64,000 bases of DNA. Origin: Mobula hypostoma. Taxonomy: Eukaryota. The stretch's first letter is position 1. Each line of letters opens with the position of its first letter. Made by a program: the position numbers and the translations under genes. This document shows positions 1 through 64,000 of the stretch, piece after piece. The notes under the pieces were generated by a model that was not told where the DNA came from, did not search any database, and worked only from the letters and a program-made list of their open reading frames with translations. Location of the stretch: positions 28,086,001 through 28,150,000 of the forward strand of contig NC_086124.1 of the NCBI RefSeq assembly GCF_963921235.1, written 5' to 3'.

Positions 1-138
1 CAGCAGACATCGCCGATGCTGGCAAACTACAGTCTTCAAGTCTGGGTTCAAAAACATGTTTCCATATTTCCTGTCTGTGACTCTGCTGGTTTTGCTCCTT
101 GCCCACTGACATGCTTGTGTTTCTTTCAATCCCAATAG

Positions 139-1087
139 TGAACGTGCTGACGGTTGTGGTCCTGTCCCGGGGAAAGTGCGGTCTTTCTAAAGCAGTCACT
201 CGTTACCTGATGGCCATGGCGGCAGCGGATCTCCTGGTTGTTATCTTAGACCTGGTACTGAGGCAGATTCCGATTGTTTATGGGGAAGCGATTAATTTCC
301 TGAGGAACGTCCCCGTGTGTAACGTCCACGCCGTCCTACTTTACGCAGCCAACGACTGTTCCGTCTGGTTCACCGTCATGTTCACCTTTGACAGATTTGT
401 GGCTACACGTTGCCAGAGCCTGAAAGCTAAATACTGCACCGAGAGAACGGCGGCTGTGGTTCTGTGGACTGTGGCCGCCCTGAGCTGTTAAAGAGCATTT
501 TCTGGTATTTTTTGCTCTCAGGACACTACCAGCTTAATAACTTCCCTTGGTTTTGCCACGGAAGAGACGGTGTTCTGTTCTCACTTGCCTGGACAGTAGT
601 CGAGTCTTGCAGCTTCTTTCTGACGCCTGTAATCCCGTTTGTGGTCATTCTGCTGCTCAATGCTTTGACCATCAGACACGTGTTAGTGGCGAGCAGAGCC
701 CGGAGGAGACTCCGGAGTCGCAACAGTGGGAATAGTTCCAAAGACCCGGAAATGGAGAACCGTAGGAATTCGCTCATTTTACTGTCGGTCGTGTCGGCGA
801 ATTTCATCGTGTTATGGGTGTTTTTTGTTGTGCACACTGTGTGGACACGATTATTTATTTTTCAGTCTGCGTACCTGATGTATGCCCTGTTGCTACCGTG
901 GACCACAAGGGAGCTGGGCTACATGCTGCAGCTCCTGAGCTGCTGCACGAACACGGCTCTTTACGCCGTGACGCAGAGGAAGTTCAGGGAGCAGATGAGG
1001 GAGGTGCTGAAAACTCCGTTCACCCGCATCGTGGGTCACATTCATCAACGAGAGGAGCTGAGAAGCAAGCGCCGGCTATCTACCTGA
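139..1087 (+). pseudogene. GPR139/GPR142-like class A GPCR, main coding exon (TM1-TM7) with a 1-nt frameshift at about 489; short exon 1 lies upstream of the window
   Basis: Acceptor cccaatag|TG AAC at 138/139. Reads VNVLTVVVLSRGKCGLSK..YLMAMAAADLLV..C..FTFDRFVA. The frame stops at TGT TAA (486-491) and resumes in the -1 frame as LKSIFW..LTPVIPF..DPEMENRR..LLSCCTNTALYAVTQRKFRE. One extra T restores SC-LKS. Could be a true pseudogene or a sequencing indel. Confidence 0.85.
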
Positions 1088-1134
1088 ACACAGCTGGTCG
1101 ACGGGGTTTTGCGCCGTTAGTGTGGAATTTGATT

Positions 1135-1250
1135 GGTCTACCCGTGACAGTGCGGGTTTCCTCTGGGTGTTCAGATACCCCCAACATTCCAAAGACGTAC
1201 GGGTTAGTAAGTTATTGGTCAATTAGTGTAATTTGGCGACCCGGGCTTGT
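1135..1250 (+). mobile_element. V-SINE (HE1-like) core fragment
   Basis: gggtttcctctgggtgttc..ccaaagacgtacgggttagtaagttattggtc resembles the V-SINE central domain; related copies at 6190, 31865 and 40300. Confidence 0.6.
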
Positions 1251-1298
1251 TAGAATTTCGTTCTGACCCTCGAAATTTTAAACAAAATTCTACGTGTC

Positions 1299-1932
1299 TG
1301 TCCTAATGATATGCTACAAATTGCTGCTCCATTGCTTGACAGATGTTTCACATGGAATGGCAACTGCATTGGGCGCCACGGTATTGCAGCGTTAAGTGCA
1401 AATTTATTACAACTCGGTGTGTTCCAATCAATTCCGTTGCTGGCTCCAAGAAGCTTGTGCGGTCGAGGGGTTCAAATGCAAATGATTAACCTACTAAATT
1501 AATATAATTTAGACAATACAATTAAGAGAACGCTAGTCGGCGAGAAAAGAAGAAGGAAGACGAGTGTGGAGAGAGCTGGTAGACCACCGGACGGAAAGAA
1601 CTGGGAGCGAGGGTCCGAAGGTCGGCCACGCTCGGAGGGGGTCGATGCTTGATAAATGGCCGTATTTGTGAGCTCGAACGTGCACTTTTGACTTTTCCCT
1701 TCGAATGCGCCCTTTGTCTTTTTATTTTCTTTACTAACCCTATATTCAGATTGAGATTAATAAACTTCGATCATTTAATTACACATGGTGTACTGTCTGA
1801 TATTTTGAGGTGCGGATTTGTAACTGGGCAACACGTCACGCAGCATCCACACAAACGAGACTTCTCAGTTTGGCGGGGCCAGAAGTTGTCTTCTCCCAGA
1901 CGAACACGTGCAGGCGGAGCCTAAGGGTTACA
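1299..1932 (+). mobile_element. Solo LTR with 4-bp TSD
   Basis: Termini TGT...ACA flanked by TGTC at 1295-1298 and 1933-1936; attaataaa inside; the 3' part is homologous to 36230-36457. Confidence 0.6.
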
Positions 1933-3529
1933 TGTCAATCTCTCTGTCTGTCGCCTTTACCCCTGCCTCTGCCTTCTCTGCCATCCTCAACCTTTCAATA
2001 CTGCAGTCATGGAGTCACCAAGAAGATTTGAAAGACAAATATTTTTTGAAGGGCAGCAGCAATTTCGTTCCTTCATTCGTAAAGTGTCCTGCGATATGCA
2101 TTATCAAGCCTTTGGTATTTATTCACTATTGTCAAAAGTTCAAAGTAAATTTATTAACAATGTATGTATACAAAATGCAATTCTGAGATTCGGGATTTTT
2201 GCTGACAGGAAGACAATCAAATACAATAAAATACGCGAAAGACCAACGGGCGACAAACACACAATGGGTAAGAGAGGAGATATCGTGCAAATCAATATGA
2301 AGTAAACAAAAATACTGAGAGAATTAGCTACCGAATTTACGAAAGGGAGTCACAGGCTCTGGAGTCGGATTCGCGCTATGGCGAATGAAGTCGGCCGAGG
2401 AACCCAATGACGGGTGAGCAACAATTTTCCCTGAAACGGGTGACGGGGTGTCCAAGACTCCTGCTCTTCCGGCCAGATGGTAGTGAGAAGAGGAGGAGAC
2501 GGGTCAGGCGCAATCTGATGGGACGGGCTCAAGTGGATCATCCTGTGTTGAAATTCAACCAGATATGAAATGTCCCTCTGCAATGTTTGCCCCATTGCTG
2601 AATATAGCTACAAAATATTTAATGAAAGGTTCAACATTTCAGTGTTGATTGTGTATCGCAGGCCGTTTTCACCGTTGAGCAGGAGTCTGAGAATTGCCAT
2701 GATAGAGATATATATCATTGTGGGAAGCATGGATGCGGTGCATAGTCTGTATTTGTTTACCATGATCGGGTTGTCTAAAGCCTGCGAGCAAAGCATTAAG
2801 TTGAGAGTGAGGGTATGGGGATACGGTTTCACACACAATGTCGACGGTATCCCAAATCAGATGCCAGACGTAGTGGCGTCGTTTAGAACAGCAGACGAGG
2901 TATAGAGTCGAGCGAAGCACTACTCCACTGTGGCGCCCAGATGAAGAGGTATCTAATGGGTACCTGAACATGGAGGTGGAAAGGTATTTGCAATTAATGT
3001 AGACAACTAAAATGAGCTCAGGGAAGTATAAAAGTCGGCGATTGGATAAGTGGTCTGTTTGCTTATTGGATGGCTCTGACTCTGAGGCAAAGACCTGCAA
3101 CACCCCTTCCAATCCTTGTATAGATCTTCACTGTCACACCCAGTTTTCCTTGGTTACCATGTTAATCCGAATATATGCACTGTCCTGGAATTTTCGTGCA
3201 TCCCTCCCAACCGTCCGTCCTATATCGCAGAATACCCCGATGATCATTTATATTCATTGAAACCATTTACGCGTTTAACTATATAGCAACACGGTCGCCT
3301 AGAACTCACTTTTATGAATACATAGTCTGAAACTGGTAGATATACTGCAACACATGATTTGGATGTCAACACTGATGCTAATCTAAAGTGTTCAGGTGTC
3401 GGTACGAGGTCAATTCTCTGCTTTGCCAATACTCCGTCTAAGTGATGTATAGACGGACAACTGGACGGCGGTTCATTTGTCCCAGAACCAATGATTTATG
3501 CGCACAAGAGAGTCTGCAGATGATAGGAA

Positions 3530-3830
3530 CTCAGGAGCCAAGGCAACTAAAATGTGAGGGAAACTCAGTAGGTCAGGTAGCATCTGTGAAAATGAATGAA
3601 TATTCCACGTTTCAGGCCGAGATCCTTCGTCGGTATCGGAAAGGAAGGGAAACGGGGTGAAAACCAAAATAAGAAGGAGGAAGGAGCAGAAGGATGTAAG
3701 CTAGAAGGCGACAGGTGAACCTAAACGGGCGAGGGTGGGTGCTGAAGTAGAAGGTTAGGAGGTGATAGGTGCAAGTCTGGAGAAGAATGAATCTGATAGG
3801 AGAGAGAGTGGACAATGGTAGGAAGGGAAA
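3530..3830 (-). mobile_element. Degenerate Penelope-like element 3' tail with decayed hammerhead
   Basis: aactcagtaggtcaggtagcatc..cgtttcaggccgagatccttcgtcgg matches the tails at 7600-7700 and 45740-45840. Confidence 0.6.
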
Positions 3831-5299
3831 GAGGAGGGCATTAAGCGGGGATGATGGGAGTATTTAACCTTTTCACTGGAGAACAATGTATAACATAGAA
3901 GAGTACAGTATAGAAGCATGCCTTTCACTCCACAATGCTCTGTCCAACTGATTATATTACTAACTAAATCGCTAACTAAATTAATTCTAGGGAGGATTCA
4001 TGTAATATACGTAATGCGCAATTAATGCGCAATGTTATATCTCCTGCATATTGCTATGCTCGGGGAAGAGACATCTGAACGCTTATTTCGTATTTGCATC
4101 CATCTTCAGGATGGACAGCACCGTTTCAAGCAATAACTACTGCACCTGCCTGCACCCACGACTCACTAGCCTTCCCTGCCTCTGCCCCCTTCCTTTCCAT
4201 CCTTCCGGAGTTATCGGACAGATGCTGAAGCTGGTGATATAGAAATCTTCGCTCAATATTAACAGGCATTCTTCTGGAGATGCACTCGGTAGATTCTCAC
4301 AAACTCAAGGGTACATCACATTTTATACCCTTAGGATCTAAGATAACAGTTGGTGATCACTACATTCCCTATGCTTACACTGACATTATTGACTTCAATA
4401 CTTTGAGTTGACAATGCCTCCTTAGAATTTCATATCCATAGTGGGAGACACCTCTGAATGTTCGAACACCGCAGCTGGGATAAGCTAATTAACACCAATA
4501 TTTAAAATGTTCTGCAAGCAGGGAGTCAGACGTCCAAGTTTAGCGCTTGTGCGAGCTGACTCTCTGAGCAGACAAATTCGCCTGTAGCCCTTACCATGTC
4601 TGATATACTAAGTGGTAACATCAGCATGGTCTTCCAGCTTCTTTAATCTTGATTGCAATGGTTCTAATTAACTTAGCGCACAGTTGAGATGAGTGATGCA
4701 GGCCAACTACAGCAACACCATTGTCTTCACTCTTAGCTGAAGCAGATACAAAGGTCTGCTGTCACCGTTTTACAAACCATATCTGTGGGTCATAGTATGT
4801 TTTAGCTGCAATTTACTGCTTGCAATTTACAATGTGAACTGAAGACTGGTTCTCGCGTGAATTAATAACTGTCATGTTGACTTAACACCGGAAAATTCCT
4901 GGACATAGGCATCAGTGTGATGAAGAGACTCGTCCTGATACGTCGTCTGTTTACTCCCCCTCTATGAATTGTGCCCGAATTACTGAATTCTCCAACACTC
5001 CCTGTGGACTGAAAAGAAAGACGTGCTTAGAGCATTTTGGAAATAACTCGCACTACAAAACTAACACGACAACAAAGCAGAATTTTATTTTAAGAATTGA
5101 GATTCAAAGAACGTTTAATGTCATCTCTAGAACTGAAGTGTGAAGGTGAACGAAGTTATTGATACTCCCGATCCGATAGACCACAAGTAAATATAATAAT
5201 GCAAAGAACGCAATAGTAAAAAGCAATAAATAAAAATATACAAGACAGTTTATATACATACACCGAATGTATGTCCAGAACTTGACACTGGGCACAGGA

Positions 5300-5935
5300 G
5301 TGTCAGTACATAAGGTGACTGAGAGGAAATGACAGAGTAGTGCTGATGGGGTTGTGAATGGGTGGGTTGGTGGGTGAAAGCGATGATCAGCTTCGGGAAG
5401 GAAACGGCTCTCGAGTCTGGTGGCTTTGGGGAGAGTACTTCGCTGTCTTTTCCCTCATTGCAGTTGGACAAACAGTACATTAGTAGGGTGGGTGGGATCC
5501 TTCATAATCTTCGTTGCCCTTTTCTGGAATGTTTCTCTGCATATGTTCTAGAGGAGTTGAATATGTGCTGCAGTCGTTAGTGAGCTCATGTGCACGTACC
5601 CTGAGTACTTGCCTGAGATGTGGTCAGCTGTGCCCAAATATTATATATTCCATTTCTCCTTGAGCCCATCACCCCTAGAGTGGCATGGGTCACCAACAGC
5701 AGCTCGCCAGAATCCTCTGCGATCAGTATATTGAAACTTAATCGGTCCTTTGGCTTCTGCTTTCTCCTGACGACTTCATGCGTCTTCCAGGCGAAGATCT
5801 GTCCTCTCCCAGAGATGGGCTCTTCGGAGCTTCTGTTGGCGTTTCTGTATCTCTGGATTTTGACAGGATGGTGTTCCGAGACCCATTCCCAATTCTCCTC
5901 CTTTCATAGGTGGCTTGGGACCGTCCGTAGCGGAG
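5300..5935 (-). mobile_element. Degenerate Rex1/Babar- or L2-like LINE RT fragment
   Basis: The minus strand contains a decayed YKYLGV..W..KGQ.RL-type RT C-terminal segment with frameshifts. Confidence 0.35.
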
Positions 5936-6189
5936 GTAATATTATATGTTGCTGATTATATATATATATTGCAACTGTATCGGGGCTTATTCGGTCTGAT
6001 TCTTAAAAGTTGTATATGATCACGCTGTTATCACTCAGAGAGCAGCAGCGTTGCCTATTTTCCGTTTTTCTGTGAAAATCTTCGCTCTCCAGCGCAGTGA
6101 AAGCCGGGCTTTCGCGTCCACGTCTTCCAAGCTATTAGTTCCTTTGTCAGTGGGTCATGCTCTGTGACTTATCGGGGGCGCCATCATAG

Positions 6190-6840
6190 CATAGCGGATA
6201 GCGCGACACTATTACAGGTCGAGGCGTCAGAGTTCGAGGTTCAATCCTGTTCTTGCCATGAACCTGTGGGTTTTCCCTAAGTGCTCTGGTTTCTTACCAC
6301 AATCTTCCGTCCTTGGACTCACTTTACAGCGCACGCTGTCGGAGCACTGCTGTCAGGATAACCAACACACTTTTCGTCCCAGTTCCCTCCGGGAGAAGGC
6401 TCAGGAGCTTGAAGACCCGTAGGGTAATTTTTGGAATAGATTCTTTCCAACTGTGATAAGACTGCTGAACGGATCCTGACGCAGATCTGGGCCGTACCCT
6501 CCAAATTTCTAGACCTGCCTCTCGGTTTTTTTGCACTACCTTACTTTCCCTTTTCTACTTTCTATTTATGATTTATAATTTAGAATTTTACTGTATTTAC
6601 TATCGATTTGTAATACAGGGAGCGTGAAGCGCAGAATCAAATATCGCTGTGATGATTGTACGCTCTAGCATCAATTGTTTGGCGACAATAAAGTAAAGTA
6701 AAAAAGATTGGTCGGTGAATTGGTCGGTGTCATTTGTCCTTGGATTAGGCTAGCGTTCAGTAGTTGGGGTGCTGAGCGGCACGGTTCATTGCTCCGGAAG
6801 GGTCTGTTCTGCGCCGTATCTCTAAATAAAATTAAAAAAA
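6190..6840 (+). mobile_element. V-SINE split by a nested Rex/Babar LINE 3' end (about 6315-6703)
   Basis: SINE head and core at 6190-6310; SINE tail ggaagggtctgttctgcgccgtatctctaaataaaa at 6775-6840. The insert reads PGRRLRSLKTR..FFPTVIRLLN and ends aataaagtaaagtaaa. Confidence 0.6.
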
Positions 6841-7598
6841 CACAGATTTCTAAACACAGGCCTTCGAATTCGATACGTGAGAAACTGGTAACATAATTAA
6901 GGAATAACTCTCGGTATTTCCACTAGACCAAACATCGTTGAAAAGAGGCGAACGGCGCTCGCTTGGCACTTAGACATAAGACGCAGAAGGACATTGGAGT
7001 GGAATATTGTGCAGACGACCATATAGTCATCGGGGAATGCTCTTACATGTAAGGATACCAGGGTCGTATGAGTGGAAGATTTAATCTGACTGTCTCACCC
7101 AGAGTATCAAAGGCTTATGAATAGTGTCCAGGAATGTTTTTTGACACAATAAAACGTGGACTCTCCTAAAAATGGTGCAAATCCTCCCTACGAGATAAGA
7201 CGAGTTACAGAATTGGTAGAATGGCAGCACATTGGCACTAGTGACCATAATTCTATGTATTTACGAAATCCTTAGAAAGAGATGCGAAAGGTCTATAGAT
7301 TAGATCGTTAAACCTGAGTGAGGCTAACTGTGGTGAAACTAGGCAGCATCTAGCAGCGGCCGATTGCTAAGTCTGTTTCAATGGAAGGAAGCGATGAAGA
7401 GATGGGAGGTATTTAAGAGTCAAATAATTGCAGGCAGCAGCAGCCATAACAATAATAAACGACTGCAAATTGCAATAAGAAATGTACTGCACATGTAAAA
7501 TTTAATGAAATAAGTAATGCAGAAAGATATTAAAACAAAGAAAATATGGAGTGAGGTGGGTACACGGGTTTACTGTCCATTCAGATATCTGATGAAGG

Positions 7599-9295
7599 AA
7601 CATACATCAAAGTTGCTGGTGAACGCAGCAGACCAAGCAGTATCTATAGGAAGAGGTGCAGTCGACGTTTCAGGCCGAGACCCTTCGTCAGGACTAACTG
7701 AAGGAAGAGTGAGTAAGGGATTTGAAAGTTGGAGGGGGAGGGGGAGATCCAAAATGATAGGAGAAGACAGGAGGGGGAGGGATAGAGCCGAGAGCTGGAC
7801 AGGTGATAGGCAAAAGGGGATACGAGAGGATCATGGGACAGGAGGTCCGGGAAGAAAGACAAGGGGGGCAAGAGGTATATTCAGAGGGACAGAGGGAGAA
7901 AAAAGAGAGTGAGAGAAAGAATGTGTGCATAAAAATGAGTAACAGATGGGGTACGAGGGGGAGGTGGGGCCTTAGCGGAAGTTAGAGAAGTCGATGTTCA
8001 TGCCATCAGGTTGGAGGCTACCCAGACGGAATATAAGGTGTTGTTCCTCCAACCTGAGTGTGGCTTCATCTTCACAGTATAGGAGGCCGTGGATAGACAT
8101 GTCAGAATGGGAATGGGATGTGGAATTAAAATGTGTGGCCACTGGGAGATCCTGCTTTCTCTGGCGGACAGAGCATAGATGTTCAGCAAAGCGGTCTCCC
8201 AGTCTGCGTCGGGTCTCACCAATATATAAAAGGCCACATCGGGAGCACCGGACGCATTATATCACCCCAGTCGACTCACAGGTGAAGTGATGCCTCACCT
8301 GGAAGGACTGTTTGGGGCCCTGAATGGTGGTAAGGGAGGAAGCGTAAGGGCCTGTGTAGCACTTGTTCCGCTTACATGGATAAGTGCCAGGAGGGAGATC
8401 AGTGGGGAGGGATGGGGGGGGCGAATGGACAAGGGAGTTGTGTAGGGAGCGATCCCTGTGGAATGCAGAGAGAGGGGGGGAGGGAAAGATGTGCTTAGTG
8501 GTGGGATCCCGTTGGAGGTGGCGGAAGTTACGGAGAATAATATGTTGGACCCGAAGGCTGGTGGGGTGGTAGGTGAGGACCAGGGGAACCCTATTCCTAG
8601 TGGGGTGGTGGGAGGATGGAGTGAGAGCAGATGTACGTGAAATGGGGGAGATGCGTTTAAGAGCAGAGTTGATAGTGGAGGAAGGGAAGCCCCTTTCTTT
8701 AAAAAAATGAAGACATCTCCCTCGTCCTAGAATGAAAAGCCTCATCCTGAGAGCAGATGCGGCGGAGACGGAGGAATTGCGAGAAGGGGATGGCGTTTTT
8801 GCAAGAGACAGGGTGAGAAGAGGAATAGTCCGGATAGCTGTGAGAGTCAGTAGGCTTATAGTAGACATCAGTGGATAAGCTGTCTCCAGAGACAGAGACA
8901 GGAAGATCTAGAAAGGGGAGGGAGATGTCGGAAATGGACCAGGTAAACTTGAGGGCAGGGTGAAAGTTGGAGGCAAAGTTAATAAAGTCAACGAGTTCTG
9001 CATGCGTGCAGGAAGCAGCGCCAATGCAGTCGTCGATGCAGCGAAGGAAAAGTGGGGGACAGATACCAGAATAGGCACGGAACATAGATTGTTCCACAAA
9101 CCCAACAAAAAGGCAGGCATAGCTAGGACCCATACGGGTGCCCATAGCTACACCTTTAGTTTGGAGGAAATGGGAGGAGCAAAAGGAGAAATTATTAAGA
9201 GTAAGGACTAATTCCGCTAGACGGAGCAGAGTGGTGGTAGAGGGGAACTGATTAGGTCTGGAATCCAAAAAGAAGCGTAGAGCTTTGAGACCTTC
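7599..9295 (-). mobile_element. Penelope-like retroelement (RT + GIY-YIG), 5'-truncated and frameshifted
   Basis: RT: LAELVLTLNNFSF..QTKGVAMGTRMGPSYACLF..RCIDD. Cys linker PCKRNKC. GIY-YIG region VIYCVRCSRCGLLYIGETRRRLGDRFAEH; ends DFSNFR* at about 7972, followed by a pyrimidine-rich 3' tail. Confidence 0.9.
7659..7696 (-). ncRNA. Minimal type I hammerhead ribozyme in the PLE tail
   Basis: Minus strand UAGUC-CUGACGA-AGG GUCUCGG CCU-GAAA-CGUC-GACUG: intact core, stem I (5 bp including a U.G pair), stem II (3 bp), palindromic ACGU stem III, GUC cleavage triplet. Confidence 0.8.
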
Positions 9296-9344
9296 TGATG
9301 AAGGAGGTTAGATTCCTTTCATAAAAATGAGAGCGGGTCGTCAG

Positions 9345-9700
9345 GCTCCTGTGACGCATCTCTGATCGGAGCAATGAGAAGAGCGCATTTCCTGGGTGAT
9401 CGAGGCCTTTCATGACGTGTGCCTCCTTCATGAAGTTGTCCTCGATGCTGGGGTGCCTCGTGCCCATGATGGAGCTGGCCGAGGGCACACATTTCTGCAG
9501 GTTTTTTCCCAGTTCTGCAGTGATGCCCCGTCCCATACCAGATACCAGACGATGATGTAACCAGTTCGAATGGTCTCCACGGTACATGTATAGAGACTTG
9601 CGAGTCTTTGATGACATGCCACGTCGCTTCAAACTCTAAATGAAATCTACTCGCTGTTGCGCCTTCCTTGTAACTGCATGAATTGGTTGGTGAAGTGCGA
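9345..9700 (-). mobile_element. Rex/Babar-type LINE 3' fragment
   Basis: Minus strand: LYTCTVETIRTGYIIVWY..LQKCVPSASSIMG..LDHPGNALFSLLRS. Confidence 0.55.
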
Positions 9701-12106
9701 TTATGGCCCGTTTAGGGAAACGTTACTGACGAGAGACAATGAAACTCACCTAAAGAATAATAACAAAACAAACATCGAGCTGAGGAGTTCGGTGATGAAT
9801 CCCTTCACGACGATGAAGATTTCTCTTGACGGAGAAACCAGAAGGTAAAGGGGAGATCCGCCCATGGACCCGGCAGCCACGCCTGATATTCCATAGCGAT
9901 ATTGGGAGTAGAGGTGCATCGGGAAAGTTCAAAGCTAAGATGAATTTGTTTTCAATGTAGACGCAGTATACGTCGCCATAAACAACCTTTGATATTCGTT
10001 TTCATGCGGACATACAAAGTAAATTCAAGAAACGTACCAGAATCAATGAATGGCCGCACCAAGCAGGACGAACAAACAACTGATGTGCAAAACACAACAA
10101 ACTGTGCAAAGAAAAAAGAAAATAATCATCATCATCATCTTCATCTTCATCATGATGCCCAATAAACGCACGCCTGTACCCAGAGAGGGCAGTGCTCTGG
10201 TCATCGTCTCCACTCCATGTTATGGGCGACTGAAACTAAAAGTTCGCTGTAGGTGTAAAAAGTAAAACCGTTTCGCTGTAGAAGTGGGGAGATATTTACG
10301 GAATTACAGTGGTACGGCCTCTGCCTGGGGATCACCAGTCAAAGACCAGAGGTGGCGCTGGGCATAGCAGTAAGCGAACCGCTGGACGTGTATGCTGAGT
10401 AGCCGGTCAGACACGGGGAAACCCGAAAAAGATATTCAAAGTAGCCCTTCAGCATCACAGGCTGCGACTGCAGCAAGCCCGCTTACAACTGAGACCACTC
10501 ACGCAGATAAGGGAAGAAAGAGACGCACTCGGAATTCCCCAACAGAGTAAGAACAGGAACCAAACTCAGTCACTATTTTTAAAGGTCTATTGAAGACGCA
10601 AATGATTTGAATGATTAACTGACCAAGTCAGATAATTGGGATACAATGTGACTTTGCGAAAGGTTTAATTACATGCCTTTGACATGACTAGCTCTGGACC
10701 TCCTTTCGTTCTCGGGTAACCTCCGTCCAGGACCCAGCTACTAAATCCCGTGTATAAAACTCGGATTGAGAAACCGGCAGTGTGCATTTCAGATCCAAAT
10801 ACCCTCAAACATCACCACCAGCAACAGTCTGGTGGTGATAGCTCTCTCTCTCTCTCTCTGCCCCCCCCCCACCCCTTTCTCTTTCTCTAACTCCGTCTTT
10901 TAACAATGAGCGAGAGACTTTGAGTCTGTTGGTCCTCGAGTTGGGCACCTTGGGGAAGCAACGCGGAAGATTACAATATCGGGACAGCGAGCGGCCGGTC
11001 TCCCGCTATCGGGGTCGCAGGAGCAACTTTCTCCTGCACGCTGGCCTGAGATACTAAATGCTGGGATTTGCTCTGTAGTTTCTGATCGACTGTTTGGAGA
11101 ATGAATTTTTCGATAGCATTTTTTCATGCACAGTTTTTTTAGTGCTGTAGCAGTACTGATTAAACTATCGAATTTATTCTGTGTTTCATTTAAATACAGA
11201 ATCTCTTACTCAGTTAAACGGTAGTTTACTTTTTTTATATACCTTTTAGACTATTTCCATGAAAATGCCAACTGGGGCAACCACATAACTGGGCCAGACT
11301 GAAGTGGTTCCGATTTGTCCCCCTTAACAGGAATCTACTCTATATATATCATGTTTAAATCGTACAGACAGAGCACACCACCGTTGTAATGCGTGCTTCT
11401 TGGAGTTATTGTCGACAACCTGTCAGCTTGAAGCAGTCTGGCAATTCTCCTCTCACATGTCTCATTAACAAGGCGCTGCCGCCTATTGGATGTTTACTGT
11501 TTGTGTTTTTCTTTTCTAACCATTCTCTGCACACACTGGAGACTGTCGTGCGTGAAAATCCTATCAGATCACCAGTATCTAATGGACACCATGGGAGAAC
11601 ACCCGGGGTCACAAGAAGAACGTGAAACTGGAAAGATGGGGAATAATTCAGAATTAAACCAAAAGCGCTAAACGAGAGACGCTCTCCGAGTGATCTCCCC
11701 GCAGTAGCTAATACGGAGGTGCGGACGTAACAAATGTACAGGGAACTCAACGCCGCTCACATGTTGCTTTCACTCTCCCGCATTTTTGTACAAGCCCAGG
11801 ATAGCCATGCGATTTATTGTTAAATATATGTTAGCTGCACTGGTAAATCCGTGTGCAAACTCGAAAACACTTTTAATGACCGTATGACATTAAGAATCAG
11901 GCTAAGTTGTTTTCACCACGGTCAGTACTTAGAAATAATGAGTTTGTTGACACGGCAGCAAGGATGAGTAATTAACGACAGAGCCTTATCAAGGGAATCG
12001 CAATCCCATTATAAACCCGGATCCTTTACAAAGCATCGTGTCAGAGTACCGGTCTATGCCGTCGCTGACAGTGCATAGAAATTCACCGCTTCTCTGAGTT
12101 AAGGGA

Positions 12107-12170
12107 ATGCCAATAACTTTACGCGTCCAAAGTAATTATTGTCCCGTGATTTCGGCGGTTGGAGTTCCCA
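12107..12170 (+). pseudogene. Exon 1 of a second GPR139-like gene
   Basis: ATG CCA ATA..MPITLRVQSNYCPVISAVGVP + A|gtaagt. The 64-nt phase-1 exon ends in the family's Y.P...VGVP motif and matches the phase-1 acceptor type seen at 139. Confidence 0.65.
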
Positions 12171-12534
12171 GTAAGTTGCTGACACGATATCCATTTACAG
12201 CTCAGGGTTAACTACGTGGGAGAACGGATTTCTTTCCGGGAGTTGGCTTTTTGTCGTCATCGTCTGTTATCTTACAGAGGTTTCCTGCGGAACAGTGCTC
12301 CTTGTAGAAGTTACATTTCATGCCATATTCTACTTCAAATCCAACCCTGGCATTGAAAGCGTTTTGTTCTCTGCAAAGGATGAACTGTCCCGAAGTGTTT
12401 GGGAAAAGAGATGAAAACGTGGCATCCGGACCTGAACCTGAAATAGTTTTTCTTTTCAGCTTGTCCTACTAAGCCTTTCTGGCATTCGGGATGTTTTCTC
12501 TTTTTTAATGTCTGTAGTGGGCTGTTGCACGGTT

Positions 12535-15500
12535 AACATAGAACATAGACATAGAATAGTATAGCACAGTACAGGCCCTTCGGCCCACAATGTTTTGCCG
12601 ACCCTCAAACCCTGCCTCCCATATAAATCCCCACCTTAAATTCCTCCATATACCTGTCTAATAGTCTCTTAAACTTCACTAGTGTATCTGCCTCCACCAC
12701 TGATTCAGGCAGTGCATTCCACGCACCACCCACTCTCTGAGTAAAAAACCTTCCTCTAATCTCCCCCTTGAACTTCCCACCCCTTACATTAAAGCCATGT
12801 CCTCTTGTATTGAGCAGTGGTATCCTGGGGAAGAGGCTCTGGCTATCCACTCTATCTATTCCTCTTATTATCATGTACACCTCTATCATGTCTCCTCTCA
12901 TCCTCCTTCTCTCCAAAGAGTAAAGCCCTAACTCCCTTAATCTCTGGTCATAATGCAAACTCTCTAAACCAGGCAGCATCCTGGTAAATCTCCTCTGTAC
13001 CCTTTCCAATGCTTCCACATCCTTCCTATAATGAGGCGACCAGAACTGGACACAGTACTCCAAGTGTGGCCTAACCAGAGTTTTATAGAGCTGCAACATT
13101 AGATAGTGACTCTTAAACTCTATCCCTCGACTTATGAAAGCTAACACCCCATAAGCTTTCTTAACTACCCTAACTACCTGGACATGTACCCCAGATCCCT
13201 CTGCTCCTCCACACTACCAAGTATCCTGCCATTTACTTTGTACTCTGCCTTGGAGTTTGTCCTTCCAAAGTGTTCCATCTCACACTTCTCCGGGTTGAAC
13301 TCCTTCTGCCACTTCTCAGCCCACTTCTGCATCCTATCAATGTCTCTCTGCAATTTTCGACAATCCTCCACACTATCTACAACACCACCAACCTTTGCGT
13401 CGTCTGCAAACTTACCAACTCAACCTTCTACCCCCACATCCAGGTCGTTAATAAAAATCACGAAAAGTAGAGGTCCCAGCACAGTTCCTTGTGGGACACC
13501 AATCTGAATGTACTCCCTCCACCACGACCCACTAACTTCTGCAGGCAAGCCAATTCTGAATCCACCTAGCCAAACTTCCCTCGATCCCATGCCTTCTGAC
13601 TTTCTGAATAAGCCCACCGTGTGGAACCTTGTGAAATGCCTTACTAAAATCCATATAGATCACATCTACTGCACTACCCTCATCTATATGCCTGGTCATC
13701 TCCTCAAAGAACTCCATCAGGCTTGTTAGACACGATCTTCACAAAGCCATGCTGACAGTCCCTGATCAGACCATGATTCTCTAAATGCCCATAGATCCTA
13801 TCCCTAAGAATCTTTTCCAACAGCTTTCCCACCACAGACGTAAGGCTCACTGGTCTATAATTACCCGGACTATCCCTACTACCTTTTTTGAACAAGGGGA
13901 CAATATTCGCCTCCCTCCAATCCTCCAGTACTATTCCCGTGGACAACTAGGACATAAAGATCCTAGCCAGAGGCTCAGTAATCTCCTCCCTCTCCTCGTG
14001 CAGCAGCCTGGGGAATATTCCATCAGGCCCCGGGGACTTATCCGTCCTAATGTATTTTAACAACTCCAACACCTCCTCTCCCTTAATATCAACATGCTCC
14101 AGAACATCAAACACACTCATATTGTCCTTACCATTATCAAGTTCCCTCTCATTGGTCAATACCGAAGAGAAGTATTCATTGAGGACCTCGCTCACTTCCA
14201 CAGCCTCCAGGCACATCTTCCCATTTTTATCTCTAATTGGTCGTACATTCACTCCTGTCATCCTTTTTTCTTCACATAATTGAAGAACGCCTTGGGGTTT
14301 TCCTTTACCCGACTAACCAAGGCCTTCTCATGCCCCCTTCTTGCTCTTCTCAGACGCTTCTTAAGCTCCTTTCTTGCTTCCTTATCTTCCTCAATAGTCC
14401 CAACTGACATTTGCTTGCTAAACACCATGTATGCTGCTTTCTTCCGCCTGACTAGATTCTCCACCTCACTTGTCACCCATGGTTCCTTCACCCTACCATT
14501 CTTTATCTTCCTCACCGGGACAAATATATCCCTAACAACTTTCAAGAGATCTCCAAACATCGACCACATGTCCATAATACGTTTCCCAGGAAAAACATCA
14601 TCCTATTTCATACCCGCAAGTTCTAGCCTTATAGCCTCATAATTTGCCCTTCCCCAATTAAAACATTTCCTGTCCTCTCTGATTCTATCCTTTTCCATGA
14701 TAATGTTAAGGCCAGGGAGCGGTGGTCACTGTCCCCCAGATGCTCATCCATTGAGAGATCTGTGACCTGACCCGGTTCATTACCTAGTACTAGATCTAGT
14801 ATGGCATTCCCCCTAGTCGGCCTGTCCACATACTGTGACAGGAATCGGTCCTGGACACAATTAACAAACTCTGCCCAAAACTAACCCCTTGGAACTAATC
14901 AGGTGCCCATCAATATTAGGGAAGTTAAAGTCACGCATGATAACAACCCTGTTATTTTTGTACTTTTCCAAAATTTGCCTCCCAGTCTGATCCTCTGTAT
15001 CTCTGCTGCTACCAGGGGGCCTATAGAATACCCGCAATACAGTAACTGTTCCCTTCCTGTTCCTGACTTCAACCCATACTGACCCAAAAGAGGACCCTGC
15101 TACATTACCCACCATTTCTATAGCTGTAATAGTATCACTGACCAGTAATGCCACCCGTCCTTCCCTTTTCCCCCTTTCTCTATCCCTCTTAAAACACTGA
15201 AATCCAGGAATATTGAGAATCCAATCCTGCCCTAGTGCCAACCAAGTCTCTGTAATGGCCACTACATCATAATTCCATGTATGTATCCAAGCTCTCAGTT
15301 CATCACTTTTGTTCCTGATACTTCTTGCATTGAGTTGCACATACTTCAACCATTCTAACTTACTACCTTTACACCGTTTATTCTGCTTCTCTTTCGTCAA
15401 AGCCTTTCCATACGTTAGATCCGGCTTTAATCCGTGCACTTCTTTCACTGCTCTATCGGTCCGGGTCCCATCCCCCTTGCAAATTAGTTTAATCCCTCCA

Positions 15501-16130
15501 GAACCACGCTAGCAAACCTACCTGCAAGGATATTGCTCCCCCTCGAGTTCAGGTGCAACCCATGTAATCTGTGTAGGTCCCACCTTCCCCAGAAGAGATC
15601 CCAATGATCCAAAAATCTAAAACCCTGCTTCCTGCACCAACTCCTCAGCCACGCATTCAACTGCCATCTCCTCCAATTCTTACAATCACTGTCACGTAGC
15701 ACTGGCAGCAATCCTGAGAACGCCACCCTTGAGGTCCTGTTCTTCAGCCTTCTGCCTAGTTCCCGAAACTGACACTTCAGGACCTCATCCCTCTTCCTGC
15801 CTATGTCGTTGGTCCCAACATGTATCACGACCTCTGGTTGCTTTCCCTCTCGTACCAGGATGCCGTGCACCCTGTCAGAGACATCCCGGACCCTGGCACC
15901 CGGGAGGCAACAAACCATGCGGGTGTCCTTCTCACGTCTACAAAACCTCCTGTCGGCTCCCCTGACTATAGAGTCTCCAATGACGACAGCTCTCCTTTTC
16001 TCCGTCCCACCCTTCTGCACCACCGGGTCAGACACAGTGCCGCAGGCCCCGCCACCGTGGCTCACACCTGGTCGGTCGTCCCCGCCAGCAGTATCCAGGA
16101 CGGTACACTTATTATTCAGGGGAATGGCTA
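12535..16130 (-). mobile_element. CR1 LINE, near full length: ORF1 SGNH esterase part plus ORF2 APE endonuclease and RT, with multiple frameshifts
   Basis: KRRAVVIGDSIVRG..VIHVGTND..LHLN (15484-16065); QLNARSI..AITETWL..VIMRDFNFP; PGNYRPVSLTSVVGKLLE; YMDFSKAFHKVPH; GVPQGTVLGPLLF; YKTLVRPHLEYCVQFWSP; (TTCTATG)n-like tail at 12535-12560. Confidence 0.9.
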
Positions 16131-16134
16131 AGGT

Positions 16135-16215
16135 CTGGAGTAGGCTGTTGCCCGGTTAATGTCTGGAGTAGGTTGCTGCATGGTTCATGTCTGGAGTAGG
16201 CTGTCATGGTTGATT
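16135..16215. repeat. About 28-bp tandem repeat, 3 copies
   Basis: gtctggagtagg(c/t)tg..ggtt(a/c)at occurs three times next to the CR1 5' truncation. Confidence 0.7.
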
Positions 16216-16554
16216 ATGCTTGCCAAATATAGCGAGCCGCTTTGTTTTTCTTGTTTGTGATCTCCTTATGAGAAGACTGCTCGCACGGTATATTTTATCG
16301 GTTAAAGGTGATAGGTGTGTCGGATGTTTTTTTTATTCAAAAGAAAGACCCATAGGAAACCCACTCATTCCAAGGGAAGAAGGTACGACTCGTTATAGAA
16401 GACGCCGGGATTGAACAGATAAAGCCGGCGCCTTGAGCTGGAATAGCGTCGCGCTGACTGCTACGCTGTTGTTATCTGATTGGTGAAGGCTTCTTGTAGA
16501 TGGCGGTGTGGAATTAGGTAATTTTAAGTCATTTATCACTATTCAAATGCGCAT

Positions 16555-17230
16555 TTACTTTATGAGCCCAGTAGGTAAGATCAATTATGAAGAAAGCACG
16601 GCAGGCGCTTTACTTCCTTGGGAGTTTTCGAAGACTCTGTATGACTTAACAAACTTCTGTAGATTATTTTTGCATGCATCACACCTTGATATGAAATTAC
16701 CAGTACCCTTGAATGGAGTATCCTACAGAAAGTAATGGATATGGCCCAGTCCATCGGGGGTAAAGCCCTCCCCGCCCACTGGGCACATCTACAAAGAGCG
16801 CTGTTACAGAAAAGCAACATCCATCATCAATGACCATCCACACCCCCGCTCTCGCCCCCACACCACCATGATCTCTTTTAACTGCTACCATCAGGTAGAA
16901 GGTACAAGAGCCTCAGGACTTGGACCAACATGTTCAAGATCAGGTTCTTGAACAAAAGGCGACAATTGCCCATCCATTGAGATGCGTCTACAACCAATAA
17001 TCTCTGTTTAAGGACTCTTTATCTCGTTATCTCATGTTCTGGTTATTTATCGTTATTTCTTTATATTTGCATTCAGTTTGTTGTCTTCTGCGCTTTTGCT
17101 GATCTTGCATTAATCCTGTTGCAGTTACTATTCGATAGATTTGTTGAGTATGCCCTCAGGAAAATGAATCTGAGGGCTGCATGTAGTGACCTGTATGTAC
17201 TTTGATAATAAATTTACTTTGATCTTTGAA
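16555..17230 (+). mobile_element. Rex/Babar-type LINE 3' end
   Basis: KKARQALYF..LQKVMDMAQSIGGKALP..LLPSGRRYKSLRTWTNMFK, then a 3' UTR ending aataaatttactttgatctttgaac. Confidence 0.6.
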
Positions 17231-18326
17231 CTTTAAACTTGATCTTTGCTTTCAATTAAGTGTAGTACGGTGCACTTCTTACCAGAATTGCATATGTTCG
17301 CAAAGCGTGCTGAATCCTGTTTTCGGTGATGAAAATATATCCTTAGAAGTTTTATCTATGTTCTGTATGTTCTTATATATGTTGGTTACTCCTTTTTCCT
17401 AGGCGATGTTAATCTAACCGCATTCGAGTGTACATAGTGTTTTCTAAAATTTATCATTTCAGGACTTTGTAACAATTCCAGATTAGTTTCGGACCAAGAT
17501 ATTATGTCAAGAGGATACGTTAGTCTAGGTATAATTAAAGTGTTTATTGCCTTTCTTATATGTTTACATTGAGCTCTGTTTGGCAGATTTTCTTAAGGCT
17601 TGAAACAATTTTTTCCAAAGTTTTTTCTTCTTTTCTCACACTATAGTTTATTTTCTTTGCTTGTTGATATTCCAGAAACTTACGTGTTTCATATTGAAAC
17701 GTCGTCTGTATTTTATTCTGTTGCTCTGTTTTATATTCTAGTGAGTCAGTTGCACATTCCTTGATGTTTCATGCTCTGCACTATTCATGTCCTCAGTTCA
17801 TATTTAAATCTTTCGAAAATAGCTCAAAGGTGTATAGACGGTATGTCAATGAAGAATTCGTTTGGTTGTCTCTGATTTTATACCCTACTTTCGTCCAGTT
17901 CAATAAATTAATAAATTAGAGCGCGGGTTTGAAGCTCTAGTAGGCCTAGAGAATCGCCCGAGGGGAAAAGAAAAATGTCTCGGTCTAGTTTGTTACTGGT
18001 GGTTTACTTTTTGTTGCTAATAGATAGTGTGTTTATAGTACGCCAATACTTCATCAGATGTTGTCAGAATTTCACAAATATTCGTTGTATATGAAGAACT
18101 TCTATTAACCATGAGTGTGGGACAGAACCAATAATCAATATAACAACTTGAAAGATATCTGCTTTTTTTCCCTGCTTGAGTTAGAATTACAGAATCTATT
18201 ATCAGTTGTTTTTACATCCTTTCACAGCCTTGCCGCATCCTTTCTTCACTTTTGTAAGTATATTGTGGTTATCTAACTGAGTGGTGATTGGTTGCAAGAC
18301 GCATGATGTTACAACTTTATATATAG

Positions 18327-18812
18327 TTTGTAAACAAGTACTGTACCTTCTTACCTTCGCCAGCAAGCGGCGATTTTGACTGGTTTGATGGCATTTTAAC
18401 CCCTTTCCTCCCGTTCTTTCTGATACTGCTGCTCAATGTTCTGACGGTCAGGCGGATTTTAGCGGCCAGTCGTGTCCGCAGGGGACTCCGCGGCCCTAAG
18501 GATGGAGAGAATGACAAAGATCCGGAGATGGAAAACCGAAAAAAATCTATCGTTTTGCTCTTCAGTATAACCAGCAGTTTCATCTTGCTGTGGATGACGA
18601 AGGTTGTGTTCAACATTTACAGACGAGTGGCAGGCGTAATTTATTTATCTTATTCTGACCCAAATTATATGGCTGAAACAAGTGCATTTATGCTGCAAAT
18701 TCTCGGTTCCTACACCAACACGTGTATTTATATCTTAACACAGAGAAGATTCCGAGAGGAGCTGAAGAACGGTATAAGTTATCCATTGAATATACTTGTT
18801 CAATTAACTTAG
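18327..18812 (+). pseudogene. 3' remnant (ECL2/TM5-TM7) of the second GPR139-like gene; TM1-TM4 missing
   Basis: Open frame FDWFDGILTPFLPFFLILLLNVLTVRRILAASRVRRGLRG..DPEMENRKKSIVLLF..LQILGSYTNTCIYILTQRRFREELKN..*. In-frame TAG at 18324 and no upstream TM1-4 coding found. Confidence 0.8.
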
Positions 18813-19310
18813 AGCAAAGTACTTATGTTCAACTGTGTACAAGTCGTGCAATGACTTTACCTCTGAGAATTCAAGATAACAGACCTGCAGTCTGTATTAA
18901 ACAGAACGGCTGAAAATAAACAGGATACCTTTTTGGTTCCTTGGCTCGAAACCTATCAGGCAGCATCTTTGTTCCTCGGCATTGCTGTGGGACCGTCTTT
19001 CTGTGGAAGTGTTCACACTAGGAAGAAAATAACTGAGGTGGGACGTAGCGTGGTGAAGTCAAGCGAGCTGCTGGATTCCTGCTCCCAAGTCGGAGACAGA
19101 GGCTTTACCCATTTTCAATACCTCCGCTCTGTATCTTGTTTGAATGACTTATTTTTCCCCATGTATCATTCTTCCCATCCCTTCTTTCCATCCTGAACAT
19201 CTACCGCCGAAATCTTTTTCTGTGCCTCCGGCTTTAGGATTCTTTCCAACAATTTGGGTTATCGCCTCTGTCGCTGCCACTTGGCCTTTCTATATCCACG
19301 GTCTCCGCAG

Positions 19311-20100
19311 TGGAATTAGTTTGGGGACTGACACAGGGCTGTGGGGATGGTGTGGGGTAGTGGGATTAGTTTAGGGACTGACGCAAGGCTGTGGGGAGAG
19401 AGTGGGGCAATGGCTAAGTTTGGGGTCTGACGGGGTTGTGGGGAGAGAGCGGGTCAGTGGGATCAGCTTAGGGACAGACACAGGGTCGTGGTGAGGGGTG
19501 GGGCAGTGTTATTCGTTGTGAAGTGACACGGGTCTGTGCAGACTGGGCAGGGCAGTGTGGTACGTTTGGAGACTGGTACGGGGCTGTGGCAATAGTGGGG
19601 CAGTGGGGATTCGTTCAGGGACGGAAACGGGACTGTGGTTAGGGGGTGAAGCGGTGGGATGGGTTGATGGGCTGACACCAGGTTGTGGGAAGAGAGCAGG
19701 ACAATGTGGTCTGCTTGTGGGCTGACTCAGGGCTGCGGCGAGAGAGTGGGGAAGTGGGTTTACTTGAGGAACAAGCAGAGAGCTGTGGTAAAAGAGTTAG
19801 TATGGTTAGTTTGGAAACAGACAAAGGATTGTGGCGAGAGTGGGGCAGTAGGATTAGTTCAGGGTCTGTCACATGGCTGTAGGTGAGAGTGGGACAGTGT
19901 AGTGCATTTGGGGACTAAGTCAGAGCTGTGTCGAGACAGTAGGACGTGAGATTAGTTCAGAGACAGACATAGCTGTGGGGAGGCAGTTGGGCAGTGGGAT
20001 TAGTTCAGGGACTGATACAGGAAGTGGCGAGAGTGTGGTACGGTCGGAATATTTTGGGGTCTAACACAGATCTGTGGGGACAATGGGATTGTGTCAGGAG
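19311..20100. repeat. Degenerate G-rich minisatellite, unit about 50 bp, roughly 15 copies
   Basis: Recurring gtgggattagtt(c/t)agggactgacacagggctgtggggagagagtggggca. Confidence 0.8.
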
Positions 20101-20229
20101 ACAGTTGCACCCATTAGATAAAATACTTCATATTTGTTTATGTGGCGAGTGACACGAGGTTTAATTGTGAGTGAGGAATGGAAGTGGATCTAAAAGGTAG
20201 TGCAGGGGGGAGTCTCAGCTCTTGAGCTC

Positions 20230-21070
20230 GCCAGCAGGTCTGAACTTCCTGCTCCTTGTGAAGATGGAAGGGGGGCCGTAGGGATGTATGCTCGAGATCC
20301 TCCCTGTCGCAAGCATTGAGAGCCCTGAAGGCTGCGTTCTCTGCCTGGTGCCCGGGAACACAACATCTCATCTGACCTATGGAGTAATTTGGAGTGGAAG
20401 GGGAAAGATCTAGTGGCTGTAGTCCAGCTGGATAACTACAGTGCAGGACAAACAAGGACAGGGGTTCCGATGGGTAAATTCGAGCAGCTTGGGACTAAAT
20501 TAAAATGCAGAACCCAAAAGTTAATAAGCGCTAGATTCTTCCCTGAGCCACTTACAAATTGGCACTGGGGTGATAAGATCAGAGAGTTCAATGTGTCGCT
20601 CTCAGCTGAATTCCTGGGGCATTGGAACCAGTATTGTGGAAGGTGGGGGCTGTGGAGATGGGACGGGCTTCCCCTGAATCATGCCGGGACCAGGGTCCTG
20701 GCAAATCACATAACTAGGGAAGTGGATAGGGTTATGAACTAAATAGTAGAGGGTTGCGTTAAACGTCACGGCAAAGTAAGGGTCAAGTAAAAGTGAAGGA
20801 GAGTGCAGGAGCGGTTACACAAGTCGTCAGCATACAGAAGACCAAACCATTTAGAAAGAGATAAGAATTTAACTTCTGGTAAGATCGAGTCAAAGTTGAT
20901 ACGGGTGACCAATACAGGCCTGAATGTGTTATATCTGAATGCACGCAGTATACGTTATAAGGTCGATGATCTTGTAGCACAGTTAGAGATTCGCAGGCAT
21001 GAAACTGTGGGCATCACGGAGTTGTGGCTGAAAGAAAATCAGAGCTGAGAGCTAAACATCCAATGGTACA
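20230..21070 (+). mobile_element. CR1 fragment (ORF1 esterase end to ORF2 endonuclease start)
   Basis: ..DGLPLNHAGTRVLAN.., then GLNVLYLNARSIRYKVDDL..VGITELWL. Confidence 0.75.
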
Positions 21071-21103
21071 ATCAAAATTTGCAGATGCTGGAAATCCAAG
21101 CTA

Positions 21104-21256
21104 CACACACAAAATGCTGAAGAAACTCAGCAGGGCAAGCAGCGTCAATGGAAAATAGTGCAGTCGACGTTTTGGTCCGAGACCCGAAACATCAACTGTA
21201 CCTTTTATCCATAGGTGCTGCCTGGCCTGCTGAGTTCCTTCAGCATTTTGTGTGTG
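21104..21256. repeat. Head-to-head inverted pair of PLE tails fused at the hammerhead
   Basis: cacacacaaaatgctgaagaaactcagcagg..cagtcgacgtttt versus gaaacatcaactg..cctgctgagttccttcagcattttgtgtgtg. Confidence 0.7.
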
Positions 21257-22539
21257 ATCCAAGGGTGCATATCGTGTCGGCAAAACAGCCAAATGAGCAG
21301 AGAGTGTGGGCAGACTCCAATGGTAAAAATGATAATAAATCTCTTGCAGGTTGTCCCCTCTCACTGTACAAGTTCTGCATTTGTTTGACTTTCCAGAATA
21401 CATCATTTTGTCATCCACAACCTTGGTGATGAGGCCTGTTGCATTTGTAACCAACCCTGTGGCACACCACTAGTCACTAGCCGTCATTCCCAGAGACAAC
21501 TGTCAACCCCAACTCGTTAATTCGTATCTGCACTTACCTGCACTGCGCATTCTCTGTTGCTATGGCATTTTGTTCTGAATTCCTTTATTGTTTTACCTTG
21601 TTGTACCTCAATGCAACATGTAATAATTTTATCTACATAAATGCTATGCAAGACGAGCTTGTTTTATACCGTGGTACATGTGACAATAGTAAAACAACGT
21701 ATGAATGCTTTTATGCACCTCTACAAGGTTACCCCATATTCTCCTCCGCCGCAAGAAAGAACGACCCCACCTGCGCAACTCCCTCTATAGCTCAGTCCTT
21801 CGAGTTCCGGCGACACCCTCGGTTCGATCTGCCCTCTTCCCACCATAATGTCACGAGGGGGTTGTATAGGGAACAATCAACTGGTGACTCCCTGGTTCAG
21901 TCCCACCGCCCGCCGTCCTTCTTCCGACACTTTCCCTTTCAAACACAATATCCTCCAAGGGATCATGAGACAGAGGAGCAGAATTCCGTCATTTCTCCAA
22001 TCGAGTGTGCTGCGCCATTCCATGGTAACCCTCTCGGCGCCGTTCTCCGGACTCCTCCCCATAACCTTTGATGACCTTACTTATGAAGAACCTCTCAGCA
22101 TCCGCTCTAAATCCATCAATGACTTGACTCCACAGACCTAGTGGCAATGATTTCCACACAATCCTCACCCTCTGGAAATTCCTCCTCATCAAAGGGACGT
22201 CCTGCTATTCTGAAGCTGTGACCTACGATCCTAGACTCGCTCGCTACAGGAAAAATCCTTTCCACGTCCACTCTCTCTACGTTCTTTCAGTATTCGGTAA
22301 GTTACAATGAGATTCACCTCTCATTCTTTTAATCTCCAGCGAATATGGGCCCAGAGCTCCTCATTAATTAACCCTTTCATTCCTGAAGAGGTTCGCTACC
22401 ATTCTTGTGAACTTCTCCTGGGGCTTCTCTAATGTCAGCTCATTCTTTCTTTGAAAGGGGGCCTGAAACTGTTGACAATACTCCAAACTCTCTCCATTGC
22501 ACAATCCAGGGACCTGAACCCTCCTTCCAGAATCAGAAT

Positions 22540-23040
22540 CAAATCAGGTTTAATATCGCCGGCGTATGTCGTGAACTCTGATAACTTTGAGGCTGCAGTA
22601 CAATGCAATACAAAAATGAGCTGAGGTAGTGTTCATGGGTTCAGTGTCCATTTAGAAATCGGATGGCAGAGGGGAAGAAGCTGCCCCTGATTCGCTGAGT
22701 GCGTGCCTTCAGGCTCCTGTATCTCCTTCCTGACGGTAACAGTGAGAAAAGGGCGTGTCCTGGGTGGTGGGGGTCCTTGATGATGGAAGCCACTTTTTGA
22801 GGTACCGCTCCTTGAAGATGCCTTGGATTCTACAGAGGCTGGTACACGTGATGGAGCTGACTAATTTTATAATCCTCTGCAGCCTACTTCAATCCTGTGC
22901 AGTAGCCCCCTTCTCCATATCAGACAGTAGTGCAGCCAGTCAGAAAGCTCTCCACGGTGCATCTGTAGAGGTTTCCGAGTGTTTTCGGTGACAGACCAAA
23001 TGTCCTCAAACTTGTGATAAAATATAGCCGCTGATGAAAT
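22540..23040 (-). mobile_element. Rex/Babar-type LINE 3' fragment
   Basis: aatcagaatcaaatcaggtttaatatc tail; minus strand YHKFEDIWS..FYRCTVESFLTGC-like. Confidence 0.55.
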
Positions 23041-24532
23041 CAGATCCTGATGTGATATAGCTCCTATTGAAATATAGCCCAGGTGAAGTAACGAGTCCAC
23101 TGTATTCGGTGTTCACTCTGTGGTCTCCTCTGCGCTGGATGAACCAAACGCAGACTGTGATCAGTGGCTGCATTCAGTTGGCGGGAGTGACCAGAGACCT
23201 CGCGGTGCCCATTCCTGTCACTGGGGCAGCCCCCAGTCTGCTGAAGGGAAGTCAGTGGCTTGAGTAGAAACGAGAGAGGGATGACCGGTGACGGACGCTC
23301 TCATTTCTAGAGAACTAGAACATAAAATAAAGGGGTAATGCGGAGTTTGGGGCCATTTATCGAAGAAAGGATGTGTTGGAATCATAAATCCTGAACTGCA
23401 TCCCAACTATATAACATAAACCCCAATCCCTAAATTAAATACTGAACTGGGGTGTATGTGGTGTCTAGGGAGGGGTAGCAGCTCTGGTGGGGGGGGGCTG
23501 CCGTGCCCTTTTTAGGACAGCTCTTCCACCTTTGGTCCCCACCTGGCGCTCAGCTCTCACCTGTAGCTCCAAGTAGCTGTAACACGCGCAGCGGCCGCAT
23601 CCAGGTAAACCATCTCGGCAGCCGGGCCAAACCAGGTGAGGGTAGCCGACGGGTCTTCGACCCTCGGTGAGGTAGGTGATCTGCCTGTCCCAGCGTGCGA
23701 AGTCTGGCCATGGCGGATTGAGCGGAAGAGACCAATTAATAGTCCAACGGTCAAGAAAGCAGGCCAGCAGGCATGGTGGAGGGCGAAGAGCACGACAAGG
23801 CGCTGAGACGTCCTGGTCAGCCACTGCAAGAGGTGGTGATCTCTTTAATCTCATCCGGCAGAAGACAAAGGCAAACCATCGCAGTAACCTGCCACGAACA
23901 TGATTTCCCAATATGTCAGAGCGGCGCAGAGGGAAATCATTCGCCAACTGGAAGTTCCAGATGCGACCTAACGACGAAATCCTGAACTATACCCCAAATG
24001 TATAACACTAACCCCAATCCTGAAACTAAATCTTCAAATATACCTCAAATTTGCAGTACCAGCCCCAAACACTAAACCAAATCCTGAACTATACCCTAAA
24101 GTTATAACACTAATCCTAATCCCTAAACTAATACCCCAAATTTATAATAGATGTAAGGAGTAACATGACGACTGGAGCACAGGTAAGATAAGGGTCCGGA
24201 TCAGGGTCAAGAATTGAGCTTCTGGATCAGGGAACAAGGGCTTAGGGTTAGTGATGTGGGTTACTGTTAAACTGAGGTATGAGTAATGATTTAGAGTTCG
24301 ACATGAATTATTTCCACAGGTCAGGAACTGTTTAGTGTTAGGGATTATGGTTAGCTTTACAAGTCAGGCTTTACTGGAGAACAAGGGTAGTGCTTAGGGA
24401 TTGGTGTGACAGTTATGGGTTGAGACTTGTGTTTATGAGCAATTGATATTTAGGAATTAAGGTTAATTAGGAATGGATTCAACGTATTTAGGATTATGGT
24501 TTGTGTCAAGTACAGGGGTTGGGATTGAGACA

Positions 24533-24537
<5 letters not shown>

Positions 24538-24581
<44 letters not shown>
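24538..24581. repeat. (CT)n(CA)n compound microsatellite
   Basis: Direct reading. Confidence 0.95.
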
Positions 24582-24582
<1 letters not shown>

Positions 24583-25405
24583 GTTTTTATACAGAATTGA
24601 CTCACTGTTACGGATATTGACCATTCGATAAACTATGTATGTTTGAACCCCCCTATGTGCAAGAACAATATAGGTGATAAAAGTCATTAGAAACTACAAT
24701 CTAGCAATAGATGATACTTTCAAGCTCGTAAACATTTGTCCCTTAGTTGGTGTGTGTCTTGGATCACTGATCACACCTCCAAACTCCTGGTTTTCAAAGG
24801 GAAATTTTCTTCAAATACCTTTTTTTATGCCTGGGCCGTCTGCACTCTATTTGCAATCTAAAGTTGCCTGGATGTTATGTTAACCCAGGTGGCAATGAAT
24901 TTCACAGATGCACCAACAGCTGGCTAAAGAAATTCATCGCCATCTCTGTTCTACAGGGACATCCTGTATTCTGAAGCTATACCCTTCGCCCCTAGACTCA
25001 CCCACTACAGGAAACATCACATCCAGGTTTTCCATCAGCAGAGGAACTGGCAGTGATATCCTGATATCACGGAGGATTGAAAATTCTACGTTTATAGTAA
25101 ATGTACCCAATGCAAATATTGAATTAAACGCTGTTAAATCTTGAATTGAAACCTACATCCACCATTTCCGCTGTCTATTCGTTCCACACTGGCACCAGTC
25201 TCTGAGTGAAGAAATTCCCCTTAAACATTTCACCTTACACCCCTAACCCATGACCCATGACCTCTAGTTTAAGTCACCCAACCTCAATGAGGAAAATGCT
25301 TGTATTTACCTTAACCATGCCACTTATAATTTATAATTCTATCAAATTTCCCCTCATGCTCCTGCACTGCACAGACTAAAGTCCTAACCTATACCGCCTT
25401 TCCCT

Positions 25406-27010
25406 TGTAGGTTTCTGCAAATACAACAAAGTGAGGCGTTTTAGATGCAACGAAACCCGTAACATTGTTTGAACTCCAAGACCTACACAACAAAACCGCG
25501 CTCAAACCCTGTTACTTAACAGCGTCATCACGTCAGGCCAGCCTCTTAAAGTGAAACCTCAACTCACTGGGTACATTTCTCCCAATCACATTACCCTGCA
25601 CAGAAACCCCTCCCCGCAACCACCATCACCTCCAGTCCCCCAGTATTCGCTAAAACCGGCATTGTAAACCTGTCTGGAGGTCAGACGAACCGCCCGGCTC
25701 GGGTCCTGCGTTCCATGGGTGGAGGAACAGCAGGTGCATCTGGCTTGTCCAGAGGTGTGTTGACACGCTCATGGTAATATTGCGATGCTTGGGGAATATT
25801 ACAAATCCTGCTGGCCGGTTTAAGTCGAAAAACGTTCAGGTTTGCCTCTCTTAGCTATGATAAAAGTATATTCTTCCGGCTCCAAAACGTGGAAGAAGCC
25901 TTTGTAAGGGGCCTAAGGGGATGTTGGTGTGCGTCATGACGGACGAAAACAAACGAAGGGGAATGCAGGTCAACAGGTACCCAAGAGTGTTGTATGCCTT
26001 GATAGGAGTTAGGACTAGGTGAAAAGGAATTGAATTTACTGTTGAGAGGCTTCCAGAGGGTCATGCCGTGAGGAATGAAATCACCTGGCACACTTAACGT
26101 CTGGCCGTATACCAGCTCAGCCGCAGACGACCGCGGTTCCTCCTTTGGAGCAGATCTGAGTCCCAGGAGGACCCATGAAAACCGATCATGCCAACAATCA
26201 TCGGCCAGGGAAACCCTTAGAGCACCCTTTAAGGACGGTGAACACACTCACAACGGCCATTGGATTGATGGTGATACGCCGTGGTATGGTGTATCCTAAA
26301 GCCGATGTTTTGGGCCATCGCAGCTCTGAGCCCTGAAATTAAATGGGGATGGCGATCAAAGGAGATATCAGATGGGGTGCCAAACCAAGCAACCTAGGTG
26401 CTGATTAATGTCCGGGACACGTCCGCGGCCATTGTCGATTCTAGAGGGACGACCTCTGGCCACCTGGTGGTCCACCATGGTAAGAAGGTGCGTGAACCCG
26501 CAGGAGGGAGTAGATGACCAGTAAAGCCCTCATTGACATGGTCACACCGTCGCTCAGGGACCTCAGAAGGTGTCAATCGCGCCTAAGCATGATGGTTAAT
26601 TTTTCCCGCTGGCACTCCACACGAACTGCGGTCCTATCATACACGTCTTTTATGAGGTGGTGCCAAACAAACTGTAGTGCAACCAATTTATAGGAGGCCT
26701 TCCGGTCCGGATGCGAGAGGCCATGTATGGAGTCAAAATCAGTCCGTGTTCAGTTTGTGGACACAATGGAGCGAGGGCGACTGGTTAAGACATCACACAG
26801 GAGAGAAACCCCACTCTTCCCGGACTTAATGTCAGCCACCGCAGGTCCATGACTGCTGTTCAGTAAGCCTGGTCAGTAACTTGGTCACACGCAGGCATGA
26901 TCAACCCCGCTGTGTATGGCCTCAGTGGCTCGCCGTGAGAGACAATCGGGCATGGCATTATTTTCCCCTTGAAATGTTGTATATATTTTCTGAACTCGTA
27001 TATGTTTTTT
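25406..27010 (-). mobile_element. Gypsy/Ty3 LTR retrotransposon remnant: RNase H end, integrase, PPT and 3' LTR (25406-25602)
   Basis: NAMPDCLSR; TTRWPEVVPL..TMAADVSR; WVLLGLRSAPKEE..SSAAELVYGQTL.VPGDF. Purine tract gcggggagggg precedes TG at 25602; the LTR ends CA at 25406. Confidence 0.8.
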
Positions 27011-28453
27011 GAACTCGGATATGTACAGGCCGAGAAAAATCAAACGCTCACAAGTTAACTCTTTCATTCCAGCAATCAGTCTCATGAACGTCCCTTGGAC
27101 TCCCTCCAATGCCAGCAAATCTGTTCTCAGGTAAAGGGCCCAAAACCGCTCACAATACTCTGACCTCTTCCCATCGCACCATCGTGGGACCTGAATGCAC
27201 CTTACAGGGCAAGAAAGTAATTCACTTACATTTTTTCCAGTCTAGTCCACAGCATTCAATATTCACACGGTGGTTTCTTCTACCAGAGGAACCAAACAAA
27301 GGCTTAGGTGAGTGGCAGAATTCAGTCAGTGGGAGTGAGCTGAGACCTCCCATTCCCCACTGGAGGGAAGTCAGTGGCTTGAGTAGAAATGTCAGGAGGT
27401 GGGGGAGATACAGCGAGGGAGACTCTCATTTCACGAGGACTAGAATATAAAAGCAACAATGTCATGCTGAGGCTTTTTAAGGCATTGGTGAGAGTATTGT
27501 GGGAACTTCTGGGCCCCTTATCGAAGAAAGGATGCACTGGAACTAACTCTAAGCCTCTAAACTACATCCTGAACATTACCAGAAATTTATATCATGTAAG
27601 GAGTAACATGACGACTGGCGATGAGGTAAGAGTTAGGAGTAGATCAGCAACTAGGGGCTTAGGGTTACTAATGGGGGTTAGGGTTTTAAATTGGGGTATG
27701 GTCTTTGTCTCTCAGTCGCTCTTTTTCTGTCTCCCCGCCTGCACCATCTCTCCCATCAATCCCCAACCTATTTCCCTGAACCTTTCTACCTGTGCTTCCC
27801 CGTCTCCTCCTATCCTCGATCTGCCTCTTCTCCCTCCCTTCTCTGTCTCCCTCCTTCTATCTCTCTCTCTCTCACTCTTTCACCTTTCATCTCCCTCCCT
27901 CTCTGTATCTCTCTTAGTCTGTCTTCTCGCTGTTACTGTCCCCTTCCCTGTCCTTCCATGTTTCTTCCCCATGCCTTTCTGTAACTACTGTCCTGGACAG
28001 CTTCTAACTTGTATCATAGAGTCTTGAAGAGTCAAAGAGCAATCCAGCATGGATACAGGCCTTTTGGCCCAGCCAATCCATGCAAACCATGGCGCCCTCT
28101 CAGCTTGTCCCAGTTTCCTGAATTTGCCACAGTCAGCTGTGGAGATCAAGAGAAGGGATGTCTTTAAAGTGGAGGTTGATAGATTCTTGGTTCGTAAGGA
28201 TGTCAAAGGTTACAGGGAAAGACTAGAGAATCGAGCAGAGAGGGAAAATGTGATGATGGAAAGCCAGAACATAATAAATGGGTCGAAAGGCCTAACACTA
28301 CTCCTGTGTTTTATGGTCTCTTCTGGCAACTACCATATGCCAAAAGAGACCATAAGCCATAAGAGTAGTGTTAGGTTTTTCAGACCGTCGATTCTATTTT
28401 GCCATTCAGTCATGGCTGATCTATTTTCTTTCTCTACTCCATTCTCCACCCCT

Positions 28454-29211
28454 TGTAATATTGATCAGTGAGGCACAGAGTATCTGTAATTACTGACAAG
28501 TAACCTTTAATGTCTCATCTTAAAAGCACATGGGTTCACAAACTAACTACCTGTGTGGACTCCACTAGAATCCCTGATGCCTCCCCATGAAGGTAAATGA
28601 AAAGAAAAGATATTACCCAGGAAAAGGTGGCTACACTGCCGAGGCATCCTTCGTGGTTCTGATTTCCACGTGTCCGTGGGATTCTCCTTATCCGTGATGG
28701 TTGGTGTCTGGCAGCTGGAGAGTTATTGCCCCGACATATTTAGAGCTCCTGGCTCTTATAGTGTTCCGCATTAATTGAACTGGTGGATCTCCATCCCATT
28801 GGCTCAAGCTCACCTGACCTATCTGTGTCTCTTTCTTACTGGTTCTAGTCCAGGGCTACAACCAACATTGTTTCATGGTTCTGCCCACCTCACCCTTGTG
28901 TGTATGTGTCTTTCAACATTGACTGGTCCAAACCAGTTTAATGAGGTGACCCAGACAGAGATTACAGGTTGCTTCTTTGGTAGGTCTGGCACTTTCCATA
29001 ATAAGTAGCTACTCGTCTGAGAATGGTCTCAGGTTTAGCAGGTCATCACCCGAAGCTGCTTGTGTCCACTTTCAGTTGCTCTGATTAGGGTATCCCGGAG
29101 CAAGAATCAGTTCAAAGTCTACAAAATTGAGAGAACCAAAGACTGTCTGCTTCCCCTGTCCTTGATTCATCAAATCCACTAATTGCAGATTGTAGTTTCT
29201 TCTGGCCAACA
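28454..29211 (-). mobile_element. 3' LTR of an env-bearing provirus
   Basis: On the minus strand, PPT agagaagagaga (29212-29223) is directly followed by TGTTGG; TATA-like ctataag and attaaa are present; ends ..ATTACA at 28454. Confidence 0.6.
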
Positions 29212-29429
29212 TCTCTCTTCTCTTGATCCAAAAATATTTGCCAGGATCATTATCCTCCTCTCATTCAGTTGACTGCCCATAGGACTGCCATGGAACTCCA
29301 ATAGGTGTGCAATACTTACATTCTCTAACTAATATTAACAGTTACTTACTAAATTCACCCAGTTTATACTGACAATCATCTGTGCTGTTTCATGAAAGTA
29401 TTATCCTCTACTTTTCCACTTTGTTCCAT

Positions 29430-30960
29430 TATTTCAGCTTCTATCTTCTCAGTTGATATACATTGAGCAATACAATTATCAGGGTACATAAATTTAGTAT
29501 TACAGCACCATGTGATACTACCCTTACTCACGGATGTACTTGAACATTTGTTCCCCAATTGCAAAACTTACACTAAAAGCCTGGGTCACTCAATATTTCA
29601 CATGCCTTACCAGCATGTGTTTTAATTACTTTAGTGAGCTCAGTCCATTGATGGATTATCTACCTTGCCTCCTCCACAACATGAGTCCAGTCTGCAGTCA
29701 AGTGAGGAATAGGTGGCAGTTCACTAACAACTTAAATCCCACGGATATTCATTTGTATCAGAGCGTTGGATCTTGAAATTCTCCTTCATTGCTGTGTCTC
29801 CTGCTGGCTGAGGCAAAGTTCATTCTCCAATGGCCTGATCTAAACACACATTCCCTATGGCGAAATTGTGACTTTCCAAAGGGCATTGTTTCCATCCCTT
29901 GGTATAACTTGTGGCCCCTGTTCCTCTATAATATGTCTGTCCCACCAGTCATATTGTAAATAGACTGATTATTCACAGGCAAAATAGACAATGAACAATT
30001 TTCATAAGTACTGAAACCACAGTTTGTAAGCTTCTGCTTTGTAATTTCTTTTGAACAAGACCGGTGGCCCTGATGGCATCTTGATAATCTATCCCTTTCC
30101 CAGTTCTATTCATAGTAATAGCATGTCTTGGTGGGTTAGTTGGGGATATCTTCTATTCTCATGATATTTACCAATATTGTGAACCCTTTTCAAAGGGTAG
30201 GGTGAATTATTTCCATGTCAGAGAATGTGGAATACTACTCTGACATAAAACCTTCCTTTACCATCATCACAGGTACCCAGTACTCTGTTGGGTATTGTAA
30301 GACTCCGTATATGAGACAATGGCGCCCTTTCTCTGACCCATTCTTTTAGCTAATCATCTGAGACCCAATCAGGTACTTGATGTGCATAAAGTTGCGATAA
30401 ATTAGTGCCAATCATGATAAGCAATCAACTAGCAAATGTAGCACGGATCTCAGTTTTATTCATTTCCTTAGACATGAGGTCTATATGGTCAATAATCAGA
30501 TGTATTGAAATTTAACCACAACCAGAGTTACCTGGGAGGCACCTCGACCAATCTGATTAGTTTATACCTGATCTTGATAATTTTCTCCAGTAATATCCCT
30601 TGTTTTCTGCTGTATCTGGTTTTCTAATTCTGTTAAATCAAGGATGTTGACCCTGATGCATAACCTAACCCACTACCTGTAATTCCAATAGTTGCCTGAC
30701 TTTTAATAGGCATCACTTTCCCATCAGAGAGTTTAGCTGGTCTGCGTATCTTCCTTTCCCATGCTCTACTCATTTTCCTCAGTGCCCATGCCCCAGTATG
30801 TTTGGTTTGGAAGGATCAAACATTTCCAGTGCCTTTTTAGATACATCAGTACTGTGAGACACCGGTGTTCTCAACCATCTATTTAAGGCCTCTGGTCCTA
30901 AATGCTGTTCCATACACCGCTGGGAACACCGTCCACAAACGGGATGCAAATGCAGTGGGA
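29430..30960 (-). pseudogene. Degenerate retroviral-type env / class I fusion glycoprotein
   Basis: Across stops and frameshifts: fusion-peptide-like ATIGITGSGLGYA (about 30655-30696), heptad LDLTELENQIQQK, VHNIGKY, Cys-rich C..C..NCGFSTYENCSL, second helix, TM GAVILNLCTLIIVLLNVYQLRR (about 29455-29515). Confidence 0.6.
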
Positions 30961-30999
30961 TATTCACCACTCCTCTGGTAACATTTGTCTAGCCCGTCT

Positions 31000-31728
31000 A
31001 CCAGGTGCTCCCCCATAAGTAGGGTACGCGGCTATGATGCACCCACGGCGTAGATTCGACGCAGAAGTATAAATTGGCCTTGACAGTGAAAATTGTGTTC
31101 TTCAGTTCCTCATTTGTTCCCTCACCATGCCATTTTATAGCTGGAAGAAAAGAGTTTATGGATGTAAACACTTTAGAATCAATTTCCTTTCCTCAGAATT
31201 ATCTAGGCCATGTATAGCACTCTGATGACTAGTTGCTTGGAAAGGCTTTCAAGGATCGTTTCTGAGCACAAATGTCCCGATATTCTTAGCAAAATCTCTA
31301 AAATGCCCGAAAAGTGTGGTGTATGTTATATTCTGATTTTGATTCTCTCCCCTTGCTCCCCCCTCTCCGATAGTAACTATGGATGCCAATCGTGCAGACA
31401 GTAGCACCAGCTCCCGCGGGCAGGGAGCTGGTGGGAGTTCCTCGGGAAGCGGTGCTTAGTAGTTATCGTAGCCATATCTAGTAGCTTCATCTGCTAAATC
31501 GTGCCAATCAATATCTCCATATTCACCTTCCTACCCTTGTTCAGAGGCAAAAGCACATATTATTCCTTGTTGTGCAGAAAGTTGGTCCTGCAGCTTTTGA
31601 ATCTGCTTTAAACTCTTTGCATGATCGCCAGTGTTACTCTTGCTTTCCTGTGCTGATTTCTGAATCACATTCACAGCCCGATCTATCTGTGACACCTCCT
31701 TAAATGAATTATTCTCATTTAAACTCAT
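31000..31728 (-). pseudogene. gag-like remnant (coiled coil plus capsid-like) joined to the integrase C-terminal end; most of pol deleted
   Basis: MSLNENN..LKQIQKLQDQLSAQQ; FAKNIGTF..EERKLILKCL; VESTPWVHHSRVP at about 31022-31060 resembles the retroviral IN C-terminal W.H motif. Confidence 0.4.
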
Positions 31729-31864
31729 CAGGGCTCACTTTATTCACGGAAATAATTATTTCATTATCACTCATGCGTTAAAAATAAAATTGCACAGGCA
31801 GGGGTGTTAAAAGACAACATCCAACAGCCTAGAAAATCAGCCAGTCTGGCACATCATTAGGATT

Positions 31865-32165
31865 TTGCAGCATTGTAGCGTAGCGGTTAGCAAAATGCCA
31901 TTAAAGCGGCAGCAATCACCAATTGGTGTTCAATTCCTGCTGCTGTCTGTAAGGAGTTTGTACTTTCTCCCCATGACGGTGTGTGTTTCCTCCAGGAGCT
32001 CCCGTTTCCTCCCACGTACAGTTAGTGTTAGCAAGCTGTGGGCAGGCTATCCTGGTGCCAGAAGCATGGCGACACTTGCAGCCTGCCCTTGGCACAATCT
32101 TCACTGATTGATCGATGCATTTCACTGTATGTGTCAAGGTAGATGTGACAACTAAAGCCAATCTT
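31865..32165 (+). mobile_element. tRNA-derived V-SINE
   Basis: A-box-like tagcgtagcggttagc, B-box-like ggtgttcaattcct, core tgtttcctccaggagctcccgtttcctccc. Confidence 0.65.
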
Positions 32166-32640
32166 CACCTTAATCTTTAAGAAGACAGATAGATTTCTGC
32201 AAGTAGAAGTCATCGAAGAGTGTGAGGAAAGAACAAAAGCATCTCGTTTTGATGGGATTAGACATTATCGTAATGAATGAGGCAAAAGACTTGAGGTGCA
32301 AGTGAAATAACACAGAAATACTGGAAATCTTAGACAATTCCAGTTAAGTATCTGCAGTGTTTTTTTTCCTGAGTTTCACAAACCTTCAAAGCCAACCACC
32401 TGTTCCAGCTTATATGAAGAGGGTTACCTTCAAGATGGGCCGATACGCACTGACCCCCTGAATCTGCCCGGGTCTGGGGATTCACGTGGGCAGGAGGCAT
32501 GAGGACAGGTGATCCCTTTGGTGTCCGAGTTGGCAAGTCTGGAGTTCAAGGTCCTTTCACTGGCAGGTCTTGGGGTCGATAGCAAATATCGAAGCCTGCA
32601 GGTCAAACGGAAGTCTGGAGGGTGACAAATTAATCTTTAT

Positions 32641-33502
32641 TGTTACGTACCCCGTAACTGGGTTGCCAAACCAGCAGAAATGGATCACTCAGTTGGAGTC
32701 TGGATTACTAGAACTAAGAAAGTTTTATTAAAGAAACAAGCAACACAGTAATCGAAAGGATAATAAATGCAACAGTTCAGCAATGATAAACACATATGTG
32801 CACAGAATTAAGATAACAGCATCAATCAAGCTCTATCGTTGTCTAGGGGTAAATGACCAATTTCAAAGTGACACAAAAGTCCAGTTCGATTTAATAGTTC
32901 AGTTCGCAGTAATTGTTGCCATGGCGATGGACAACGTGGGGGGAGAGAGAGAGGACGGGAACGACTGATCATTCAGAAACGGCTTCCACTCATAGACCGG
33001 CGATATTGCTCACAAGCAGCTTTCGGGCGGGTCCTTTGTGATGTTACCTGAGGTCACCGACTGTGACCCCTCCTCCAGATGCGGTCGATCCTCTGCCGTG
33101 AACCCGGCACCCAAGCGAGGGTGGACACACACCGGGTTCCCTCTGATCGTACCTTTCCACCCTGTGCGTTTAAGGTCCGATACTTCCCACCGACTCGTGA
33201 GAGGTGCACCGCTTCCAGGGTCTCGTTACCTCGGGTGGTGTGTGTGTCTGTCTTAGCGAACCTGTCCCTTTTTATCCCCCTGCTGGGGTATCGCCTGTCC
33301 ATCACTTCAAACAGTTCAGGGTTCAAAGGGGGAGCCGCTCCAGACAGCTCTCTCTCCCGTCCCTTCATTACACATCTCCAGATGCTGCTTCATTGTTCCT
33401 TATCTCTCCTTCCCCTGAGGGCAGGTGGAAGACCAACTGCTGATGCCACTGATGCTAACCCAGGCCAGCAAACATCTTAATTTTATGTGTATTCTCGTCA
33501 CA
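32641..33502 (-). mobile_element. Solo LTR (862 bp) with 4-bp TSD TTAT
   Basis: TGTTAC...GTCACA, with TTAT at 32637-32640 and 33503-33506; CpG-rich; minus-strand aataaa at about 32724. Confidence 0.8.
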
Positions 33503-33999
33503 TTATCATTACCTTTAAGAAGAAAGATAGATTTCTGGATGTAAAAATTATCAAAATGAGTAAGTAAAGAGAAAGAATATGTTGAAATCAGAGTATCAGT
33601 TCCAATCATATTGAATGAAGCAAAAGACCTGAAGTATTGAAATAGGCAAGTGAAAAAAACACGGCATAGATTTAGTGACCATCCGCTTGATATCGTCTTG
33701 TAGACCTCCATGAAGTCATCTCTCGCCTTCCTTCGCTCCAAAGAGAAAAGCCTGAGCTCGCTTAGTCATTTCTCATAAGACATGCTCACCACTCCAGGCA
33801 GAATCCCGGTAAATCACCTCTGCACCCTCTCTAAAGCTTCCATGTCCTTCCTATGAGGTGACCAAAACTGAACACAATACTCCAAATGGGGTCAAACCAG
33901 CGTTTAATAGAGCTGCAACATTACCTCCTCACTCTTGAATTAAATTCCCTGACTAATTGAAGGTGAGTACACCGTACCCTTTCTTAAAGCATAACAGTG

Positions 34000-34620
34000 G
34001 AAAGGTGAGCGGTTTCTCTTGGGTGTTAACATCTCTGAAGCTCTAATCTGGGTTCAACATATTGATACAATTACAAAGAAGTCTCAATGGCGGCTGTATT
34101 TCATTGGGAGTTGGAAGAAAATTGGTATGTCACTACGGACACATGCAGATTTCTATAGATGTACCATGGGGAGCATTCAAACTGGTTGCATCGCAGTTTG
34201 TTATGGAGGGGCCATGACACAGGATCAGAAAACTCTGTAGAAAGTTGTAAACTCAGCCAGCTGCATCATGGGCACTAGCCTCCTCAACATCCAGGACATC
34301 TTCAAAAGGCGATACCTCAGGCAGGTAGCATCCATCACTGAGGACATGTCTTCTCTTTGCTACCATCAAGGAGGAGGTATGGGAGCCTGAGGAGGCACAT
34401 TCAATGTTTCAGGGACAGAATCTTCCCCTCTTCCATCAGATTTCTGAATGGACAATGAACCCATGAACAGCACCTCAGAATTTTTCCCTCTCTTTTTGCA
34501 GTACTTATTTAATTCTATATGTCCTCCTTATTGTAATTCATAGTTTTATATGTCAATAATTGCCACAAGACAACAAATCAACAATTTACATGACATATGC
34601 CAGTGGTATTAAACCTGATC
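34000..34620 (+). mobile_element. Rex/Babar-type LINE 3' end
   Basis: MGVNISEALIW..TKKSQWRLYF..FYRCTMGSIQTGCIAVCYG..KTL. Confidence 0.6.
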
Positions 34621-34705
34621 TGATAACTTGTCCTACCAAACATTGAGCGATCTATGGATGTGAGCCCCAAGATCCCTTTGCTTCTCCCCACTATTCATTA
34701 GGGGC

Positions 34706-34809
34706 ATGTCTAGTTCTGGTCTACAGTACTACAGCTGGGGTGGCTTCTGCTCCCGTAAACTTTGTTGTATCCAATACTCTCAGCCATTTCTGATAGTCAC
34801 ACAGTCAAC
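34706..34809 (+). pseudogene. Candidate leader exon of an MHC-like pseudogene
   Basis: Removing one copy of the tandem ctacagta duplication gives MSSSGLQLGWLLLP*TLLYPILSAISDSHTVN|gtaagt, which is signal-peptide-like with an internal stop; the donor phase does not match cleanly. Confidence 0.4.
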
Positions 34810-34986
34810 GTAAGTGTGGTCTAACAAGTGAGCATGGGAGCAAATGGATTGAAATTGTAACTTATAGTCAGATGGAACCTGCAACTCAGAAGACATAAAT
34901 CACCGTGTTTCAGGCAATTCATTCGCAACACACCCTACCCTTGAGACGACTCTTCAACTATCCTTCTTCTCAATTGTGCTCATCAG

Positions 34987-35267
34987 GGAAGACAGTCGAC
35001 TGCTACACAGCTCTGTGGTTCTCAGAAACGGGCCTGCGATTTGGTTACGATGGCAAAGACATCACCTATTTTGATTTCCCTGTCAGGAAATTTGTGGCCA
35101 GTATTCCACTGTTGGAAGACTTTATCAGTGGTCTGAACCACCTCAAACCCTGTCTTTGAAGTCACCCGTACCAAGGAAGTTCTGATCCTGAATGCCAAGC
35201 TGTCTACATCATTAACATCATGGAAGTTATGTTGAACTTGGAACAGAGCCAACTCTACAAATGCAAG
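34987..35267 (+). pseudogene. MHC groove-type (alpha1/beta1-like) exon with a premature stop; possible W-category gene
   Basis: Acceptor ctcatcag|GG. Reads GKTVDCYTALWFSETGLRFGYDGKDITYFDFPVRKFVASIPLLEDFISGLNH; TGA at 35157, then ..YIINIMEVMLNL. Homologous to exon 49013-49270 (KFVA.P, LNH, NIM..VM). Confidence 0.7.
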
Positions 35268-35981
35268 GCAAATTGCTGACAACAGCGCCCCCACCAGTTT
35301 CTTTACAAAACTACATTTATTGTAAATTCAAACCACTGCAGTGCTCTGATACACTGCATTACAAACCAGAAACAGGCAAATTATGACTAATACAGTTTAA
35401 GCTAACACATTCCTATCCTCATCGAGGATAGCATTTAGCCCCTGCCACCCAGAGTGCCCAAAGGTCTCGAAGTACCTCTGTACTACCCATCATCACTGTG
35501 CATGTTATTTTTCCAGATCTGCCCAGGCACGGGCATCCCCCTCTCCCTCAAACATTGCCAGGTAATCAGCTTGGTCAGAACCCTCCACTACCCACCTCCA
35601 AAACCCACAGGTAATTATCTTACCCAGCTACCAGGAGCAGGTTAACTGGGGCATCAGCCTTTCTCCCTGCCCCTCCGTACTGGATGACCAAGGATGAATA
35701 GGGTGTGGCTGACAGTGTCCCCACCGTCTGTGCACTGACACAATAAGGTCAGTCAGCATAGGAGCAGACCCTGTGGCCCATCATCACTATGCTGTCCATC
35801 AGAGTCACCCAGCTCGGGAACAGGCCTTGTTCCTGTCAGTAATCTTATGTACATGTAATGCCCTGGTTCATATTTTTTTTTACTGTTATGCTGTTTTGTA
35901 TTTCATTTTGTGCTGTTCTGTATGAGCTGCTTGTTTTCAGCTTACGTTTGGGTTATTGTTGAAGATAAGAGATGGGAGAAT

Positions 35982-36457
35982 TGTGTGCCATCCAATTAGG
36001 ATGGTCGGATTAAGGGAGGTTTCTCTGGTGAGGGACACCAAGGTTGGGCTTGGGGCTCTTGTCAGAGAGAGATGAAGAGAGAGGATGCGGGAGAGAAGAG
36101 GGTGTAGGATTGGACCCAGAGCAGGACCGTGATTCGACAAAGCCCGGGGTGATCGATGGAGGATCACCGATAGGGAAACCGAGAGTCCAACTTGTGCACA
36201 TTAGACTGCTTCACAAAAATGGGCCCTTTTCATTTTTTTTGTTCTTTCTTCACTAACCCTTTCGTCAACTTAAGAATTGTAAAGCTAAATCTTTTAACTG
36301 AATGCGTTGTACTGTCTGTAATTTCATAGCACTCATTTGTAACAGGGTAACGAATTGCACACAAACAGGGGGTTTCGGGGTGGGCTCGTGACTTAGTCTC
36401 ACATGTTTGGCGGGGCCGGAGATTGTCTTCCCTGGACTTACGAAGCCGAGGATAACA
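35982..36457 (+). mobile_element. LTR related to 1299-1932, probable TSD GAAT
   Basis: Shares actaaccct..gtactgtctg..cacacaaac..gtttggcggggcc..ttgtcttc. TG at 35982 and ACA at 36457 are flanked by GAAT; the 5' boundary is less certain. Confidence 0.5.
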
Positions 36458-36611
36458 GAATCCTGTACCTACTGTCACTTTGTGTACATACAATCAGTCC
36501 CTGTGTATAAGCTAATCTTGAGTATATATGGCTGCACTCAAACTGTCACTTGTACATTCTGTTTTATAGAATTGCTAACAACAGGAATTCTGCAGATGCT
36601 GGAAATTCAAG

Positions 36612-36750
36612 CAACACACATAAAAGTTGCTGGTGAACGCAGCAGGCCAGGCAGCATCTTCGTCAGATCTCGGCCTGAAACGTCGACTGTACCTCTTCCT
36701 AGAGATGCTGCCTGGCCTGCTGCGTTCACCAGCAACTTTTATGTGTGTTG
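36612..36750. repeat. Perfect 48-bp inverted repeat of the PLE tail around a half-hammerhead spacer
   Basis: 36612-36659 is the exact reverse complement of 36703-36750; the 43-nt spacer contains tctcggcctgaaacgtcgactgt. Confidence 0.9.
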
Positions 36751-37357
36751 TTTATAGAATTGGTTTTATATTTACTGGTCTTTTTATTGTATTGTTTTGT
36801 GCCGCTTTGGACTGGGAGTAACAATCATTTTGTTTGCCTTTACACTCCTGTACTGAAGAATGACAATAAATAATCTTCCACCTTGAACCGAATTAATCTG
36901 AACGAGTAGCCTAACGAAGGTACAGTGTATGCCATCCATGCAGATCATTTCGTTACAACTGTGCATTGAGGTAGTACGAGGATAAAACAATAATAGAATA
37001 CAGAACAAACAGATACAGTTTCAGAGTGTAAGTAGGTAGACAATAAGATGTAAGGCCATGGAGAGGCACACGGTGAGATCCAGAGCCCATCTTGTCATAC
37101 TAGGGAACGATTCAATGGTCTTCAAACAGCAGGACAGAAACCTGCATTTGGTCCATGTCCCTCTGAACCAGGGGTTCTCAACATTGTTTTACGCATGGAC
37201 CCTGACCATTAACAGAGGCATCTCAGAACCCCAGGAAGGGAACCACTGCTCTTAATCTTTCCTATCCATGTGGGAATGCTACGAAGGCTTCAAAAGCATG
37301 GCAAGGCCTGCAGCACAACACTTAGTCTGTGATCATAGCTCACACAAAGCGTTGCTC

Positions 37358-38871
37358 TGTCATAGTCCGGTCCGTGAATTCCGTGTTCTGGTTGACGGTC
37401 CGGTCCATGGTTCCTTGTTCCGGGGTTTCTGGTTTTCCCCAGTTTCTGTTGTCGGCACATGTTTCTCATTATGAGGCTGAGACATAAATACCTCTGCAAA
37501 GCAGGGATTCCCTGCTGGACTGTTCTGTTCCCCTCTCTGTCTTTTCCCCCCTCGCCTGACTCTCTGCCTGGATGCCTCGCCTGACTCTCTGCCTGCTCAC
37601 TTAGATTGGATAACCCGCCTGTATCACTGAAGTCTTACTGCTGGAGCAAGACCGGAGCCTTGTTAGGTCAAGGTAAGGAACTGCCTTTTATTGTGTGGAA
37701 TTGTCTCTCTGCGTCCACGCCTTCGCTAGATAGGTCCGGCCGTTTGCTGCCACCTTGTGTTAAGATCTGTCTCCTCATGTTCAGTGCTCTGTGTATGAGT
37801 CCCGGCCCCACGTCCTGTTCCCAAGGAGGGGTCCCAGCTCTGTGTTCTGTGCTCTTGTCTCTTCTAGTCCAAGGCTCCGTGCTCCAGAAGGACCTCGTCC
37901 AGTCTCTGCCCAGTCCAGCCCTATCTGAGTCCTGTCCATGTGCCTTTGCCTGTCCTTGTGTCTTGCCCTACCCAGGAGTTCCTCACCCAAGCCATGTCCA
38001 GTCCTGTAGCCTCCTCTTGTCCTCGCCTAGTTCTGGAGTCTGAGCCCGAGTCAAGTCCTAGTTTCTGGGTCCTTGCCCAGTCTCTGGCTCGATGTCCATA
38101 CCCAAGATTCCGCATGTCAAAACCAAAGACCCCAGCCTAAAGGCCTCAAGACCAAAGACCCGAAGCCTGTCTCCAAGCTCAAGCCTCAAGACCTCAAGCC
38201 TATCTCCAAGCTCAAGCCTCAAGACCTCAAGCCTGTCTCCAAGCTCAAGCCTCGATAACCCAAGCCTGCCTCCAAGCTCAAGCCTCAAGACCTCAAGCCT
38301 GTCTCCAAGCTGAAGCCTCGAGAACCCAAGCCTGTCTCCAAGCTGAAGCCTCGAGAACCCAAGCCTGTCTCCAAGCTGAAGCCTCGAGAACCCAAGCCTG
38401 TCTCCAAGCTGAAGCCTCGAGAACCCAAGCCTGTCTCCAAGCTGAAGCCTCGAGAACCCAAGCCTGTCTCCAAGCTGAAGCCTCGAGAACCCAAGCCTGT
38501 CTCCAAGCTGAAGCCTCGAGAACCCAAGCCTGTCTCCAAGCTGAAGCCTCGAGAACCCAAGCCTGTCTCCAAGCTGAAGCCTCGAGACCCCAAGCCTGTC
38601 TCCAAGCTCAAGTCTCAAGCGTCAAGCCCCCAGCCTCCAGTCCTGCAGTCATGTCATGTCCCTGCCTGGTTCTGGGGCCCGAGCCCGAGGCGAGACCCAG
38701 GATCTGAGTCCTTGTCCGGTCGCTTGCTCGGGGTCCAAACCCTAGTCTACGTTCTTGTCCCTGCTCCTTGACTGTATCTTGTCATGTCCCTATTCTAGTC
38801 AAGTCCTGTTCTTTGTACTTTAGTGTCTGTGTCTTGCATTTTGATCCGCTACCAGTGCCCCCACTGTGACA
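37358..38871 (+). mobile_element. Solo LTR (1514 bp) with 5-bp TSD TGCTC and an internal tandem array
   Basis: TGTCA...TGACA termini; TGCTC at 37353-37357 and 38872-38876. Confidence 0.8.
38135..38610. repeat. 33-bp tandem array inside the LTR (about 14 units)
   Basis: Unit ccaagcctgtctccaagctgaagcctcgagaac; homogeneous in the 3' part; gives the 11-aa repeat ORFs in the track. Confidence 0.95.
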
Positions 38872-40299
38872 TGCTCTGAATTTCCAGCATCCAAAGAAGC
38901 TCTTGGGTTTATGATGGGTTTATGATTCGATATGTGTTTCGAGGTACATGTGACAAGTGAGGCTAATCTTTAGATCATTTAATCTTTCATGGCCCAAACA
39001 CCTTTTAAATATCATAACTATACCTGCTTCAAACATTCCTCTGCCAGCTTATTCCCCATAACTACATGATTTCGTGTTGGACAAGTTTCTCCTCAGATCC
39101 TTTATAAGTCTTTCTTTCTCACTCTCTCACTTCCACCCAACCTGGAGAAAAAGATTGTATGCTCCTTCTCTCTGTCCCTCACGACTTCACAGAACATTAC
39201 AGCACAGACGGGCCCTTTGGCACAAGATGTTGTGCAGACCATCAAACCTGCTCCTAGATCAATCTACATCTACACATGAAACACTGGGGCAGAAACGTTC
39301 TTCAAAAGGAAGTTCAGTAGATGTTCCTCCTACTTTATTTAAATCTGTTGCATTTCACCCTTCCTGTTATTCAGAGGATTCACGCATGAGTCATCTCATA
39401 ATCTTTTCTCTGCTTAGTGTTTTACCCAGGACTTCAGACCAGAGTCACACTGAATCCTTTAGCCTGGCCAGAGGAAAATCCAGTATTTTCCACTTTTGAG
39501 TAACACACACACAAAATTCCAGAAGAACTCAGTGGCTACAGGAATAAGAGTTGATATTTTGGGCCAAGACCCTTCATAGGGCTCCCATTTTTCCAGTTTT
39601 GTAAATTGCTGGGAGTTAATCTACCAAAATGGACGTTAAGTATGTGATGCTACTTTTCTACACTTAAATTGTGGACTCATGGGTTCTCAGAGAAGAATCC
39701 GGAACACTGGTGACACATTGGATTTACTATGTACGTATGCCGACAAGGAAATGAATCTCAGAGTTCTGTATGGTGACATATATGTACTTTAATAATACAT
39801 CTACTTTGAGCCTTGAACAAGGGACATATGATAGAAAAGAAACCAGATCTTATTGAGTAACTGCTGCTCTCCGCTCAAAAAATTATTGTTATGTGGATAA
39901 TCCAGTGTAGTTGGTTGTAAGGATATTTCAATGAGACTACTTCCTGGTTGAACAAAGGAACACAGCTTGAGAAATCCCCCAGGTCAGGTTCAGTGCATTT
40001 CAGTGTGCTGCAGAATATAATTTTGTGTCTTGGGCACAGAGCCAACACGAGACCTCCCATGTGAAACTTCCCCAAAGCTGAGTTAAGTTCCTCATCTCCC
40101 CAAAGAATGCACAGAATTTAAAATATGCAAATTTATGGAGGATGGAACTGGAAATTTATGTAATATATAGTGTGGCTTGCCATCTTTCTTCCACTTCGAA
40201 ATTGGTAAATTGGTTGATTATTGTTTATTGTTATAGGTTTATCGTTTATTTAGTGATAAGTAGTTTAGGCCCTTCTCCTTTGAGCTGTGCCATCCAGAA

Positions 40300-40435
40300 A
40301 CCCCATTTTAATGCTAGTCTAATCACAGGACAATTTACAAATTAACCTACCAACCAGTAGGTCTGGGGACAGTGGGAGAAAACCAGAGCACCCAGAGGAA
40401 ACCCACATGGTCACAAGGAGAACGTACAAACTTCA
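40300..40435 (-). mobile_element. V-SINE fragment
   Basis: gggagaaaaccagagcacccagaggaaacccac is the reverse complement of the V-SINE core. Confidence 0.55.
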
Positions 40436-40439
40436 AGGT

Positions 40440-41372
40440 GCATATGCTGTGCATTCAAGATGCTCTTTTGCACACTGCTGTTTTAATGTGTGGTTATTTG
40501 ACTCACTGTTGTCTTCCTGTCAGTATGAACCAGTCTGGCCGTTCTCCTCTGACCTCTCTCATTAACAAATTATGATTATGATTATGAGGACACGCAGTCC
40601 CCTTTTACTGTCATTTAGTAATGCATGAATTAAGAAACGATAAAAATGTTTTTCCAGAAAGATATCACAAAAACACGTGGCAAACCAACTTAAAAACTAA
40701 TAAAAACCACATAATTATAACACGTAGTTACAACAGTGCAAAGCAATACCGTAATTTGATAAGAACAGACCATGGCACAGTAAAAGTCACAGAGTCTCTT
40801 GAAAGTCCCATCATCTCACGCAGATGGTAAACCTCTAGCGCTGTCAACTTGACGATGCAGCATCCCGGAAGCATCCGACCACAGTCCGACTCCGAGTCCG
40901 TCCGAACAACTCCGATCCTCTGACCACCTATTCGACACCGAGCACCAAGCACCATCTCTGCCGAGCATTTCGACCCTGGCCCCGGCAACAGGCGATAGGC
41001 AAAGCCGAGGATTTGGGGCCTTCGTCTCCGGAGATTCCCGATCGCACAGTAGCAGCGGCAGTGAAGAGGCATTTCAGAAGTTAATCCAGATGTTCCTCTG
41101 CGCTTTCACCCACAGAACTGCCACTCCACTGCTGTTCCTTGGACCAGTTTTTGTAAACTCTAGAGACTTGTATGTGAAAATCCCAGGAGATCAGCAGTTT
41201 CTGAGATACTCAAACCACCCCATCTGGTACCAACAGTCAAAGTCACTTAGATCACATTTCTTCCCCCATTCTGATGTTTGGTCTGAACAAAAACACATGC
41301 ATTGAGCTGCTGTCAAATGATGGGCTGGTTAGATATTTGCATTAAAGTACCTAATAAAGTGGCCCCTGAGTG
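40440..41372 (+). mobile_element. Non-autonomous Tc1-like element interrupted by a LINE 3'-UTR fragment
   Basis: Shared internal gaaccagtctggcc.ttctcctctgacctctctcattaac and terminal ctaataaagtggcccctgagtg; related pieces at about 11350-11485, 50055-50420, 51240-51370, 56803-57300 and 57790-59925. Confidence 0.55.
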
Positions 41373-44300
41373 AATATCAAGCATTCACTGGAAACATGCG
41401 CAATATGTTGTGTGGCTTGTCCATGTTTCTCCCACACTGAAATTGTCATGTGACCCCAAGCACAGAATCAGGTTTATTATCACTGACATGTGTCGTGAAA
41501 GCGATTGTTTTGCAACAGCAGAACATTGCAATGCATAAATAATGTTATAGATTTCAATATATAAATGACAATACATTAAAATAAATAAGTAGAGAGAAAA
41601 GGCAGCAAAATAGTATTCATGAGGTAATGGACCATTTGGAAATGTGGTGGAGGGGGAGAAGAAGCTGTTCCTAAAACATTGAGCGTGTGCCTTCAGGTCC
41701 GTGTACCTCCTCTCCGATGGTAGCAATGAGAAGAGGGTGCGTCCTGGGTGATGGGGTCCTTAGTGACGGATGCCACCCTTTTCAGGCATTGCCTTTTGAA
41801 GATGACCTCAAACATCTTGAAAGCAGTGGGAAAATTTGGTTTTGCCTGCCACACCAGCAAACTATATATCACATCAGCACACTGAGATGGTACAAGGGGA
41901 AAGCAATCACACAATGAAGAGTAGGGTCTTCCAGTAACAGAGAAAACACAGCACAGGCAACAACCAGAGAGATTATGAGGTCCAGATTCCACCTCATCTG
42001 ACTAGAGGGCCATTCAATGGCCTTATAACCAGGATGGACTCTGTCCGTGAGCCCGGTAGTGCATGCTTTCAGGCTTTTGCCCAATGGAGAGGGGAGAAGA
42101 GAGAATGTCTGGTGTGGGTGGGGTCCTTGGTTATGCTGGCTGTTTTGCTGAAGCTGCGAGCAGTGTATGGAGGAGAAGCCGCTTTCCGCGATGTGCTGAG
42201 TTGTGGCCCGCAGCTCCACAGTTTCTTGCAGTCACGTGCAGAGCCGTTGCCCCATCAAGCCATGATGGCATTCTCTGGTGCTGTTGATTACGAGGGTAGA
42301 ACGGTCACTCGAGTCGGGTATGACACTCTCCAAAGGGGTTATTCCCTTAATGGAGCACAGCTATGTGTGGCATTGTTCGACGTGGAGATGCTGATGCACG
42401 GTCATTGACAGATTCAGGTCAGGGTCCAGTGGCGTGGAGTGCAAGGCGACTGGAGACCCATCACTGCTACAGCCATCCCCGGCCCTCACTGTCATTGTGA
42501 TGTGTCTTTATCTTCCGCCAGCCCTACAACTGAGGTCTTAGTTGCATCGCTCTTTGTCTGGAACTTTTCCGTTAACCTTACCACCGTGGGTGACCCTATC
42601 AGGGCCTAAGCTCCAGGCGGCATTACCCTCAGGACCTCAGGAACTCACGAGCCTCCCCACCATGATAAGGTGACGACCCTCGGAGAGGGTCAAAAGGGAC
42701 ACGCTAGATTTCTTTAGCCTCCTGAGGAAACAGAGGCATTGGTGAGTGCTCTTGGCCTTGGTGTTTAGGTGGTTGGACAAGGATAGAACATTAGTGATGT
42801 TCACACCTAGGAACATGAAGCTGTTAACCCTCTGAGCTTCAGTACCAATGAGGTACACAAGAACATGTGCCCCACCCTCTTTCCTGATGTTACTGACAAA
42901 GCCTTTTGTTCTGCTGACAGTCAGGGAGAGGCTGTCGTCACGACTCCATGCCACTAGGCTCTCTTGTATCTTCCTCTCCTCCCCCTCATTGCTTTTTGAG
43001 GTTCAGCCCACTACAATGGTGTCTCCCTGAAACCTGTAGATGGAGTAACACAGACTGTGGCCGCACAGTTGTGAGTGTACAAGAAACAGAGAAGGAGGCT
43101 GAGGCCACAGCCTAGTGAGATTCCAGAGAAGGTAGTCACCTCATCCCTGGTTTCTTACACCACCCAGTCCATTGTCGGCAGCTCTTAAGAATTATCACCT
43201 GTAATATCTGCGCCTCTCTGCTCCTCTAAGTAGCTTAGTTACCTCTTCCTTCAAACATCTGTTGACCTTTGCAACTTTTGCCATTGGCATCTCAACATCA
43301 CATTTCAAAGGTGCATTGAATGTCAGAGGAATGTAAACAATATACACCCTGAAACTCCCTTTCTTTGCAAACAGAGGAGTTCCCCAAAGAATGAATGCCG
43401 GTTAAATGTTAGAACCCCAAAGCCCACCCCCCAGCTCACCCCTCCCACGCATAAGCAGCAGCAAGGCAACATCACCCCTCTCCCCCACCAGTAAAAAAGA
43501 TTTACCACCCCCACGAAGAACTCAAGTGTGCAGCAAAGCATCAATAAAGACACGGACTTGCAGTACCCCAAAGACTACTCATTCACCCCGTATTCGACAT
43601 ACCGCGGGCTCTCTCTCTCTCTCTCATAAGGGGAAAAGAGGTGTCCCCGTTTCACAGTGAGAGGAGAGGTATAATAAACAACATACTTAAAAGTCAGCTG
43701 CAACACACATAAGAGTTGCTGGTGAACGCAGCAGGCCAGGCAGCATCTCCAAGAAGAGGTACAGTCGACCTTTTGGGCCAAGACTATTCGTCAGGACTAA
43801 ATGAAAGAAAAGCTAGTAATAGATTTGAAAGTGGGAGGGGGAGGGGGAGGTCCAATATGACAGCAGAAGACAGCAGGGAGAGGGATGGTGCCAAGAGCTA
43901 AAGTTGATTTGTGGAAGGGATATGAGACGATCATGGGATAGGAGGCCTAGGGAGAAAGAAAACGGGAAGGTGTATGCCCAGAGGATGGGCAAGGGGTATA
44001 GTGAGAGGGACAGAGGGAGACTTTACCGGCTCAGGGGATCTCCCATCCACTGCTACCAACCTTATAGTTCCCAAAACCACGCACTTCCCATTTCTACCTC
44101 CCACCCGAGATCCACAAACCTGCCTGTCCAGGTAGACCCATTGTCTGTTTTCTCCTTCCCCACCGAAATCATTTCTGCATACCTCGACACTGTTTTATCC
44201 CCCATTGTTCAATCCCTTCCTACCTATGTTCGTGACACTTCTCATGCTCTGAAACCTTTCGATGATTTTAAGTTCCCTGGCCCCCACCACTTTATTTTCA

Positions 44301-45743
44301 CCATGGATGTCCAGTCCCTATATACTTTCATCCCCAATCAGGAAGGTCTCAAAGCTCTCCGCTTTTTTTTTTGGATTCCAGATCTAACCAGTTCCCCTCT
44401 ACCACCACTCTGCTCCATCTAGCAGAATTAGTCCTTACTCTTAATAATTTCTCCTTTGGCTCCTCCCACTTCCTCCAAACTAAAAGTGTAGCTATGGGCA
44501 CCCGTATGGGTCTCAGCTATGCCTGCCTTTTTGTTGGCTTTGTGGAACAATCTATGTCCCAAACCTATTCTGGTATCTGTCCCCCACTTTTCCTTCGCTA
44601 CATCGACGACTGCATTGGCGCTACTTCCTGCACGCATGCTGAGCTCGTTGACTTCATTAACTTTGCCTCCAACTTTCACCCTGCCCTCAAGTTTACCTGG
44701 TCCATTTCCTACACCTCCTTCCCCTTTCTGTATCTTTCTGTGTCTATCTCTGGAGACAACTTATCTATTGATGTCTACTATAAGCCTATTGACTCTCACA
44801 GCTACCTGGACTATTCCTCTTCCCACCCTGTCTCTTCCAAAAATGCCATCCCCTTCTCACAATTCCTCCGCCTCCGCCGCATCTGCTCTCAGGATGAGGC
44901 TTTTCATTCCAGGACCAAGGAGATGTCCTCCTTTCTTTTTAAAGAAAAGGGCTTCCCTTCCTCGACTATCAACTCTGCTGTCAAATGCATCTCCCCCATT
45001 TCACGCATATCTGCTCTTTCTCCATCCTTCCGCCACCCGACTAGGAATAGCGTTCACCTTGTCCTCACTTACCACCCCACTAGCCTCCGGATCCAACATA
45101 TAATTCCCCGTAACTTCCGCCACCTCCAACGGGATCCCACCACTAAGCACATCTCCCGCCGCGCCCCCCCCCGTTTCCACAGTGATCGCTCCCTACGCGA
45201 CTCCCTTGTCGACTGGTCCTCCCCCCATCCCTCCCCACCGATCTCCCTCCTGGCACTTATCCTTGTAAGCAGGATCTCCCACTGGCCACACATTTTAATT
45301 CCACGTCCCATTCCCATTCTGATATGTCTATCCACGGCCTCCTCTACTGTAAAGACGAAGCCACACTCAGGTTGGAGGAACAACAGCTTATATTCCGTCT
45401 GGGTAGCCTCCAACCTGATGGCATGAACATTGACTTCTCAAACTTCCGCTACTGCCCCACCTCCCCCTCGTACCCCATCCGTTATTGATTTATATACACA
45501 CATTTTTCTCTCTCTCCTTTTTCTCCCTCTGTCCCTCTGACTTTACCCCTTGCCCATCCTCTGGGCTTCCCCCCTCCACCTTTCTTTCTCCCTAGGCCTC
45601 CTGTCCCATGATCCTCTCATATCCCTTTTACCAATCAACTATCCAGCTCTTCGTTCCATCCCACCCCCTCCTGTCTTCTCCTATCATTTTGGATCTCCCC
45701 CTCGCCCTCCCACTTCCAAATCTCTTACTAGCTTCTTTTCAGT

Positions 45744-45781
45744 TAGTCCTGACGAAGGGTCTCGGCCCGAAACGTCGAACG
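45744..45781 (+). ncRNA. Hammerhead motif in the PLE tail (stem I weakened)
   Basis: TAGTC-CTGACGA-AGGGTCTCGGCCC-GAAA-CGTC-GAACG: core intact, 3' arm of stem I mutated. Confidence 0.55.
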
Positions 45782-45844
45782 TACCTCTTTCTAGAGATGC
45801 TGCCTGGCCTGCTGCGTTCACCAGCAACTCTTATGTGTGTTGCT

Positions 45845-46076
45845 TGTGATGCACCATCAATAACTCCAAAAGACTGGAAGTAGAGTAAATACTGAAAGGC
45901 TTTTATTAGCAGTAAAGTGTGACCTCCACCATGCTGAGTATCTGCCCCTGGCCTGAGAGGAGGAGCAGTGACACAATCGCCTTTATTCAGGGGTCTCTGG
46001 GAGGAACCACAGGAGCAGTCAGCAGAGGGGCGTGTCCAGACAGGTAACCCAGTTACAATATATATGGTTTACCACA
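45845..46076 (-). mobile_element. Short solo LTR (232 bp) nested in the PLE tail
   Basis: TGTG...CACA interrupts gtgttgcttgaaattcc, with gct(t) duplicated on both sides. Confidence 0.6.
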
Positions 46077-46839
46077 GCTTGAAATTCCAACATCTGCAGA
46101 TTTCCTTTTTTTGCATTTTTAAAAGTCCACTGTGTTGCTTTTTCCGTGCTCTGTGCCCTTTGGTCTCCCACAACACACCAGGCACCGGCACCGACCTCGA
46201 ATCCGCCTGCCTCCAGAGCCACCGGAATCCGGCACACCAAAGGTGCGCGAGTCTTCCAGGCCGCGTCCGTGGCATATCAAAAAGCAGCCAGTCGTGAGAC
46301 CCCGAGAGCAGGTCCCATTCCCACAAAGAACCGAAGTCAGCGTGTCACTCCAGGTCAGGATCTTCAAAAGAACCCTGAAAAGGGAAAAAAAGAAATAGAG
46401 CTCTTTCCAAAGATGCAAGCAAAGAAGTCGTCATTAGGTACCATCGGCCTCCTGAGCGTTTGATGACACATTTAATTGACATGGAATGTCTTCAAAGATG
46501 CTACATAAATGTAAGACACACAAACTGCCGGAGGAACCCATCAGGTCAGGCAATGTCTAGAGAGGGAAATGGACAATCAACATCTCACACCGAGAACCTT
46601 CACCAGGACTGGAAAGGAAGGTGGGGGGGGTGGTGGGGGGAAGCCAGAATAAGAAGGTGGGAGGTGGGGAAGGTGAACATGCTTGCAGGTGATAGGTGAG
46701 ACCAGGAAAGGGGGAAGGTGGATGGGATGGGTTCAGGTGTTAGGATAAGAAGCTGGAAGGTGATTGGTGGAAGCGGTTAAGGCTGAAGAAGCAGGAATCT
46801 GATAAGAATGGAAAATGGAGCAACCTCACACCTTCCCCT

Positions 46840-47400
46840 TCATCTGGCATACCCCCATCCACTACCCACCTGTCTACCATCCAAACACCTGCTATCCCTT
46901 CTGACCTGGTAGCCCCCTTCCACACAACCACCCCCCCCCAGACACAAACACTATCCTTATCACCTGGTATATTCCTTCTATCACCCACCTTATTGCTGAA
47001 CTGATATTCCATCCACCCACCTTCTCCCTCACCTGCTTTCACCCCATTCCACCTCCTTTCTCACCTGGCATCCCACCCACCCACCAACTTCCCCCCAGTT
47101 GGTATCCCACCCAAACACCTACCTCCTCCCTCACTTGGTATCCCACCCACACACCTACCTCCCCCTCACCTGGTGTCCCACCCACCCATTTCCCCCTCAC
47201 CTGGTATTCCACCTATCTTCCCCCTTACCTGGTACCTTACCCACACACCTACCTCCCCCTCACCTGGTGTTCCACTCACACACCTACCTCCCCCTCACCT
47301 GGTATCTCACCCACATACCTACTTCCCCCTCACCTGGTGTCCCACTCACACACCTACCTCCCCCTCACCTGTTATTTCCCGACCCCATCCACGCTCCTCT
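46840..47400. repeat. C-rich degenerate minisatellite (about 36-bp unit)
   Basis: Recurring cacctacctccccctcacctggtatcccacccac. Confidence 0.8.
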
Positions 47401-47449
47401 CAGCTGGTATCCCAATCACCTTTCGTCTAGTGTTGTTGAGTCTCATTGA

Positions 47450-47830
47450 GAATAAAGCGCCATGTGGAAACAGAGGCGTTCCCTCCCGCCTCGCCCCGCC
47501 TGTCTGTGGCAGCGGCCGCCCACTCAACCGGGGAAACTTCTACATCGATCGCCTCCCGTTACGGGACCTGCCGGCTGGCGATCGGTTTCGCGCGTCGAGG
47601 CTGTGTGACAAGGTCCTCAGCCTTCGGCGAAAGGGATGTGGGGAATGATGCCGTCTCCGCGAACCGTGAGCCAGCTGCTCCTCCCGCTGTCTCAGGAGCC
47701 GCCGGCCGGCGTGAGGCGACGCCGCTCTCCCTCTCTGCTCGCCGCCTTCCTCCTCCTCCTCAACGGCTCCACTGCCCTGGGTGAGGAGCGCAGCGCAGCA
47801 GGGATGGGAGGGGGCACCGATGGAGCGTAG
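47450..47830 (+). promoter_or_regulatory. CpG-island-like promoter region of the MHC-family gene
   Basis: Dense CpG and high GC versus the CpG-poor surroundings; GC-box-like ccccgcc; spans the leader exon. Confidence 0.6.
47645..47780 (+). CDS. MHC class II-architecture gene (candidate W-category beta), exon 1: leader
   Basis: MMPSPRTVSQLLLPLSQEPPAGVRRRRSPSLLAAFLLLLNGSTAL-G|gtgagg: basic n-region, hydrophobic core, phase-1 donor. Confidence 0.75.
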
Positions 47831-48790
47831 GGAGGTAGAGGGGGGTCGGGACACTGAGGGAGGGTGGGCAAGAGAGGGAAGAGGGCAACCAGGGAGGGAG
47901 GGTAAAGGTCTCAAGGGAAGGGGAGACCTCGCTGAAGGAAGGTGGAGAGAGTAGCACCAAGGGAGGGTGGGGAGGAGAACTGAGGGAGAGTTAAGAGGGG
48001 AGAGGAGGGGAATGAGTACCGATGGAGGGTGGGGAGGAGAGGGGAGTGACATTGAGGCAGGGTGGGGAGTGAGCACCAAAGGAGGGTGGAGAGCTGAGGG
48101 GAAGGGTGCCAATGGAGGGTGGGGAGGGGGTGCCAAGGGAAGGTGGGGAGGAGCGGGTTCCAATGGAGGGTAGTGGAGTGGGCACCATGGGATGGGAGGG
48201 AGTTCCAAAGGAGAGGAGAGAGGGCAGCGAATGGGCATAGGAAGGGAAGGAGGCACAGAGAGAGAACAGGTAGAGAGGGAGTGAAGGTGAATTGAGTATT
48301 GTTGAGGGGTTGGCGGAAGGGGAGGGGATATTGGGGATGGGTGTGTGGGAACGGAAATAGGGTGCCAAAGGTGTGTGGGGAGGGAGAGGGGTGCTAAGGG
48401 TGGGACTGAAGGCTGAGGAGTGGAGTTGTTGGGGTGCAGAGAGTGGGGAGGATAGAGGGCACGGAGATTAGGAGGAGAGGGGGCCATGGGTGAGTGGGTG
48501 GGGAGGGACTGCCAAAGATGTTTGGGGAGGGAAGTAGTCACTGAGGGTGGGTAGGGAGAGAGGGGGTGGGTGGAGAGTTGGGTGTGGACAGTGAGGAGAG
48601 ATGTCTGTGGGGAGAGGTGTTGAGGGAAGGGCACTTCAGTGGCGAGGAGGGGTTTGGGCGAAGAGGTGGGTGAGGACGTGGGCATCGAACTGAGGAAGAG
48701 GTGGGTGGGGACGTGGGCATCGAACTGAGGAAGAGGTGGGTGGGGATGTGGGCATCGAGCTGAGGAAGAGGTGGGTGCCAAGAGTGAGGG
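47790..48790. repeat. G/purine-rich low-complexity tract in intron 1, including an about 36-bp repeat x3
   Basis: Runs of GGG/GAGG; gaggaagaggtgggtggggacgtgggcatcgaact repeated at about 48655-48777. Confidence 0.85.
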
Positions 48791-49012
48791 TGAAGGGTCA
48801 GCAGTACCAACACCAAATCCCAGCTATTGGAGTTTTACGGTGGGAGGGAGAGGTGGCTCTGGAGGAGTGGCACCTGTTGCCGTCAGAATGGTGAGGTATC
48901 CACAGAAGGGAGAGACAAATTTGTTCTTTCAGGTTGATTAATTTTAAGGTTTTAAAATGAACCATTTCACTCTCACAAATGGCTAACGGATTGATTATTA
49001 TTCGCTTGCCAG

Positions 49013-49270
49013 GAATGCACATCGGTCAAGTGATTTTCTCTGCTAAAGGTTCGGAGTTATCAACGGCTACCATGCAGTTTGCTTACAATGGCGAAGCGGC
49101 TGTTTGCTATAATTATACAACAGGAAAGTTTGTGGCCATCAATCCAATTGCAAAGCCTTACACGGACAAACTGAACCACAAAACAGAGGGTACCAAATAT
49201 GTTACCTACTCTGTTAATATCATGCCTTTTGTCATGGAGATAGTTCAACTGGTTGTTCAAGCTCTGGCTG
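49013..49270 (+). CDS. Exon 2: groove-type beta1 / class I alpha2-like domain (86 codons)
   Basis: ttgccag|GA ATG..GCT G|gtaagt, phase 1-1. GMHIGQ..MQFAYNGEAAVCYNYTTGKFVAINPIAKPYTDKLNH..; canonical Cys pair absent; one NYT sequon. Confidence 0.85.
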
Positions 49271-49291
49271 GTAAGTTTATTTTCACAAAAA

Positions 49292-49560
49292 AAATCTGCA
49301 GATGCTGGAAATCCAAGCAGCACACACGAAGTGCTGGAGGAGCTCAGCAGGCCAGGCAGCATCTATGGAAAAGAGTAGAGACGACGTTTCGGGCTGAGAC
49401 CGTTCATCAGGACTGGAGAAACAAGTTGAGGAGTCAGAGTTAGGAGGTGGAGAGGGGTGAAGTAAGGAGCTGGGGAGTTGTTTGGGAAAAGATGTGCAGG
49501 GCTGGAGAAGGAGGAATCTGATAGGAGAGGACAGAAGGGCATGGAAGAAAGAAAGGGGGG
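49292..49560 (-). mobile_element. PLE tail in intron 2 with partly decayed hammerhead (49378-49415)
   Basis: Minus strand CAGTC-CTGATGA-ACGGTCTCAGCCC-GAAA-CGTC-GTCTC. Confidence 0.65.
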
Positions 49561-49691
49561 AAGCACCATTGTATTATTATTGTATAATGTACACATGCTT
49601 TAATAATAAACATACTTTGAAATTCTGTTACTCTTTACTTTTTCTGATCCTGTAACCAAGTTCAGCTTCAATGTGTTTCTGTCCACTGCAG

Positions 49692-49973
49692 CGAAGCCGA
49701 CTATCACAATAACCTCAAGACACATGAAGAACAGAGAGAATACCTTGGCCCTGACATGCCAAGTGTATGGATTTTATCCCAAGAAAATCCACGCAACGTG
49801 GCTGCGGAATGGAGTGGCGATCGATCAGGAAGTGCTAATGATGAGAATTTTACCCAACCGGGATGGGACGTTCCAAGTTAGCCTACAAGTCGAAATTGAC
49901 CCCGGGAAGGGTGACACTTACACTTGTGAAATCGAGCATTTGAGCGTCCCTGACAAACTACATGCGGTTTGGG
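49692..49973 (+). CDS. Exon 3: Ig C1 domain with class I alpha3-type motifs (94 codons)
   Basis: ctgcag|CG AAG..TGG G|gtaaga. LTCQVYGFYPKKIHATWLRNG..ILPNRDGTFQ..GDTYTCEIEHLS. Confidence 0.92.
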
Positions 49974-50772
49974 GTAAGACTCAGAGTCTGAATAATTTGG
50001 GGTCCAGTGTACTGCTGACGATCTGGTTCACACTCTGTCCAAAACTATATTATATACTCAGTGGCCACTTTATTGGGCACCTCCTCTACATAATAACACA
50101 GTCACAGTCATGGTCTTATGCTGCTGTAGCTCATCCACTTCAGTGTTCGAAATGTTTGTGTTCAGTGATGCTCTTCTGCACACTAACATTGTAACAGTCG
50201 GTTCTTTGAGTTAGTATCGTGTTCTTGTTAGCTGGAACCAGTCTGGCCATTCTCCTCTGAAATCTCACTAACAAGGCATTTTTGCCCACAACTGCCACTC
50301 AGTAGATGATTTTTTTTGTTTGTTTATCACACTGTTCACTTTAAACTCTCGAGACTTGTACCTGAAAATCCCGGGAGCTCAACAATTTCTGAGATACTCA
50401 AACCACCCTGTCGTGCATCAGAAATCGTTCAAAGGTTCATTTATTATCAAACTATGTATTCAGTATCAACTCTGAGATTCATTTCTCCAGATAGCCAGGA
50501 AAAAAAGAAATCTGTGGAAGTCATTCAAAGATAAACATCAAACCCCCACCCCTCCACTGCACAAAAAAGAAATCAAAATGCCACAAGAACATCAAAAAAA
50601 ACTAACAAAAACATCAAGGCCTAAACCCCCTCCCCCGCGCAAAAAACTAACAAAACATGCTATGCAATAACAAGGTGAAAGAACAGGGGAAAACATAGAA
50701 TATAAAAATCATAAGACTGGAAGTCCATAGTCCAATCCATAAATTCAGAACCTTGGTAATGTCCTCTGACCA

Positions 50773-50776
<4 letters not shown>

Positions 50777-50818
<42 letters not shown>
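50777..50818. repeat. (GA)n microsatellite
   Basis: Direct reading. Confidence 0.95.
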
Positions 50819-50819
<1 letters not shown>

Positions 50820-50973
50820 ACTCAAGCACAGAGGCCTACCGTCCAACAACAGTGAGTGAAAGGCACCACACAAACTCCTCTGACAGCAGAGAAGTCCATC
50901 CCTGCAATCAAAAGGCAAGCAGTTGCCTCAGATTCAATCTTCCTCGACACTTTACTCGGCAAATGGAGTCGAT

Positions 50974-52608
50974 CATTGGCCCCTGCCTTATCTTTAAGCT
51001 GCTTCGCCCTGAGGCTGTTTGAGCTTCCTGGAATCTTCCCGGAGACAGCAAAGCACTAGATCACTCAATTGATCTCCAAAATGTAAATCACATGCTCTTA
51101 ACAGTTCCAGAAACACATTTAAGATGAAAAGCAGACGTAAAAGAAGTGAAATAAACGGATTCATTGACTATCTGATAGACGTTGACCAGCGGGACGTTGT
51201 ACACAGGCACCATCTTGACTAGATTCCATGGTGAAAGTCACTCAGATCACATTTCTTCTCCAATCTGATGTTTGGTCTGAACAACAACTGGACCTCTTGG
51301 CCATGTCTGCATGCTTTGATGCATTGAGTTGCTGCCACATGATTGGGTGATTTGGTTCACATTTTCAACCCATTCAGGTTACGATTGTTTCACAGGAACA
51401 GAATCCTGCCGTAATCTGGTGAGGACTAGTATCTCCCCTTTCTACATCAGTCATGGAGTAATACAGATATGTGCACTTCTGTCCAAGTGGACCATGCTGA
51501 TCACCATAAGATCATAAATTATAGGAGCAGAATTAGTCAATTTGGCCTATTGAATCTGCTTTGGCAATTCATGGCTAATTTATTATCCACTCAACCCCGT
51601 ATTTCTGCCTTCTCCCCGTAACCTTTGACACCCTTAATAATCAAGAAGCTTTCAACTTCATCTTTAAATCTACCCAGTGACGTGGCCTCCAGAGCAGTCT
51701 GTGGCAATGAATTCAGGGACTTACCTAAAGAAATTCCTTCTCATCTCTGTTCTAAAGGGATGGTCCTTCTATTCTGAGGCTGTGTCCTCTGGTGCTCGAC
51801 TCCCCCATGAGAGGAAACATCCTCTCCACGTCCACTCTGTCTAGGCTTTTCAGTATTTGATAGTATTGAATGAAACTTACACCCCCACCCCCCGCCCCCA
51901 TTATTCTTCTAAACTCCACCAAGTACAGGCCCAGAGCCATCAAATTCTCATCATATGTTAACCCTTGCATTGTCAGGATCATTCTCGTTATCCTCATTCG
52001 GACCCTCTCCAATACTCAAACTGCTTAAGACCAATCTCTTATGAAGCCTCAGCATAAAAGAACGGTAACACTGCACTTGCCTTCCTTACTCCTGACTCCA
52101 CCTGCAAATTAACCTTTAGGGAATCCTGTTCGAGGACCTCCAATTCCCTTTGCACCTCGGATTTGTGTTTTCTCTTGGTTAATACTTTCCTTCCTGGGAT
52201 CATTCTCATGAACCTCCTCTGGGCCCTCTCTAATTCCGGTACATCCTTTCTGAGATAAGAGGCCCAAAACTGCTCATAATACTTCAAGTGCGGATTTGAT
52301 CAATGCCTAATGAGGCCCGGCAATAGATTCCTGCTTTCATATTTGAGTCCATAGGAAAAGAATGCTGACATTGCATTTGCCTCCCTTACCATTGATTCAA
52401 CGACAAATTAACATTTAGGGAATCCTCCATGAGTTCTCCCAAGTACTTGCTTTTGTTCTACCTTGTATATATGGAATGATGGTTTGGATATCATGCTCAC
52501 AAATACTTTTTACTCTACCTCGATGTATCATAATAAGCCAATTAGCACACTTCTGACCTCAGTGGATACAAGCCCAGCATGTCTGACCGTTTCTCATAAG
52601 ACAACCGG
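50974..52608. repeat. Left arm of an inverted segmental duplication (intron 3 of the MHC-family gene); contains a CR1 3' fragment at about 51530-52440 (-)
   Basis: Colinear reverse complement of 62366-64000 across several unrelated TE junctions. Confidence 0.9.
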
Positions 52609-52814
52609 CACATTCCAGCAGTCTAACTGGCATGTAGCATAACACTTTAACTGCCAGTGACCTGGGTTCAAACCCAGCACATCCTTCTTCGATAAGGGGC
52701 CATTCTCTGTTGTTGTATTGGACCAAGACTAGAGAAGTCTGGTGAAGACAATAAAATGCGAACAACTGCAGCCAAACTGCTCTCTGCTGTAATATCTTCT
52801 GCCTATTTATGGCC

Positions 52815-55650
52815 GAACCATAGAACCATAGAAACTACAGCACAGAAACAGGCCTTGTGGCCCTTCTTGGCTGTGCCGAACCATTTTCTGCCTAGTCCCA
52901 CTGACCTGCACACGGACCATATCCCTCCATACACCTCCCATCCATGTATCTGTCCAATTTATTCTTAAATGTTAAAAAAGAACCCGCATTTACCACCTCG
53001 TCTGGCAGCTCATTCCATACTCCCACCACTCTCTGTGTAAAGAAGCCCCACCTAATGTTCCCTTTAAACTTTCCACCCCTCACCCTTAACCCATGTCCTC
53101 TGGTTTTTTTCTCCCCTTGCCTCAGTGGAAAAAGCCTGCTTGCATTCACTCTATCTATACCCGTCATAATTTTATATACCTCTATCAAATCTCCCCTCAT
53201 TCTTCAACGCTCCAGGGAATAAAGTCCTAACCTATTCGACCTTTCTCTGTAACTGAGTTTCTCAAGTCCCGGCAACAACCTTGTAAACTTTCTCTGTACC
53301 CTTTCAACCTTATTTATATCCTTCCTGTAATTTGGTGACCAAAACTGAACACAATACTCCAGATTCGGCCTCACCAATGCCTTATACAACCTCATCATAA
53401 CATTCCAGCTCTTATACTCAATACTTCAATTAATAAAGGCCAATGTACCAAAAGCTCTCTTTACGACCCTACCTACCTGTGATGCCACTTTTAGGGAATT
53501 TTGTATCTGTATTCCCAGATCCCTCTGTTCCACTGCACTCCTCAGTGCCTTACCATTAACCCTGTATGTTCTACCTTGGTTTGTCCTTCCAACATGCAAT
53601 ACCTCACACTTGTCTGCATTAAACTCCATCTGCCATTTTTCAGCCCATTTTTCCAGCTGGTCCAAGTCCCTCTGCAGGCTCTGAAAACCTTCCTCGCTGT
53701 CTACTACACCTCCAATCTTTGTATCATCAGCAAATTTGCTGATCCAATTTACCACATTATCATCCAGATCATTGATATAGATGACAAATAACAATGGACC
53801 CAGCACTAATCCCTGTGGCACACCACTAGTCACAGGCCTCCACTCTGAGAAGCAATTCTCTACTACCACTCTTTAGCTTCTTCCATTGAGCCAATGTCTA
53901 ATCCAATTTACCACCTCTCCATGTATACCTAGCAACTGAATTTTCCTAACTAACCTCCCACGCGGGACCTTGTCAAAGGCCTTCCTGAAGTCCATGTAGA
54001 CAATATCCACTGCCTTACCTTCATCCACTTTCCTGGTAACCTCCTCGAAAAACTCCAATAGATTGGTCAAACATGACCTGCCACGCACAAAGCCATGTTG
54101 ACTCTCCCTAATAAGTCCCTGTCTATCCAAATGCTTGTAGATTATGTCTCTTAGTACTCCCTCCAATAACTTACCTACTACCGACGTTAAACTTACCGGC
54201 CTATAATTTCCCGGATTACTTTTTGATCCTTTTTTAAACAACGGAACAACATGAGCCACTCTCCAATCCTCCAGCACCTCACCTGTAGACAGCGACATTT
54301 TAAATATTTCTGCCAGGGCCCCCGCAATTTCAACACCAGTCTCCTTCAAGGTCCGAGGGAACACCCTGTCAGGTCCTGGGGATTTATCCACTTTAATTTT
54401 CCTCAAGACAGCAAGGACCTCCTCCTTTTCGATCTGTACAGTTTCCATGATCTCACTACTTGTTTCCCCTAATTCCATAGACTTCATGCCAGTTTCCTTA
54501 GTAAATACAGATGCCAAAAAACCTATTTAAGATCTCCCCCATTTCCTTTGGTTCTGCACATAGGCGACCACTCTGACCTTCAAGAGGACCAATTTTATCC
54601 CTTACAATCCTTTTGCTCTTAATATACCTGTAAAAGCTCTTTGGATTATCCTTCACTTTGACTGCCAATGCAACCTTATGTCTTCTTTTAGCCCTCCTGA
54701 TTACTTTCTTAATTATTTTCTTGCATTTCTTGTACTCCTCAAGCACCTTATTTACTCCCTGCTTCCTATACATGTCATACAACTCCCTCTTCTTCTTTAT
54801 CAGAGTTGCAATATCCCTTGAGAACCAAGGTTCCTTATTCCTATTCACTTTGCCTTTAATCCTGACAGGAACATACAAATTCTGCACTCTCAAAATTTCT
54901 CCTTTGAAGGCTTCCCACCTACCGATCACATCCTTGCCAGGGAACAACCTGTCCCAATCCACACTTTTTAGATCCTTTCTCATTTCTTCAAATTTGGCCT
55001 TCTTCCAGTTAAGAACCTCAACCCTAGGATCAGATCTATCCTTGTCCATGATCAAGTTGAAACTAATGGTGTTATGATCACTGGAACCAAAATGCTCCCC
55101 TACACAGACTTCCGTCACTTGTCCTAACTCGCTTCCTAACAGGAGATCCAATATTGCATCCCCTCTAGTTGGTCCCTCTATATATTGATTTAGAAAACTT
55201 TCCTGAACACATTTTACAAACTCTAAACCATCTGGACCCCTAACAGTATGGGAGTCACAATCAATATATGGAAAATTAAAATCCCCTCCCACCACAACTT
55301 TATGTTTCCTGCAGTTGCCTGCTATCTCTCTGCAGATTTGCTCTTCCAATTCTCATTGACTATTGGGTGGTCTGTAATACAATCCCACTAATGTGGCCAT
55401 ACCTTTCCTGTTTCTTAGCTCCACCCATAAGGACTCAGTAGACAAGCCCTCTAATCTGTCCTGCCTGAGCACTGCTGTAATATTTTCCCTAACAAGCAAT
55501 GCTACTCCCCAACCTTTCATTCCTCTGCCTCGATCACATCTGAAACATCGGAACCGTGGAATATTAAGCTGCCAGTCCTGCCCCTCCTGTAGCCAAGTTT
55601 CACTAATTGCTATAATGTCATAATTCCACATGTCAACCCACGCCCTCAAC
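52815..55650 (-). mobile_element. CR1 LINE ORF2 (endonuclease to 3' tail), 5'-truncated and frameshifted, in intron 3
   Basis: IIAISETWL..GGDFNFP..AILDLLLG; PGNYRPVSLTSVVGKLLE; YMDFRKAFDKVP; GVPQGLVLGPLLF..KFADDTK; tail gaaccatagaaccatagaa. Confidence 0.92.
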
Positions 55651-55757
55651 AGAGAACGCCAAACTGTTCTCTGCTCTTGTATCTTCTGACCAACAGCTGT
55701 GGCCAAACTGCTGTCTGCCATAATATGTTCTGACCACAGTTTTACTGATTTTCCTAG

Positions 55758-55859
55758 TTCCCAAGAATATCTATCCAGTCTATGGATATGTGATTGGAAT
55801 AATCGCTGGAATAATTGGCATTCTGACTGCAGTGTCCGGAGGAATGATCAGGTGGAAAG
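55758..55859 (+). CDS. Exon 4: connecting peptide plus transmembrane segment
   Basis: ttttcctag|TT CCC..AAA G|gtagga, phase 1-1, in frame with exon 3. (V)PKNIYPVYGYVIGIIAGIIGILTAVSGGMIRWK: class II-like Gly-patterned TM with a basic stop-transfer residue. Confidence 0.85.
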
Positions 55860-56479
55860 GTAGGAATATTTTTGTATGTAATCATCAGTCCAGGGAACAT
55901 TTTTTTCTTCATACTTTTCATTTTTAAAAAAGCCACAGATACCCAGTTGGCCCAATACCCAGTCTGGTCATCGGAGACCCAGTGATTCAGCATGGGTTAT
56001 CACACCAAACTTCTACACGAAGAGTGATAGAATATAAGGGCAGGCCAGAGAGCAAGAAACAATTCAAGATGGAAACAAATCACTGGTTTACACTGACCAT
56101 CAAATATCCATTTAGATTTTTCCAATGTTGTTCTTCCAACATTCCCATTAGCTCCAAATAAACTCCACCCCCCCACACACACACACACACCTACACGCTA
56201 GAGACATTCCCATCAGCTCCCAACACTCAACTAATCTGATAGGAGAGGAGAGTGGATCTTGGGAGAAAGGGAAGGTGGAGGGACACCATAGGGAGGCGCT
56301 GGACAGTAAGGAGAAGTGAAGGGGTAATGGGTATTCCGAATGGGGAATGGATAAAGATAAGATGGGAAGGGGAGAGAAATTACCAGAAGTTAGAGAAATC
56401 GATGCTACTCACCGTCATCTGCCAGCATGTATTCCTTTCCCTCCTCACGCTTTACTCTTACTTCTGTCCCCTTCCAATC

Positions 56480-56517
56480 CAGTCCTGACGAAGGTTCTTG
56501 ACCTGAAACATTGACTG
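56480..56517 (+). ncRNA. Hammerhead motif, CpG-decayed at stem III and the cleavage site
   Basis: CAGTC-CTGACGA-AGGT TCTTG ACCT-GAAA-CATT-GACTG: stems I and II pair perfectly, but CGTC has become CATT. Confidence 0.55.
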
Positions 56518-58012
56518 TTTATTCCCTTCCATCTTTGCTGCCTCACCTGCTGAGTTCCTCCTGCATTTTGTGTGTTGCTGTGGATTTTCCAGCATCTGCA
56601 GAACCCCTTGTGTTTATCAAATGTCCGATGGTGCAGATTCCTGGTGAGGGAGGAAAAGTGGACGGAGAGTTGTGAGGAGAACTGTTCTGCACAGAGCGGT
56701 CAGTACCTGGGGTACCAGAGGAGGTGGTGGAACCAGATAAGAAAGCAATGTTTAAGACCATTTTGGCAGACGAGTGAACAGGCAAGAAGTGGAGCCATTA
56801 TACCCTCAGTGGCCGCTTTATTAAGGGTGCATGAGGAACATAATAAAGTTTATGTTCATGGTCTGCTACTGCAGCCCATCAATTTCAAAGTTTGACATGT
56901 TGTGTGTTCAGAGATGCTCTTCTGCACACCACTATTATAACGTGTGGTTATTTGAGTTAGTGTTGCCTTCCTGTCAGCTTGAACCAGTCTGGCCATTCTC
57001 CTCTGACCTCTCTCATTAACAAATTGTTTTCACCCTCAGAACTGCCGCCCCACTTTTGTTCCTCGCACCATTGTCTGTAAACTCTAGAGACTGTTGTATG
57101 TGAAAATCCCTGGAGAGCAGCAGTTACTGTGATAATCAAACCGCCCCATCTGGCACCAACAATCATTCCACAGTCAAAGTCACTTAGATCGTGTTTCTTC
57201 CCCTCTCTGATGCTCGGTCTGAACAACAAATGTACCTCTTGACTATGCCTGTATGCATTGAGTTTCTGCCACATGATTGGCTGATTAGATGTTTCTATTA
57301 ATATTAAACCTGTTTCTGATCTGCACTAACCTGTAGCTAATTAACCTCACAATGTAACTTTTGATATTTCGGCCATCAGTATTTCCATTTCACTGAAACT
57401 TTGGATTACCAACTGTTTTTGGAACCCTCATATGACCTGGGAGTGTCTGAAAGAACTGTTCTCCTGGTCAGTGGCAAATGACCAGAGGACAGTTTCGAAA
57501 CACAGAAGATTCTGCAGTTGGTGGAAATCCAGAGCAACGCACACAGTCACATACACACAATGCTGCAAGAATTCAGTAGGTCAGGCAGCGTCTATGGAGG
57601 GGAATAAACAGTTGACATTTCGGGCCAAGACCAGTCATTAAGTCTAAAGGAGACATTTTGTGTAGTCAGCACCACTCAGGCCCCAAAGGTGTGGATTAAA
57701 GAGTTTTAACCTTCAGAGATCGGACGTAAGACATCGGAGTACAATTAGGCCACTCAGCCCATCAGATCTGCTCCACTGGATGTTATTTTTGTCCTTGATT
57801 CGTTCTCTGTAAACTCTAGGAACTGTTGTCCGTGAAAATCCCAGGAGATCAGCAGTTCCTTCTCTATTCAAACCACCCCACCTGGTCTGTGGTCAGAGTT
57901 ACTTGGATCATATTTCTTCCCCATTCTGATGTTTGGACTGAACAACAACTGAACTTCTTGACCACATTTGCATGCTTTTATGCTTGAAGTTGCCACATGA
58001 TTGGCTGATTAA

Positions 58013-59852
58013 TAATCATAATACCTAAATATCTCAAGGAGTTTGAAACTTTAAAAGGAGTATAAAGGAAACAATTCACTTTTACTAAAATTAATATAAG
58101 GATCTTTATAAAGCTAATTTTGATCCCTTAGTAGACTCTATGAAGTATTTATTTAGTAGATGGAGTTGACTTACATTTTCACTTGTTGGTCGTATTCATA
58201 TAGTTAAAATGATGATTCTACTGAAATTTTTATATTTATTTCAGAATATTCCTGTTTTTTTGACTAGGAAGTTTTTTGATCGGATTGATTCTATTATTTT
58301 ATCTTTTATTTGGAATAATAAAAGACCAAGAATTAGTAAATGTCATTTACAAAAATTGAAAAAGTATGGAGAGCTTGCTTTGCCTAATTTTAGAATGTAT
58401 TATTGGGCTGTTAATCTCCGATATATGTCTTTTTGGTTATATTGGGTTGATAAGAGTGATCGGTCAATTTGGGTAGACCTGGACCTAAAAGTTGTAAAAC
58501 AGTTTTATTTAACCTCGTTATTGGGGGCTCCTTTACCTATGCAATTACGTAAAGTTGTTAATTTAAACCTATATCCTGTGATTAAGTATTCTTTACAAAT
58601 TTGGTGCCAGTTCCGCAATTTTTTTAATCTTATAAAATTTAAACTTTGTGGTTTAATTTACCGAAATTACTTTTTTAAGCCTTCTTTGAGTGATCCAATT
58701 TTTCTACTTTGGAAAAATAAAGGTATTAATTCTTTTTTAGATTTATTTAAAGAAGATAGATTAACAATTAATTGATAAATATTCTCTTTCATACTCACAC
58801 TTTCTGCAATACCTTCAAGTTAGACATTTTTTACAAAAATATTTAAGTACTTTCCCTTACATATTTGAGGCTGACCTGTTAGATACTATTATGAGTATGA
58901 ATCCTTTGATTAAGGGTTCTATTGGAAGAAATTATAATTTATTATTACAATGGGATAAGCGTCCTTTGTCTTAGATTAAACAGGATTGGGAAAAGGAACT
59001 TAATTTGACTTTTATGACGGAGGATTGGATGCGGCTATTGAAGTCGGTTAACTTTTCTTCAATTTGTGCTAGCCATTCATTGATTCAATTTAAAATTGTA
59101 CATCGTTATCATTTGACAAAGGAGAGACTTTGTAAAATCTTTTCTAATGTTGATAGTCGTTGTGATAGATGTAAAACTGAGATAGCTACACTAACACATA
59201 TGTTTTGGTCTTGTTCTATATTAGAACAGTTCTGGAAGTTGGTTTTCTCAACAATTACTAAAGCAATTAAAATTAATTTACAACCTAATAAATTAACTGT
59301 GCTTTTTAGAATAGATCCTCAAAATATTCATGGTATTTCTGTGTCTGACCAACATGTTATTGCATTTGTTACATTGATAGCTAGGGGGGCCATTTTGTTG
59401 AAGTGGAAGGATACATCAGCTCCCACTTTGTCGCAATGGTTCTCTCAGGTGATGCTATGTCTTAGTTTGGAGAAAATTAGAAGTCGAACCTTTGAACCTT
59501 TATTTGACTTTGAGAAAAGATGGGGCTCATTTGCTCGTTATTATCATTTGAGTTAAGTGATATAATTTTTCCACGATCTAATTGTAAATTTTTTTAGTAT
59601 ATTTTCTTGCTGACGGTTTGATGTTTATTTTAGAAGCATTTTGTATGATGCATGGCTCCGGGGTTGTACACTTAATAGGTTCTCTTTTTTTTTGACTTTT
59701 CTGCTCAGTAGGTTTTTTTTTGTTATCACAAAATTTTGTTTTCAATCTTTAAGATGGGGTTTTTTTTCTGAGGCATTGTAAGTGTTGTTACTTCGATGTA
59801 CTCATGTTATTTTTCCTATATATACAATAAAAAGATTTGAAAAGAAAGAAAG
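58013..59852 (+). mobile_element. 5'-truncated L1-clade LINE with 17-bp TSD, inserted in a Tc1-like element
   Basis: FLYLFQNIP..FIWNNKRPRI..LALPNF; QFKIVHR..CDRC..THMFWSC..KIR; aataaa plus A-rich tail. catgattggctgattaa at 57996-58012 and 59853-59869. Confidence 0.9.
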
Positions 59853-60535
59853 CATGATTGGCTGATTAAATATTTGGATTAACAAGCAGGTGTACAGGTG
59901 TATCTAATAAAGTGGCCACTGAGTGAAGACTAACGGGAGATCGTGTAATTTGGTATCATGATTAGTACAAATGTGGGCGGAATGGCCTGTTTCTGAGCTG
60001 TACTTTTCTTTGTTTCTAAAACATACCTTTATTCATTCAAATTATAGGCAGGAAATACGATATGGTTGGTAGATGTCTCTTTCTAAATTGATCGTGTCAT
60101 CAAATCAGTATCTTGATCGTGTCTTCCATGCTGTGCATACTATTTACATGTGGCCTCTTCTGAGCAGTGTATCCACCAAAGTCAGAGTAAATTAGTAATT
60201 TTAATTACACCTTGTTAAAATTAAAGTTCAGTAAGGGCATCAACGATCATGGGGAGAAGGCAGGAGAATGGGTTTGAGATGAATAATAAACCAGCTGCAA
60301 TGAAATGGCCAGCACAGACTCAATAGGCCAAATGCCCTAATTCTGCTGCTATGCCTTGTGATTTAAATATAGCATCCAAGTACATATATGCCACCAAATA
60401 TTGCCTTGAGATTCATCTTCTTCCGGGCATTTACTGGAAAATAATTACAATCAAACTTATGAAACCTATACATAATCAAAAACTAATCAACAACCAATGT
60501 GCAAAAGAAGACTAATTGTGCAAATAAAAACATAC

Positions 60536-60900
60536 AGTGACATGCAAAAGTTTGGGCACCCCGGTCAAAATTTCTGTTACTGTGAGTAGTTAAGTGAGTA
60601 GAAGATGAACTAATCTCCAAAAGTCATAAAGTTAAAAATGAAACATTCTTTTCAACATTTTAAGCAAGATCAGCGTATTATTTTTGTTTTGTAGAATTTC
60701 AGAGTGGAGAAAAAGAAAGGAGCACCATGCAAAAGTTTGGGCACCCCAAGAGATTTGAGCTGTCAGATAACTTTTCCCAAGGTCTCAGACCTTAATTAGC
60801 TTCTTAGGGCTATGGCTTGTTCACAATCATCGTTAGGAAAGGCCAGATGATACAAATTTCAAAGCTTTATAAATACCCTGACTCCTCAAACTTGTCCCAA
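60536..60900 (+). mobile_element. Left end of an IR/DR-type Tc1 DNA transposon
   Basis: TA|CAGT start; direct repeat catgcaaaagtttgggcacccc at about 60541 and about 60726; TATA-like tataaata. Confidence 0.75.
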
Positions 60901-60904
60901 AAAG

Positions 60905-61790
60905 TGTGAGAATGTTATGAGAAGTATTGCTGGATGCGACTGTAGAGCAGGGCGGGAAACTATGTACTTAATGTATCTAGCTATGATTCGATCAGTTCTG
61001 GATTACGGTTGTATTGCTTATGGTTCCCGCTGCTACGGCAGTGCTTGGAAAACTAGACACTGCAGTGCAAAGCACTTAGACTCTGTTGTGGAGCTTTTAG
61101 AACAACATCAGTCCCGGCATTATGTATGGAGATGGGAGAACTGCCTGTGCATTCAAGACAAATTCAGTTGGGCCTGCAGTATTGGGTAAAACTAAATGGA
61201 TTCAATCACTGCTGTTCATCAAAGTGTCTTTTGCAGGGGAAGTCAGAGTGCCAAAGTAAAAGTAAAAGATACCCATTTTTAGATTTGGTTACTAACTGGG
61301 CTGTGAAATTGAAGCTGACTGAGGAAGACATCGTTGACCAAATCTTCTTGCCACCCGTCCCTTTTTGGCTCTATCCAGAACCAGAAGTAGACATAATCCT
61401 CCTTTTTCAGCTTCAAGGAAGCAGTGCAATTTCATCAGCGTTGATCACAAATGTATATTTAAATAATAAATGGGGATCTTATCTGAAGATTTTTACTGAT
61501 GGCTCAGTGGACCCAGAGAGCAGTAGGGCAGAATTTGGGATGTATGTGTTTCAACTTGGAGTTAAGATTAGTCACCGGGTTTCAGATGGTGTTTCTTGCT
61601 TTGCAACAGAATTATTAGCAATCCTCTGGGCCTTATGGTGGATAGAAGACTCTCAACCATGCAGGGTTATCATCTGTTTGGATTCTGCTGCTGCTTTATA
61701 GTCTATAAAAGGGAGTAAATCAAAAGCTCGATCTGACATAGTTATTGTGATTCTCTTAGTGCTGTTTAGAGCAGGGAAGATGGGTCGCAT
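60905..61790 (+). mobile_element. I/Nimb-type LINE fragment encoding an RNase H domain
   Basis: YLAMIRSVLDYGCIAYGS; LKIFTDGS..S.FATELLAILWAL..VIICLDSAAAL. Confidence 0.7.
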
Positions 61791-61794
61791 TAGA

Positions 61795-62165
61795 CATTAC
61801 TGCCCTGGGAAAAAGTCTCTGGCTATCCATTCAATCATTGCCTCTTATACAGCTTTTCTCAAGTAGCCTCTCGTCTTCCTTTGCTCTGACTTACTCAATC
61901 TATTCTCATAAGACATGCTCCCCAATCTAGGGTACCCAGCAATCCTGGTAAATCTGCTCTGCACTCTCTCTGAAGCTTCTTCATCGTTCCTATAATGAGG
62001 AGACCTGGACTGAACACACTGTTCCAAGTGAGGTATAACCAGGGTTTTGTAGAACTGCATCATTACCTGTCAGCTCTTGAACTCAATCCCTCGACTAATG
62101 AAGGCCAACATACCATATGCCTTCTTAACCACAATTTCAACTTTCATAGCAACGTTGAGGTGACT
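61795..62165 (-). mobile_element. CR1 3' fragment
   Basis: MMQFYKTLVIPHLEQCVQSRSPHYR. Confidence 0.7.
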
Positions 62166-62365
62166 NNNNNNNNNNNNNNNNNNNNNNNNNNNNNNNNNNN
62201 NNNNNNNNNNNNNNNNNNNNNNNNNNNNNNNNNNNNNNNNNNNNNNNNNNNNNNNNNNNNNNNNNNNNNNNNNNNNNNNNNNNNNNNNNNNNNNNNNNNN
62301 NNNNNNNNNNNNNNNNNNNNNNNNNNNNNNNNNNNNNNNNNNNNNNNNNNNNNNNNNNNNNNNNN
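62166..62365. other. Assembly gap (200 N)
   Basis: Direct reading. Confidence 1.
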
Positions 62366-64000
62366 CCGGTTGTCTTATGAGAAAGGGTCAGACAGGCTGG
62401 GCTTGTATCCACTGAGGTCAGAAATGTCCTAATTGGCTTATTACAATACACCGAGGGAGAGTAAAAAGTATTTGTGAGCATGATATCCAAACCATCATTC
62501 CATATATACAAGGTAGTACAAAAGCAAGTACTTGGGAGAACTCGTGGAGGGTTCCCTAAATGTTAATTTGTCAGTTGAATCAATGGTAAGGGAGGCAAAT
62601 GCAATGTCAGCATTCTTTTCCTATGGACTCAAATATGAAAGCAGGAATCTATTGCCGGGCCTCATTAGGCATTGATCAAATCCGCACTTGAAGTATTATG
62701 AGCAGTTTTGGGCCTCTTATCTAAGAAAGGATATACCGGAATTAGAGAAGGCCCAGAGGAGGTTCATGAGAATGATCCCAGGAAGGAAAGTATTAACCAA
62801 GAGAAAACACAAATCCGAGGTGCAAAGGGAATTGGAGGTCCTCGAACAGGATTCTCTAAAGGTTAATTTGCAGGTGGAGTCAGGAGTAAGGAAGGCAAGT
62901 GCAGTGTTACCGTTCTTTTATGCTGAGGCTTCATAAGAGATTGGTCTTAAGCAGTTTGAGTATTGGAGAGGGTCCGAATGAGGATAACGAGAATGATCCT
63001 GACAATGCAAGGGTTAACATATGATGAGAATTTGATGGCTCTGGGCCTGTACTTGGTGGAGTTTAGCAGAATGATGGGGGTGGGGGATGAGGGTGTATGT
63101 ATCATTCAATCCTATCAAATACTGAAACGCCTAGACAGAGTGGACGTGGAGAGGATGTTTCCTCTCATGGGGGAGTCGAGCACCAGAGGACACAGCCTCA
63201 GAATAGAAGGACATCCTTTTAGAACAGAGATGAGAAGGAATTTCTTTAGGTAAGTCCCTGAATTCATTGCCACAGACTGCTCTGGAGGCCACGTCACTGG
63301 GTAGATTTAAAGATGAAGTTGAAAGCTTCTTCATCATTAAGGGTGTCAAAGGTTACGGGGAGAAGGCAGAAATACGGGGTTGAGTGGATAATAAATTAGC
63401 CATGAAATGCCTAAGCAGGTTCAATAGGCCAAATGGACTAATTCTGCTCCTATAATTTATGATCTTATGGTGATCAGCATGGTCCACTTGGACAGAAGTG
63501 CACATATCTGTATTACTCCATGACTGATGTAGAAAGGAGAGATACTAGTCCTCACCAGGTTACAGCAGGATTCTGTTCCTGTGAAACAATCGCAACCTGA
63601 ATGGGTTGAAAATGTGATCCAAATCACCCAATCATGTGGCAGCAACTCAATTCATCAAAGCATGCAGACATGGCCAAGAGGTCCAGTTGTTGTTCAGACC
63701 AAACATCAGATTGGGGAAGAAATGTGATCTGAGTGACTTTCACCATGGAATCTAGTCAAGATGGTGCCTGTGTACAACGTCCCGCTGGTCAACGTCTATG
63801 AGATAGTCAATGAATCTGTTTATTTCACTTCTTTTACGTCTGCTTTTCATCTGAAATGTGTTTCTGGAACTGTTAAGAGCCTGTGATTTACAGTTTGGAG
63901 ATCAATTGAGTGATCTAGTGCTTTGCTGTCTCCAGGAAGATTCCAGGAAGCTCAAACAGCCTCAGGGCGAAGCAGCTTAAAGGTAAGGCAGGGGCCAATG
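62366..64000. repeat. Right arm of the inverted segmental duplication (runs off the window end)
   Basis: Position 62366 pairs with 52608 and 64000 pairs with 50974; both arms are 1635 bp, with scattered substitutions. Confidence 0.9.

Follow-up and report, generated by a model that had tools for sequence, protein, structure and literature searches.

A transcribed MHC gene of the devil ray Mobula hypostoma that probably belongs to the WB_DS1-like lineage of the W-category

Results

Exon structure and domain architecture of the gene

The window, the whole stretch of 64,000 nucleotides of Mobula hypostoma DNA that was analysed, contains an MHC gene on the forward strand together with parts of related copies and repeats (Table 1). 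The first-pass annotation had proposed four exons (47645-47780, 49013-49270, 49692-49973 and 55758-55859), and their AG/GT borders, their common phase 1 and the 259 stop-free codons they form were all confirmed. Exon 1 is slightly longer: the ATG at 47636, nine bases 5' of the earlier exon 1 start, is used in all annotated homologues (MWGMMPSP...) and gives 262 codons in exons 1-4. Over these 262 residues the protein shows 100% identity to Mobula hypostoma XP_062890833.1, a RefSeq entry with the name "class II histocompatibility antigen, B-L beta chain-like"; the gene of this entry is 9445 bp long (47636-57080). The leader has an n-region with RRRR, followed by the hydrophobic core LLAAFLLLL. 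Upstream of the gene, an S-X-Y promoter module was not recognised by eye at 46900-47520, where just a CCAAT and weak X-like strings were seen.

Table 1. Features of the WB-type gene and its surroundings in the window
Feature	Position	Strand	Evidence or remark
Relic WB beta1-like exon with in-frame stop, no Ig exon beside it	35019..35246	+	tblastn with Pristis WB-like protein
Exon 1 (start codon and long leader)	47636..47780	+	leader 100% identical to XP_062890833.1 and XP_062891132.1
Intron 1, 1232 nt	47781..49012	+	purine-rich low complexity, short tandem repeats
Exon 2 (sole membrane-distal beta1 groove domain)	49013..49270	+	Pfam, AF2 model, RNA contigs
Exon 3 (C1-set Ig-like beta2 domain)	49692..49973	+	C1-set E 8e-18
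Intron 3, 5784 nt	49974..55757	+	joint 49973|55758 from contig record coordinates
Inverted-repeat arm within intron 3	50974-52608
Non-LTR retrotransposon remnant in intron 3	53426-55718	-	endonuclease and RT remnants
Exon 4 (connecting peptide and transmembrane helix)	55758..55859	+	ends ...IRWK, then GT donor
RefSeq terminal coding exon, 13 codons ELPPHFCSSHHCL then stop	57039..57080	+	inside dispersed repeat
Assembly gap (N run) between gene and tail-to-tail neighbour	62166..62365	.	most economical site for the missing tail exons
Second inverted-repeat arm, intron 3 of convergent WB copy	62366..64000	-	95-98% complementary to 50974-52608

Pfam, the AF2 model and the RNA joints agree with the earlier reading of the chain as a single class II-type groove domain with one Ig-C1 domain and one glycine-patterned transmembrane helix. 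Exon 2 matched Pfam MHC_II_beta at 22.4 bits and the alpha2 part of MHC_I at 14.7 bits, both of which are weak, and the full protein scored 19.5 bits for MHC_II_beta against a cut-off of 20.9. The AF2 model (pLDDT 73) has four strands and a helix, an Ig domain and a transmembrane helix, and its top whole-chain matches in Foldseek were class II beta chains (HLA-DR beta) over about 190 columns with an E value of 1e-14. The top PDB sequence matches of the Ig domain of exon 3, on the other hand, were class I alpha3 and MR1. The beta1 domain contains an NYT sequon and one unpaired cysteine and lacks an intradomain disulfide, and the transmembrane helix has the pattern GxxxGxxxGxxG (G-YVI-G-IIA-G-II-G). 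The product is predicted to be a type I membrane glycoprotein composed of a leader, a beta1 groove half-domain, a C1-set beta2 domain and a glycine-zipper transmembrane helix.

The transmembrane exon had been placed far downstream of the Ig exon, beyond a CR1 insertion. The distance is real, and the joint across intron 3 is backed by RNA. The insertion is a remnant of a non-LTR retrotransposon on the minus strand, with CR1 as its putative family.

Transcription and splicing

Runs X1-X4 are marked 'RNA?' without a recorded library and may contain DNA; the call of transcription therefore rests on spliced joints. Joint 47780|49013 was present in RNA contigs of runs X1 and X2, and joint 49270|49692 in X1, in both cases with no mismatches to the window copy. 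Joint 49973|55758 was given by the contiguous record coordinates of a 648-nt X1 contig and a 160-nt X2 contig, again with no mismatches. All three introns proposed from the sequence are thus spanned by gene-specific contigs, and contigs of both X1 and X2 covered exon 2 and matched exon 4 without a mismatch. The gene is real and is transcribed in Mobula hypostoma.

RNA depth in intron 1 was about zero, and GT..AG joints skip the whole of this intron in X1, X2 and X3; sequence inspection of the intron found no exon or open reading frame of groove type. Since nothing intervenes between leader and groove exon in the spliced RNA, no alpha1 or other upstream groove exon is used in the transcripts sampled. 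The RNA contigs extend 5' to about 47512, and because they reach that far, the stretch from there to the start codon is 5'UTR. Some contigs came from other copies. Those of X3 and X4 that mismatch exon 4 carry ACT to ATT (T to I), which is the transmembrane residue of the P0004/P0160 paralogues. A 746-nt X3 contig covering exons 1-3 was considered as an allele of the window gene and rejected, because its differences yield a beta1 domain of the P0004-type paralogue.

The 3' end of the gene and the neighbouring copies

The last coding exon annotated by RefSeq lies in a dispersed repeat that we take to be Tc1/mariner-like. RNA depth at this exon was in the thousands, as expected for a dispersed repeat, and a joint from 55859 to 57039 was absent among the RNA joints listed. 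RNA contigs specific to the window copy run at least 419 nt past the transmembrane exon into sequence outside 55860-61690, and RNA depth at 57300-57499 was zero, so that the ends of copy-specific transcripts lie outside the repeat exon. This exon probably reflects a minor 3' end or an artefact.

A search of the whole 64 kb window by tblastn with the tails of P0004, P0003 and P0009 did not find the conserved cytoplasmic tail exon. The only annotated stop exon, which the first-pass annotation had not identified, is the repeat-derived one of RefSeq. The scaffold is interrupted by a gap 6.3 kb downstream of the gene, exactly at the end of the inverted homology, and the conserved cytoplasmic exon is probably hidden in this gap between the gene and its convergent duplicate, as probably is the sequence into which the copy-specific RNA continues. 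According to RefSeq gene coordinates, the exons of the convergent WB copy are beyond the window end. The window gene is also enclosed, in antisense orientation, by a RefSeq gene model of 279 kb, and RefSeq connects two different cassettes with a single 3' block over 279 kb. Upstream, the relic exon matched the Pristis WB-like protein with an E value of 8e-8 and 43% identity. No WA-type exon or C1-set exon other than exon 3 was found in the window using a purpose-built Ig-domain HMM on all six-frame fragments and the regular expression YxCxVxH; therefore, the head-to-head WA/WB pair described for sharks was not seen there.

Relatives and signature residues

The best full-library hits with one Ig domain were proteins of 236-293 residues with a single groove domain, and these single-Ig relatives came from Mobula, Hemitrygon, Hypanus, Pristis, skates and sharks. 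Three of them, P0155, P0178 and P0169, tie to the published WB_DS1-like sequences of great white shark, cloudy catshark and little skate. P0178 is on a catshark contig of 159,043 bp, which fits the supplementary label 'cloudy catshark WB_DS1-like_159K', and P0169 has the same residues at the start of beta2 as 'little skate WB DS1 like 01'. In our alignment (A1), all 20 relatives have a single groove domain.

It has been reported that the beta1 domain of WB shares Q6, A32, G35 and D37 with class I alpha2, and that WB beta2 lacks the Trp61 that is stated to be invariant in class II beta2 and mostly has Gly61 (PMC8713811). In the same report, Pro57 of WB beta2 contacts Tyr8 of WA alpha2 or beta2-m. 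Across the 21 sequences of alignment A1, Q54, A72, G75 and P189 are invariant and G193 (P0163) is nearly invariant; these correspond to Q6, A32, G35, P57 and G61 in the numbering of PMC8713811, with the beta1 numbers set by eye from the FAY.G motif rather than from Dataset S1 of that report. The position of D37 is Ala in the window gene and Glu or Val in the other DS1-like proteins of the alignment. The string LPNRDGTFQ in beta2 contains P57 and G61, with W61 absent. Both motifs singled out earlier as class I-like are real and conserved across the family, namely P..DG where class II beta2 has NGDW, and the alpha2-like start of domain 1 with G.H..Q and FAYNG. In a PDB alignment, Trp61 of beta1, a class II peptide-anchoring residue and the one that was compared directly, is Leu in the window gene.

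Phylogeny

In the two-domain maximum-likelihood tree, the window gene falls in a clade (support 98/99) with ray, skate and shark WB proteins, including P0155, P0178 and P0169. Class II beta forms a separate clade (98/97), and the sister group of the WB clade is class I (92/85); the references for class I, class II beta and class II alpha are tetrapod only, with no elasmobranch classical genes. The Ig-only tree agrees with the two-domain tree. The two-Ig predictions P0085, P0113 and P0135 were left out of both trees, and the fragments P0126, P0120, P0093 and P0153 and the very long branch P0176 were left out of the two-domain tree. Rows P0086 and P0103, labelled class I in the two-domain tree, contain an upstream Ig domain instead of a groove; they are mislabelled predictions and were disregarded. 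The proposed WB-type identity is thus upheld by the grouping with published WB_DS1-like proteins, away from tetrapod class II beta and class I.

Discussion

W-category MHC was first described in 2021 as an ancient category in which molecules of class II shape have contact residues of class I type (Okamura et al. 2021, PNAS, PMC8713811). We conclude, with a probability of roughly 85%, that the window gene is a transcribed WB gene of the DS1-like lineage in Mobula hypostoma, and that it belongs to a cluster of several WB copies spanning at least 280 kb. The gene adds a species to a known family and does not represent a novel type of gene: the W-category, with a WB_DS1-like gene of a skate, has been in print since 2021 and a RefSeq model of the window gene exists, so that its novelty had been overstated in the first-pass annotation.

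The devil-ray gene has the same layout of leader, beta1, beta2 and transmembrane domain as WB_DS1 and WB_DS1-like of banded houndshark, great white shark, cloudy catshark and little skate. It also has in common with WB_DS1-like the residues Q6, A32, G35, P57 and G61, the absence of a beta1 cysteine pair, the FNYTT sequon and GxxxG in the transmembrane helix, for which a single GxxxG has been reported in WB (PMC13399432). Identity to the great white shark and basking shark proteins is 55% in beta2 and 29-31% in beta1, and beta2 is 62% identical to that of skate. Unlike WB_DS1-like, the devil-ray gene has a long RRRR leader specific to myliobatiforms, Ala in place of D37, an unpaired beta1 cysteine and no adjoining WA_DS10-like partner in the window. 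WB_DS1-like relatives share a conserved tail motif, whereas the canonical tail exon of the devil-ray gene is not assembled. Furthermore, the devil-ray genome has several paralogous WB copies in which the helix half of beta1 is far more diverged (49-65% identical) than the leader, beta2 and transmembrane parts (88-100% identical).

Since the tail exon is absent and the sole annotated stop exon is repeat-derived, the window gene could be a partial inverted duplicate of WB type that has no cytoplasmic exon and ends in the exonised repeat ELPPHFCSSHHCL, either as a tail variant or as a decaying copy, and not as a fully functional WB. The gene does belong to an inverted duplication whose arms are 95-98% alike and does run antisense to a larger gene model, the RefSeq model does end at 57039-57080 in a dispersed repeat, and the second WB_DS1 locus of banded houndshark may be a pseudogene. 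However, exons 1-4 are intact, the copy-specific contigs continue beyond the transmembrane exon and do not end in the repeat, and the inverted homology breaks off at a scaffold gap. We regard a tail-less duplicate as unlikely, but as the most probable of the alternatives.

Far less probable is that the gene is a divergent conventional class II beta gene, as its RefSeq name says, whose product would pair with class II alpha. Like class II beta (HLA-DRB, chicken BLB, shark DAB), it has phase 1 exons for a groove half-domain, a C1-set domain and a transmembrane helix with a glycine motif; its Pfam MHC_II_beta scores of 19.5-22.4 bits are near the cut-off, and HLA-DR beta is its best whole-chain structural match. 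Unlike class II beta, it has Gly for Trp61 and P57 in beta2, no Cys15-Cys79 disulfide and Leu for Trp61 in beta1, its Ig domain is nearest to class I alpha3 by sequence, and it falls within the published WB clade and outside the class II beta clade, which is built from tetrapod references. The same Ig domain, with its P..DG, and the beta1 start with FAY.G resemble alpha2-alpha3 of class I (classical, MR1, CD1), and exon 2 aligns with the alpha2 half of Pfam MHC_I, as would be the case in a class I heavy chain with a missed or upstream alpha1 exon. That explanation has almost no probability left and is refuted for the transcripts sampled: the leader is joined directly to exon 2 in RNA, intron 1 has no groove-type open reading frame, and every relative in the alignment has a single groove domain. 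Unlike class I, the devil-ray chain has neither an alpha1 exon nor the alpha2 disulfide, and it has a transmembrane helix of class II beta type.

For the WB gene that we favour, published work offers a guide to function. Pairing of WA_DS10L with WB_DS1L has been reported, and in the WA/WB heterodimer surface expression was mutually dependent, as found with recombinant chains of tiger salamander only (PMC8713811). By analogy with these published pairs, the devil-ray WB chain would pair with a WA chain, expected to be of the WA_DS10-like type, and would reach the cell surface as a class II-shaped heterodimer with class I-type residues at the interdomain contacts, where it may have a ligand function. 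Judging from the sequence, the candidate molecule is most likely non-classical, because the beta1 disulfide is absent and the anchoring Trp61 is replaced by Leu.

A bolder and rather improbable idea is that the Mobula W locus consists of expanded, diversifying leader-beta1-beta2 cassettes in both orientations, in its extreme form sharing distant transmembrane and tail exons. If this were true, the strong divergence of the beta1 helix half, the presumed ligand face, relative to the other parts of the copies would suggest that selection favours ligand diversity, although the family has so far been described as non-polymorphic. W genes are easily overlooked because automatic annotation files them as "class II beta-like". 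The 2021 picture of the W-category is unchanged by the devil-ray gene, and a multi-copy transcribed WB cluster in a well-assembled ray genome adds further sequences and a locus for comparative immunology.

An intact and transcribed WB_DS1-like gene

The first-pass annotation had described four phase-1 exons with canonical splice sites that join into about 259 stop-free codons, and our reading of the sequence agreed: the exons have AG/GT borders, each is in phase 1, and the joined frame has 259 stop-free codons. The start codon used by all annotated homologues (MWGMMPSP, at 47636) lies 3 codons further upstream, giving 262 codons. The spliced product is identical (100% over all 262 residues) to XP_062890833.1 of Mobula hypostoma, whose gene length of 9445 bp in assembly GCA_963921235.1 equals 47636-57080. 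Thus, the window gene already has a RefSeq model, named 'class II histocompatibility antigen, B-L beta chain-like'.

Pfam recognized exon 3 as a C1-set Ig domain (E 8e-18); for exon 2, MHC_II_beta scored weakly (22.4 bits, cut-off 20.9) and the alpha2 half of MHC_I more weakly still. Among PDB sequences, the Ig exon was nearest to class I alpha3 and MR1, and the groove exon aligned weakly with chicken class II beta. The AF2 model (pLDDT 73) has four strands and a long helix, an Ig domain and a transmembrane (TM) helix, and Foldseek returned class II beta chains as its top whole-chain matches. In a full-library phmmer search, the best single-domain matches to the Ig exon were 236-293 aa long and belonged to Mobula, Hemitrygon, skates and sharks. 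The GxxxG motifs in the TM helix are of the class II beta type. In alignment A1 (21 sequences, including the window gene), Q54, A72, G75 and P189 do not vary and G193 hardly does; with numbering matched by eye, these five are Q6, A32, G35, P57 and G61, which are common to WB and class I (Okamura et al. 2021, PMC8713811). The D37 position, also numbered by eye, is Ala in the window gene. The proposed mix of class II architecture and class I signatures is therefore real, and it matches the published definition of WB, the beta chain of the W-category MHC.

Okamura et al. 2021 (PMC8713811) printed WB sequences in their supplement, and three proteins of our set tie to them. One (P0178), on a 159,043-bp contig, fits the label 'cloudy catshark WB_DS1-like_159K', and another (P0169) has a beta2 start identical to the printed 'little skate WB DS1 like 01' (PMC8713811). 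A maximum-likelihood tree of the groove and Ig domains (42 rows, 192 columns) united the window gene and all of these proteins in a single clade (98/99), apart from a tetrapod class II beta clade (98/97) and with class I alpha2-alpha3 as sister (92/85), a placement whose chief weakness is that all references are tetrapod. Two rows labelled class I, P0086 and P0103, are in fact mislabelled two-Ig predictions. A tree of the Ig domain only gave the same grouping at lower resolution.

RNA contigs came from four runs of one study that hold the window gene (coded, and labelled 'RNA?'). Contigs without mismatch cover exon 2, which differs by about 10% from the P0004-type paralogue in the alignable part, and such contigs cross all three introns: 47780|49013 in runs X1 and X2, and 49270|49692 in X1. 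In a 648-nt X1 contig, record positions 522-648 lie on 49847-49973 and 420-522 on 55757-55859, and a 160-nt X2 contig has the same arrangement; since the record positions are contiguous, exon 3 is joined directly to the TM exon. A 746-nt X3 contig across exons 1-3 was set aside as evidence for the window gene because its differences translate to the paralogue beta1. The alternative of a three-domain class I chain, with an upstream groove exon, fails for the sampled transcripts, as no other exon comes between the leader and the sole groove exon. Taken together, the window gene is an intact, spliced and transcribed WB_DS1-like chain.

The 3' end and neighboring copies

Features in and around the window gene
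Feature	Position	Strand	Remark
Relic WB beta1-like exon (…LRFGYDGKDITYFDF…)	35019-35246	+	in-frame stop, no Ig exon nearby
Non-LTR retrotransposon remnant	53426-55718	-	endonuclease and RT; intron 3
Non-LTR retrotransposon remnant	59005-61698	+	zf-RVT and weak RNase H match; downstream of TM exon
Scaffold gap, 200 N	62166-62365		at exact break-off point of inverted repeat
Inverted repeat of intron 3, 1.6 kb	50974-52608 vs 62366-64000		95-98% alike; stops at scaffold gap

The last exon had been called missing. In relatives, from sharks through to rays, the last exon is a conserved cytoplasmic tail exon (A1); nothing similar was found anywhere in the 64-kb window. RefSeq gives a closing exon of 13 codons at 57039-57080, inside a dispersed repeat that is presumably Tc1/mariner-like and at which RNA depth reaches thousands. 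A gene-specific X1 contig extends at least 419 nt past the TM exon; no further piece of it was found in 55860-61690, and RNA depth is 0 at 57300-57499. The inverted repeat is the sign of a duplicate WB gene, in convergent orientation, immediately past the window end; RefSeq links the first three exons of this duplicate with another copy's TM and tail exons over a span of 279 kb. The window gene may be a tail-less partial duplicate; the most economical interpretation places the tail exons of the two convergent genes in the unassembled gap.

RefSeq coordinates place four or more WB-type genes or cassettes, and one SRCR/C1-set gene, within about 280 kb. The RefSeq gene of XP_062891129-32 spans 279 kb, with the window gene antisense inside it, and its 'isoforms' place two different leader-beta1-beta2 cassettes on one TM/tail block; this model is probably an artefact of annotation, produced by the near-identical copies together with the gap. 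The Mobula copies share 88-100% identity in leader, beta2 and TM, against a much lower 49-65% in the helix half of beta1 (residues 93-135 of the window gene, A1). The relic exon is a decayed further WB copy in the orientation of the window gene. No second C1-set exon was found in the window, so there is no WA (alpha chain) partner there.

Long low-complexity tracts flank exon 1 (46900-47400 and 47800-48800). The upstream tract is a tandem array of 'cacctggtatcccaccc', rich in C/T; intron 1, rich in G/A, has three copies of a unit of about 38 nt near 48650-48780. In intron 2, a short dispersed repeat (49283-49590) shows an RNA-contig depth of 10^4 and numerous loose ends. The repeat family, which may be a SINE, is abundant and transcribed.

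Predicted pairing and significance

In the great white shark, the chain that partners WB_DS1-like is WA_DS10-like, and in salamander the WA and WB chains depend on each other for reaching the surface (PMC8713811). By analogy, the window gene chain would pair with a WA chain, the two would reach the surface in mutual dependence, and the resulting heterodimer would combine a class II shape with class I-type interdomain contacts. We expect a non-classical molecule, since the PDB alignment has Leu at the position of class II beta1 Trp61 and beta1 lacks the disulfide; shark WB_DS1-like proteins likewise have no beta1 cysteine pair.

The W-category was published in 2021, including a partial skate WB_DS1-like gene (PMC8713811). 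No paper on Mobula MHC was found in the literature searched, and the window gene adds one more species to the known WB kind. Its chief use is that it corrects the automatic name and gives an entry to a multi-copy W locus of rays.
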